The translations under genes were made by a program, and so were the position numbers. Below are positions 1 to 64,000 of a stretch of 64,000 nt of DNA, in pieces (positions within the stretch are counted from its first letter, which is position 1; the number at the start of each line of letters is the position of its first letter). The DNA is from Octopus sinensis (taxonomy: Eukaryota), in NCBI RefSeq assembly GCF_006345805.1, contig NW_021833575.1:17615-81614 (forward strand). The letters are read 5' to 3'. The notes under the pieces were generated by a model. The model was not told where the DNA came from and ran no database searches. It saw nothing but the letters and a program-made list of their open reading frames with translations.

Positions 1-49
1 TGTGTACTTATATATAAGAGAAAAAGTTGTACGTTGGCGGCCGACTATA

Positions 50-87
<38 letters not shown>

Positions 88-92
<5 letters not shown>

Positions 93-236
93 CAAAATGG
101 GACAAGAACGCAAACATCCCAATAGACGATACAAAAAACATGATCCGGTTCTTGACTGAAGATTAAAGGCTTCGAATGACCCTCCTGTTTTTTGTATCGT
201 CTATTTGGATGTTTTCCGTCTTGTCCAGTTTGCATT
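88..236. repeat. Short fold-back (imperfect inverted repeat) fragment of a (TA)n-flanked repeat family
   Basis: ggacaagaacgcaaacatcccaatagacgatacaaaaaaca (~100-140) is the imperfect reverse complement of tgttttttgtatcgtctatttggatgttttccgtcttgtcc (~187-226). The same family (tgatccggttcttgactgaa) occurs at ~10925-11190. Confidence 0.7.
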
Positions 237-325
237 TATATATTATATATATATAAATTCAGGGTGAGTACTTGATAATTGTAAGCACCTGTATATACCG
301 TTTGGTGGTGTAGGTGTTGAGTAAA

Positions 326-815
326 TTAATCAAAATAAAAACATGATGCCAAGGATTCAGCGGTACATATGGTTCGGTCGGCCTTTATTAGACGGATTTA
401 TAATAATGCATAATGTGTGTCTATGGCCTTCTTCAGCCGCGCACAACACTACCTCCAAGGACATGTATTACATCAAAAATTCTACGTTGGGGATGCAAAT
501 CCTCTCATTCGCGTACGAACATAATGCGGCACAGCACAAAAATGAAGCGTCCATCTCGTCCTTCTCTCATTCTACATTGAGAGAAGGACGAGATGAGCTT
601 CATTTTTGTGCTGGTGCCGCATTATGTCGTACGCGAATGAGAGGATTTGCATCCCCACGTAGAATTTTTGATGTAATACATGTCCTTGAGGTAGTAGTTG
701 TGCGCGGCTGAAGAAGGCCATAGACACACATTATGCATTATTATAAATCCGTCTAATAAAGGCCCGAAACATATGTCCCGCTGAATCCTTGGCATCATGT
801 TTTTTTTTGATTAAT
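326..815. repeat. Long palindrome, ~240-bp arms with 8-nt spacer, carrying an HHR in each arm
   Basis: 326-569 is the reverse complement of 578-815; differences are mostly small indels; (TA)n lies on both sides. Confidence 0.9.
704..781 (+). ncRNA. Type I hammerhead ribozyme motif
   Basis: gcgg-CTGAAGA-aggcc...ggccc-GAAA-catatg-TC-ccgc: stem I gcgg/ccgc, palindromic stem III ACATATGT, GUC cleavage triplet. The mirror copy at ~359-440 (-) has GAAA changed to GAAC. Confidence 0.85.
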
Positions 816-1454
816 ATATATATTATATATATATATATAATATATATATATTATATATAGGTTAGGCTAATAGCCTTCATGTTTCAAGCGCTGATAAAAC
901 TATAGGGTTATACGTTATACACAAGTACTCAACTACGGGTGCATTGCATCTTATACAGAAACAGGTGTAAGCTAATGAATATCATAACATAAGTGTGTAT
1001 TCCTTTATCATCTCAATCTCATTGTTTTATATAATATCTTATAACAACATATATATAATATAAGAACATGTGTGAATGTGCCTTCGCATGAGTGCGTGCG
1101 TGAAGGGTTGCGTGAGTGAAGGAGTGAGTGAATGTGTGAGTGGGTGAGTGAGTGAGTGAGTGAGTAAGTTACTGAGCGAGAGTGTAATCGTGATTAGAAT
1201 GTCCTTATGTTAAGAATTCATCTAAGAGAGCAAACAACATTTATCATTGGTGCTGTTGATTATGCTTGAAATTGTAGAATTCTTTGATATTGGATACAAA
1301 TTTTGGCATAAAACCAGAAATTGTTGAGTAAAGTGCAAATCGATCACATGGGCCCAGCTGTTCAACTAATATTTATTTTATCGACGCGAACGGTTAAAAG
1401 GTAAAGTCGACTTCGGCGGAGTTTGAACTCAGGACTTAAAGGCGGACAAAATAC

Positions 1455-1683
1455 TGTTAAAACCAAAAATTATTTACATAAAAAAAGTGTTTTTTTTTCT
1501 ATGAAAATCCCTATTTATTACGATTTTTTGACTGCTGTGTTGCCATTTTTTTGGTGTATTTCAACCAGAAAATGTTCACTTAAAGAGAATAACAAGCTAC
1601 ATAATGCAAAATTTTTTACTTTTCAAAGATTCCAATTCTAAAGGGTTGAAACAAACCCTAGCAACGCTGGGCGATACTGCTAG
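1455..1683 (+). mobile_element. Non-autonomous Helitron, 3' part
   Basis: Ends ccctagcaacgctgggcgatactgCTAG|t (subterminal hairpin plus CTAG); same 3' end as the element at 56357-56751. Confidence 0.65.
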
Positions 1684-1696
1684 TATATACATATAC

Positions 1697-1756
<60 letters not shown>

Positions 1757-1871
1757 TTATGTATGTATGTATGTATGTATGTATGTATGTATGTATGTAT
1801 ATATGTATGTATGTATGTATGTATGTGTATATATGTATACATATATACATACAGACCAGTATGTATATATA

Positions 1872-1913
<42 letters not shown>

Positions 1914-2512
1914 TATATATGGCAAGGATGGGGACGATGTGACAGATTTACCCATTTTGGGGGACAGAATCGTGCAATGAAATCAATAGAACAGGAGAAC
2001 AGGAAATCGGTGCTGAAGATGACAACTGCATGATGGGATTATGGGTAAATGGAAGGGACAAGCAGCGTGCTACACCGAGTAAAATATAATTGACCATACC
2101 TTTGTGACTTCACTTGGCTCGATCCCGCTTCCAGGGCGGGGTGAAACTATGGAACGCTGACGAAATCATCGTGAGTGATTTCAGTTGACGACAGTTGAAG
2201 GCGGCCCCGATATGCTAGCTGCATGTAATATATACATGTATATGCATGTATGTAAATGTGTAAGTATATATATCTATATATATATATATATATATAATAT
2301 AATATATATATATATATATATATATAATTATATATAATACATATAAATATACAAGTATACATGTATGTATACCACACCACACCACACATGCACACACACA
2401 TATATATAAACATACATATAAAGTTAATCCAAACAAGAAAGCACAAAAAAACACAACAACGCGAGGACATGGAACAAATATAGTATTATTGGACGCTCAG
2501 GAAAGAAGGAGG

Positions 2513-2547
2513 GCTTAACGTTTCGAGCAGAGCTCTTCGTCGGAAAC
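2513..2547 (-). ncRNA. Minimal hammerhead-like motif (U4C core variant) in a short PLE-type repeat (~2420-2615)
   Basis: Minus strand: gttt-CCGACGA-a-gagc tct gctc-GAAA-cg-TT-aagc. Confidence 0.65.
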
Positions 2548-2615
2548 ATAGGAGAAGGAAAGATCCAGAGAAGAGAAGACAGAGGGAAAAAAATCGCCAA
2601 CGGTACACACGCGAT

Positions 2616-2669
<54 letters not shown>

Positions 2670-2829
2670 ACCCAACATATACACACATACACTCACGCAC
2701 TCACCATGCATACAGACACACCTGTACATATGCCACCAGAAGGACTCATTTCACGTGAATTACATGTTTAAGAAACTGAATTGAAGTGGTAATTATATAA
2801 ATACATACATACACACATACATACATACA

Positions 2830-3060
2830 GGTTGTACTAGGATATGCAACACACTGTTTTACTACCAATCTTGAGAAATTAGGCCTCTCAAAACCAGAAA
2901 AGAGAAAGATGCTTCGAAAATTACAGATCCAATCCATCACTGGAACTGTCAAAATCTGTAAAACTTTCCAGAAGTTTATCATTCAAGAATATATGAAGAT
3001 GTCTAGATATGCTACAATATGCTTGTTAGGACATAAAACAAAACATACAAGTCTGCAAAT
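2830..3060 (+). mobile_element. 3' end of an R4/R2-type (restriction-like endonuclease) non-LTR retrotransposon
   Basis: VVLGYATHCFTTNLEKLGLSKPEKRKMLRKLQIQSITGTVKICKTF resembles the C-terminal REL tail; flanked by (TACA)n. Confidence 0.55.
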
Positions 3061-3179
3061 ACATACATACATACATACATACATACATACATACATACAT
3101 ACATACATACATACATACATACATACATACATGCATGCATGCATACATACATACATACATACATACATACATACATACA

Positions 3180-3210
<31 letters not shown>

Positions 3211-3229
3211 GTACATACAAATATATATG

Positions 3230-4100
3230 AGTTCTCTATATTTAGTAGCCTTTCATAGTGGCACTTCCAAGCCTGCTTCTTTGCTGGGTTGCTAACTGCT
3301 AGTGACCCATCATCCATGCAAACACATTTCTCTCCAACCACATCACGATTTTCTCTGCAACCCGAAACACTTCAAGCCTCTGGTCCTCACGACGCAGAAC
3401 GTTGGCAAACTTCCTCCTCTTCGCTTCTCCCCTGGCTTACTACACCCATTTCTTTACTACCCACAAGGGGCTAAACACAGAGGGGACGAACAAGGACAGA
3501 CAAAGGGATTAAGTCGATTACATCGACCCCAGTGAACTGGTACTTAGTTTATCGACCCCGAAAGGATGAAAAGCAAAATCGACCTCGGCGGAATTTGAAC
3601 TCAGAACGTACGGCAGACGAAATACGGCTATGCATTTCGCCCGGCGTGCTAACGTTTCTGCCTTCTCGCCACCTTAATGGCTTACTACACCTGTCCTCTA
3701 GCCTCCCTCCTAGCTACCTGATATAGTTCCCTGCTACCACCACTTTTCCAGGCCTGCTTCTTTGCTCGAACGGTCTTGTGTACTGCATCGCTCCACAACT
3801 TCGTCAACCTAGGTCTGGTTGGAACTTCGCACCAACCGCAGATTTGGTCTGTAGCACTCAGCAAACTCTCCCGCAGGAATTCCCAGTTGCTCTCTACGTT
3901 ACAAGTTCCTCCTTCTCATCGAATTTGTCAATTAGGATGTCCCTAAATCTCTGGCCATATATATGAAGGATCCTTAAGCTTCTAGATCCTTCTTTTTCAG
4001 ATGGGTCTGCTTCTAGGTAGCCTTTTGGCCTGAAGTCTAAAGTTACTGATGACTAGTCTGTGATGGGGGAGGGGGTACCTTCTTCACCAGGGAAGGTCTA
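3230..4100 (-). pseudogene. RTE-type LINE fragment (EN-RT linker region), interrupted by a SINE
   Basis: VGEKCVCMDDGSLAVSNPAKKQAWKCHYERLLNIEN and RAKKQAWKSGGSRELYQVARREAR on the minus strand. Confidence 0.65.
3447..3674 (-). mobile_element. SINE family B (tRNA-derived head, Meta/MESC-like core)
   Basis: Reverse complement of ggcg..gaaggcagaaacgttagcacgccgggcg...gagttcaaattcc...tttcatcctttcggggtcgataaa; many copies in the window. Confidence 0.85.
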
Positions 4101-4309
4101 TGCATTTACGAGCGACCATGTATCTCGTTGTCTGGTGAGAATGAAATCAATCTGGCAAGCGTAGTCACTCGATGACAGGCTTCCTGCATTTGATGATATA
4201 TATCTATATATAATATATATGTGTGCGCGCGTGTAACTATGTATGTTGACGCCACCACTTGACAAACGGTGGTGTTATACATTCGCGCGGGCAGACACCA
4301 CACACACAG

Positions 4310-4311
4310 AC

Positions 4312-4409
<98 letters not shown>

Positions 4410-4411
4410 GG

Positions 4412-4471
<60 letters not shown>

Positions 4472-4515
4472 CAGACAGATATAGATCGATAGATAGGTAG
4501 ATAGATAGATAGATA
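4310..4515. repeat. (GATA)n microsatellite
   Basis: Direct reading. Confidence 0.95.
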
Positions 4516-5234
4516 AACAGACAAGGAGTGAAACAGCGTGTGTGTGAAAGAGAGGGAGTAAATAGAAAATGAGAAGGAAAGAGAAAGAGTTTAAGGGAGA
4601 GAGAGTAAGAGCGAAAAAGAGAAAATGAGGGCGATTGTGAGTGACTGCATAAATGTGTGTCTCTTGTTTATTTCGAGTGTCCCAGTTGTTCACTGATGAG
4701 GAACTCTCACATCTATATTCATCGTGTCATAAACATAAATGTATAAGTGAAATATTCCTCTGACACCTGTACTCTTAACTATATTTTCAAACGGCCGTTG
4801 CGCGCGCATATATTCTGTTCCAGAGTGTGGCTGCGTTTCGTTTTGAGCGATCGTATGCTTGTGAGATATGGCTGACCTTTTCGAATTACGGTCAACAGCG
4901 AACCGGGACGGCGGACATCCATCCAGTTTCCGTCTACCCTAGTTTTTATTATTTCATTTCATTTTATTCTATTTTATTTTGTTTTGTTTTTTTTCTTTTA
5001 GATCTGTCTTAAATCTTGTCATATCGCATCGAGTTGAGAATCAGCCATAGATAGAAAAATACGCGAAAATAAAAACAGAAAATACTTTCACTCTGGCTAA
5101 TGCATGTACATAAAAACGTGGTCGATAAAGTCCTGTTGTTCGCAGTAAACACTTCATACCGGATACATGATATAGCATCCTGTTTACTTAACAAATGGCT
5201 CACTGACACACGCGCGTTTTATATACACACATAA

Positions 5235-5715
5235 GGACAGGCATGATTGTGTGGTAAGAAGCTTGCTTCCCAACCACATGGTTTAAGGTTCAGTCCCACT
5301 GCCTGACACCTTGGGCAAGTGTCTTCTGCTATAGCATTAGGCCAACCAAAGCCTTGTGAGTGGATTTGGTAGACAGAAACTCAAAGAAGCCCATCGTATA
5401 TATATTTATATATATGTGTGTGTGGTGTGTGTTGGAGTGTTTACCTCCCCGTAACCTAGCTGTTCGGCAAAAAGAGACCGATAGAATAATACCAGACTTT
5501 AAAGGCATAAGTCCTATGGTAAAATTGTTGGACAAAAACCCTTGAGGGCGGTGTCCCAACATGCCTATTTCTTTACTACCTATAAGGGGCTAAACACAGA
5601 GAGGGCAAACAAGGACAGACAAACGGATTAAGTCGATTACATCAACCCCAGTGTGTAACTGGTACTTAATTTATCGACCCCGAAATGATGAAAGGCAAAG
5701 TCGACCTCGGCGGAA
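5235..5715. mobile_element. SINE family A (+, ~5235-5563) abutting a partial SINE family B (-, ~5565-5715)
   Basis: Family A head ...gtgtggtaagaagcttgcttcccaaccacatgg..ggttcagtccc; family B core atcgaccccgaaatgatgaaaggcaaagtcgacctcggcgg. Confidence 0.8.
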
Positions 5716-5779
5716 TACCCGCAGTCATGTTACCAGTCTCCCTTCTCCATTTTGAACCGGTTTTTGCAGCGAGAGAAAC

Positions 5780-6035
5780 TGATTTATGACTTGTTTAGTC
5801 ACCATGGATGAAACTTGGCTCCACTGTTATGATCCCCGAACCAAGCAGCAGTCAACGGAGTGGCGCTACAGAGGTTCACCGTGTCTCAAGATGTTTCGGA
5901 CCCAGAAGTCAGCTGGAGAGATACTGGCTTGAATATTCTAGGACAAGGACGAAGTACACCTCACAAAAGAGCAACCAAAGGGTCGCACAGTCAACGCAGA
6001 ATATTACATGTCGTTGTTGGACGAACAACATGTGG
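5780..6035 (+). pseudogene. Mariner transposase fragment
   Basis: CLVTMDETWLHCYDPRTKQQSTEWRYRGSP, the first catalytic D motif. Confidence 0.8.
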
Positions 6036-7096
6036 CTTTGAAGCTGCTACTTATTCTATTGGTCTTTTTTTGTATGTTATGGAGACGTAAGCACACCAAC
6101 ACCGGATGTCAAGTGGTAGTGTGGGACAGAGACACAAAGAGACATATATACAGATATATACATACATATATGTATATATGTATATATACTCTTTACTCTT
6201 TTGCTTGTTTCAGTCATGTGACTGTGGCCATGCTGGAGCACCACCACCAGTCTCTCCCCGCCATTTTGAACCGGTTTGCGTCTTCTGTCTTTCATTTGTT
6301 ATTTACCTAACGATCACTCTGAAAGTGACCGTGCTTTACCAGCAAGTTACCAGATGTAAACCATTCGTTTTATATATATGTATATATATGTATGTATATA
6401 TGTGTGTGTGTATGTATGTATGTATGTATGTATGTATGTATGTATGTATGTATGTATGTATGTATGTATGTATGTATGTATACGACAGACATCTTTCAGT
6501 TTCTGTTTGTCAAATTAACACACGAGGTTCTGGTCGGCCCGAGGCTATAGAAGACACTTGCATAAAGTGCCACGCCGTGGAACTGAACTCAGAACCGTAT
6601 GGTTCGAAAGTAAGCTTCTTACCACACACTATTTTATTAAAGCCGTAAAAAACTTCACTAGCTGTTACCCTGAGTTTTACGTGACCGTTCACGAGACTTG
6701 AAGAAATTTCAGGACTTTGACATTTGAGGGGCTCTGACGAGTTTTAAGGGAAGCGAAACCAGTCGATCAATATTCTGTCTCTCTTTTTCTCTCTCACTTC
6801 TCTCTCTCTCCCTCTCTCCCTCCCTCCCTATCTCTCTCTCTCTCTCTCTCTCTACTGCTGCTAAAGGTGCAACAGAGAGAGAGAGATTACATTAGATTAC
6901 AACAGCGAGATGAAAACGAGACCAGAGTGCGGCTAAAACGTGATCCCGGTGACAAGTCACGTGTATATATATATATATGTTTACTAAAACATATCGCGCG
7001 TGATTTCTGCAATTCAAATTCATTCGCAATTTCATAATGAAGCTGCGCGACTACTTCTGATACAAACACACACGAGTACACACACACACACTCACC

Positions 7097-7423
7097 ATGT
7101 ACATACATACATGCATACATACATGCATGCATACATACATACATACATACATACATACATACATACATACATACATACATACATGCATACATACATACAT
7201 ACATACATACATACAATACAATACATACATACATACATACATGCATACATACATACATACATGCATGCATGCATGCATACATACATACATACATACATAC
7301 ACTACAATACATACATACATACATACATACATACATACATACATACATACATACATACATGCATGCATACATACATACATGCATGCATGCATGCATGCAT
7401 ACATACATACATACATACATACA

Positions 7424-7457
<34 letters not shown>

Positions 7458-7587
7458 CATGCATACATACATACATACATACATACATACATACATACAT
7501 ACATACATACATACATACATACATACATACATACATACATACATACATACATACATACATACATAGATACATACATACATACATACA

Positions 7588-7621
<34 letters not shown>

Positions 7622-7945
7622 CATGCATACATACATACATACATACATACATACACTACAATACATACATACATACATACATACATACATACATACATGC
7701 ATGCATACATACATACATACATGCATACATACATACATACATACATACATACATACATACATACATACACTACAATACATACATACATACATACATACAT
7801 ACATACATGCATGCATACATACATACATACATACATGCATGCATACATACATACATACATACATGCATGCATGCATGTATGCATACATACATACATAATG
7901 CATACCTACATACATACATACATACAATACAATACATACATATAT
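7097..7945. repeat. (TACA)n/(TGCA)n compound microsatellite
   Basis: Direct reading; recurrent cactacaa interruptions. Confidence 0.95.
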
Positions 7946-8124
7946 GTGCATAGCAATTTAGTACAAAACCACTCCATGGAACGATAGACAGACAGACAGA
8001 CAGAGAGGGAGGGAGGGAGGGTAGGTAGGTAGGTAGGTAGGTAGGTAGGTAGGTAGATAAACAGAGACAGATAGACGAGAAACACCATATAAGGGAAGAT
8101 CGACAGAATCATCTGCCGATGTCG

Positions 8125-8183
<59 letters not shown>

Positions 8184-8245
8184 GTGTGTGTGTGTGTACG
8201 GCTATTTTTTACTACAAGCATATCTTCACTGCTTCTTCGTATGTT

Positions 8246-8284
<39 letters not shown>

Positions 8285-8496
8285 AGGGGAGGAGAGAAAG
8301 AAGAGGGGGAGAGAAACAGGGGTGAGAGAGGCTGCGGTAATACAAGAAGAATCCTGGATGTGACGGTCAGTGATACGAGAGATTTACTGTCTTAAAGAAA
8401 CTGTTTACGAAATGCTTCTCTCGTCCTTACACACACGCACACATAAATATAGGCACGTATATACACACATAGACATATGCACGTGCATATATGTAT

Positions 8497-8850
8497 TTGC
8501 TTCCCAACCACATGGTTCCGGGTTCAGTCCCACTGCGTGGCTCCTTGGACAAGTGTCTTCTACTACAGCCTCGGGCCGACCAATGCCTTGTGAGTGGATT
8601 TGGTAGAAGGAAACTGAAAGAAACCCGTCGTATACATACATACATACATACATACATATGTGTGTGTGTGTGTGTGTTGTGTGTGTGTGTGGTGTCCATG
8701 TGTACGTGTCTTTGTGTGTGTTTATCCCCCACAACTGCTTGACAACCAGTGTTGGTGTGTTTGCGTCCCCGTGACTTAGCCGTTCGGTAAAAGGGACCGA
8801 TAGAATAAGTACCAGGCTTAAAAAAAGAAGTATTGGAGTCGATTTTTCGT
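8497..8850 (+). mobile_element. SINE family A, truncated
   Basis: cccaaccacatggttccgggttcagtccc...gtggatttggtag...gaccgatagaataagtacc. Confidence 0.8.
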
Positions 8851-9341
8851 TTGACTATTATGAGAGTTGAGTCACCCCAGAGATAAAAGATATAAAACTG
8901 ATCGTGATTATTGGGACCGCCTGAAAACCTTGAATCTTTAATCTTTCCAACGCTGCATCATTTTCACAGTGTGTTGAATATCCCACCAGCATTGGCTAAA
9001 CGACCTTAAGGTCAGATTCAGAATCCCTCCAGGGCTAGGGCCCCGTGCCATGCACCCCTACGTAGTTCACGATCACAACACAAATTTGCTGCAACCCATT
9101 TTCTTTTTCTGCCCTATTTAAATAAATCGAAGAGAAAAAGGTGGCTTTTTTCTTCTTCAAAGGACACCAGATCAGTCACCTCTACCAAGATACATCTCAG
9201 TCAACAAAACCTCTCTAATTGAAAAGAACAGGGCCTGGGCTGCTCTTTGGCTGAAACATATCTCAGTTATCAAAGTTGATATCTATCTATATATCTATCA
9301 GTCTGTCAGTCTCTCTCCCACTCTCTCTCTTTATATATATA

Positions 9342-9742
9342 GGCACAGGAGTGGCTGTGTGGTAAGTAGCTTGCTTACGAACCACATGGTTCCGGGTACA
9401 GTCCCACAGCGTGGCACCTTGGGAAAGTGTCTTCAACTATAGCCTCGGGCCGATCAAAGCCTTGTGAGTGGATTTGGTAGACGGAAACTGAAAGAAGCCC
9501 GTCGTATATATGTATGTATATATATTTGTGTGTGTGTGTGTTTGTGTGTCTGCGTTTGTCTCCCTAGCATTGCTTGACGACCGATGCTGGTGTGTTTGCG
9601 TCCCCGTAACTTAGCGGTTTGGCAAAAGAGACCAATAGAATAAGTACTAGGCTTACAAAGAATAAGTCCTGGGGTCGATTTGCTCGACTAAAGGCGGTGC
9701 TCCAGCATGGCCGCAGTCAAATGACAGAAACAAGTAAAAGAG
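9342..9742 (+). mobile_element. SINE family A, full length (tRNA-derived head, internal microsatellite)
   Basis: ggcacaggagtggctgtgtggtaag (A box)...ggtacagtccc (B box)...ctccagcatggccgcagtcaaatgac..aaacaagtaaaagag. Confidence 0.9.
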
Positions 9743-9847
9743 ATGTATGTATGTATTTGTAAAAGATTAGCATTTGGAACCGTTAATCTAGACACGTTTT
9801 TGCCCTCTTTCTGTTTCTTTTTTTCTCTCCGGTTTCGTTCCTCATTC

Positions 9848-9883
9848 CTTTCTGACAAAGAGCAGAGACTCGAAACGTCAAAG
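9848..9883 (+). ncRNA. Decayed minimal hammerhead-like motif
   Basis: cttt-CTGACAA-agagcagagactc-GAAA-cg-TC-aaag. Relatives at 26111-26146 (+, CTGTCAA) and ~47420 (fragment). Confidence 0.5.
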
Positions 9884-9989
9884 ACTTTTCCATTTTTTTT
9901 CAGAGTATCAAACTAGTACACCTTGTTCACTGTTACTTCACCTATCTTTGTCTTTTGCTTTTTGCACATTTCAATCATATATATATTAT

Positions 9990-10210
9990 TTTTTATAATT
10001 ATGAATATAATTATAACTAGGGTTCAGCAAAAAATCTGCTTCGCCACATACCGAAGAAAATTTTGTGCTGAACCCTAATTATAATTATATTCATAATTAT
10101 AAAAGATATTGTTTAAGTTTACCGAAAATGGTCCTTTTAACATGCCGAATACTACTTGGTGGAATTATTAATTACTAATTAATTAATTAATTAATTTTAC
10201 CCTTTATTGT
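9990..10210. repeat. Fold-back fragment related to the 546-bp tandem unit
   Basis: ~40-bp inverted arms at 9990-10029 and 10064-10104; aatggtcc...cttggtggaa...taattaattaattttaccc matches the 546-bp unit. Confidence 0.7.
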
Positions 10211-10329
10211 TATTGATAGTATATATATATATTGTATTGTATTGGCATCCTTTCTGTCTCGGGAGACAATGGAGTTGCGCATGAAGTAGTCTAGTCCGGC
10301 TTTTATATTTCATGTCCTGGTACATTTCC

Positions 10330-10635
10330 TGGATCAAGGAGATGTTATTTGCTGATGATGCCGCTCTGGTAACACACACAGAAGAAGCCCTCCAAAGGCT
10401 CATTAACTGTTTTGAGCAAGCATGTAACGACTTTGGCTTAGCTATCAGCCTTAAGAAGACCAACATCATGGGCCAGGCTACATCGGACATCCCAAACATA
10501 CATATTGGAGACCACAGATTACAAGAGGTGGAGAAGTTTACCTATCTGGGCTCTACCGTCACCTACAACCTATCCCTTGACGCTGAGCTCAATATACGCA
10601 TTGGCAAGGCAGCTGCTGCGATGGCCCAACTCTCC
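10330..10635 (+). pseudogene. RTE/BovB-like LINE reverse transcriptase C-terminal fragment
   Basis: EMLFADDAAL...FGLAISLKKT...VEKFTYLGS...ELNIRIGKA. Confidence 0.9.
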
Positions 10636-10636
10636 A

Positions 10637-10684
<48 letters not shown>

Positions 10685-10709
10685 TATATATATATATATA
10701 TATAATATA

Positions 10710-10797
<88 letters not shown>

Positions 10798-11186
10798 TAT
10801 ATATATATATATATATATGATATATAGGTACATACATATATGCGTATATATATATATTATATATGATATATAGGTACATACATATATGCGTATATATATA
10901 TATATATATACATATGATATATATGTACGTTATTGTTTTTTGTATTTTATATTCGTGTGGCATCGTCCGTTTTTCTGTCCCTGTTTCGTATACATTCGAT
11001 CCTTCTTCCAAGAAATCTAATGCTCGTAGCTTAGTTTTTCCTTGGGGCTGGCCGGATCGGAGCGATCTCAAGATTAATCAGCCGAAATTGCTTGGATGAT
11101 CCGGTTCTTGACTGAACATTAAGAGCTTCGTGTTTTTTGTATCGTCTTCTAAATGTTTTACGTTCTTGTCCCAGTTTGTAATTTTT

Positions 11187-11232
<46 letters not shown>

Positions 11233-11544
11233 AATATTATATATATATATATACACATATACATATATGCATATATATATACGTATGTGTGTGTGTGGTG
11301 TGTTGTGTGTGTGTGCGTATGTGTGTATGTAGTTATATATTTCCGAGATGCATTCCGAAGCGCCAGTTATAACTGTCCTAGATTCTTTTAATTTTAGTAT
11401 ATCAATATTATGCATCTAATAAGCTGACCCGTTGAGTTTTGTTACTGCAGATAGAAGGCAGCTGTAGCAGCGCTTTCAACACACCCTGATATACGCGGCT
11501 TGTCAAAGCTTTGTAATTTGCAGAATGCAGTCGAGAGACAGGAA

Positions 11545-12820
11545 GTCAATTCGGAAGCTCGCTACGCAATTTCACTGTGTAAAACTTAGCCAAAACCTAA
11601 CTGAAACTTACGCTATGCTTCTGGATTAACTTACATGAGCCGAACATCTGTTGAACTCTGGCACAAGAGGTTCAAGTGCAAGAGGAAGGAGTTGATAGAG
11701 GTTGAGAGGTGTGGCGGTGAGAGGGGCGTCAGAACATCAGAACTGGTTGAGGAAATTCCTAATTCTCTGAGGGAAGACCGTCGTGTTTCCATGAAGACAA
11801 TAATGATAGAGTCTGGAGTTGTTGAGGCGACAGGACACAATAATTCAGAAAGATCTGGACATACTCTTTTACTTGTTTCAGTCATTTGACTGCGGCCATG
11901 CTGGAGCACCGCCTTTAATCGAGCAACTCGACCCCAGGACTTATTCTTTTTTGTAATCCCAGTACTTATTCTATCGGTCTCTTTTGCCAAAGTGCTAAGT
12001 AACGGGGACATAAACACACCAGCATCGGTTGTCAAGCAATGCTAGGGGGACAAACACAGACACACAAACACACACGTATATACATATATATATACGACAG
12101 GCTTAAAATCTGCGTAAAATGTGTGCAAAGTTTGTTCCCTGGGTGCTCAGTAACGATGCGTTGGTGACGGCAGAAACATGGTGAAGCTCATTACCCCCAA
12201 TCCAAGATTACATGAGCCTCTGGTGATCTGTTACAAAAGCTGGATCTACTGTTATGATCCAGAGACGAAGAGACAGAGTACCCAATAGAAGCATGCTGGC
12301 TCCCTACAGACTCAAGAAGGCCAAGCAAAGTAAGTCCACCAGAAAGTGCATGATTTCCACTTTTCCCACCGCAAGGGCATCATCCACATCCACTGAGTTC
12401 GTTCTGGAGAGAGACCGTCATCAAAGGGCACTTCGTGAAGGTTTTGAGAGAGTTCAGGAACAGACTTCATCGCAAAAGGCCAGAGCTCTCGCACTCAGGG
12501 CGTTGGCACCTGCACCAAGACAATGCACCAGTTTGCAATTCCATCCTGGTAACCAACTACTTGACAGAGAAGCGTATCAAAACTGTTCCTCACCCTTCCT
12601 ACAATCCAGCCCATGTTCCCTGTGCCTTTTGGATATTCCTCAAGCTGAAGGAGAACCTCGGGGGCAGTGATTTTCAAGCCCTTCAGAAGATGAAGGAGGC
12701 TGTGATAAGAGTCCAGGACACCTTCGATTTGGCGGACGTCTATGCAGCCTTCACGAAGTGGCTGGAGGTCTACAACAAGTGCATTGAAGTCATAGGATCC
12801 TACTTTGAAAGAGATCAGAG
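11545..12820 (+). pseudogene. Decayed mariner transposase split by a SINE A insertion (~11863-12101, -)
   Basis: HTH region WHKRFK...EDRRVS; RKMCAKFVP; WIYCYDPETKRQS; WHLHQDNAP; HPSYNP..VPCAFWIF; KCIEVIGSYFE; contains stops and frameshifts. Confidence 0.9.
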
Positions 12821-13710
12821 TGATATTGCAGGTGTGATGTTGCTGTTCTTGTTTAGCCCTAGGTCACTTCTTAACGCGCAAACCCAAATAGTCAAATACA
12901 TAACACCCATTATCCCGTTAATTATTCAACTTCCTCGTTTCCATCAATGTCGAGACAACCCAATAGAAACTTCCTAATTGCTATCACTTTTTAACTGAAG
13001 CAGCTGTTGGTCGACCACAATACACTTAACATTATTCATGACGCTCCACTCATGACCATCCCCGTTTGCATATATGCATATATTTTATTTTCAGACGTAA
13101 TATACTTAGTGTAACATCATCCAGTTTCTATACACGGATGTGTGTGTGTGCGTGTGTGTGTGTATATCTTTTATCTTTTACATATTTCAGTAATCAGACT
13201 ACGGCCACGCTGGAGCATCACCTTCAAGAATTTTCAGTTAAATGAATCGATCCCAGTACTTATTTTTTGTTAAGTCTAATACTTTTTCTACCGGCCTCTT
13301 TTTGTCGAATTGCTGCGTTGCGGGGACGTAAACAAGCCAACACCGGTTGTCAAGCGATGGTGGAGGACAAACAAAGACACAAAGACACACACACACATAC
13401 GACGGCCTTCCGCACAGTTTCCATTTACCAATTTCACTCGTAAGGCATTGATCGCTCCGGGGCTATAGTAGAAGACTCTTGTCCAAGGTGCTATGCACTG
13501 AGACTGAACCCGAAACTGCTTGATTACAGGGCATGGTAAAAGGTAAAGTTGGCCCCGGTGGGATTTGAACCCAAAACAGAAAAGAACCTGGAAAAATATC
13601 ACATAACTCGTTTATTCCGATACTCTCACGATTCTGCCAGCTCGCCGCTTTTAATAATACTTTCGACTTATCGACCCCAGGGTACTGTGTTATATCGACC
13701 TCGAAGGATA

Positions 13711-14118
13711 TGTAGTGACGCTACTGTGTAAGTTTCAGCGCACATGCGCAGAATTGGATTTTCCTCCTGCACATGTGCAGGAACTGAAACCTAAAAAGCT
13801 GACCGCTAAATCGCCCTTTCTAGCGGTCGGATGTGGCTTGACTTTCACTCAGAGAACCTCACCCCAACGAAGCGGGAGCGAACCGACGAATCGTCTTGAC
13901 TCGCAACAAGAAAGCACCGCAACCAGTCCTGCGGATTCGGCTGCCGGCTTCCCACCAGAGATACACGTGCACTAGTTCTTACCTGTAACCGCAGAATAAA
14001 CCACCACTTACTGTGATCGTAGACCGCCTGACTTTGTCTCTGTTTACTCTACTTAAATTGTATGTGACAGGATCAGATCGGACACCCCTCCAGTGTTCCT
14101 GAACATCATCCTGTTACA
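13711..14118 (+). mobile_element. Solo LTR (408 bp) with 4-bp target-site duplication, inserted in a SINE B core
   Basis: TGTA...TACA termini, AATAAA at ~13995, GATA at both 13707-13710 and 14119-14122; the flanks rejoin to atcgacctcgaaggata|taaggccaagtcaac. Confidence 0.8.
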
Positions 14119-14982
14119 GATATAAGGCCAAGTCAACTTGGCGGAATCAGAACGTAAAGACGGACAAAATGCTACTAAGCATTTGTTCCGACGTGTTAAC
14201 AACTCCGCCAACTCGCCGCCTTTTAATGATAATAATAATAATAATAATATAATAATAATAATTCTTTTTACTATAGACGCAAGGCCTGGAATTTTGGGAA
14301 AGGGAGCTGGCTACTCGATTACTCCGATTCTAGTATTCAACTGCTACCTATTCTATTGACCCCAAAAGGATGAAAGTCGACATATGCGGAATTTGAACTC
14401 AGAACGTCTGGACAGACGAAATGCCGCTAAGCATTTTGCCCGGCGAGCTAACGATTCTGTCAGCTCACTGCCTTAACAAAAATATTGCTTTCAGATTTTG
14501 TCACAAGGCCAGCAATTTCAGGGGAAGCGGGTAAGTCGATTACATCGACCCCAGTACTCAACTGGTATTTATTTTTATCGACCCACCCCTGAAAGGATGA
14601 AAGACAAAGTTGACCTCGGCAGAATTTGAACCTAGAACCAAAAGACGGTATGTTATCGTCATTGTGTTAATGCAGAAGATCTGGCTGCTATTTCTAGTAG
14701 GTCGAAACACTCCAGCAGGTTCGCCGAATCAATGTTTCAGCGCATGTTTGTGTGTGTGCGTGTATGGGAGGGTGTATTTGTGCATTTGTGTGTCTATGTG
14801 AATACGTGTGCATCTGCGTGTGTGTATTTTGGGAAGCGAGAGGTAAAGTGTGTGTGTGTGTATGGGAGAGGACGTGTGTGTGTATGTGTGTGTATGAGAG
14901 AGAGAGAGAGAAACAGATATTACTCGTGCATATTTGGGTGCGTGTGTGTATCAGAGTTTCTATACGTGTGAGGGAGAGATAG

Positions 14983-15180
14983 TTTGTGTGCGTGTGTGTG
15001 TTTGTGTGTGTGTGTGTATGTGTGTGTGTGTGTTTGTGTGTATATGTGTGCGTGTGAGTGTGTGCGTGTGTGTGTTTGTGTGCGTGTGTGTGTTTGTGTG
15101 TGTGTGTGTTTGTGTGCGTGTGTGTGTTTGTGTGTGTGTGTGTTTGTGTGCGTGTGTGTGTTTGTGTGCGTGTGTTTGTT

Positions 15181-15215
<35 letters not shown>
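14983..15215. repeat. (TG)n microsatellite
   Basis: Direct reading. Confidence 0.9.
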
Positions 15216-15219
<4 letters not shown>

Positions 15220-15716
15220 TAGTGCATGCGCGTGCGTGGTGTGTGCGAGTGTTTTCGATTGTGTCTGTGTGAGAAAGAGTTAAAGAATGTGTGCGGGTAT
15301 GTGTGCGGGGTGGTATGTGCGGGTATGTGTGTGTTTACGTACGCTTATGCATGTGTTTACGTATTTTTGTATATGTTTGAAGGAGCGGACAAGACTGAGA
15401 GAGAGAGAGAGAGAGAGAGAGACAAGCACAGAGAGAGAGGCAGAGAGAAAGAGAGTGCGAAGTGTGTGTGTGTGTGTGTATATGTGTGCGTGTATGTCGG
15501 TGTATGGTCATGGATCCTTTTCAGAGTGAATATGTGATGTGTGGCTGGCATATACATACATACATACATATATATATATACATATATACTTATGTATATA
15601 TATACATATACGCATATATATATATATTATATATATATATATATTATATATATAATATACATACACATATATACAGATACATATACATATATGTATACAT
15701 AAATACATACATACAG

Positions 15717-15760
<44 letters not shown>

Positions 15761-15840
15761 TATATATATTTGTATCTATATATGTTATATATATATATGT
15801 GTATGTGTGTGTACATACATATATACATATATATACATAC

Positions 15841-15916
<76 letters not shown>

Positions 15917-16552
15917 TAAATGGAGGGAGCTTCTGACATCTTCGATCACCCCACCTGTGCTAGAACAACAGCCAGGTTTTAAAATATACTCTAAATAAAA
16001 CAAAGTAATATAATACAGGGTTGTTAAGTCAACACCCAGCCATGGCACAACGAACTGTGAAATGTCGGTATAATTATTTATTAAATTACTCGAGCAATTA
16101 GCGCTAAATGTGTGTGTGTGTGTGTGTGTGTTTTATGTTTTATTTGTTTCAGTCATTTCACTGCGACCATGCTGGAGCACGTGTTGAAGACTTTTATTCA
16201 TATTTTCTTTCATAAAACCTAATACTCATTCTATCAATTTATTTTGCCGAATAACCAAGTTATGCAATGTCATGCGATAGTGTGTGACAAATACACCCAC
16301 ACACAAAGACATATACCCCGCCACACACACACATACATATGTATACATATATATATGGGTTACACGTTACGTATGAACGGATGTGTTTGTCGGTGTGTGT
16401 GTGTGTACATATACATATATGGAGTAGACGTGTACCAATGCGTTTAGTCGGCTGGGCCTAAGAGGACCCGGAGGACTCTTCAAAGTCGTAGGACCATGTT
16501 AACTCGCCTACGCCGACTCCTGTTTTGACCAGACTATACGGACTAATATAAA

Positions 16553-16757
16553 AGGCGGCAAGCTGGCAGAAACGTTAGCGTGCCGGGCGAAATGCGTAGC
16601 CGTATTTCGTCTGCCGTTACGTTCTGGGTTCAAGTTCCGCCGAGGTTGACTTTGTCTTTCATCCTTTCGGGGTCGATAAATTAAGTACCAGTAACGCACT
16701 GGGGGCGATGTAATCGACTTAATCCGTTTGTCTGTCCTTGTTTGTCCCCTCTATGTT
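16553..16757 (+). mobile_element. SINE family B
   Basis: ggcggcaagctggcagaaacgttagc...ggttcaagttcc...ctttcatcctttcggggtcgataaattaagtaccag. Confidence 0.9.
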
Positions 16758-16868
16758 TATATATATATATATATATACAGAATATGAGGGTTTAGTGGGT
16801 TTAGTTCATTGGTGATCTAAACGGATAGGTACGCTGGGTAAGTGTTGGAACGGATTATCAGGATTCCA

Positions 16869-16911
<43 letters not shown>

Positions 16912-16912
16912 T

Positions 16913-16959
<47 letters not shown>

Positions 16960-16960
16960 T

Positions 16961-17026
<66 letters not shown>

Positions 17027-17271
17027 CCCAGGATCAAGCATAGGTTTGCTCAACAAAGTCTGGGGGCGGATTCTAGACAATAACAACAAGCAACCACGAC
17101 AACAACAACAAACACAAGCGTAACAGCGAGGGCACTGGTCTTGTTGGAAATAGCAGTCAAATCTCTCACAGATCACATCAACCGTCAGGCAAAAATAAAC
17201 ATATAAAACTACACATATGCACTGTCTTAAGTTCCCTGTCCTTAGTTGTATCAGTAGCAGCGGCGGTGGTG

Positions 17272-17314
<43 letters not shown>

Positions 17315-17459
17315 CGGCAGCAGCCATAGTGATTTGTGATTTCGGCACAAACAAAACAATTTGGCGGTTAGTCAAAACAAAGTGTTGATTAGTCGGTAAT
17401 ATTGACACCAGAGCTTAAATAGGTACACAGTAATAATAGTAGTAGTAATAGTAATAATA

Positions 17460-18368
17460 ATAACCCTTTGTACTATAGGCACAAGGGCTGACATTTTGTG
17501 GGGAGGGGACTAGTCGATTACATCGACCCTTGCTTCACTGGTACTTAATTTATCGACCCCGAAACGGTGAAAGACAAGGTCAACCTCCATGGCATTTGAT
17601 GTCGCTAAGCATTTTACCCGGCGTGCCAGCGATTCTGCCATAAACACAGAGGGAAGGAATTAAGTGCGTTACATCGACCCCAGTGCGTAACTGGTACTTA
17701 TTTAATCGACCCCGAGAGGATGAAAGGCAAAGTCGACCTCGGCGGAATTTGAACTCAGAACGTAAAGACAGACGAAATGCCTATTTTTTTACTGCCCACA
17801 AGGGGCTAAACATAAAGGGGACAAACAAGGACAGACAAACGGATTAAGTCGATTATATCGACCCCAGTGCGTAACTGGTACTTATTTAATCGACCCCGAA
17901 ACGATGAAAGGCAAAGTCGACCTCGGCGGAATTTGAACTCAGAACGTAGCGGCAGACGAAATACGGCTACGCATTTCGCCCGGCGTGCTAACGTTTCTAC
18001 TAAAGGCACAAGGCCTAAAATTTTGGGGGGAAGTGAGTAAGTCGGTTACATCGACCTCAGTACTCAACTGGTACTTAATTAATATCGACCCCGAAAGGAT
18101 GAAAGGGAAAGTTGACCTCGGCGGAATTTGAACTCAGAACGTAAGGACGGACGAAATGCTGCTAAGCATTTCACCCGGCTTGCTAACGCTTCTGCCAGCT
18201 CCCTTTCTGTTATAAGCACAAGGTTTGAAATCTGGGGGGAACGACGCTAGTGGATTACATCGACCCCAGTGCTCCACTGGTACTTATTTCATAAACCCCT
18301 AAAGATGAAAGGCGAAGTCGAGGTCGGAGAAATTTGAACTCGGGACGTGAAGACAGATCAAATGCCGC

Positions 18369-18403
<35 letters not shown>

Positions 18404-18656
18404 TAATAATAATAATAATAATTTATGGTTTCAAATTTTGCTACAAGGGCAGCAATTCTGGGGGAGGAGATGAGTTGAATTCATCAACCCCAGTCTTCTT
18501 TACTTATTTTATCGATCCCGACCGGATGAAAGGCAAAGTCAACCTTGACAGCATTTGAACCCAGAACACACAGATGGGTGAAATGTCGCTAAACATTTCG
18601 CCCGGTGTGCTCACGATTCTGCCAGCTTGTGGCCCTACTACTATTACTGCTGCTGT

Positions 18657-18705
<49 letters not shown>

Positions 18706-18963
18706 GTTACTGCTGCTGCTGCTGCTACTACTACTACTAATAATAATAATTTCAAATTTTGCAACAAGGTCAGCAGTTTTGATGGGAGGGGATATGTCGA
18801 TTACATCAACCCCAGTGTTTCACTGGTACGTAATTTATCGACCCCGAGGGGGATGAAAAGCAAAGTCGACCTCGGCAGAATTTGAACTCAGACCGTCGAG
18901 ACGGACCGAAAATGCCGCTAAGCTTTTTGTCCAGCGCGCTAACAACTCTGCCAGCTCGCCGCC

Positions 18964-19008
<45 letters not shown>

Positions 19009-19440
19009 TAATAATAACAATAATAATAATAGTAGTAGTAGTAGTAGTAGTAGTAATAATAATAATAATAATAATGTGATGCATGTGCCTGGTGTACCCT
19101 TATCAGACGGGTAGTCATGATGGGTATATTGGGCTTCGTATATTTTACCCCAGTGTCACTTTGATGGCATGAACTGCTCTCTCACTCAATAATAATAATA
19201 ATAACAACAACAGTAGTAGTAGTAGTAGTAGTAGTAGTAGTCCTTTCTACTATAGGCACAAGGCCTGAAATTTGAAGGGGGACTTATTTCATCGACCCCG
19301 AAAGGTAATAATTCTTTTAAAGTTTGGCACAAGACTGATACTTTTAAGCAAAGGAGAAGTCGGTCACATTGGTCCCAGGACTTGTTTCGTACTTAATTTT
19401 ATCGACCTCCGCAGGAAAAACAGTGAAATTGGAACTCAGA
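17460..19440 (-). mobile_element. Cluster of about 8-9 co-oriented SINE B copies separated by (TAA)n/(TAC)n/(TAG)n
   Basis: Repeated atcgaccccgaaaggatgaaaggcaaagtcgacctcggcggaatttgaactc cores. Confidence 0.85.
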
Positions 19441-19854
19441 ATATAAACATCCGGAAATACTTATTTTACAAAGAAGAGTGACCATGGTGCTGGTGCGAGT
19501 TTTTGTCATATATAGGTTTCTACTTGTCCATGGCCTAGCTGCAGCAAAGCAACAACCCTCAGACATATGTATGTGTGTATGTGTATGTGTGTATATATGT
19601 GTCTATACATATACGCACACACACAAACACACATATATGTTACATACATGCATGCATGAGCATTTACACAGACATGCATGCATAAATATATACACACGTA
19701 TATAAACATCCATACATGCATACATACATACATACATAAATACATACATACATGTTGACACATACATATATAAATACATACATTGACACACGTAAACACA
19801 TACATACATACATACATACATACATGCATGCATACATACACACACACACATACA

Positions 19855-19888
<34 letters not shown>

Positions 19889-20353
19889 CAAAGATACATG
19901 TTGGCACATACATACATAAGTACATACATTGACACACATAAACACATACATACATACATACAAACATATATGCATGCATTCATACATACATACATACATA
20001 CATACATACATACACACATACATTCATACATACATACATACATACATACATACATACATACATACATACATACATAAGTACACATGTATGTACACACATA
20101 CACACCCGTGTCTATACCCATCCACGTGCGCACACCCAGCAAACATCAGCACACACCCTAACACCGACAACACCAGTAGCAGTTCGATTTCTACGTGAAG
20201 TATCACACCCAGGTGGAGTACAGAACTGAAAAATGAAATACGGAAGAAAACAGACAACAAAACAAGAAAAAACATCATCAACAACAACAAAGGGACGCGC
20301 AACGAGACCCGGAACTCCAACCCTGCTCACTGACCCTTGTTTATAAATTCTAG

Positions 20354-20402
20354 GAGTAGTACTTACCTCTGATAATTGCCGCACCCGCTACTATTCCTGC
20401 AG
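20354..20402. other. Candidate micro-exon of an unidentified host gene (strand ambiguous)
   Basis: Minus: ctgcAG|30 nt (20396-20367)|GTAAGT. Plus: ctgac..ttctAG|49 nt|GTAAAA. Lies in a non-repetitive island. Confidence 0.3.
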
Positions 20403-21349
20403 GTAAAAACCGTTTGATGGCCTTCTGCTTTTCGTCCCAAGAATATATCAATAATTTCCTGGATTAGTAACACGTACAAGCAAAATACTAAAATTTCCGC
20501 TACGGGAATCATACATAAGTAAGGTTCTTGGATTCTAGAAATTTAAGGGCGAGCGAAACCGAAAATGGACCATTTGGTTATCGTTTCTTTTTTGTTTGTT
20601 TTCTATTTAATTTTTCCTCTTTTATTCCCTTGTTTTAAGAATCCTTGTTTAGGTATTTTCCTTCCTTGTTTTTCTTGTATAAGAATTCGTCTTCTTATTT
20701 CTTTGAGGGGTTATACTCTTCAAATTCTAATTCTTCTTCTTCCAATGTATGTAAACATATATTCTTTTCTTTTCTTGTTAATTTTTCCCTCGTATTTTGT
20801 ATAAATCTCGTATAATCCACACTTGTGCAATTCCTTTGCTGGGTATCTTCAAATTAATTTTTCTTAATTCATTCGTTTACATTAAAAAAATACACAAGAA
20901 TTTCTATCATTTTTCTCCCTTATCTACTTCTTTATATCTCCCTAAACATCTATATATATCTCTATATATATATATATATCTAAATACATCTATGTATACA
21001 CACATCTACAGCTATCTATTACTACAGAAATCTAGGAACGACTCTAAGAATGTGTTCTGCTTATCTATGTATCTATCTGTATATTTATGTATCTGTCAAC
21101 ATATGTATTTATTTATATGTGTATGTGTACATATATGAATAAATATTTCTCTATACAGCTATATATATTTATCTAACTATCTATGCTTCCATCTAAAGGT
21201 GTAGACTAGTTGGTTATAAATGCATGAAACATGTAACTATCTATCTATCGTTCTGTACTTTCTGTCTATTCGTCCGTCTGTCTATTCGTCCGTTCGTCCG
21301 ACTAAACTATCTGTCCGTCTATCTACTTTATAGTATCTTTTCCCCGATT

Positions 21350-22206
21350 CTCTAGCTCTTCTCTCTCTCACTCTACCTCTCACTATGTCTATATCTATCT
21401 CCACCTCTCTCTCTCTATCTATCTCTCTGTCTCTCCGTCTCTCGCGCGCCTATACTCCTTACACATCCTTCTTATCTTTCTCCTTTCTTCTCTCACTCTT
21501 TCTGTCTCTCGCTCTTTCTCTCTCTCACACACACAAGCACACACATCCTTCCTATCTTCTTGCCTTCTTCTCTCACTCTCTCACTCTATCTCACACACAC
21601 GCGCACCCTTTCTAAATTTTCCTCTTTTCTCGTCTCTCTCTTTCTTTCACAAACTCACACACACACACTACCCATCCTTTACACCTTCCCCTTTATTCTC
21701 TCTTTCTTCTTTTCTCTCTCTCTCTCTTTCACAAACACAAACACGCACTCACATACATACCAGTCCTTTATATCTCACCCCTTCTCTCTCTCTCTCTCTA
21801 CTCCCTCTGCCTTCCTCCTTCCTCTACTCATTCTCAACTATCTTCTCCCTCTTCCTCTCTCATTCACTTTCACTCTCTCTCTTTCTCTCTTCCTCTCTCA
21901 TTCACTTTCACTCTCTCTCTCTTTCTCTCTCATTCACTTTCACTCTCTCTCTTTCTCTCTCATTCACTTTCACTCTCTCTCTTCCTCTCTCATTCACTTT
22001 CACTCTCTCCCTCTTCCTCTCTCATTCACTTTCACTCTCTCTCTTTCTCTCTTCCTCTCTCATTCACTTTCACTCTCTCTCTCTCTTTCTCTCTCAATCT
22101 ATCTCTCTGTCTATCTTTATTTCACACCGACTCTTTCTATCACTCTATCTCACTCTCTACCTATCTGACTCTCTTCCACCACCTCTCTCCTTCCCTTCCT
22201 CTGTCA

Positions 22207-22240
<34 letters not shown>

Positions 22241-23190
22241 TCCCCCTTTCTCCGTCGTTCTCTCTCACCTTCTCTTTCAGTACAGTTGTCCTAACTTTTC
22301 AAACACTTCCACCTTATCCAACTTACCACATCTAATCCTCATACCACCACTCTCTCACCTTCCTCCCTCTATCTCACTCCTCTTTTCTCGCCTGTTACCC
22401 CCCCCCCACCCGCTCTCTCTTTTACTCACTCCCTAACTCTCTCGCCTTGAATCCCTGCCTTTTACTCTTCACCCCCTCTCTCTCTCTATCTCATTCTTTC
22501 TCCATTCCCTCTGACACACCTTCTCATTCGCTGATTGACTCTTTCTCTCTCTCTCTCTCTCTCTCTGTCTCATTCTCTGACTGTCTCCCTCTCTACTCCT
22601 TCACTCTCTCATATTCTCCCCCCCTCTCTTATTCACAATCTGCCCCACTTAAACTCTGTCTTTCTATCGCCACTTCTCTTATTCTCTGTCTCTTACTTTC
22701 TCTGTCTCTTTCTCTTATTATCTCACGTTCTCTTCTTCAATTTCTCTCTCCCCCCCCGCCTCTCTCTCTCCCTCTATCTCTCCCTCTATCTCTCCCCTCT
22801 CTATATATATATATCTCTATCTCTCTCCCTCTCCCTCTCCCTCTCTCTCCCCTCTCTCTCTCCCTCTCTCTCCCTCTCTCTCTCTCTATATATATCTCTC
22901 TATCTCTCTCCCTCTCTCTCTCTATATATAATCTATCTACTCTCTCTCTCTCTCTCTCTCCCTCTCTCTCTCCCTCTCTCTCTCCCCTCTCTCTCCCTCT
23001 ATCTCTCTCTCTCCCTCTATCTCTCTCTCTCCCTCTATCTCTATCTCTCCCTCTATCGTTCTCTCTCCCTCTATCTCTCTCCCTCCCTCTCTCTCTCCTC
23101 TCTCCCTCCCTCTCTCCCCTCTCTCCCTTCTCTCCCTCTATCTCCCTCTCTCTCTCTCTCTCTCTGCCTGTTTATCTGTCTGTCTCTCTC
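21350..23190. repeat. ~1.8-kb (CT)-rich polypyrimidine low-complexity tract with a ~30-bp minisatellite at ~21850-22090
   Basis: Direct reading; repeated ctctcattcactttcact. Confidence 0.9.
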
Positions 23191-23288
23191 TGACATGTAA
23201 ACGAGCCAGCTGTCCCACATCTAACCGTAACTGTCCTTTTTATATCAATGTGTACGCGAAACACATGCACTCGTAAATATACCACCAG

Positions 23289-23289
23289 A

Positions 23290-23355
<66 letters not shown>

Positions 23356-23442
23356 ATACACACGCACATACACACACACACACACATACACACACACATA
23401 CACACACACACACACAACACACACACCACACACACCAACACC

Positions 23443-23479
<37 letters not shown>

Positions 23480-23672
23480 ACACACACGCACATACACACA
23501 ACACACACACACATACATACACACACATACACACACACACCACATACACATACACACGCACATACACACACACACACACACATACACACACACATACACG
23601 CACACACATACACACGCACATACACACACACACACACATACACACACATACACACGCACATACACACACACA
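23289..23672. repeat. (CA)n microsatellite
   Basis: Direct reading. Confidence 0.9.
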
Positions 23673-24349
23673 GTGACATAAAAAGAACACAGCCATAAAC
23701 GGACACGTAAATATAAACATCAATGTCTCTCCGGCTATACACATACACACACAACGCACACACACAAACACACACACGAATACATACACGAATACACACA
23801 TATGCACGAGCATACACAGGTGTACACGCACATACTCAAACAGACACACGCACATACATACTTGTGCACACACAGACACACAGCAGAAAAAAAAGAGCGG
23901 ACACAGGCGAACTCACCACAGAAATACACACACGAAAACAGGACAGGAGGTTTCCCACTTCGACAGGAAATATTTTCCTCAACAGCAGTCACACACACAA
24001 CACACACACACACACACACACACACGTATATTCATACATACACACACACACACGTATATTCATACATACACACACACACACACACGTATATTCATACATA
24101 CACACACACACACACACGTATATTCATACATACACACACTACACACACACACACACGTATATTCATACACACACACACGAACACACACACACAAGCACAC
24201 ACACACACAAACACATATATATTCATACATACATTATATACATACACACATACATACATACATACATACATACATACATACATACATACATACAAACATA
24301 CATACATACATACATACATACATACATACATACATACATACATAAATAC

Positions 24350-24500
24350 ATGATGGCTGTCCCCTCTTTATCGAGTATGGCCATTGCACGAAGCTTAACT
24401 GTTATTGGTGCCGTGATCGAATGTGACTTTTTAGCCCAGCCAAAGATCTACAATGTTTTGTACAGAATTGGCAACTAAAACTTTTACCGATAATAGCCGG
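24350..24500 (-). mobile_element. RTE-type LINE 3' end (C2H2 finger and tail)
   Basis: FSCQFCTKHCRSLAGLKSHIRSRHQ* followed by gccatactcgataaagaggggacagccatcat; embedded in (TACA)n. Confidence 0.75.
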
Positions 24501-24502
24501 CT

Positions 24503-25975
24503 GTATGTATGTATGTACATACATACCTACATACATACATACATGCATGCATACATACATACATACATGCATACATACATACCTACATACATCATACGTA
24601 CATATACATACATACATACATACATACATACATACGTACATACACCACACACACACACACACACACACATACATACATACATACATACATACATACATAC
24701 ATACATACATACATACTACGTACATACATACCTACATACATACATACTACATCATACTACATACATACATAGACTTACATACAACATCGTACATACATAC
24801 ATACATACATACGTACATACATACATACGTACATACATACATACATACATACATACATACATACATACATACATACATACATACATACATAATACATACA
24901 TACATACATACATACATACATACATACGTACATACATACATACATACGTACATACATACATACATACATACATACATACATACATACATACATACGTACA
25001 TACATACATACATACATACGTACATACATACATACTAATACATACATACATACATACATACATACGTACATACATACATACGTACATACGTACATACATA
25101 CATACGTACATACATACATACATACATACATACATACATACATACATACATACGTACATACATACATACATACATACATACATACATACATACATACGTA
25201 CATACATACATACGTACATACGTACATACATACATACGTACATACATACATACATACGTACATACATACATACATACATACATACATACATACATACATA
25301 CATACGTACATACATACATACATACGTACATACATACATACATACATACATACATACATACATACATACATACATACATACATACATACATACGTACGTA
25401 CATACATACATACGTACATACATACATACATACGTACATACATAAATACATACATACATACATACATACATACGTACATACATACATACATACATACATA
25501 CATACGTACATACATACATACATACGTACATACATACATACATACATACATACATACATACGTACGTACGTACATACATACATACATACATACATACATA
25601 CATACATACATACATACATACGTACATACATACATACATACATACATACACACATACATACATACATACATACGTACATACATACATACATACATACATA
25701 CATACATACGTACATACATACATACGTACGTACATACATACATACATACATACATACGTACATACATACATACATACGTACATACATACATACATACATA
25801 CATACATACATACGTACATACATACATACATACATACATACATACATACATACATGCATACATACCTACATACATACATACGTACATACATACATACATA
25901 CATACATACATACATACATACATACGTACATACATACATACATACGTACATACATACATACATACATACATATAT
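24503..25975. repeat. ~1.5-kb (TACA)n/(TACG) microsatellite
   Basis: Direct reading. Confidence 0.95.
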
Positions 25976-27034
25976 ACATGTATATGTGCATTCCTATATG
26001 GACTCATGTATACTTATGTGTAGATGCTTATATGCATACATACAAATACAGGACAGATCGCTAGCCACGAAACCTTTCTCTAATTTCTCTCCCTGTTTAT
26101 TTCTGTGTTCCTTTCTGTCAAAGAGCGTAGGCTCGAAACGTAAAAGACTTTCTCACTTCCCAGTGTTAAACTAATACATCTGTTTGTTGTTTGCACACCC
26201 GTCTTCGTCTTGTGTTTTTTTGTGTGTAAATTCTCACTATACATACATATATATATATATAAAATAAAAAAATAATAAATAAAACATATGCATATATACA
26301 TACATATATGTACATACCTACATCTATATGTATATATACATGCATATAAAGGTACAGGACACAAAAAAACGTAGAACACAACGAGAAACGAAACATAAAA
26401 ACAAAAACATGGAAAGGGACTTTTTCAAACAACGAAGAGTACAAGACATACAACACAAGGAACATTCCCCTTCTTCAGCTGCCCCTGCTTCGACTACTCC
26501 GTGTTTCGAAGGTAAGGGCATAAATATATATATATATATATATATACACTTACACATGCACATATATTCGTGTATATAGACAGACAGACAGATAGACAGA
26601 TAGATACATACATACATATATACATACATACATACATACATACATACATACATACATACATACATACATACATACATACATACATACATACATACATAGC
26701 CGCAGGCATATCTGTGTGATTAAGAAGTCTGCTTTGCTTTTACTATAGCTTCAGGCTGACCAAAGCCTTGTGAGTGAATTTGGTAGATGGAAACGCGTGC
26801 GTGTGTGTCAATGTGTCTGTATGTCTGTTTGCGTTCGCCCGCGGGTGCTTGTGTTTGTCGCTCCACACCGCATGACAACCGGTGCAGGTTTGTTTTCATC
26901 CTCCTAAATTAGCGATTCGGCACAATTGACTCTAGAATGAATACTCGACTAGTGATGGCGATTTGTGCTAATAAAACCCTTCAAGTCGGAGCTTCAGCAT
27001 ATCGGGAGTGCAATGCGTGAAAAAAGAAGCGTTG

Positions 27035-27596
27035 TGAAGTGGGGTTGGATCGCTTCTAATTCCGCAATTCACTTTACACTCTGTGGGGACCACAGTCAGG
27101 AGCAGTAGTCCAGAAGCATTGTGTCTTTGTTCCTGGTCCTGAAGGATCTTAGGAACCAACCTTCCACCCATCTGCATAGTGTTGTCATCTGAGCAATGTG
27201 CACATAGCAAGTTGCATCGTTGCCCTTTGTGGATTCCCAGGTCACGAACCGACTCTAATTCTGGGATTACATTGCCTGCAGGTCTCAAGAACTTCAGCTG
27301 TAGTTTGCTTGTGGGCTGATAGCGGAATGCTTGAAATTTTGCGTCATTGGACTGCATATAATTCTCATCAGCCCATTTATATATTACGTTCAGGTCAGTC
27401 TGCAGTCTAAGGATGTCAGTAGGATCCTTGCCCGCCTGCGATACTTTTGTATCACCGACGTAGCTGGTGAGTGTAACTGACTCTATGGCTGAGGGCATGT
27501 CCGAGAGAGCAACCACAAACAGTAGTAGACCCAGCACTGTTCCCTGAGGGATTCCACTCAGGATTCGTGTCACTTCAGAAAGAGCACCATTTGCTG
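27035..27596 (-). pseudogene. CR1/L2-type LINE reverse transcriptase fragment
   Basis: SGIPQGTVLGLLLF...SYVGDTK...LQTDLNVIYKWADENYM...ESVRDLGI. Confidence 0.85.
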
Positions 27597-28196
27597 TATG
27601 TATGTATGTATGTATGTATATGTATATATACATGTGTATTTATATATATATAAATGTATATATCTATGTGTATATATGTGTATATGTATGTTAGTATATA
27701 TGTGTATGTGCGTGGGGTGTGTATTATATGTATGTATAGATAGATACATAGATATAGATATGTTTATATATATGTTATATACTTTTAGTTGTTTCAGTCA
27801 TTCAATTGCGGCCATGCTGGAGCGCCGCATTAAAGAATTTTTTAGTCAGAGCCTAGTACCTATTCTATCGGTGTCTTTGTCGAACCGCCAAGTTACGGGG
27901 ATGGAAATACACCAACATCAATTGTGATGATAGTGGGACAAACGCAGACACATAAATATATATATGCGACGTATATATAAATATATATGTGCGACAGGCT
28001 TCTCTAAATTTCCGTCTACCTAATCCACTCACAAGGCTTTGGTTGGCCCGACGTTATAGTAGAAGACACTTGTTACTGCCACACAGTGGGACTGAACCTG
28101 GATCCATGTGTTTGGGAAAAGAAGGACGGAGGAGAAAACAGAAGAGTGAGAACATGTATGTAGGTGTGTGCGTGACTGCTAACAGTAGTGTCTTCG

Positions 28197-28227
<31 letters not shown>

Positions 28228-28631
28228 GTGTGTGTGTGTTTAGATGCCTATGATCATCACAGCGCGTGTTTCATTGAAGTGAAGTATTTATGGATTACCG
28301 AGAGTGAGATAAGGAATTAATTAGTAATTAATTGAACCGGTATGCTTTTATCTGTGTATGTGCGTGCGCCAATATACTTATATTCTTTCTTTTTTATTTT
28401 ACTTGTTTTAATTATTTGACTGCGGTCATGCTGGAACACCACCTTGAAGGTTTTTAAACGAAGAAACCAGAACTTATTTCTTAAGACTAGTATTTATCTT
28501 TTCGGTCTCTTTTGCCGAACTGCTAAGTTACGGAGACGTAGACACACCAACACTAGTTTTCAAGCGGTGATGGGTATACAAACACACACACTCACACACA
28601 CATATATACATACACACACACATACATACAT

Positions 28632-28668
<37 letters not shown>

Positions 28669-28704
28669 TACATACATACATACATACATACATACATACA
28701 TACA

Positions 28705-28733
<29 letters not shown>

Positions 28734-28735
<2 letters not shown>

Positions 28736-30727
28736 TCATTGTGCCCCGCTGCTTGAAATTTTATTTTAATTCTCTCGCAGGAAGGCCTATTGGATTAGTG
28801 TTCTGTTATGCCTTCGAAACATGCCTGACTCCTCTAGCGACAGCTGATGACGGGGGTTTTGTCCTTGTGTAACCTGTCCTGTATTTGGTTTTCGTTTTCC
28901 GTTTTCTTGTTTTTTGTTTTTTGGCTTTTTCTGTTTCTACGTCTTATTGTGATGTCCTGTACTTCCGTATAATTATTTATATATGCATGTATATATACAT
29001 GTAGATGTAGGTACGTACATATGTTTGTATGTATGCATATATTTTTATTTATCTCCTTATTGTCTGACAGCGCCCCGCATCAGTTTCGTCCGATTCGTCG
29101 TTTCGATCCACTTCTTGGTCCCCTTTTTTATATTAATATTATATATTGAAGATGCGGTACTCTCTCCCTTTGCTTTAACCTCTTCAATCTTTCTCCCCCC
29201 CTCCCCTCTCTCTTCGCCGCGTGTCCCCCTCCTCCTTCCCTCTTCCTTGCCTATAAAACAAAATTCCTTTACACGTGGTTACCACTATTGAAAAGACTGC
29301 CCCCACGCGCTGCTACTACACTTTCGTCCTTGCCAGCAAAAAGGCTTCTTCGTTCGTCCCCTTGTGTGGTTAATTTCCTGTATATATTCTTGTTATTTTC
29401 TCGTTTTGTAACTAATTGTACTTTTTGTACATGTATTTTTATTTTTGCAGTTTTATTGTTTGTCTATGCCAGAAAAAAGGCTTTTTCGTTCGTCCTCTTG
29501 TGTTTGTTTTTGTACATGTATTTTAATTTTGCAGTCTTATTGTTACGTCTTGTTTGTGTTCGTACTCATTGTGCCCCGCTGCTTGAAATTTTATTTTAAC
29601 TCTCTCGCAGGAAGGCCTATTGGATTAGTGTTCTGTTATGCCTTCGAAACATGCCTGACTCCTCTAGCGACAGCTGATGACGGGGGTTTTGTCCTTGTGT
29701 AACCTGTCCTGTATTTGGTTTTCGTTTTCCGTTTTCGTTGTTTTTGTTTTTTGGCTTTTTCTGTTTCTACGTCTTATTGTGATGTCCTGTACTTCCGTAT
29801 AATTATTTATATATGCATGTATATATACATGTAGATGTAGGTACGTACATATATGTTTGTATGTATGCATATATTTTTATTTATCTCCTTATTGTCTGAC
29901 AGCGCCCCGCATCAGGTTCGTTCCGATTCGTCGTTTCGATCCACTTCTTGGTCCCCTTTTTTATATTAATATTATTATATTGAAGATGCGGTACTCTCTC
30001 CCTTTGCTTTAACCTCTTCAATATTTCTCCCTCCCCCTCCTCCTCTCTCTTCGCCGCGTGTCCCCCTCCTCCTTCCCTCTTCCTTGCCTATAAAACAAAA
30101 TTCCTTTACACGTGGTTACCACTATTGAAAAGACTGCCTCCACGCGCTGCTACTACACTTTCGTCCTTGCCAGCAAAAAGGCTTCTTCGTTCGTCCCCTT
30201 GTGTGGTTAATTTCCTGTATAGTATTCTTGTTATTTTCTCGTTTTGTAACTATTGTACTTTTTGTACATGTATTTTTATTTTTGCAGTTTTATTGTTTGT
30301 CTATGCCAGAAAAAAGGCTTTTTCGTTCGTCCTCTTGTGTTTGTTTTTGTACATGTATTTTAATTTTGCAGTCTTATTGTTACGTCTTGTTTGTGTTCGT
30401 ACTCATTGTGCCCCGCTGCTTGAAATTTTATTTTAATTCTCTCGCAGGAAGGCCTATTGGATTAGTGTTCTGTTATGCCTTCGAAACATGCCTGACTCCT
30501 CTAGCGACAGCTGATGACGGGGGTTTTGTCCTTGTGTAACCTGTCCTGTATTTGGTTTTCGTTTTCCGTTTTCTTTTTTTTTTTTTTTTTGGCTTTTTCT
30601 GTTTCTACGTCTTATTGTGATGTCCTGTACTTCCGTATAATTATTTATATATGCATGATATATACATGTAGATGTAGGTACGTACATATATGTTTGTATG
30701 TATGCATATATTTTTATTTATCTCCTA
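28734..30727 (+). repeat. Tandem array of ~830-837-bp units, ~2.4 copies
   Basis: Same landmark (ccttcgaaac) at 28811, 29641 and 30478; bounded by (CA)n and (TA)n; a related fragment lies at ~26280-26520 (-). Confidence 0.95.
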
Positions 30728-31107
30728 TATATATATATATATATATATGACACACAATGGGCTTCTTTCTGTTTCTGTTTACCAAATCCACTCTCCACTC
30801 ACAAGGCTTTGGTAGGGCCGCGATTATAAGAGAAGATACTTGCCGAAGGCGCAGTGGGACTGAAACTGGAAGACAACCTCGTCATATAAATACATGCATT
30901 TGTATTTATACATATACATGTGTGTAAGTGGAGACTTCATATATATATATATATATATAATTATAATTATAATTAGGGTATCTGAGACATGCCACCACGC
31001 TGAAAATAGCAGTCAAAACCTGACTCTAACGCCACATTAAATGTTCATACAGTACCAGGAGAGAAGACAAAGAAACAAAATAAACTAGCAAAAAAATTAC
31101 TGGATAA

Positions 31108-31164
31108 TTCCAGATCCTGGATTTCTGGATTTGCATAAGAGATGCTCTGCCTTCATCAGTGGAA
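31108..31164 (-). ncRNA. Type I hammerhead ribozyme motif in a (TA)n-flanked ~230-bp element
   Basis: ttcca-CTGATGA-agg...cca-GAAA-tcc a gga-TC-tggaa. Confidence 0.8.
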
Positions 31165-31299
31165 TATACTCAGGTAGCACATAAATACAAATATATATAT
31201 ATTATATATATATACAACGTACGGTATACATACATATACGAACGTCTATACATATATATGCACGTATGTAGACGACCAGTTTAAATTGCCCGCCCTTAC

Positions 31300-31727
31300 C
31301 AGGCGGCCCCCAAGAGAAACCGGAACTTTTCAATATTATTTTGTTCCCTTAGTTTTATATGTTTACACTTTTACCGCCTTCAAAGAATTCTCCATCTGAA
31401 TCAATGCGTAGGTCTAGACGCGCTTCCCACTGTTCGAAGCAGTCCTGGGACTCTTGCAAAGCGATGCCTTTTAACGCCACCGTCGTTCTCTTCTCTTCTT
31501 CACCTTTACTTACTTACTTTTACTTTACTTTACTTTTACTTGTTTAAGTCATTTGACTGCGGCCATGCTGGAGCATCGCCTTTAGTCGAGCAAATCGACC
31601 CCGGGACTTATTCTTTGTAAGCGCAGTACTTATTCTATCGGTCTCTTTTTGCCGAACCGCTAATTGACGGGGACGTAAACACACCAGCATCGGTTGTCAA
31701 TGCTAGGGGAACAAACACAGACACACA

Positions 31728-31760
<33 letters not shown>

Positions 31761-32590
31761 CATATATACGACAGGCTTCTTTCAGTTTCCGTCTACCAAA
31801 TCCACTCACAAGGCTTTGGTCGGCCCGGGGCTATAGCAGAAGACACTTGCCCAAGATGCCACGCAGTGGGACTGAACCCAGAACCATGTGGTTGGTTAGC
31901 AAGCTACTTACCACCCAGCAACACATTTGCAAATTCCTTCGCACCGGCTTTCGTCACCAAAGACGACCTTCGAAGGGAACAAAATATAGTCTGAATTAAC
32001 TTCCAAATGTTTTTCAGTTCTCGACATGCATTCAGTCGTGACTGCTTTCGATCTTCCGTGAGTAGGCGAGACACAATTTTGCTACAACTCTTTTTATTCG
32101 CAGTTCCTCGCTCAAAATTCGTTGGCAGGAGCTCCAGGACACACCAATATCAACAAGTTCGTCAGTTGTTCAGTAACGGTCCTCCAAATTCAGTTCATGA
32201 ATTTTCATGATGTTTTCATTCGTTCGGGAGGTCGATTATCATTCTGAACGCGGTTGGTCTCCAAGCGAGAAGTGACCATTCCTAAAGCATGGAACTCACT
32301 CGTAAGTTCGTGTTTTGCTCATAGCAGCGTCCTGGTAAGCTGTTTGAAGCATGACAACTGTTTGGGCGCCGTTTTCCCCTACAGATAACAGAGTTTCACA
32401 GAAGCACGCCGTTCCTTCGTTTCTGCCATCGCCAGAATCAACGAACAAGAGAGAAGCACTACAAAACAAAGACACACCACGTGGCAGAACGACTTCACTC
32501 GACGACGCCAGACTGATATATCAGGGTTGCATCAAGTGGCGGAAGCCCAAACTGCAACTGGCTTGTCCCACAGAGAGTGTAACCCTCGTA
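31300..32590 (-). pseudogene. Decayed, internally deleted mariner element split by SINE A (~31530-31920, -)
   Basis: N-terminal ERRASVKLC..GKTA..TVVMLQTAYQDAAMSKTRTYE; C-terminal QDCFEQWEARLDLRIDSDGEFFEG; TACGAGGG-type end at 32590. Confidence 0.7.
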
Positions 32591-32591
32591 A

Positions 32592-32655
<64 letters not shown>

Positions 32656-32668
32656 ATATATATATAAA

Positions 32669-33024
32669 GGCGCAGGAGTGGCTGTGTGGTAAGTAGCTTG
32701 CTAACCAACCACATGGTTCCGGGTTCAGTCCCACTGTGTGGCATCTTGTGAGTGGATTTGGTAGACGGAAACTGAAATAAGCCCGTCGTATATATGTATA
32801 TATGTATATGTATGTGTGTGTGTTTGTGTGTCTGTGTTTGTCCCCCTAGCATTGCTTGACAACCGATACTGGTGTGTTTACGTCCCCGTCACTTAGCGGT
32901 TCGGCAAAAGAGACCGATAGAATAAGTACTGGGCTTACAAAGAATAAGTCCCGGGGTCGATTTGCTCGACTAAAGGCGGTGCTCCAGCATGGCCGCAGTC
33001 ACATGACTGAAACAAATAAAAGAG
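32669..33024 (+). mobile_element. SINE family A with an internal deletion
   Basis: Matches the 9342-9742 copy. Confidence 0.9.
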
Positions 33025-33049
<25 letters not shown>

Positions 33050-33056
<7 letters not shown>

Positions 33057-36000
33057 CAACAATTGAGGGCAAAATTAATTAATTATTAATCAATTTCACC
33101 AAGTGTTCAGTATGCAAAGGGACCATTCAAGGCGAATTCAAATTATTACATTATATAAAAGGGCTTAGTAAAATAAATTACTTTGCCGCATACTGAACTC
33201 ATTAGAAATAGCAGCTAAAAAACTTTTTTAAGGCTATTTCTAATACTTAAAGAAAATCTCTCTCATATATAGTGTTTGCATAATTTAACTCACAAAAGTT
33301 TGGGGGTAATGACATCGAAAAATCAAATGCTAAGGTTATTCGAGAACGTACGTTTCAAGATTAGTCAAAACAACATTTCTATCATCGGCTCGGAAATTCC
33401 TTGGTTTGGATTTGGAAACACTGAAAATAAGAACATACCCTCTCGAAGATCTGCTCCCAACTAACAGTGCCAACAAATTCAAAATAAGCAAGCGAAGAAT
33501 CTCTGTTCTCCCCTTTCCACCAGCGTGGGTTAAAATCATCAAACTCTATGCTTATTTCGGTAAAGTCCGAAGCATTAATCAGAGGGAGATTAATTATAAT
33601 TTCAACAATTGAGGGCAAAATTAATTAATTATTAATCAATTTCACCAAGTGTTCAGTATGCAAAGGGACCATTCAAGGCGAATTCAAATTATTACATTAT
33701 ATAAAAGGGCTTAGTAAAATAAATTACTTTGCCGCATACTGAACTCATTAGAAATAGCAGCTAAAAAACTTTTTTAAGGCTATTTCTAATACTTAAAGAA
33801 AATCTCTCTCATATATAGTGTTTGCATAATTTAACTCACAAAAGTTTGGGGGTAATGACATCGAAAAATCAAATGCTAAGGTTATTCGAGAACGTACGTT
33901 TCAAGATTAGTCAAAACAACATTTCTATCATCGGCTCGGAAATTCCTTGGTTTGGATTTGGAAACACTGAAAATAAGAACATACCCTCTCGAAGATCTGC
34001 TCCCAACTAACAGTGCCAACAAATTCAAAATAAGCAAGCGAAGAATCTCTGTTCTCCCCTTTCCACCAGCGTGGGTTAAACTCATCAAACTCTATGCTTA
34101 TTTCGGTAAAGTCCGAAGCATTAATCAGAGGGAGATTAATTATAATTTCAACAATTGAGGGCAAAATTAATTAATTATTAATCAATTTCACCAAGTGTTC
34201 AGTATGCAAAGGGACCATTCAAGGCGAATTCAAATTATTACATTATATAAAAGGGCTTAGTAAAATAAATTACTTTGCCGCATACTGAACTCATTAGAAA
34301 TAGCAGCTAAAAAACTTTTTTAAGGCTATTTCTAATACTTAAAGAAAATCTCTCTCATATATAGTGTTTGCATAATTTAACTCACAAAAGTTTGGGGGTA
34401 ATGACATCGAAAAATCAAATGCTAAGGTTATTCGAGAACGTACGTTTCAAGATTAGTCAAAACAACATTTCTATCATCGGCTCGGAAATTCCTTGGTTTG
34501 GATTTGGAAACACTGAAAATAAGAACATACCCTCTCGAAGATCTGCTCCCAACTAACAGTGCCAACAAATTCAAAATAAGCAAGCGAAGAATCTCTGTTC
34601 TCCCCTTTCCACCAGCGTGGGTTAAAATCATCAAACTCCATGCTTATTTCGGTAAAGTCCGAAGCATTAATCAGAGGGAGATTAATTATAATTTCAACAA
34701 TTGAGGGCAAAATTAATTAATTATTAATCAATTTCACCAAGTGTTCAGTATGCAAAGGGACCATTCAAGGCGAATTCAAATTATTACATTATATAAAAGG
34801 GCTTAGTAAAATAAATTACTTTGCCGCATACTGAACTCATTAGAAATAGCAGCTAAAAAACTTTTTTAAGGCTATTTCTAATACTTAAAGAAAATCTCTC
34901 TCATATATAGTGTTTGCATAATTTAACTCACAAAAGTTTGGGGGTAATGACATCGAAAAATCAAATGCTAAGGTTATTCGAGAACGTACGTTTCAAGATT
35001 AGTCAAAACAACATTTCTATCATCGGCTCGGAAATTCCTTGGTTGGATTTGGAAACACTGAAAATAAGAACATACCCTCTCGAAGATCTGCTCCCAACTA
35101 ACAGTGCCAACAAATTCAAAATAAGCAAGCGAAGAATCTCTGTTCTCCCCTTTCCACCAGCGTGGGTTAAAATCATCAAACTCTATGCTTATTTCGGTAA
35201 AGTCCGAAGCATTAATCAGAGGGAGATTAATTATAATTTCAACAATTGAGGGCAAAATTAATTAATTATTAATCAATTTCACCAAGTGTTCAGTATGCAA
35301 AGGGACCATTCAAGGCGAATTCAAATTATTACATTATATAAAAGGGCTTAGTAAAATAAATTACTTTGCCGCATACTGAACTCATTAGAAATAGCAGCTA
35401 AAAAACTTTTTTAAGGCTATTTCTAATACTTAAAGAAAATCTCTCTCATATATAGTGTTTGCATAATTTAACTCACAAAAGTTTGGGGGTAATGACATCG
35501 AAAAATCAAATGCTAAGGTTATTCGAGAACGTACGTTTCAAGATTAGTCAAAACAACATTTCTATCATCGGCTCGGAAATTCCTTGGTTTGGATTTGGAA
35601 ACACTGAAAATAAGAACATACCCTCTCGAAGATCTGCTCCCAACTAACAGTGCCAACAAATTCAAAATAAGCAAGCGAAGAATCTCTGTTCTCCCTTCCC
35701 CTTTCCACCAGCGTGGGTTAAAATCATCAAACTCTATGCTTATTTCGGTAAAGTCCGAAGCATTAATCAGAGGGAGATTAATTATAATTTCAACAATTGA
35801 GGGCAAAATTAATTAATTATTAATCAATTTCACCAAGTGTTCAGTATGCAAAGGGACCATTCAAGGCGAATTCAAATTATTACATTATATAAAAGGGCTT
35901 AGTAAAATAAATTACTTTGCCGCATACTGAACTCATTAGAAATAGCAGCTAAAAAACTTTTTTAAGGCTATTTCTAATACTTAAAGAAAATCTCTCTCAT

Positions 36001-36961
36001 ATATAGTGTTTACCGAAATAAGCATAGAGTTTGATGATTTTAACCCACGCTGGTGGAAAGGGGAGAACAGAGATTCTTCGCTTGCTTATTTTGAATTTGT
36101 TGGCACTGTTAGTTGGGAGCAGATCTTCGAGAGGGTATGTTCTTATTTTCAGTGTTTCCAAATCCAAACCAAGGAATTTCCGAGCCGATGATAGAAATGT
36201 TGTTTTGACTAATCTTGAAACGTACGTTCTCGAATAACCTTAGCATTTGATTTTTCGATGTCATTACCCCCAAACTTTTGTGAGTTAAATTATGCAAACA
36301 CTATATATGAGAGAGATTTTCTTTAAGTATTAGAAATAGCCTTAAAAAAGTTTTTTAGCTGCTATTTCTAATGAGTTCAGTATGCGGCAAAGTAATTTAT
36401 TTTACTAAGCCCTTTTATATAATGTAATAATTTGAATTCGCCTTGAATGGTCCCTTTGCATACTGAACACTTGGTGAAATTGATTAATAATTAATTAATT
36501 TTGCCCTCAATTGTTGAAATTATAATTAATCTCCCTCTGATTAATGCTTCGGACTTTACCGAAATAAGCATAGAGTTTGATGATTTTAACCCACGCTGGT
36601 GGAAAGGGGAGAACAGAGATTCTTCGCTTGCTTATTTTGAATTTGTTGGCACTGTTAGTTGGGAGCAGATCTTCGAGAGGGTATGTTCTTATTTTCAGTG
36701 TTTCCAAATCCAAACCAAGGAATTTCCGAGCCGATGATAGAAATGTTGTTTTGACTAATCTTGAAACGTACGTTCTCGAATAACCTTAGCATTTGATTTT
36801 TCGATGTCATTACCCCCAAACTTTTGTGAGTTAAATTATGCAAACACTATATATGAGAGAGATTTTCTTTAAGTATTAGAAATAGCCTTAAAAAAGTTTT
36901 TTAGCTGCTATTTCTAATGAGTTCAGTATGCGGCAAAGTAATTTATTTTACTAAGCCCTTT

Positions 36962-36969
<8 letters not shown>
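33050..36969. mobile_element. Retrozyme-like tandem array, 546-bp unit: ~5.4 forward copies plus ~1.75 inverted copies
   Basis: Near-identical units; orientation switches at 36009-36011; one HHR per unit; (TA)n on both sides. Confidence 0.9.
33341..33392 (-). ncRNA. Hammerhead motif (U4C variant), first of 7 copies
   Basis: cgag-CCGATGA-taga...tctt-GAAA-cgtacg-TT-ctcg. Also at ~33887, 34433, 34979 and 35524 (-), and 36181 and 36727 (+). Confidence 0.8.
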
Positions 36970-37009
<40 letters not shown>

Positions 37010-37066
37010 TTAGTGAATGGAAGAAATGGAGTTGAACGAAGATTGTACAGAATTCCTTTTATTACA

Positions 37067-37146
37067 TTCTACACATGTTTCAAAGGCCACAATTTTCCAA
37101 ATTCTGATTAAATAAGGATACCATATTGCAGCTTTCTCTTCAGGAA
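37067..37146 (-). ncRNA. Hammerhead ribozyme motif in the PLE 3' terminal repeat
   Basis: ttc-CTGAAGA-gaaagctgcaat...attgtggccttt-GAAA-catgtg-TA-gaa. Confidence 0.8.
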
Positions 37147-37743
37147 AAAACAGGAATTCCGTTGACAGAACAAAACAAAACAGAGGCGTAGCAAAGCAAT
37201 TCGAACGAGGACGCTCCTTAACAGCCCATGGTTAAACTGTTTATCAATGTACGTTGAAATCGGGGGGTTGGTGCGTTGAAAATATTTACAGGTCAGGCGG
37301 CGGTCAAAACTAGTAGGTGAGAACAAGGGGTGTGGAGGTGTTCTGTGTGACCAAAACTAATGTTCTGAATACTTTAAGAATACAGGGTGTATTTTTGGGG
37401 GCGAGACAAAAACTACCTAAAAGCATGTATGTGTATACTGGCCTATGTGTGCGCGGCCGTATGTTGGCGAGGGGCGCTACATAATGATCACTGCTGAAAA
37501 AACCTGTCAGGCGGCTGAAAAAAATTTTTGTGTTCGTGTGTTCGTCTAGGCCTGCTTGTCAAAAATTAACATCGTCAAAGAATCCTAAGGGTATATATAA
37601 TTCCAGCGTTTGCTTCCAAAAAAAACCACCAATCGCCTAATGGGAGTAATTTCCCCTTGCAAGAGTTATTCATAGATTTTTTAAAAAGCTTTTTCAAAAA
37701 TTATTTCCAAAGATTATTTTCATTTTAGTAGGGTAACAAGGTG

Positions 37744-39521
37744 TTAATTGGGATTAGCTTCTGATATTAATACTGCGTTACTGTTACTATATTGACTGTG
37801 AGAACTGCGGCCGCTTACTACATTATATTCCTCATTATCACTATTAATTAACGGACTAACCCCTGTGTATTCCCTATCACTGAGAACGCTGTAATTGCTA
37901 GTATCCGTGGACCTGCTATTGCCGGAAACGATGCTAAAGTTGCTATTAGGACTCTCTACATTAATGACCCGAACTGCGCTCATCTCCCTATTACCATTAC
38001 TAACGTTATTGACATCACCATTTCTTCTATCGCTAATCCTATTATTTAATCCCTGGTTGGTACTGAGATTATCAGTCACTGTACTGGCTCTTTTATCATT
38101 ATTACTACTATTATTATTCCTACTGCGCGTTAAACTGGGATCGGACGGAGCTGCGCCTCCGGACAAAGGTGGTAGGGTCTTAATAAGCAGCCTATTATTA
38201 TGGGAGGCGATTATCTGGGAAAGGTTTTTTGTGTTGGAGAAAGCTATCCTAACTTTATGTGAATTAACCGTGGTGTAATATTTGGAATTTCTGGGGAAGT
38301 TACTGGCAATGGCTTGTCGAAACAGGAGGGGAAGGTTAGTTCTAATCTGCTTACCAAAGGGAATTACAAACCAGATATGTTTATTCCTATTTTTGTGATG
38401 GGTCTGGAAGCCAGCTCTGACATTAGGGTGGGTGATTCTAGGATGAATAAAAGGTTTTGGTTTAGTATGACCTCCCTCGGACCGAAAATTATCTATGTTC
38501 CCTAAATTAAATCCGGAAGTACCTGCTCCAACACTCCCCCCGCTCCCATCACTACTTAAATTATTTATGTTATTATAGACGGCCCTATCCTGATGACCGA
38601 ATGGTGGCATCGGAAGGGCTGGATCAATATATACTACCTTCTGCCTATAACCGGCTTTGGATAGTGCGGCGTTATAAAATTCCGCTTTCTGCATAAAAAT
38701 GTCGACACTAGCGGACAAGTTAGACAATCTTAGAGAGATGTTTTTAACCAAATTGTCTGTTACAGTTTTGGCATGATTGGAGAAGACACTGACATACTTT
38801 AAATTAGTGGAAGGCTTATGGTAAGGGAAGTATGAATCGCTATGGAGGTTTAGTGTGACGTCTAGGAAATTAGCCTTGGTGAATTCATTATCAAAAACTA
38901 TATTCATGCCCATTCTATTAAAGAACCTAGCTAACCTATTTTTAGTTTTCTGTACGATTCTGTTCGTGGTGTTTTGCAGGTAAAACAGACAATCGTCACG
39001 ATACAGGCCGCCCGCGATATCCGGGAATTGGTCGGATAATTCGTAGGGAATATAGATTCCGACCAAATCGGTTATCTGCGCACTATCCGAACTACCCATA
39101 GGCACATCGAATTCATTGGGAGTATCTTTACGAATCCACAACTTATTTTCAAACTTTATAAATGATTTTCTGGCAACTAAAATAATATCAATTTCTTCTC
39201 TAGTGAGGCCTGCCTTGTTGTGAGCATGCCACAGGGTCTTATTTAGTACACTAGGGTTAATCGAGGGGTAGAAGCTGGCGATATCAAACTGAATGAACCT
39301 AGTACGGTTCTTATTGGGGATGGAAGAGAACCACTTCACTACCTGCGAGAGGTAGCCCAGAGGCTAAGCTTCAGCTTATTTACTAAACTAGGGATATATT
39401 TATCTAAAATATACTTACTGATGGTCCCGATATCGGAACTAGCAGGGCATATGAGTCTTAACGCTGGGTTGGTGTAGAAATTCGGTTTGTGGTCCTTCAC
39501 TATGAATCTAGGTTTACTCGG
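37744..39521 (-). pseudogene. PLE reverse transcriptase (one frameshift near 39340), RT core plus thumb and S/N-rich tail
   Basis: KDHKPNF..PALRLICPA; FDIASFYPSI; VPMGSSDSAQITDLVG; GLYRDD; NFLDVTL; YHKP..SNH; WFVIPF..IIASHN. Confidence 0.92.
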
Positions 39522-39751
39522 AAAAGAGATCAAGAAGAATTATAGAACAACTAATTGGAGCACATTGAGGAAAGTAATCTTGGAGATTAAGGAAATAATG
39601 TTTAAATACGGAATTCAAATGAGAACGCAGCCGCTTAGCCCTAAACAACATTGATAAACAGTTTAACCATGGGCTCTTAAGGAGCGTCCTCGTTCGAATT
39701 GCTTTGCTACGCCTCTGTTTTGTTTTGTTCTGTCAACGGAATTCCTGTTTT

Positions 39752-39831
39752 TTCCTGAAGAGAAAGCTGCAATATGGTATCCTTATTTAATCAGAATTTG
39801 GAAAATTGTGGCCTTTGAAACATGTGTAGAA
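39752..39831 (+). ncRNA. Hammerhead ribozyme motif in the inverted PLE repeat
   Basis: Mirror copy of 37067-37146. Confidence 0.8.
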
Positions 39832-40072
39832 TGTAATAAAAGGAATTCTGTACAATCTTCGTTCAACTCCATTTCTTCCATTCACTAATAATATTAAACT
39901 TCAATTATCCGCACCAACGCACGGTTGCAACACCAAATGGTCTTATCGCCAACCGTGCTTTTTTCTGCTGTGATTTTTGCTACCCAGGTATCGGTTAAAC
40001 TTTTGAATAATCTGTAACAAGAAAATTCATCTTTCTATTTCAACAAACATATATATATATATATATATATAA

Positions 40073-40422
40073 ATCGTGGCACTCCGTCGGTTACGACGAC
40101 GAGGGTTCCAGTTGATCCAATCAACGGAACAGCCTGCTCGTGAAATTTACGTGCAAGTGGCTGAGCACTCCACAGACACGTGTACCTTTGACGTAGTTCT
40201 CGGGGAGATTTAGCGTTACGGGTACAACAGAAAAAGGAAGAAAGAGTGAGAGAAAGTTGTGAGGAAAGAGTACTGCAGGGTTCGCCACCACCCCTGCCGG
40301 AGCCTCGTATACCTTTAGGTGTTTTCGCTCAATAAACATTTACAACGCCAGATCTGGGAATCGAAACTGCGATCTTACGACCACGAGTCCGCTGCCCTAA
40401 CCGCTGGGTCATTGCGCCTCCA
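40073..40422 (-). mobile_element. SINE family C (tRNA-derived head)
   Basis: Minus strand: ggaggcgcaatgacccagcggttagggcagcggactcg...gtttcgattcccag (A/B boxes), tail ccctcgtcgtcgtaaccgacggagtgcc. Confidence 0.75.
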
Positions 40423-40751
40423 CCCCACCCCACACACATATATATTTATATTTATATTTATATATATATGTATATATATCGTTGCTATTATGCAAAAGTG
40501 TCATAGGTCCAAAACGTTACTTTTTCAGAAACCGAAAAAAAAATTGTTTCACCATTCTATTGCAAAATTGTTGTTACTACACTTTAACAAGTTTTGATAT
40601 CTTGGCAACTAAAGCAGCTGAAAATATAATAGTTTGACCAAAAGAACCGGCTATTGCAAAAGTATTCAAAAAATTACATTTGGCCAAGTATACAGAGAGA
40701 GACAGAGGGAGAGAGATAAGGGTACATAAATTCCATATACCCTCACATATA

Positions 40752-41555
40752 CAGGAGTTGGGACAAAACAAATAAAACGTCTAGTATCATAGCATCATAA
40801 TTTTGAAATATCTATAAAACTGTCAAAAGCTTGTTTATTTTTCTGTATTTTGATTTATTATTAGTGTTGCATAATATGTTTTGCTAAAATTGCTGTTTCT
40901 TTTCAGATATCAGAAAAAGGTAATTAAAATTCGTTAAAATGACAGATCTATCAAACTTTCAAAGAGGTCAAATTGTTGGTGCTAGCGTAACGAAAATAGC
41001 CGAAATATTTGGTGTATCAAGAAGTACTGTCTCGAAAGTAATGACAGCCTTTGAGAAAGAGGGAAAAACCTCGTCGAAACAAAGCTCCGGAAGAAAACCA
41101 AAACTTTCAGATAGGGACCGTCGGACTTTTACGCGAATTGTTAGAAAGGATCACAAAAGTATTGCTGAGCTTAACGACTACCTCGCTATCTTTCAGGATG
41201 ATAATGCACCAATTCACACAGCTAAAGTTGTTACTGAATGGCACGAGGGGCATTCTAGTGAAGTTGAACATCTTATCTGGCCACCACAGTCCCCAGATCT
41301 CAATATTATTGAACATTTATGGTGCATTTTAGAAAAAAAGTAAGGAGTCGATATCCTCCACCATCATCACTACAAGAACTGGAGACATGTTTTAGCTGAA
41401 GAATGGACAAAAATTCCTTTGGAAACGATTCAAACTTTGTACGGGTCCATACCTCGTAGAATTCAAGCTGTAATTACCAACAAAGGTGGTCCTACCCCAT
41501 ATTAAAATTAATTTGTTTGAAATTTTAAGATGTTTCCATAATTTTGTCCAACCTG
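40752..41555 (+). mobile_element. Tc1-family transposon, internally deleted, with imperfect TIRs and TA target duplication
   Basis: ta|cagg.gttgg.acaaaa ... ttttgtccaacctg|ta. ORF 40939-41343: DLSNFQRGQIVG HTH, GRKPKL, FQDDNAPIH, WPPQSPDLNIIEHLW; the first catalytic D is missing. Confidence 0.9.
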
Positions 41556-41638
41556 TATATATACAGATACATACAGAGAGAGAGAGAGAGAGAATACATA
41601 AATCACATCTATTCTCTGTGTGTGTGTGTGTGTGTGTG

Positions 41639-41679
<41 letters not shown>

Positions 41680-42154
41680 ACACCTACAAGCAAACGTGTG
41701 TGTAATTAGAGTGAGGATAGATTTTTTTTAAAGAGCGGAAATAATGAACGCAGAAGAGGAATCGCAGAAACACATATACGTGATTGAGTTAGCAAATCTT
41801 TTAAATTGGATGATCACGTTTGGTTCTTGCTGTTCCATAAACGTTTAGGTGATGGTTGTAGGTTGTGATGGTAGTGGTAGCGGTGGTTAATAATGCTAGT
41901 AGTGATAGTGGTAGCTAGTGTAGTTGTTAGTAGTGGTGGCGGTGATGGTGTTGGTGATGGCGTTATTACTCCTTCGTGTTGTTGTAGTTTGTGGCAGCGA
42001 TGAAGGCAGTGGTGACGGACTCAGTGGTGGACTTGGTGGCGGTGGTGCTACTGGGGATGGCACGAGTGGTTGTGGTGATGTTGTGACCAAGGTGGTAGCT
42101 GTAGTGGCAGAGGTTGTCATTAGTAGTGGTGGTTGAGCGTATATTGTGGGCGTT

Positions 42155-42155
42155 A

Positions 42156-42199
<44 letters not shown>

Positions 42200-42231
42200 A
42201 TAGTAGTAGTAGTAGTACTAGTAGAAGCAGT

Positions 42232-42281
<50 letters not shown>

Positions 42282-42295
42282 TAGTAGTAGTAGCA
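42155..42295. repeat. (TAG)n/(CAG)n trinucleotide repeat
   Basis: Direct reading. Confidence 0.9.
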
Positions 42296-42759
42296 ATGAT
42301 GGTATTGCTGTTGCGTCTGTTTCTCAAGCTTTTATAAAATTCCTGGCTTATGATTTCAAGTATTCCATCCGTGACGGTTCCGTCTGTTTATGATTATACA
42401 TCATTATCTACTATGTCTTCCCTACTCTTAAATCTTCGAATTGGCTGCTATTTCTCGCATGTTGGCCACCAGACGGGCATCCCCCAAAGGTCTCCGTCAC
42501 TGGCTGAAGTTTATTCCCATGATCAAAGACGTTCCAGCCATAGCTACTCTGGCATTTTATGAACTATGTCTCCCGGACTACAATATTCGATATGCCCTCT
42601 ATTATGGGAACAGCATGTGGTTTCATAGATACTTGACTGCTATTACTCGTAAGTTCTGTGTCCATTAGTTCTGTCAAGTTTTGTAATTTGCTTATTTCAT
42701 AAGCACCGATAGAGGAACAAGGATCAAATAGCCGTAAACTAATTGACTCAAACGTTAAG

Positions 42760-44975
42760 GCTCTTTTGAGGGCATAAAACCATTTGTTGTTAATAATGGC
42801 ACCGATTAATGCCCTCAATACTAACTGCCTAATCCGGCTCCTCACAAGCCAAAAGTGACTTGTTGAGTTTCCAGTAGCCGGGTCTCTGACTACATAACCT
42901 AAGTCTCGTCTACAGGTTACAAATTTGGGATCACTGTAGCTGACGTGGTGAAATTGTGGACACTTAACTAGCTCTTTATCTTTAATCCTAACTATTATCC
43001 TGTATAAATAAGATCTAGACGGCCTGTCGCTATTAGCCCACGTCCACAAGGAGCGTTCGTGAAGTCTAATTTGTATCGATCTGCCGGTTGAAAACGGCTG
43101 TGCAGATCTCTGAGGCAAGATTTTCTCTTCCTGTTAGTATTCGAGCCAACACAATCTACACGTGCATCGCAAATTGTGTTAAAATCTCCTAACAACTATA
43201 AAATATGTGACGTTCCTAGAAAATTTTGAAATAATCCTACTGTCCCGCTTCGCTAGGCGCGTAGACAGCCACCATCCTGAAGGTTTTACGACTGTGGTAC
43301 GTCACATCAAGGACGGTCAACCTGCCGTCCGGGTCAACAAAGATTGTTCCTTCTCTAAAACTAAATTTTTCCCGAGCAGAACTGCGGCACCTCCCCACCC
43401 TCCAGATTCCTATGGAGAAATGAATTTCTCGTAGCCATTTAGGAGGGGTGAAAAGGCTCACAGTCCGCTTAGTTTGGTTTCTGTAACAACTCCCAGATCC
43501 AGTTTGTGCGACCTGAGGTCGTTAAGGAGGCGACCTTTCTTCCAATCCGACCCCAGGCCGCGCACATTTATACGCATTGAGTGAGAAGAAAAGGAAACGG
43601 CTTACCTTAGCGTAGGTGGAACGGTAATCCCACCTCGTCCAATTAAACGGAGCTTGTGGGGTTTCCATAATTAATCCCTCGAAGATTTGGGGTGAGAAGT
43701 CCTTTCTCAAAGGACACATGTCAGATGGGAAGTCTCCTTTTAAAACTCTATAGTTCATATTGTCAATCACAAAAAGTTTAATCTGAGCAGAGATTGAACT
43801 CTGCGTGGGCTTATAATTTTTATTTGAAGTATTTTTTCAATTTCCTTTTCAAGATCCTTATTTGAGATGTTAACAGCCATGATGTTTGAATGAGTGTGTG
43901 CTTTGGCGGGTGGGTAGTGTGGGGTTTGTGAGTTTTGTGTCTACAGTTTATTTGCATGTCCCGAAGTCTAACATCTCTCCCTATCTTCTCCAACCGCACA
44001 TTCCAAGTGACCTCAGCGAAACTTTTTAAACCAATTTATCACTTTAAAAGTCTTTTTTTTTTTTTGTTACAGTTTTGCAGGCAATGCATCGGTGTTAATT
44101 TCCATTTGTAAGGCCTAATATTCCCTCCGAACGTCTCTTGAATTTTATTCTAGTGTTCTCTTCCAATGAGTCCATATTTCACATGTGCAGGATATCCTTT
44201 GTACCCAGGAATATCTATTTTTACCAAGTTCTCTATTTTTTCTAACTCCTCCATCAGTCCTTCTATCGAGTCATTATACAGAATGCAACACATTCCACGG
44301 GGTGAGGGCTGGAGAAATTGCGGTTCTTGCTTGTTTGCTAGTGTACCTATAGGGGCAGGGATGGGCACTCTGTCTGGTGGGGCAAGGTGAGGGTTGGTGT
44401 TGGTAGGTGGGCAGAATGGGGTAGGGGGATTAACATCAATAGATTGTGTACTTCTTGTCCTCTTTCTCTTCTTTTTACTGACCGTTTTCCACTCATTCTT
44501 CGTTTCTTCCTCCACTCGGTCCTACTTCCTTTCCTTTTCGTCGTAGGAGGTGGCGGTGCGATTTCCTCTCCAATCGGTAGTGCCGCTGGTTCATTCACAG
44601 GCGGCGGAGGGTACTCCGTTCTAATGTAGCTTTTCTGGTCACACTTGTAACAACGGGGCTTCCTGCCCTCCACAATAACCCTACGTCACCCACCGTTATG
44701 GTGACGACTATCCTCTCCAGGTCCACTGGAGCAGCCTCGATGACCATCTCCAGGCCATGCCAATTTCTCAGAGCTATTCCTGTCGCCTGGAGAACCACAA
44801 TCCTCTGTTCTAATCCTAACAATATCGCCGCCACAAGCCAGGCAACATCGACCTCCGGAGGGATTTTTTCCACCCTTACCCTGGAAGCACGTCTTCCAAG
44901 GTAAATTGACAGAAAAACCACTTCGTCTGTCCCAAGGGAGGTCACAGAATGTTGCCTGGCTTTCTCCTTGACTTG
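42760..44975 (-). pseudogene. Decayed L1/Tx1-clade LINE (ORF1 plus APE endonuclease part of ORF2)
   Basis: Decayed zinc knuckle KPRCYKCDQKSYIRTEYP; EWKTVSKKKRK; DPDGRLTVLDV...MVAVYAP; LGDFNTIC. Confidence 0.8.
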
Positions 44976-45382
44976 CAACCGACGGAGTGCCTATATATTA
45001 TCACTATTAAGACAGTAGGATTTAATGAGGGAGATATTGATCCAAGGCTTACATCATAGTTTTCCAATAATTTTGTAGATTTTATCATTACTTTAGTAAT
45101 TACGTCGCAAAGAATTACTCTGAAACTTGTCCGAAGTTGTCTCCCGTTACTTTGCTGTAAACTGCAAAGATCAGCCATTGGCTATGTTTCGTGTTCTTTC
45201 CTCACAGCATAATAACTTCTAATTATCATTTAATACTCCCTAAGTTAAATACGTTAACACTAACTTCATTCTCACCACATGAATAACTGTAATTAACATT
45301 TTAATACTCCTTGTTAGTGCTTAAATATCTTTCATACAGCTGGGTGTTTCACTTCCTGTCACCAATCGTATTATGATCGGTA

Positions 45383-45805
45383 AGGCGACGAGATGGCAGA
45401 ATCGTTAGCACGCCGGGCAAAATACTTAGCGGAATTTTGTCTTTACATTCTGTGTTCAAATTCCGCCCAGATTGACTTTTTGCCTTTCATCCTTTGAGGG
45501 TCGATAAAATAAGTACCCGTTGAGCACTGGGGTTCGACGTAGTCGACTCTCTCCCGTTCCCAAATTTCAGGCCTTGTGCCAATAGTAGAAAGGAATATTA
45601 TTATGATCGTTAAGGCGGCAATCTAGTAGAAAAGTTAGCAGACCGGTCAAAATGCTTAGCATCGTTTCGTCCGTATTTAGACTTCAAATTTCCCCGAGAC
45701 TGACTTTCGGGGCCGGTAAAATAAGGACCACTTAAACACTGGGATCTATGTAATCGACTTACCCCTTACCTGAATCTGCTGGTCTTGGGCCACATTTTGA
45801 AACCA
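45383..45805 (+). mobile_element. Two tandem SINE B copies
   Basis: ggcgacgagatggcagaatcgttagc...gcctttcatcctttgaggggtcgataaaataagtacc, followed by a second decayed copy. Confidence 0.8.
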
Positions 45806-45935
45806 ATATTTTTATGATCAATCAAGATCGATATTATGAATCAAAATATGTAAATTTGTATTGATTCCATTTATAATAGCATTTCAATCCCTGTTACGAG
45901 AAAATTCAGTAAGCTCGTCCCCATACATACTCACG

Positions 45936-45966
<31 letters not shown>

Positions 45967-46438
45967 GTACATATACATGCACACACACACACACGTACAT
46001 ATACAAAGCACACGTCCGCACACATTCATATACGAACACAAACACACACATGTATATATCAATGTGTATGCGTGTGTATACGACTGTGTGACTGTATGAG
46101 TGTGTTCGCGTACGTGTGAGCATGTTTGTGTGTGTGTATGCGTGTGTTTGGGAAAGGATTTGGGGGGGGGAGAGAGAAAGAGTATGGAGGAAAGAAAGAA
46201 AGAAGGAAGAAAGAAAAGAAGGAAGGAAGGCGAGAAGAACGTCTGTACAGTGGATGGCGGATCCAAAATCCTTCATTTGCGGACGAAACGTAACACACAC
46301 AAACACACGCACAAACATGCACACACACATACACACAGACACATAAATACATGCATCAATATATTGTCTGTGTATATATGTATACATGTGAGTGTGTGTG
46401 TGTATTTATGCATATATAATATAAGCACACACACACAG

Positions 46439-46475
<37 letters not shown>

Positions 46476-46945
46476 GAGAGAGAGAAAGAGAGAGAAAGAG
46501 AGAAAGAGAGAAAGAGAGAGGGAGGGAGAGAGAGAACCGGTGATGTGCTTACGTTCATGTAACTAAGCGGTTCGGCAAAAGAGACCCATAAGATAAGTAC
46601 TTGGCTTAAGAAATAAGTTGTAGGGTCGGTTTGTTCGACTAAAAATCCTTATAGGTGGTACTCCAGCATGACCGCAGGCGACTGACTGAAACATGTAAAA
46701 GAGTATGTATATATATCTACTCCGCTTTTTCGAACGTTGGGACAAGACGCGACTTCGTTAACACAGTCGTACCCGCAAAGCAAATTAAATAAAATTTGGG
46801 ATTTGCGGAGGGTTAAAGTGGTGAAAAAAACAGGACAGTAAGACCAAAACAGTGAAAACAAACGGTATATATATATATATATATATATATATTACAAGCT
46901 TCGAACAGGGGAGGTCATCAGCTTCCCCTTGCAGGTTCAACAGCT

Positions 46946-46982
46946 ACAGACCGGTTTCGGGGTATTTACCCCTTATCAATGT
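46946..46982 (-). ncRNA. Decayed hammerhead motif
   Basis: aca-TTGATAA-ggggtaaatacccc-GAAA-ccgg-TC-tgt; two core substitutions, stems intact. Confidence 0.65.
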
Positions 46983-47175
46983 CGAGTAGCTGAACCCAGC
47001 AGGTGTCGCTGTTGACTGTTTGCTCGAAGGTTTATTTATATATATTCAGTGGAACACATCCACTGATTTTCAAAAATAGAAATGTTATTATTTCTGAATC
47101 TCTCTAAAGGAGACTACGTCAACAGTATATATACATACATACATACATACATACATACATACATACATACATACA

Positions 47176-47206
<31 letters not shown>

Positions 47207-47579
47207 GTGCGTGTGTGTGTATGTACATATAGGCGCAAGAGTGGCTGTGTGGTAAGAAGCTTGCTTCCCAACTATACAGCTCTGGGTTCAGTCCCACAGC
47301 ATGGCACTCTTGGCTAAGTGTCTTCTACTATAGCCTCGGGCCGACCAAAGCCTTGTGAGTAGGTTTGGCAGACGGAAACTGAAAAAAGCCCGTCGTATGT
47401 ATGTATGTATGTATGTGTAGAAGAACGTAGGCTCGAAATGTAAAATACTTTTTCTATTCCTGAGCGTTATACTAATACATTTGTTTGTTTTGTACACCAC
47501 CTGTCTTCGTCTTTTGTTGTTGTTTTTTTCATAAACTCTCCCTATATATATATATATATCGCTCAGAGATTTAATATTG

Positions 47580-47612
<33 letters not shown>

Positions 47613-47630
47613 CTCAGAGATTTAATATTG

Positions 47631-47660
<30 letters not shown>

Positions 47661-47663
<3 letters not shown>

Positions 47664-50410
47664 TATAATTAAGGGCTAAAGAGGGTTATTCTAAAGCCAA
47701 ATACACTGTTTTATCCACTTATAATCCGCTTGTTACAGGAAAATTGAAACTGAAAACGGGCAACTAACCTTTAGAAAATTTAAATTTCGTTATCTCTATA
47801 TTGAATCAATTTCGGACTTAATCTTATAAAAAAAGATATATTCCTTCTTCAGTAGAACTTTCGATGGGATATAAATAAAATACTCACGTATGATCATGGA
47901 AAAAGCACAAGCTAAAAACATAACTACACTTGAGTACATCACTTATATCTAAAAATAAAAATTCTTTGGTCAGCCTCAGAAAACAACGTCCAGACCTTTC
48001 GCCGCTACAAATTGTAATGGTTACCAGTCCTCCTGTAGTAAGCATCGAGTTTACTACTAAGCAATATAGGATGAAGTCCCTTACTCTACAGCAAAGGAAT
48101 TCATCAGGAAGCGTGGGCAGTATATTTAAAAAAACCGTTACGGTTGCAATATACATCATATAATTAAGGGCTAAAGAGGGTTATTCTAAAGCCAAATACA
48201 CTGTTTTATCCACTTATAATCCGCTTGTTACAGGAAAATTGAAACTGAAAACGGGCAACTAACCTTTAGAAAATTTAAATTTCGTTATCTCTATATTGAA
48301 TCAATTTCGGACTTAATCTTATAAAAAAAGATATATTCCTTCTTCAGTAGAACTTTCGATGGGATATAAATAAAATACTCACGTATGATCATGGAAAAAG
48401 CACAAGCTAAAAACATAACTACACTTGAGTACATCACTTATATCTAAAAATAAAAATTCTTTGGTCAGCCTCAGAAAACAACGTCCAGACCTTTCGCCGC
48501 TACAAATTGTAATGGTTACCAGTCCTCCTGTAGTAAGCATCGAGTTTACTACTAAGCAATATAGGATGAAGTCCCTTACTCTACAGCAAAGGAATTCATC
48601 AGGAAGCGTGGGCAGTATATTTAAAAAAACCGTTACGGTTGCAATATACATCATATAATTAAGGGCTAAAGAGGGTTATTCTAAAGCCAAATACACTGTT
48701 TTATCCACTTATAATCCGCTTGTTACAGGAAAATTGAAACTGAAAACGGGCAACTAACCTTTAGAAAATTAAATTTCGTTATCTCTATATTGAATCAATT
48801 TCGGACTTAATCTTATAAAAAAAGATATATTCCTTCTTCAGTAGAACTTTCGATGGGATATAAATAAAATACTCACGTATGATCATGGAAAAAGCACAAG
48901 CTAAAAACATAACTACACTTGAGTACATCACTTATATCTAAAAATAAAAATTCTTTGGTCAGCCTCAGAAAACAACGTCCAGACCTTTCGCCGCTACAAA
49001 TTGTAATGGTTACCAGTCCTCCTGTAGTAAGCATCGAGTTTACTACTAAGCAATATAGGATGAAGTCCCTTACTCTACAGCAAAGGAATTCATCAGGAAG
49101 CGTGGGCAGTATATTTAAAAAACCGTTACGGTTGCAATATACATCATATAATTAAGGGCTAAAGAGGGTTATTCTAAAGCCAAATACACTGTTTTATCCA
49201 CTTATAATCCGCTTGTTACAGGAAAATTGAAACTGAAAACGGGCAACTAACCTTTAGAAAATTTAAATTTCGTTATCTCTATATTGAATCAATTTCGGAC
49301 TTAATCTTATAAAAAAAGATATATTCCATCTTCAGTAGAACTTTCGATGGGATATAATAAAATAAATACTCACGTATGATCATGGAAAAAGCACAAGCTA
49401 AAAACATAACTACACTTGAGTACATCACTTATATCTAAAAATAAAAATTCTTTGGTCAGCCTCAGAAAACAACGTCCAGACCTTTCGCCGCGCTACAAAT
49501 TGTAATGGTTACCAGTCCTCCTGTAGTAAGCATCGAGTTTACTACTAAGCATATAGGATGAAGTCCCTTACTCTACAGCAAAGGAATTCATCAGGAAGCG
49601 TGGCAGTATATTTAAAAAAACCGTTACGGTTGCAATATACATCATATAATTAAGGGCTAAAGAGGGTTATTCTAAAGCCAAATACACTGTTTTATCCACT
49701 TATAATCCGCTTGTTACAGGAAAATTGAAACTGAAAACGGGCAACTACCTTTAGAAAATTTAAATTTCGTTATCTCTATATTGAATCAATTTCGGACTTA
49801 ATCTTATAAAAAAAGATATATTCCTTCTTCAGTAGAACTTTCGATGGGATATAAATAAAATACTCACGTATGATCATGGCAAAAGCACAAGCTAAAAACA
49901 TAACTACACTTGAGTACATCACTTATATCTAAAAATAAAAATCTTTTTGGTCAGCCTCAGAAAACACAAACGTCCAGACCTTTCGCGCCGCTAACAAATG
50001 TAATGGTTACCAGTCCTCCTGTAGTAAGCATCGAGTTTACTACTAAGCAATATAGGATGAAGTCCCTTACTCTCTACAGCAAAGGAATTCATCAGGAAGC
50101 GTGGGCAGTATATTTAAAAAAACCGTTACGGTTGCAATATACATCATATAATTAAGGGCTAAAGAGGGTTATTCTAAAGCCAAATACACTGTTTTATCCA
50201 CTTATAATCCGCTTGTTACAGGAAAATTGAAACTGAAAACGGGCAACTAACCTTTAAAAATTTAAATTTCGTTATCTCTATATTGAATCAATTCGGACTT
50301 AATCTTATAAAAAAAGATATATTCCTTCTTCAGTAGAACTTTCGATGGGATATAATAAAATACTCACGTATGATCATGGAAAAAGCACAAGCTAAAAACA
50401 TAACTACATA
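47661..50410. mobile_element. Retrozyme-like tandem array, 495-bp unit, ~5.5 copies
   Basis: Unit starts at ~47662, 48157, 48652, 49145, 49643 and 50145; one HHR per unit; (TA)n on both sides. Confidence 0.9.
47795..47856 (-). ncRNA. Hammerhead ribozyme motif, first of 6 copies
   Basis: tcta-CTGAAGA-a-gga...tcc-GAAA-ttga t tcaa-TA-taga; recurs every ~495 bp. Confidence 0.85.
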
Positions 50411-50587
50411 TATATATTATATATATATATATACAGTCTTACATATATATATATATATATATAACAATTTAGGAGTGACCCCAACAGGTCACTCTGTCCA
50501 CCAGAAAGAGCAGCCATAACTCACACCGCCAAGTAGTAGTAATTCAGAAATTAGGTGAAAATTTAAAAACATTTACCCTAATTCATC

Positions 50588-50685
50588 TTTTAGACGTTGC
50601 AACGTTTCTGTGTCATTAATGATTAAATTAGCTTAATTAAATTAAATTAAGCTAATCTACCATAGGTTACACTTCATCAGTAAAA
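50588..50685 (-). ncRNA. Hammerhead ribozyme motif in a (TA)n-flanked ~300-bp element (~50463-50767)
   Basis: tttta-CTGATGA-agtgt...acaca-GAAA-cgttgcaacg-TC-taaaa; 12-nt palindromic stem III. Confidence 0.85.
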
Positions 50686-51154
50686 AACCTGGGAGAGACA
50701 AAGATACACGAGGCGTCTGTATCGATGCCTACGGGATATCTGACTTAAAATTTTCAAGACTGACGTATTATATATATATATTATATATATATATATATAT
50801 ACATGCACACAAATGTGTATCTGTGTGTATGTATATTCATATATATGTATGTACGTATTTATGCATGCATGTATATATGTTTGATGAGCATAATGTAAAT
50901 TTTCCTTTAGCTATACCCTTGTTTATCACTGATTCATCTATTAGTGATCTGGAATAACACGATACGCTCAGCAGTGAACCATGTCACTCTTATCTCGAAT
51001 TGATCTGTGATAACACGGATCGCTGATCTGCCTAAGATTCTGCAAAATGTACCTCCGTGACCACCCATAATGCTTAGTTACCCAGAATGCAGCAGCTATT
51101 GCTTATATTTACATCACCAAGTTGCGAGTCTGAGTATTTTTTTTATACCGATTA

Positions 51155-51450
51155 ACATATGACCACTGCAAAGAAAAAAGTACGAAGGCAGCTGAACTTG
51201 ACAGACAATGAAAAGCCTCTCTATTATCTTCAAGAAAAAGCAGAGATGATCAAGAAAGTACCCGACGGTGGACACTGTGGGTCATGAGTTTAGTTTTCAA
51301 CGAACCTACAAAGGCACTTTGTCCATACAAATGACATAGATGAAATTGCACTCTCTAGGAAATGATCGTGAAAATACGTGGCGTTAGGAGCTTTGCTGCT
51401 TTGGGACGTAAGTTTGGTGTCAATGAATCTACCATTCGCTCCATATTTAT
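51155..51450 (+). pseudogene. pogo/Tigger-like transposase N-terminal HTH remnants
   Basis: LQEKAEMIKKV and RSFAALGRKFGVNESTIRSIF. Confidence 0.5.
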
Positions 51451-52251
51451 AGTGATTGGCGAATACTAATTTTTCACTGTGGCCTGCGTAGGAGGACGTC
51501 ACCCCGTCCCAAAGGAGGGACTAACTTTTTTGGAGAATAATAAACTCAGATACCTTTTGAACGCACTTAGTATACATGTATGTATTTATATACATGTGTG
51601 TGTAGCTTGTATGTATATATATATGTTTGTACGTATGGGAAGTATATCATAGCAGAGCAAACTAAATGTCTTGACAATATTTCAACGGAATATGTGTGTG
51701 TGTGCGCGCGTGCGTATGTATGTGTGCGTGCAAGAATGTTTATATAAATACGTATTAATGACTATAAAGGCAAGCAAGCGAGAGGTGGTTGGTACCATAC
51801 GCAGAAACCTTACGCTTGGCTGAAAGTATGTTAAGTGTGATAAGAAATAACAGACAGAAGGAAATTGGTAAGGTGAAATGGCTTGGAAATAGTAAATGTG
51901 GTAGTGAGATTAAGTTAGAAAGCGGATATAAATGGTGGAGGGAGGACGAGAGTTGAGAGTTTGATGCGAGATTTGGAAACGTGGTTGATACGGATATTGG
52001 GATAGGTTTGTATTCTGCAACAAGGTTAAACAATATAAACAGTAGATTCATCACTGTATGATTGTAAGTGTATGCATCCATCCACCCATCTATCCATCCA
52101 TCCATCGTTACGTACATATGTGCGGATATACATACATACAAACATACATACGTACGTACGTGCACATATAACATACACACTCACATACACATACATACAC
52201 ACATACACACGCATATATATATGTGTGTGTATGTGTATGTATATGAATATG

Positions 52252-52298
<47 letters not shown>

Positions 52299-52342
52299 GT
52301 ATATATATATATATTATATGTATATATATATATATGTATATA

Positions 52343-52413
<71 letters not shown>

Positions 52414-53419
52414 ATATATAAATTATATAAATAAATTTCTTTAACCATATACGGTTACAAATTCTGTTTGTGTGGAGACTTTTATTAGTAGGAGAAATAG
52501 TGATCAATTTGGCTGCTATTTCTAATATTTTCGGTATGTGGTTTTGAGCAACTTGTTGCAATTAACCCTTTATTATAATTAATATAATTCTTACCAAATA
52601 TGGTCTTTTCCATACCGATAAATCTACTAGGTGAAATTTATTAATTTTATTAAATTAATCATATTTCACCATTTTTTGTATATATATATATAATTTAGAA
52701 CAACCACCTTTTATCAATTTAAAATGAACAATTAAATTACACCATCTAGAAAATTACATAAAATAGAAATATAAAAATAAAATAACAATAATATACCCCT
52801 GATTAAGTAAATTGCAAAATAATAATAAAAACGTATATATTTGGTAGAATAACACATATATATATACAATATACATCTATACATGAATATGCATATATTT
52901 GACAACCACATCACTTATTGGTTTTTATGAATTTGTTGAGTTTCCTGTTCATCCTGATGATGGGGTCATTGCCGAAATGCACTTTAACTCGTAATCGAAC
53001 CGCGGCAATGAACTCCCGAAATGGCCATAGCTGTGTTTGACTAGATTTTGTGGAAACCTTTTTAGTCCTGACTCCAACCTACCTTGGTTTTTATGAAATG
53101 AACTTTTTTGATGTACTCTTTTGTTTGAGAGGAGTAAGAAAATTTTTTCAATCGATTGATATTTTATTTTATTTAGATTTTTAGTAGTATGACACATTTT
53201 AGAATTTTTAGTCGATTGTATATACCTTCTTTTAGGCCGTTCTATACATCTGTATTTTTATTTGCATATATATATTTTACCTTCTGTATTATTTATATAT
53301 GTATACTTTATATACTTAAGAGCCATGGTAATATTTATATATGATCAAATGTTTGGAAGCATGGTGTTATATATAAAGTCGTTGACTCGCATTTGATGTT
53401 TGTTCTATGATCAACGTTA

Positions 53420-53501
<82 letters not shown>

Positions 53502-53802
53502 GAAATTATATTATTATTATTAATATTAGAAATGGAAACCAAAATATTAAATTAAATTGAACAATTAAATAATTTAATAATCAAATCATAAATTCAATTC
53601 AATTATATCATTTTATACAAATGACACATCTCGTAAATTACAGCTGTTTCAACACCATTAATAAAAATAAGCTTTTCAAGAATAATAAAATACCGTTTTA
53701 TATATATATATGTGTGTGTCTGGGTGCTGTGCTTGTGTAAGTATGCATGCATGTATATATTCCTGTGTGTATGTTTATATATATATGGATGTATATATAT
53801 AT

Positions 53803-54458
53803 GTGCGAATGGTATTGTTAAGCGGTGTCGAGTTTCACAATTCTGTCAATAATAATGGTATTTTTTTAATAAGCTTAAAGCTTATAACGACCAGCGTGCA
53901 AATGACTATGGAAAATAGTCTAATAATGGGGTATATAAGCCCTCGACAGGAAAAAAGTAGGCCTTCCTGTACGCGTGGGACTCGAACCCACATCTCTTTG
54001 TTAATGTGACTAAGTGTGTTAGCGATTACACCAGCGATCCAGCCCACTTGAATAAAGAAATTATTTTAAAAATCTGCCGGTCAAAGCGAAAAGATCCATT
54101 TTCTTTAGTTATTTGCACGATAATCGCTATAAGCTTTAAGTTTATAAAAATACCATTATTATTATTTACAGACCGCTTAACAAAGCCATTCGCACCCAAA
54201 GCACATAAAGTTTGTTTACAAATACAACTACGAACTAATATAGTTCTTAAATTTGACAGAAAGAAGAGGGCGGGTTCACTGGTGTAATCGGTAACAAAGC
54301 TGCGTTAACGACGGAATGTAAGTTTGAGTCCACTCTTACGGGAAAGCCTACTTTTTTTCTGTCGAGGGCTTATATGCCCCATTATTAGACTCTTTTCTTT
54401 AGTCATTTGCACGGTGTCCGTTATAAACTTTAAGATTATAAAAAATACCATTATTTTT
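53803..54458. mobile_element. Inverted arrangement of a tRNA-like Pol III repeat
   Basis: Minus copy ~53950-54047 (tggtgtaatcg, ggttcgagtcc, T6) and plus copy ~54268-54360, sharing downstream sequence. Confidence 0.65.
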
Positions 54459-54540
54459 GTGTTGTGTTTGTGTATGTGTGCATGCTATTCATGCATGTAT
54501 ATATTTATGTGAGTACGTTTATAGATATATGTATTTGAAA

Positions 54541-55154
54541 GGCGGTGAGCTGGCAGAATCGTTAGCACGTCGAGCGAAATGCTTAGCGGTATTTCGTCTG
54601 CCACTACGTTCTGAGTTCAAATTCCGCCGAGGTCGACTTTGCCTTTCATCCTTTCGGGCTCGATAAATAAAGTACCAGTTACGCACTGGGGTCGATATAA
54701 TCGACTTAATCCGTTTGTCTGTCCTTGTTTGTCCTCTCTGTGTTTAGCACCTTGTGGGTAGTAAAGAAATAGATATATGTATTTGAATACATACACATGT
54801 GTGTGTGTGTGTAAATGAATATATAGGCGCAGGAGTGGTTGTGTGGTAAGACGTTTGCTTCCCAACCACATGGTTGCAGGTTCAGTCCCACTGCATGGCA
54901 CCTTGGCCAAGTGTCTTCTACAATAGCTTTGGGTCGAGCAAAGTGGATTTGGTAGACAGAAACTAAAAGAAGCTGGTCGTGTATGTACATATATGTGTGT
55001 GTGTATGTGTGTGTATGTGTGTGTATGTGTATGTGTGTGTGTGTGTGTGCCTGTGTTTGTCCCTCACCATCGCTTGACACCGGCACCGGTTTGTATACCT
55101 CTCTGTAAGCTAGCGGCTCGGCAAAAGCCAGCGATACAATAAGTACCAGGCTTC

Positions 55155-55205
<51 letters not shown>

Positions 55206-55228
55206 TACTGGGGTCGATTTATTCGACC
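54541..55228 (+). mobile_element. SINE B (54541-54771) followed by SINE A (~54825-55228)
   Basis: Match to other copies in the window. Confidence 0.85.
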
Positions 55229-55234
55229 CCACTT

Positions 55235-56140
55235 AATAATTCCATATGTTATGCAAATTAAAAATAACATAGTAAGAAATATTTTTAATTTAATAAACAA
55301 GCATTTTGGAAAAGGAAAGAACAAATACTGTGAGATAATTAATAATAAAACTATTAGAATAGGATACAGTCTTACTCATAATCTGGCCACCGTCATATCC
55401 TCAATTAATAATAAAAAAAACTTGATTATTTCTATCTAAATAGAAAAAATAATTTAGGTAACACAAATCTGTCTTACTGTAACTTAAGATATAATATTTA
55501 TAACAATATAAGTAATAATAATCGAAATGGAAACTATAGTAATAGTAATACTATAACGAGTAATTATAGCATGGATAATATTAATAGAATTAGTAATGAT
55601 AACACTATAGTGTAATAACATAAAATATAGCATAAATAAGAACAATAATATCAATAATAATATGCCGATGGATATGGGAATAATAAGTAATAATGTTAAT
55701 AATATTAACAATAATAATATTGATAATAATGCAGTAGCAATTAATCATAATAAAGTAAAGCAACTACAACAAGCTTATAGGTGCAATTGTAGGATTAGAG
55801 AAAATTGTGTATTTAATAATGACTGCAAGAAAAGGAGGTAGTAAATCAATGTGTAGTAACTACACAACGCAATAATAGAGTCTATATTGGGACTACAAAG
55901 AATAATTTGAAACAGAGACTTAATTATCACAGATATACTTTTAAAAATAGAAATAGGAGTAATTCTACAGGGTTAAGTGCATATATATGGGAGCTTAAGG
56001 ATTAAAAAAAATCAATTATAATTTGCAATGGAAAATACTTATATCTGCACCAGCGTATAATAATAGGAATAAAAAATGCTCATTGTGCATTAATGAGATT
56101 TTCTTCATAATTAGGACTAATCAACCGATTATTAACAATC
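55235..56140 (+). pseudogene. Naiad-like PLE fragment: post-RT region, Asn-rich linker and GIY-YIG endonuclease
   Basis: IPYVMQIKNNI..LINKHF..NNKTIRIGYS; YRCNCRIRENC; RVYIGTTKNNLKQRLNYH..F..STGLSAYIWELK; LQWKIL..APAYNNRNKKCSLCINE; contains frameshifts and stops. Confidence 0.88.
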
Positions 56141-56356
56141 ATGTCTTCATAAATTGGGGTATACTTTCTCCAGATATAAATAACACTTATTATAAAATAC
56201 CCTTTGAAATAGATACAACCAGTTATTATGAGCATTTTTACTTCATTATATTTAGGGGTAAGAAATTGTAATGGGTTATGGGCATATCATTTTTTGTATA
56301 TGTATGTATATGTGTGTAATATATGTATTTGTATGTGAATATGTTTATATATTATA

Positions 56357-56751
56357 CTAGCAGTATCGCCCGGCGTTGCTCGGGTTTGTAAGGGAAATAA
56401 CTATATAAGCATTTTTAGAGAGTTATAGCCAAAAAATAGGGAAAAAATGCATAAAAAATGGAAAAAAAATTAAGGTAAATTTTTTTTAAATCGTTGACAC
56501 ATCGTAGATATTTTTAGAGAGTTACTTCCCTTATATAATAGCGAAAAAAATGCATTAAAATGGAAAAATATGATGGTAAATTTTTTAAATCGTAGACTCA
56601 TCGTAGACGCGCGCTAATACCCAGAAGGGCTCGATATGAATCACGACTATAAGATACCCGGTTTTGGTTACACTGCACCGCAAAATGTGGGAGTAGTTAG
56701 GAATCTAAATCGTAGGAGACAGACACACAACTTCACTCTTATATTTAAAGA
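56357..56751 (-). mobile_element. Complete non-autonomous Helitron
   Basis: Minus strand: a|TCtttaaatataag ... cccgagcaacgccggg hairpin ... CTAG|t, inserted at an AT dinucleotide. Confidence 0.8.
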
Positions 56752-57099
56752 TATAAGCCACGTAGTTATATACACATACTTTGTTATATACGCTTCTTAA
56801 AAGAAAATGTTATTTTGAATACAACATTTATAAAGAATAAAATATTTTTTGGTTTTTCTTAATCCTTTCGTTACTATATTTCTGACCAAAATACACCCCT
56901 TATGTGTTTCAATTAATTTCTAACGTAATCATAAATTTAGTCTGGTTTCATTAAACAACTATAACTTTTTTATTTATCAATATATAATGTGATTTTTGGA
57001 AGATAATTTAATGAAATGTCCTCAACCAATTCTATACTATAATTTTTGTCACAAAGTGACTCTAATTGCAGGTAGATACAGGCAAATTCAACAATATAT

Positions 57100-57562
57100 A
57101 AAATTATTAAAATTTTGTTCAAACATCGCTATAGAAAATGGGTTATTAGCTAATATTCAATTGGGTATACAACAAAATTTTACGATAGAATTTGTTATTC
57201 TGGGTAACTTTCTGTAAAATTATTAAAATTTTGTTCAAACATATCTATAGAAAATGGGTTATTAGCTAATATTCAATTGGGTATACAACAAAATTTTACG
57301 ATAGAATTTGTTATTCTGGGTAACTTTCTGTAAAATTATTAAAATTTTGTTCAAACATCGCTAGAGAAAATGGGTTATTAGCTAATATTCAATTGGGTAT
57401 ACAACAAAATTTTACAATAGAATTTGTTATTCTGGTTAACTTTCTGTAAAATTATTAAAATTTTGTTCAAACATCGCTATAGAAAATGGGTTATTAGCTA
57501 ATATTCAATTGGGTATACAACAAAATTTTACGATAGAATTTGTTATTCTGGGTAACTTTCTG
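57100..57562. repeat. 116-bp tandem repeat, 4 copies
   Basis: Unit starts at ~57100, 57216, 57332 and 57447. Confidence 0.95.
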
Positions 57563-57700
57563 ATACCCATAATAATATTTATGGCAAAATAGGCCTTAAT
57601 TTCATTTAAGGTTGTGGGAAATAACAAACTATCGTTTCTTTCGTTTTGTTTACGTTTAGCGTAACGTTTCGTTTCTGCCGTAATGATTTTAAATGGGCTC
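57540..57700 (-). pseudogene. piggyBac transposase fragment
   Basis: IITAETKRYA...PTTLNEIKAYFAINIIMGIRKLPRI. Confidence 0.75.
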
Positions 57701-59437
57701 ATTCGAAAAAGTAAATAGAAATAGTGTAAGGCTTTACTCTTCTGGGAAAGTCTGTGGCTTGGTGCAGTTTCTTCAGAAAAATCACCGAAAGAAACAGTTT
57801 TTAAATTTTCACTCCATTCAGGTGCTAATTCGTGTTCTTAATCGCTGTCGGATTCACTGTTTTCACTTTAATAGCTGCCAACTTGCAAAGACAAAGGAGG
57901 AGAAGGGTGATAACATCAGTGAAACAATTCGCTCCCTTTGTGTGTGTGTGCGTTTGCGTGTGGTGTAAACCACATTAAGAAAAACATTTGACACACACAC
58001 CAGAATGTGAGTTTTCTGTAAATTTTGCTTAATTGGAGTTTAAATTTTAAAAACTGGACCTGGCATGACGCGATGCATTGTACTCTTAAAAATGCTAGGT
58101 AAATTGTAATTGAAGAAATCCTATATTGTAGATTTGTATAACTCCCAAAGGGAGGCAGATAAAATCTGCCTTTTATAATAAGGGATATTTTTATATAAGT
58201 GTTTATTTGTGTGTACATATTTGTACATTCTTTATATACTTGTACTTGTTTGCAAATATATCTTTATATTTACGTATATTGATATATATTTACATTTATT
58301 TTTTAGTATATAGTTATGCATAAAGTATGTATCAATGTACTAACCATATTAAGGTCACAAATGGATTTGTATATATGTAGATGCATACGTATATATATAT
58401 ATATTTATTTATTTATGTTTATTTGTACGCATGCATGTGGTAGTTTTAAGTATTATGTTATGTTATCTTTCTTGTATATTAGATCTTATGAATAGACTTC
58501 AGTACACTTTTGTGTATGTGATGATCGTATAGGTTTGTATGTATGTAGGGGTATATATATATGTATGTATATGCATATATATATATGTATATATATGTAT
58601 ATATATAATATATATATATATAATATATATATATATAGGTATATACTGGCATCTATGAGTATGCATGTAGTCTGGCTTTTACTGGTATTGGTATTATGTT
58701 TTTACATATTTAAACAATGATGTATAATTACTTGTGGGGTTATAAATACATGTGTATATATATGTATACTCCTTATATACTTGTATTTGTTTGTATGTAT
58801 ATGGAGTTGTATGGGTGTATTGGTGTACATTTACATCTGTTGTTTAATATGTAGCTTTGTGTAAGGTAGGTCTGCATGTACATACATTCATGAATATACT
58901 AGTATTTGTTTAGTTTATGGATATGTGATTTTATTGTATGTACCTTCGCGTGGATCCATTGCATGCTTGTGTATGTGGAAATTGATATATACGTATATAT
59001 ATATATATAATATACGTGTGCTGGTATGTACATATATGGGCGTGTGTGTGTATGAGTGCATAAGGACATGTCTGTATATGAACGTGGTTTTTACGCTTTG
59101 TATACTTCCTTATGTTTTTTTCTGTTACCTTTAACCATGTTTTTTCTTGTGCTTGTGCATATATAGACGTATGTATGAACTTTTATGTTACGCGCGTGTG
59201 TGTATGAGTTTGTATATATATGCGTATACATTTGGCGAAAAATGCGAGTGAAGATGTGTATGTTTTCACAGTGATGTATAAGTACGCACGTGAGTGTGCG
59301 AGCGCACTTGTGAACGTATGAGTAACCATGTTTACGTGTTTACTATGAACTTTTAATCTTATTTTATATAAGTAGCAGAATTACAGTAATTTCCCTTTAT
59401 ATAACGGTTTTTTTTCATAGCGTTTTTCAGATGGCCG

Positions 59438-59498
59438 GATAACCGAAGAGATGGTGTTGTGGATTTCCACTTCGGCATCTGAAACTCAGAGTTTTATC
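59438..59498 (+). ncRNA. Hammerhead-like motif (U4C variant)
   Basis: gataa-CCGAAGA-gatg...catc-t-GAAA-ctc a gag-TT-ttatc. Confidence 0.65.
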
Positions 59499-59672
59499 TT
59501 GACTATTGAGTAATTGTAACATATTATTTTATAGATAAATTTCCTCTATTTACATAATATTGAGGTCTCTTTCTTTCTTTTGTTATCTTACCGTTTTACC
59601 AACACACACACACACACACACACAACACACACACACACACACCACACACACACAATATATATATATATATAT

Positions 59673-59714
<42 letters not shown>

Positions 59715-60047
59715 GTGTGTGTGTAGTAAATGGATGTATGTCCATAGTCTTTAACGTATGTTTATTTGTTTACGTTTGTGGGAGATACGTTTGCGGAGAT
59801 ATGTATGTGAGTACAAAGTATTTCGATAGTATAATCTGATTGGAGCTACTAATGTTTGCTTTTTGTAATATCTATCCATGTATAATTGTTGACATACTTA
59901 TTAATAGAGTTAATTTTGTAGACATCTGTATATTATTGATGTAGGAATGTAGTAGGTGTATGAACATAGGTGTACGGATAAGTGTGTATGTATGTATGTA
60001 TGTTTGAATGTGTATATGTGTCTCTTTATGTGGATTGTAAGAGGGAC

Positions 60048-60093
<46 letters not shown>

Positions 60094-60810
60094 TATATTT
60101 ATATATATTTATTGACAGTATGTGAGAGTATTTTCATTCACATGTATGATTGTATGCTTGTGTATATGCGAATTGATGTATACATATATTTATATGTATT
60201 TCATTGGATGCACGTTTAAGGTGTGCAACGTATGTTTATTTGTTTAAGTGTTTTTTTTATGTGTACATATTTGTACATTCTTTATATACTTGTACATAGC
60301 GTACTATATACTATACATAGCGTAGCTATGTATGTGAGTACAAATGCATCTCGAAGGTATAAAATGCGATTGAAGATATAGTTGTTTGTTTTGTTGTTTT
60401 TTTGCAAATATCTATCCTAGTCTTAGCATATAAATGAATGGACTTTTATATAACAATATATTTAGTTTAGATAAACTAATATGATTTATTTAACTAATAA
60501 TCTGACCTGACCTCCTATTGTTTACAACAAATCAAGTGGATAGGTTCAAACAAATTAGCGAATTGGAAATAGCTTAAGATTTAAAATGATCGCTCCCTAA
60601 CTCCCAATATATTTTTTAAATCTTTAATATGCATAAAACAGAAGCATAACCATTGTGGATTAAATTCAGCTTTGACATAAAGTTTAGAATTACTATTTTG
60701 GATTTTAAATTGAATTTGTTCGCGTTACGTGGATGTATATAGTAATAACTATATTATTATTGTCTGATTTATATACTTATACGCATGTATTTTGTATGCG
60801 CATGTATATA

Positions 60811-60867
<57 letters not shown>

Positions 60868-61310
60868 AATATATATATATGTATATGTATGCATATATAT
60901 ATATTGAACCTTGTATCGTGAATTTTTGATATGTTAGTAGACATTATTATAGTATGTATGATATGTTGAAGATTATCGTTAAAGCAATAATATTGTTGTT
61001 ACTGATAAACATAGTAGTGTATATACGTTCTAATGTATTTACGTAAGTATACGACGCATGGTATATCCAATGTAATATATTGTTCAATGGTGTTCATGAA
61101 TGTATTTTGCGCATGTGAATAGTATGTACGCTTTTCTTGTGTATGTATATGTATGTATATATGTATTTTTTATATGTATATATATGTGTGTGTGTGTGGT
61201 GTGTGTAGTTTTGGATATTTGTTTATTGTTTTATTTTGTATATATTAAGTAATACGTGCAGCATGTTTAGTATATTATATTATTATTATATTTTTAAAGT
61301 TAATTATAAA

Positions 61311-61442
61311 TTCTGACGAGGCCTATGGTTCTTTTAACATAAAAGTATTATATTTTTTAAATGCCTACAACCCTAATATGTTGACATCTATAGGCAATGA
61401 AAATTAGATTCACTTTTGACCATAGGCTGAAACAGCTGTAAG
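61311..61442 (+). ncRNA. Hammerhead ribozyme motif with long stem II and a large loop
   Basis: CTGACGA-ggcctatggtt...gaccataggct-GAAA-cagctg-TA; stem I is weak. Confidence 0.7.
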
Positions 61443-62013
61443 AAGTAGTTCATGGATTTCAATAATTCATAATATGACTTTTAAAATCTGTATTTGTATT
61501 ATTATATTATCTATTGATTTATAAAATATTTTGTATACTTTTGATGTTCTCATTTTGTTAAATGAATAAATAATCCAACATTATAATATCCGTAAGTTGA
61601 TGAACAAACTAAATTTGTTTCTCCATTTTCTTAATTGTATTATAAATTTACGGTAAAAATATTTCTTTACCTTCACCCGTTTAATACAATAAATGAATTA
61701 ATTGCATTGCAATTAAAAACATTTATGTTTTAAGAATTTTGGTACTTTACCAACAGTATATTGGATAATTGATATCCCATAGTGGGTTACACTCATAACC
61801 CCTATCTTACTTTGTACTATATATATATATATCTATATATATATATCTATATATATATATATATAATATATATATATATAAGTTCAGTAAAATTTAGATT
61901 CACTTGAATATGGTACTTAAGTTAAGGGCACCAGAATTTAGTATGGTATTATTCATATAATTCAAAATAGGGTGATTATAATCGAAATAAGCAACAAGGA
62001 TATCAAGATGTAA

Positions 62014-62100
62014 TGCAGTACGATCGTTTCATGCGACTCCATTTAATTGGACAATACAAATATTACATCAATTTAAAATATAGAGCAATCTTCAGCTGCA
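62014..62100 (-). ncRNA. Hammerhead ribozyme motif
   Basis: tgcag-CTGAAGA-ttgc...gcat-GAAA-cgatcg-TA-ctgca. Confidence 0.85.
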
Positions 62101-63172
62101 AAAAATATAGAAATTAGTTAAATTCGAAGGATTCCTTTGTATAGTTTTCTTATTATCCAAAATCACAAAGAGGATAAGTAGATAAAGAACATGTTTCATT
62201 AGCAACATCATAGTTGTAATTGATATCTTTTCACGGGAATATACTGCTTATCATAGATTTTATTTTGTTTTTCTAGGGTATCCAAGTTCAGCGAGATGAA
62301 AGATACGGATAAAAGCTATTCTGAGAATCCATAGAATCCACGAAACATCACCCAAAGCCAAAATGGCGGCGGTTAAGTGCCTAATCTAAATGATGGATTC
62401 AGCCTAACACCCAAAGTAACATACAAATTCTTGATGAAATCCATAATTTATTCGATGGCCATGCCACTAGCATGGCTCTAATCCAATGTTTGAGACTAGT
62501 TAAAGACTAATCGAATCAAAAAATAAATGACTAATTAGTCTTATGTGTTTTTGATTATAAATACATCTGTGGATGGAGTCATGTTTTCTTTTTCCGTTTT
62601 TTATGCGGATTACATAATATTCCTTTCATATATCGATTATCTCCGAGTAAGGATAATTAAATATTATTAATTAGATCCTTATCATTTATATAGATTATGG
62701 TATATATTTCGTAATTTCCCTTTCCTCTACACACACGCGCGCCCGCAAGCACGCATACACACACAGGCACGCAACACACACACAAACATACACAAATATA
62801 CACACATATACACATGTGTAAAAAGATATAGATAGATAGATAGATAGATAGATAGATGCATAGATGTATGTGTGTAATATACATGTATATATGTGTACGT
62901 ATATATTTATAAACGTAGATATATATATATATTTAACACGCATATATATAAATAGTATATATATGGGAATATATATATATATATATATATATCTATATAT
63001 ATATATGGAGATGTATATATATATATACAGAGAAGAATACAGTGTACATTCAAACACAAAAGAGATACCCAAAGAATAGTATATCTGACTCACTAGAAAG
63101 AGCAGTTAAACTCCAAGCCACTAATTGTTGTAATTCCGAAGGTGATTGGAAAATAAAAACTTTTACCTTAAT

Positions 63173-63259
63173 CCTAGACCCTGCAAGGTTTCTGCAGACT
63201 TAAATACAGATTGAAATAAAATAACTTTAGCCCATATCTGGCGCTGCTTCTTCAGTAGG
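63173..63259 (-). ncRNA. Hammerhead ribozyme motif in a (TA)n-flanked element (~63030-63550)
   Basis: ccta-CTGAAGA-agcag...ctgca-GAAA-ccttgcaggg-TC-tagg. Confidence 0.85.
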
Positions 63260-63416
63260 TTGCCAGGACTGAATATATAGACACGGAGCTATAAGTAATC
63301 AGCTACGCTTTTATAGGTTCTAATTTTTCGAATCTACTGCGCAGATGCGGAACTCAACCAGCCCTAAGTAAAATTGCCGATTTTCTTCCAGAATTAGCCA
63401 AAAAACATTTTATCAT

Positions 63417-63548
63417 TAATTAAAATCTTAGGGTAGCAAGAATATTTATCGAAAAAATTCTTAGTTACCAGAACCTATAAACCTTTATAGGTTCTGGAAA
63501 CTAAGAATTTTTTCGATAAATATTCTTGCTACCCTAAGATTTTAATTA
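63417..63548. repeat. Near-perfect palindrome with 65-bp arms and a 2-nt spacer
   Basis: 63417-63481 is the reverse complement of 63484-63548 with one mismatch. Confidence 0.92.
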
Positions 63549-63564
63549 TATAGATATACATTTT

Positions 63565-63812
63565 TTTTACTTGTTTCAGTCATTTTGACTGCGGCCATTC
63601 TGGACCACAGCCTTTCATCGAGCAACTCGACCCCGAGACTTATTCTTTTGTAAGCCCAGTACTTATTCTATCGGTCTCTTTTGCCGAACCGCTAAGTTAC
63701 AGGGACATAAACACACCAGCATCGGTTGTCAAGCAATGCTAGGGGGACAAACACAGACACACAAACATACACGCACATATATATATATATATATATATAA
63801 TATAATATATAT

Positions 63813-63843
<31 letters not shown>

Positions 63844-64000
63844 CGACGGGCTTCTTTCAGTTTCCCTCTACCAAATCCGCTCACAAGCCTTGGTCGGCCC
63901 GAGGCTATAGTAGAAGACACTTGCCCAAGGTGCCACGCAGTGGGAGTGAACCCGGAACCATGTGGTTAGTAAACAAGCTACTTACCACACAGCCACTCCT
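63565..64000 (-). mobile_element. SINE family A
   Basis: Reverse complement of the 9342-9742 family; runs to the window end. Confidence 0.9.

Follow-up and report, generated by a model that had tools for sequence, protein, structure and literature searches.

The hexamer ATGGTC, which recurs in hammerhead-bearing repeats of the Octopus sinensis genome (2.7 Gb), is how a single lineage spells a small hairpin within a wider predicted fold, and comparison among families suggests that the hexamer itself is dispensable. The wider fold is a module of about 150 nt. Our favoured reading, held with some reserve, is that the module would position a borrowed Penelope-type reverse transcriptase (RT) at two start sites, with ATGGTC as the form that its P3 hairpin takes in one lineage.

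These repeats were studied in a 64,000-nt stretch of contig NW_021833575.1 (hereafter the window), which is rich in (TA)n tracts holding head-to-head insertions of hammerhead-bearing repeats (Table 1). A first-pass annotation had taken a stem enclosing ATGGTC, shared by a coding Penelope-type element (PLE) and by non-coding repeats, for a cis-acting RNA element, possibly the RT recognition signal of the non-coding units. A cis-acting element stands in the form of a conserved, covarying predicted structure at the copy ends of non-coding hammerhead families. The hexamer as its signal is not supported, because the letters vary while the fold stays, and the specific idea that non-coding units are licensed by six fixed letters is best abandoned.

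Table 1. Positions of the retrozyme and PLE features in the window
Feature	Position	Strand	Detail
Head-to-head fragment, third related retrozyme family (10-kb)	9987..10218	.	two arms
546-bp retrozyme array	33049..36011	-	~5.4 units; ends at long end (33049)
Modules of the 546-bp array	33054-33200, 33600-33746, 34146-34292, 34692-34838, 35237-35383, 35788-35934	-
Inverted arm of 546-bp array	36009..36972	+	~1.8 units; module 36373-36519
Main PLE arm	37004..39514	-	5'-truncated RT ORF (37744-39363 open), 3' UTR
Inverted ORF piece between PLE arms	39508..39655	+	148 nt
Inverted pLTR arm of PLE	39648..40049	+	type I minimal hammerhead (core 39755), tail, 'long' end at (TA)n
PLE outer tail stem	39919..39958	+	inner hairpin ACC (39932-34)-loop-GGT; ATGGTC 39937-39942
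Second short word, CTACCCAGGT	39980..39989	+	opens long stem
495-bp hammerhead array	47654..50408	-	module 48056-48206 and four more copies
5'-truncated copy, related retrozyme family (52-kb)	52434..52684	+	module 52527-52684, long end

A predicted module in the non-coding retrozymes

All four sites at which the hexamer had been reported exist, and three fold as described: the PLE site has its 9-bp stem (z -2.5), the 546-bp unit has an 11-bp stem at 33105-33198 (-) and in six sister copies of the array (z -3.2 for the copy folded, 36370-36480), and the site at 52531-52618 (+) has an 8-bp stem (z -2.3). Near 10128 the hexamer and 3' arm are present while the 5' arm is missing from the same strand (z +0.9), because this copy is inverted and truncated; other copies of its family carry the whole stem. 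The compensatory swap between A-U and G-C that separates the 546-bp unit from the 52.5-kb copy was likewise confirmed. At all four sites the hexamer forms the 3' half of a short RCC-loop-GGT hairpin, behind which come a pyrimidine linker and then the closing stem, and it lies between two fixed insertion ends; the first-pass annotation had overlooked both the hairpin and this placement.

The supposed enrichment and independence of the sites did not hold up. The window contains 22 copies of ATGGTC (10 of them in the hammerhead and PLE elements under study) against 33 +/- 6 expected, and in unselected DNA totalling 400 kb it occurs in 2 of 255 TA-flanking zones, against 4.0 in control zones. A single five-seed profile recovers all three non-coding sites; they count once, because they are members of one homologous retrozyme superfamily. 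Nor is the hexamer fixed, since other letters stand in its place in related PLE families and in non-coding families with the same fold.

The three non-coding families with ATGGTC align at 65-80% across their 3' domain and keep the hexamer in 102 of 116 distinct full-length superfamily copies. They consist of tandem units of ~500-580 bp, each with a hammerhead core (degenerate in the 52-kb family). Type I hammerheads were read in the tandem units of the 546-bp (CCGAUGA), 495-bp (CUGAAGA) and 10-kb (CUGA.GA) families; these calls rest on motif reading, because Rfam has no family that matched the motif or the hammerheads and reported nothing at E<=5 in 36009-40050. In the inverted arm of the 546-bp array the hammerhead core lies at 36185, and the arm stops at the short end inside its second module. 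The plus-strand arm of the 10-kb fragment carries ATGGTC (10128) and the long end, and the minus-strand arm the 5' half of the module and the short end.

The 546-bp retrozyme is dispersed and recently mobile, with 274 matches, of which the 150 listed were 99-100% identical and spread over many contigs; close variants were also abundant in contigs of sequencing runs, and no RNA run was among those listed. Two patterns were searched genome-wide for new families; that for the arrangement of the superfamily gave 8,047 matches against 157 for the control and the other 215 against 5, totals that count copies and not independent origins; among the matches listed, 99 of 100 belonged to the known superfamily and 95 of 100 to PLE family A1. 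Units of the 52-kb family are ~500 bp long, and its other copies (L063, L085) have the degenerate core UUGACAA. With more than 2,000 candidate copies despite this core, the family may spread without cleavage.

From 5' to 3' the predicted module comprises a closing stem P1, a hairpin P2 followed by CC(C)T, an AU-rich loop, the hairpin P3 (RCC-loop-GGT, 3-4 bp, or variants), a pyrimidine linker, P1', and the word ACYWGGT, which opens a further hairpin, H4, again followed by CC(C)T. In 13 copies of the ATGGTC superfamily (one row truncated, three out of register in P2 and P3), 4 of 21 pairs contained 12 cells altered on both sides, a count reached in 0 of 500 shuffles; these changes fall in P1 and P2. 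Among nine family representatives, 10 of 25 pairs changed on both sides (0/500 shuffles); P1 and P3 are misregistered there for the 495-bp unit and for L019, and two of the ten are P3 changes due to a one-column slip. Both counts come from few lineages that are related to one another, and the structure was read from the same sequences. RNAalifold on a MAFFT alignment was set aside as a test of the fold; it missed P1 because of misregister.

When a covariance model was trained on nothing but the ATGGTC families, its hits included the 495-bp array of the window (E 5e-4 to 2e-2) and two unrelated-looking fragments, which represent two more families, and a wider model returned further ones. At least five further non-coding families, the 495-bp array included, carry the module with letters such as ACGGTT, GAGGTT and CGGATT. 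In the 495-bp array, which stops at the short end (47654), ACC-GTAAC-GGT(T) replaces ATGGTC and the order of parts is unchanged. P3 reads ACCT-ATG-AGGT in L021, ATC-TTCG-GAT in the L019/L493 family and CTC..GAG in L424, and it is an 8-bp hairpin of different sequence in the L134/L477 family. Six whole units compared with one another had at most short stretches in common outside the module. The same fold with other P3 letters, and so little shared sequence around it, means that the structure is conserved and the hexamer is not.

A structural descriptor run across the loci collected from this genome returned only module families. The main false positive of looser descriptors was an abundant SINE-like repeat (window 9381 and many other loci) that carries ACCACATGGTT. 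Three features picked out by eye were also dropped: Pol III A/B boxes (the B box is absent), a conserved uORF (its frame length is not conserved) and a splice donor (lost in family D).

Two copy ends behind hairpins

Every family has two 3' ends at (TA)n, a short and a long one, and head-to-head insertions often have one end type per arm. In the module families the short end falls inside the AU-rich loop, mostly 8-14 nt behind P2 and its CC(C)T; for the long end, the usual distance behind H4 and its CC(C)T is 7-16 nt. All 18 TA-ended short arms of the 546-bp group stop in the AU-rich loop, 15 of them at one site. The loci mapped were chosen with queries that favour the long end, and duplicates were partly removed. 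Because the ends sit in TA-like sequence, each junction is uncertain by ~5 nt, and the positions could partly reflect microhomology. By analogy, two ends behind hairpin plus CC(C)T in (TA)n are the signature of a Penelope 'tail'.

Module families whose P3 is spelled differently have these two ends as well. The long-loop family has its short end 27-37 nt behind P2, a distance that would fit the P2 spacing only if the inserted piece folds back. Measured instead from P3, the ends of all 10 long-loop arms examined fall 7-19 nt ahead of RCC. This family does not separate P2 from P3, because its extra sequence can fold into a hairpin. Compared with P3, the twin hairpin plus CC(C)T is the better candidate ruler.

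There is at least one explanation that needs no specific signal. The fold might serve RNA stability, circularisation or hammerhead folding, with the ends arising wherever unpaired, AU-rich RNA anneals to the nicked (TA)n primer. All ends do lie in TA-like sequence, and structured circular retrozyme RNAs accumulate in other animals, according to the available text of one account (PMC7229834). However, the RNAs are AU-rich throughout, yet six families show two clusters of ends, similarly spaced behind CC(C)T, and the retrozyme family with a degenerate hammerhead core retains the module and both ends. We regard this explanation as improbable.

Coding Penelope-type elements and their tails

The coding element of the window reads as a Hydra-clade PLE of a derived branch (family A1). 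Its main arm has a hammerhead core at 37143, a short end at 37004 and an internal deletion of ~410 nt that removed most of the GIY-YIG region; the inverted ORF piece beside it resembles a twin-priming inversion. An intact sister copy encodes 895 aa with DKT and RWK-like motifs in the RT plus a GIY-YIG at the C-terminus, as described for the clade; Pfam returned no RT or GIY-YIG match. Family A has a sense hammerhead and inserts into (TA)n, and among 20 copies selected by their ORF we found 10 long ends, 9 short ends and 1 unplaced. In tandem copies the long stem opened by CTACCCAGGT closes just before the start codon.

The tail of family A has a conserved RCC-NN-ATGGTY hairpin. Among nine subfamily representatives the inner three pairs and the outer six were intact in 9/9, whereas free variation was seen in the 5' spacer and in the two letters that open the loop. 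The hexamer was ATGGTC in six, ATGGTT in two and ACGGTC in one (ATGGTY in 8/9). No pair of the stem changed on both sides in these nine.

This conservation bears on a second explanation, in which the RCC-loop-(AU)GGU hairpin and a downstream ACY(Y)WGGT word are a determinant common to the window's PLE branch and the retrozymes, by descent or convergence, and the RT of that branch mobilises the retrozymes. The order of hairpin, linker, 3' arm and ACYYWGGT stem is identical in PLE and retrozymes; the loop AT is kept in both lineages. Shuffled PLE tails contained RCC plus ATGGTY in 1.05% of cases and together with a closing stem in 0.035%, although this was a post hoc test. At the place of the hairpin, CC(T)..(A)GG is retained with other loops in families B, C and D; a stem of family E contains ACC-AAAC-GGT. 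In age, subfamily A2 (99.3-100% to the nearest neighbour) matches the 546-bp unit.

Against this, neither HMM profiles nor covariance models gave a PLE-retrozyme cross-match in either direction, and the PLE stem lacks two-sided changes. Copies of families C, E, F and G are equally young, so that age does not single out a helper. The short end lies ~43 nt from the hairpin and outside the stem in the PLE, versus 7-18 nt and inside the stem in the retrozymes; coding and non-coding elements thus do not agree in the structure found at a given place with respect to the start site. Loose matches to RCC..GGY turn up in 38% of PLE-tail shuffles, and one or another of four shared, GC-containing hexamers appears in 11.8% of shuffles, compared with 5 of 12 real tails. 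Finally, module families with other P3 letters share the ends. A common determinant seems to us rather unlikely on these grounds. The PLE hairpin would be a distant remnant or chance; that it is related at all to the retrozyme module is a slightly better prospect, though still less likely than not. The earlier idea that the window's PLE shares the signal and licenses the non-coding units was not borne out, as models from either side miss the other.

The search for a coding parent was extended to 11 Hydra families, and no homology of the retrozymes to the pLTR of a coding PLE was found among these Hydra families. At 24 coding-PLE loci of families A-K the module model matched no tail, the best true tail scoring E 0.49 (family F). 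Family A has no hairpin plus CC(C)T before either end. Family K does have one before its short end (15 arms, 10-16 nt), and for its long end 0 of 20 downstream stretches reached the hairpin; as a detectable parent of the retrozymes it was rejected (profile E >= 4.8, model E 4.9).

The closest relatives of family A have lost ATGGTC, and canonical Hydra tails do not contain it. Its role as a general Hydra signal was rejected: ATGGTY occurred in 2 and RCC..ATGGT in 0 of 44 metagenome tails, a subset of 77 loci chosen because usable sequence followed a hammerhead-like core, some of them possibly false picks. Instead, 34 of the 44, together with our family G, have canonical Hydra-like twin hairpins, GCTC..GAGCACT (YGAGYAC), and in family G each end lies 6-7 nt before a twin hairpin. 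Such hairpins were seen between hammerhead and start codon at L251-L327, L358-L387 and L392, and family H has a CCTC..GAGG variant.

A midpoint-rooted tree of 42 rows (16 of our own, 22 of 38 eligible metagenome proteins and 4 database proteins), built without published Hydra references or an outgroup, placed A-D on one branch (100/100) inside a derived group with E, F, J and K. The CxCX5C linker before the endonuclease is absent in A and C and present in E, F, H, I, J and K. Linker-less loci include L178:790-3474 (P0001) and L328. The proposed tie between linker and microsatellite targeting is open to question, because A and C lack the linker, insert into (TA)n and are very young.

Several further features of coding families were observed. 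In families A-D and K (L178:700-790, L194, L328, L411) there is a long stem whose closing base pairs lie a short way ahead of the start codon, by a few bases, and which possibly controls translation; in A-D it encloses the long end. Six K-lineage ORFs (L533, L534, L536, L538, L540, L547) reach (TA)n at one shared site 310-400 nt past the stop codon, with no hammerhead seen upstream of it; the site is either a third end or an internal TA tract. The window also holds fragments of other families. At 250-810 lies a head-to-head pLTR fragment of Hydra family E, of which L333 and L339 are coding copies; its hammerhead is at 708, its tail has ACC-AAAC-GGT in a stem, and a GGTG..CACC hairpin precedes the long end. 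A hammerhead-bearing fragment related to family K (61220-61820) ends 8 nt behind a hairpin plus CTTA, and a pLTR fragment at 61880-62100 (-) resembles Hydra family F (hammerhead core 62095).

Proposed mechanism and comparison with known systems

In vitro, the endonuclease of the PLE Poseidon PAc nicks AT-rich DNA and its RT starts internally at two sites that bound the tail, as reported in the sections available of Frangieh et al. 2024 (PMC11167929). Retrozymes have been proposed as PLE dependants (Li, Clavereau and Pollet 2026, 10.64898/2026.07.22.740005; PMC7229834; PMC4209133, each in its available text). For the retrozymes studied here, a PLE endonuclease would nick (TA)n, and the helper RT, which we infer docks on the module, would prime on the unpaired AU-rich stretch behind either hairpin, offered to the (TA)n primer. 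One start per site would give head-to-head arms, one with a long and one with a short end. The helper RT probably belongs to the derived Hydra branch, though it need not come from the window's family.

A broader scenario can be drawn from the parts that occur separately in coding families, namely RCC-loop-GGU plus ACYYWGGT in A-E and hairpin plus CCCTA in K. The derived, cephalopod-rich Hydra branch might have swapped the canonical twin start hairpins for a new RNA code that the retrozyme module preserves whole, a portable docking and start signal for a telomerase-related RT; we consider this speculative and on balance unlikely.

PLE RTs are the closest relatives of telomerase, and one question is how they choose their RNA and two internal start sites. 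Another is whether PLEs copy retrozymes, as opposed to retrozymes merely deriving from PLEs. A compact covarying module with mapped ends in many families provides exact mutations for testing both questions.

In LINE-SINE pairs such as eel UnaL2 and UnaSINE1, the non-autonomous partner keeps a small RNA stem-loop near the RT start; the tails of the partners are alignable, and the signal lies at the RNA 3' end. Our retrozymes differ from such pairs: no alignable coding partner was found for them, and their putative starts lie inside the RNA.

Retrozymes, Hydra PLEs and tails are already known. In the openly accessible literature we found neither this module described nor any signal for starts in retrozymes. 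The metazoan non-LTR retrozymes on record (Cervera and de la Pena 2020, PMC7229834; 10.64898/2026.07.22.740005) resemble those of the window in their non-coding tandem units with one type I hammerhead each, their dispersed arrays and their proposed PLE dependence. As far as the available portions of these accounts go, our units differ in their length of 495-580 bp and their minimal or variant cores, and no end-positioning RNA module is described there.

Family A shares with the Hydra clade (Craig et al. 2021, PMC8557442) the C-terminal GIY-YIG, the DKT motif, the sense hammerhead in the 3' UTR, the (TA)n target and the tandem and inverted insertions. Unlike that clade it is without the CxCX5C linker, and it is also without the twin GCTC..GAGCACT hairpins typical of the canonical Hydra-like tails analysed here.

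Poseidon PAc, in the part of its account available (PMC11167929), offers the closest parallel for the ends: as here, two fixed 3' ends bound an optional tail downstream of the hammerhead, and the target is AT-rich. Its tail is 30-40 nt long, compared with ~95-110 nt in our retrozymes and 155 nt in family A, and its start is at an AC-rich stem-loop, whereas the ends mapped here, read from sequence, lie in AU-rich stretches behind hairpins.

Follow-up and report, generated by a model that had tools for sequence, protein, structure and literature searches.

A new hammerhead-bearing non-LTR retrozyme family in Octopus sinensis, a probable non-autonomous passenger of Penelope-like elements (PLEs) with fixed ends in (TA)n

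The 64,000-nucleotide stretch of the Octopus sinensis genome analysed here (the window; contig NW_021833575.1) contains a tandem array of hammerhead-bearing 495-bp units. The family to which this array belongs is a new non-LTR retrozyme and a non-autonomous passenger of Penelope-like elements (PLEs); the retrozyme class is already known, and this is a new family within it. Mobilisation of the family by PLE machinery is very probable. The array itself probably stems from one insertion, in which the enzyme of a Hydra-clade PLE would have copied a circular RNA monomer several times round.

TRF places the array at 47654-50408 with a period of 495, 5.6 copies and 98% matches, in agreement with the roughly 5.5 copies of an initial annotation of this DNA; the (TA)n on both sides and the further hairpins that it mentioned are present as well. 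It gave neither the strand of the motifs nor the insertion signature of PLE type. The motifs lie on the minus (hammerhead) strand, which is the RNA sense. Counted from the predicted cleavage site, the array is truncated on its 5' side at unit position 366. The features are as follows.

47582..47660, strand not applicable: (TA)n target tract at the 3' end of the array
47654..47661, minus: 3' junction 'site 1' (unit positions 138-145), then (TA)n; fixed end throughout the family
47654..50408, minus: tandem array of 5.6 non-coding units of 495 bp (TRF, 98% matches)
47795..47856, minus: type I hammerhead, copy 1, found by descriptor; predicted cut after AUA, between 47799 and 47798
47870..47957, minus: long hairpin immediately 5' of the ribozyme; an independent fold of the 467-bp sister unit forms one too
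48039..48039, strand not applicable: array-private substitution at unit position 255, in 5/5 units of the array
48058..48106, minus: hairpin gatgaattcctt/aagggacttcatc, then 'site 2' (unit position ~236), the second fixed end
48114..48206, minus: conserved multi-helix domain enclosing site 1, common to the 467-bp and 546-bp families
48290..48351, minus: hammerhead motif, copy 2, intact core
48609-48701, 49103-49194, 49600-49692 and 50102-50194, minus: repeats of the end domain
48784..48845, minus: hammerhead motif, copy 3, intact core
49278..49339, minus: hammerhead motif, copy 4, intact core, extra base U instead of A
49775..49836, minus: hammerhead motif, copy 5, intact core
50277..50337, minus: hammerhead motif, copy 6 (5'-most), GAA for GAAA
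50408..50463, strand not applicable: (TA)n tract at the 5' end of the array

Site 1 can be read as a putative start of reverse transcription, and site 2 is used by inverted arms at other genomic loci. The allele at 48039 is absent from every other locus examined and from all four public runs. The unit has a GC content of ~0.34 and its longest stop-free frame is ~100 codons; as tblastn returned no PLE protein match to it at E below 2, a coding remnant within the unit was ruled out. No ORF contiguous with the unit was found in 130 stretches around family copies, and the RT fragments in a few copy flanks are separate insertions that are not part of the unit. At the 3' end of the array, between (TA)n tracts, a short unique spacer is duplicated with a 51-bp period (47543-47662), and the 5' flank has no such duplication. 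Elsewhere, the window holds a ~830-bp tandem repeat (28734-30730, ~2.4 copies, 98% identity) and a 116-bp tandem repeat (57099-57562, 4 copies, 97%).

The hammerhead consists of a 4-bp stem I, CUGAAGA with one extra base after A9, a stem II of 3 bp plus an extended hairpin, GAAA and a palindromic stem III. The initial annotation described six motifs with an intact core; the six motifs and their palindromic stem III stand, but only five of the six cores are intact. The A missing from GAAA in copy 6 may be a long-read homopolymer error. Over both strands of all 64 kb, the five intact motifs are the sole matches to a generic type I descriptor. Over 47660-50410, Rfam returned 0 matches at E<=10; its curated hammerhead models probably miss the unit because of the long stem II insertion. 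The hammerhead was thus called from the descriptor and from covariation. For the whole window, the 150 Rfam rows listed, out of 306, contained microsatellite-driven miRNA noise only. Folding of the circular monomer, which had been put forward as a check, gave -122.8 kcal/mol for the minus strand (z -4.7 against 40 dinucleotide shuffles) and a z of -1.3 for the opposite strand. The minus strand is thus much more stable than its shuffles, unlike the opposite strand, but the ribozyme is not formed in the minimum-energy circle, and forcing its fold costs 5.9 kcal/mol.

A sister family of 467-469 bp (2,740 candidates) shares 59% global identity with the 495-bp unit and has two ends and inversions like it. 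In an alignment of 30 hammerhead copies of both families, representing only two to three related lineages, 5 of the 12 pairs change on both sides. Here, 94.7% of the cells pair, compared to 49% or less when the alignment is slid, and 0 of 500 shuffles reach this value. The first pair of stem II is broken in 6 of the 30 rows, and one old subfamily has an A-C mismatch there. Excess conservation of the core among diverged copies, to which the initial annotation had attached weight, was indeed found: among 29 diverged motifs C3 is kept in 28, G5 in 27, A6 in 29 and G8 in 27, with a nearby identity of 72-79%. The free N7 varies in six of them and U4 is replaced by C in three. These motifs come from subfamilies that are 77-95% identical or more distant and were picked by the ribozyme 3' half only; three junction-truncated rows were left out and one further junction row was kept. 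Eight gaps at A9 are due to aligner placement, the A being present in the sequences. Public-run contigs that match only across the ribozyme keep CUGAAGA and differ in stem II. Two autonomous Hydra-like families (L253, L254, L258, L309-L311, L319) have CCGAAGA cores, with U4 replaced by C. On these sequence grounds, the hammerhead of the 495-bp unit is predicted to be a self-cutting ribozyme. According to the accessible text of a 2026 preprint (bioRxiv 10.64898/2026.07.22.740005), 8 of 9 predicted retrozymes did not cleave.

The family is dispersed through the microsatellite-rich genome of 2.7 Gb, with at least 211 matches from the 40 best of 986 candidates. The two halves of the ribozyme have 329 and 562 exact matches in the genome, the former number being that of exact core motifs. 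Exact junctions between site 1 and (TA)n number at least 172, against 0 for a reversed control, and the 100 of them that were listed are spread over 12 chromosome-scale contigs. Ends were mapped at 37 score-selected loci and at 60 junction-selected ones, the latter drawn from the first 100 of the 172 junctions. All counts exclude L046 and L052, which duplicate other loci, and L033, the degraded tail of L032; L032 itself is also excluded from the end counts. The 49 arms of the score-selected loci have their 3' ends at 143-146 (37/49), 230-239 (9/49) or 184-189 (3/49), while their 5' ends scatter over unit positions 1-464. Since TA extends the match, the true site-1 junction lies at 138-145 and not at 143-146. 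Nearly all arms of this set, which was not selected for (TA)n, have a (TA)n-type 3' flank. At the junction-selected loci, the end lies at 236-243 in 25 of 27 additional arms. Compared to site 1, exact junctions of site 2 are less frequent and more diverse (14 and 9 for two exact patterns). Head-to-head inverted arms occur at 12 of the 37 score-selected and 24 of the 60 junction-selected loci, usually with one arm per site. Insertions range from 0.1 to more than 10 units, with a median arm of ~200 bp in the junction-selected set. Target-site duplications are not resolvable inside (TA)n. Classical satellite DNA was rejected as a description of these short dispersed insertions with polarised ends. 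Two fixed ends combined with inversions are traits of PLEs and not of LINEs. At loci L101-L160, 5' truncations are concentrated around unit positions 429-431 and 327-332, where the two sides of the long predicted hairpin lie; pausing of the RT at RNA structure is a possible cause.

When folded independently, the 495 and 467 monomers both form the multi-helix domain round site 1, the hairpin before site 2 and the long hairpin before the ribozyme. The fold of the end-domain alignment has 19 pairs, 3 of them with double-sided changes. A covariance model was built from 13 copies of the 495- and 467-bp families and none of the 546 family. This model matches all seven domain places in the 546-bp array of the window at full length, with 31.1 bits and a rough E of ~0.002, and its best unassignable matches have 19 bits or less. 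The 546 match surrounds that array's own insertion end. The initial annotation had described the 495-bp array as unrelated to the 546-bp unit, with no obvious similarity and the same architecture. At the sequence level the lack of similarity holds, as local alignment of the two units scores no better than shuffles, but 'unrelated' is contradicted by the end domain. Because a model built without 546 copies matches the 546 end domain, the two arrays are most likely distant relatives and not independent inventions. The shared architecture applies to the ends, the inversion and the end domain, but no canonical hammerhead was found in the 546 unit: its CUGAUUA...GAAA motif is without G8 and incompatible with one, the descriptor (at most one core mismatch) found none and Rfam gave nothing meaningful. 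Similarly, the claim that several independent retrozyme families were recently active is borne out as to dispersal, several families and young arrays 0.64% apart, whereas their independence is not, given the match of the 546 unit to the model. The end domain might serve as the binding and initiation signal for the PLE protein. The arms of the 546-bp array itself (33049-36976) stand head to head, and each ends in (TA)n at a site of its own. At 52419-52680 (+), a short (TA)n-flanked fragment of another 546-like family has a covariance-model match at 52529-52621. At L173:7296-7772, head-to-head arms come from different families (546-like and 467) with no TA between them, which suggests, in this one case, that two RNAs were used in one event.

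Of the 87 arms in the junction set, 45 extend across the cleavage site and one ends there; therefore, the template was continuous at this site. Five of 29 multi-unit loci carry substitutions that are fixed in all 4-6 units and unseen at the other loci examined, a comparison that covers ~100 loci and thus part of the family. These are the array in the window, L063, L067 (on both inverted arms), L070 and L127; L036 and L056 have 4/4 variants that are not strictly private. Since assembly indel noise is frequent, only substitutions were counted, away from gaps. The substitution distance is 0.30% within an array versus 0.51-0.64% between arrays, and inverted arms belong to the same subfamily wherever they overlap. 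As private substitutions are found in every unit, repeated copying of one circular monomer fits these arrays, and repeated copying of one monomer is their simplest reading. L065 is a mosaic, with the other haplotype in 1 of its 8 full units, and a few variants are restricted to 2-3 units of their array. Because multi-unit arrays are also formed by the 546 family, in which no canonical hammerhead was found, ribozyme and arrays are less firmly linked. Among the runs listed as containing the 495 unit, none is recorded as RNA. One contig of 526 nt, from a run that is RNA by guess only, can be closed on itself by 495 nt, which fits a circle and tandem DNA equally well; the contigs of the four public runs cannot show cleavage, strand or level. 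In the accessible text of PMC4209133 and PMC7229834, mobilisation of retrozymes by a PLE enzyme on circular RNA is a proposal.

Like the animal non-LTR retrozymes in the accessible text of PMC7229834 (Cervera and de la Pena 2020) and the 2026 preprint (Li, Clavereau and Pollet), the 495-bp family consists of non-coding tandem repeats of low GC content, each unit with a single type I hammerhead, and is dispersed as monomers to multimers in a genome with PLEs. Its unit of 495 bp lies above the 150-450 bp given in PMC7229834 and within the 51-972 bp of the preprint. Unlike those retrozymes, its hammerhead is PLE-style, with an extra base after A9 and a long stem II. Fixed internal ends, inverted arms, an end domain and array-private variants are not reported in the parts of either source that are accessible. 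In the preprint, homology of pLTRs connects retrozymes with PLEs; among the sampled families, no such homology was found for the 495 family. The accessible text of PMC8557442 (Craig et al. 2021) describes PLE copies as 5'-truncated, with ends at constant positions, a tail and a second copy inverted upstream. It gives (TA)n as the insertion target of Hydra elements, one of them from Octopus bimaculoides, and an additional base behind A9 and a palindromic stem III centred on 1 nt as frequent in their hammerheads; the accessible supplement gives this (TA)n preference and this type of hammerhead for Hydra-1_Obim. The 495 family shares with these Hydra-clade PLEs the (TA)n target, a hammerhead near the 3' end with palindromic stem III, and 5'-truncated, inverted copies with an optional tail, and differs in having no RT/endonuclease (GIY-YIG) ORF. 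Its two ends are ~95 nt apart (75-150 nt in local autonomous families), compared to a tail of 30-40 nt in a figure of PMC8557442. Chlamys PLEs such as MRC1, as far as described there, are likewise non-autonomous passengers with multicopy head-to-tail insertions, but generally carry the 3' sequence of an autonomous family and mostly lack canonical hammerheads, unlike the 495 family. For the Anolis Poseidon PAc, the accessible text of PMC11167929 (Frangieh et al. 2024) reports that such ends are set in vitro by RT initiation at two sites inside the RNA, that the target is AT-rich and that both strands prime; the 495 family is similar, its starts being putative. PAc is autonomous and its hammerhead is dispensable for insertion in vitro, whereas the 495 family is non-autonomous.

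A 5'-truncated Hydra-clade-like PLE lies in the window at 37004-39894 (-), with a YRDD RT, a 539-codon frame and an inverted terminal arm. It has its own hammerhead with a long stem II and a 6-nt palindromic stem III, and shares one (TA)n tract with the 546-bp array. Its relatives have ORFs of ~900 codons with a long Asn/Ser-rich insert where the CxCX5C linker would be. In the autonomous PLE families of the genome, ORFs are intact, span 717-960 codons and encode DKT, R(W)K-type and YRDD motifs. RWK, DKT, the CxCX5C linker, CxxC and CxH are marks of the Hydra clade in the accessible text of PMC8557442; homologues of the sampled PLEs have them, and the window PLE family is without the linker. 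An Argonauta protein is among the top homologues of a neighbouring element, and Pfam named no family for the PLE proteins. In most PLE families examined, a hammerhead precedes two ends in (TA)n that lie ~75-150 nt apart. None of the sampled autonomous families has sequence or the end domain in common with the 495 unit (blastn, covariance model), the sample being the top hits of four protein searches that left out Neptune, Penelope/Poseidon and Naiad proteins, with 56-150 of 10,000-120,000 candidates scored in each. The PLE at 37004-39894 was rejected as partner, its terminal repeats having no match by either method. Other sampled Hydra-like families were rejected as well, the matches in their loci being separate small insertions of the sister families. 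In 30 further places, mostly with the ribozyme 3' half, older subfamilies and no partner were found, and four short motifs of the 495 and 467 families are absent from the accessible part of the PMC8557442 supplement. Since homology to the sampled families is lacking, the assignment to Hydra rests on target, layout and availability.

The preferred reading, a circular monomer copied several times in one insertion, can be laid out in six steps. A tandem copy would be transcribed on the hammerhead strand. The hammerheads are predicted to cut the transcript into 495-nt monomers, possibly as dimers via the palindromic stem III, to be ligated into circles. A PLE reverse transcriptase/GIY-YIG protein would then bind the domain ~90-180 nt past the cleavage site and nick (TA)n. 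Reverse transcription would start inside the RNA at site 1 or 2; the fixed ends are observed, and the starts are suggested by the accessible text of PMC11167929. Copying would pass the cleavage junction for a variable distance, in line with the observed lengths of 0.1 to more than 10 units. Finally, both target strands may prime, giving the observed pattern of one arm per site with arms meeting head to head. A wider model is offered tentatively: an octopod superfamily (495, 467, 546 nt and others) with an RT-recruiting domain and two starts might move through a telomerase-like PLE enzyme that performs rolling-circle target-primed reverse transcription on circular RNA. An array would then be the multi-lap record of one circle, with a protein dimer priming both strands, sometimes on different RNAs, and the 546 branch would circularise without a canonical hammerhead, perhaps by a variant ribozyme.

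The same PLE insertion might instead use an uncleaved multimeric read-through transcript from an array already present, or one linear monomer with template jumps, with the hammerhead as a weak or regulated passenger. We regard this as rather unlikely. In its favour, read-through of the cleavage site fits it equally well, the 546-bp relative makes arrays without a detectable canonical hammerhead, the L065 mosaic favours it, and in the accessible text of PMC11167929 uncleaved RNA is the main substrate of the anole PLE and hammerhead mutants have no effect on insertion in vitro. A multimeric template should, however, pass on the substitutions of its source array, and the variants of the five arrays occur in no other of the ~100 loci, a partial sample. 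The ribozyme core is also conserved across subfamilies 77-95% identical or more distant, and the 5' end of 3 of 136 arms lies no more than 2 nt from the cleavage site, which hints weakly at the existence of cleaved RNA.

Growth in place, where single units insert by PLE machinery and arrays then expand by unequal crossing-over or slippage like a satellite, is discussed in the accessible text of the 2026 preprint. It would explain array-private fixed substitutions as well as the few variants confined to 2-3 units. It is nevertheless improbable here, since the arrays are young (~0.3% within an array) and combine random 5' truncation with fixed 3' ends, inverted arms are often both multi-unit with the same haplotype and private variants (L044, L053, L057, L067), and the older subfamilies in the sample are not longer but shorter, with 2 motifs per strand at most. 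Least credible is a driver other than a Hydra-clade PLE, such as a Naiad or Neptune PLE or a LINE that targets (TA)n. The 495 unit has no sequence in common with the sampled Hydra families and octopus Naiads likewise prefer (TA)n, but intact Hydra families with the layout of a hammerhead followed by two ends are abundant in this genome. According to the accessible text of PMC8557442, moreover, cephalopod Naiads are long-inactivated remnants, and Naiads have no canonical hammerheads.

No report of cephalopod retrozymes was found in the openly searchable literature, a scope outside which subscription papers, Repbase and Dfam lie. An Octopus vulgaris repeat paper (PMC13282606) describes recently active PLE families and, in its accessible text, does not mention ribozymes. 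The mechanism of retrozyme mobilisation is called unresolved in the accessible text of the 2026 preprint. The 495 family supplies exact putative start sites and a candidate recognition domain with natural compensatory variants, and its genome also encodes intact candidate enzymes. A genomic signature that separates circle copying from its alternatives is given by private variants of an array that appear on both of its inverted arms. Taken together, the starts, domain, enzymes and array signature make a reconstitution experiment directly possible. In its start sites, common RNA domain and single-template arrays, the 495-bp family thus retains unusually clear genomic traces of the mechanism.
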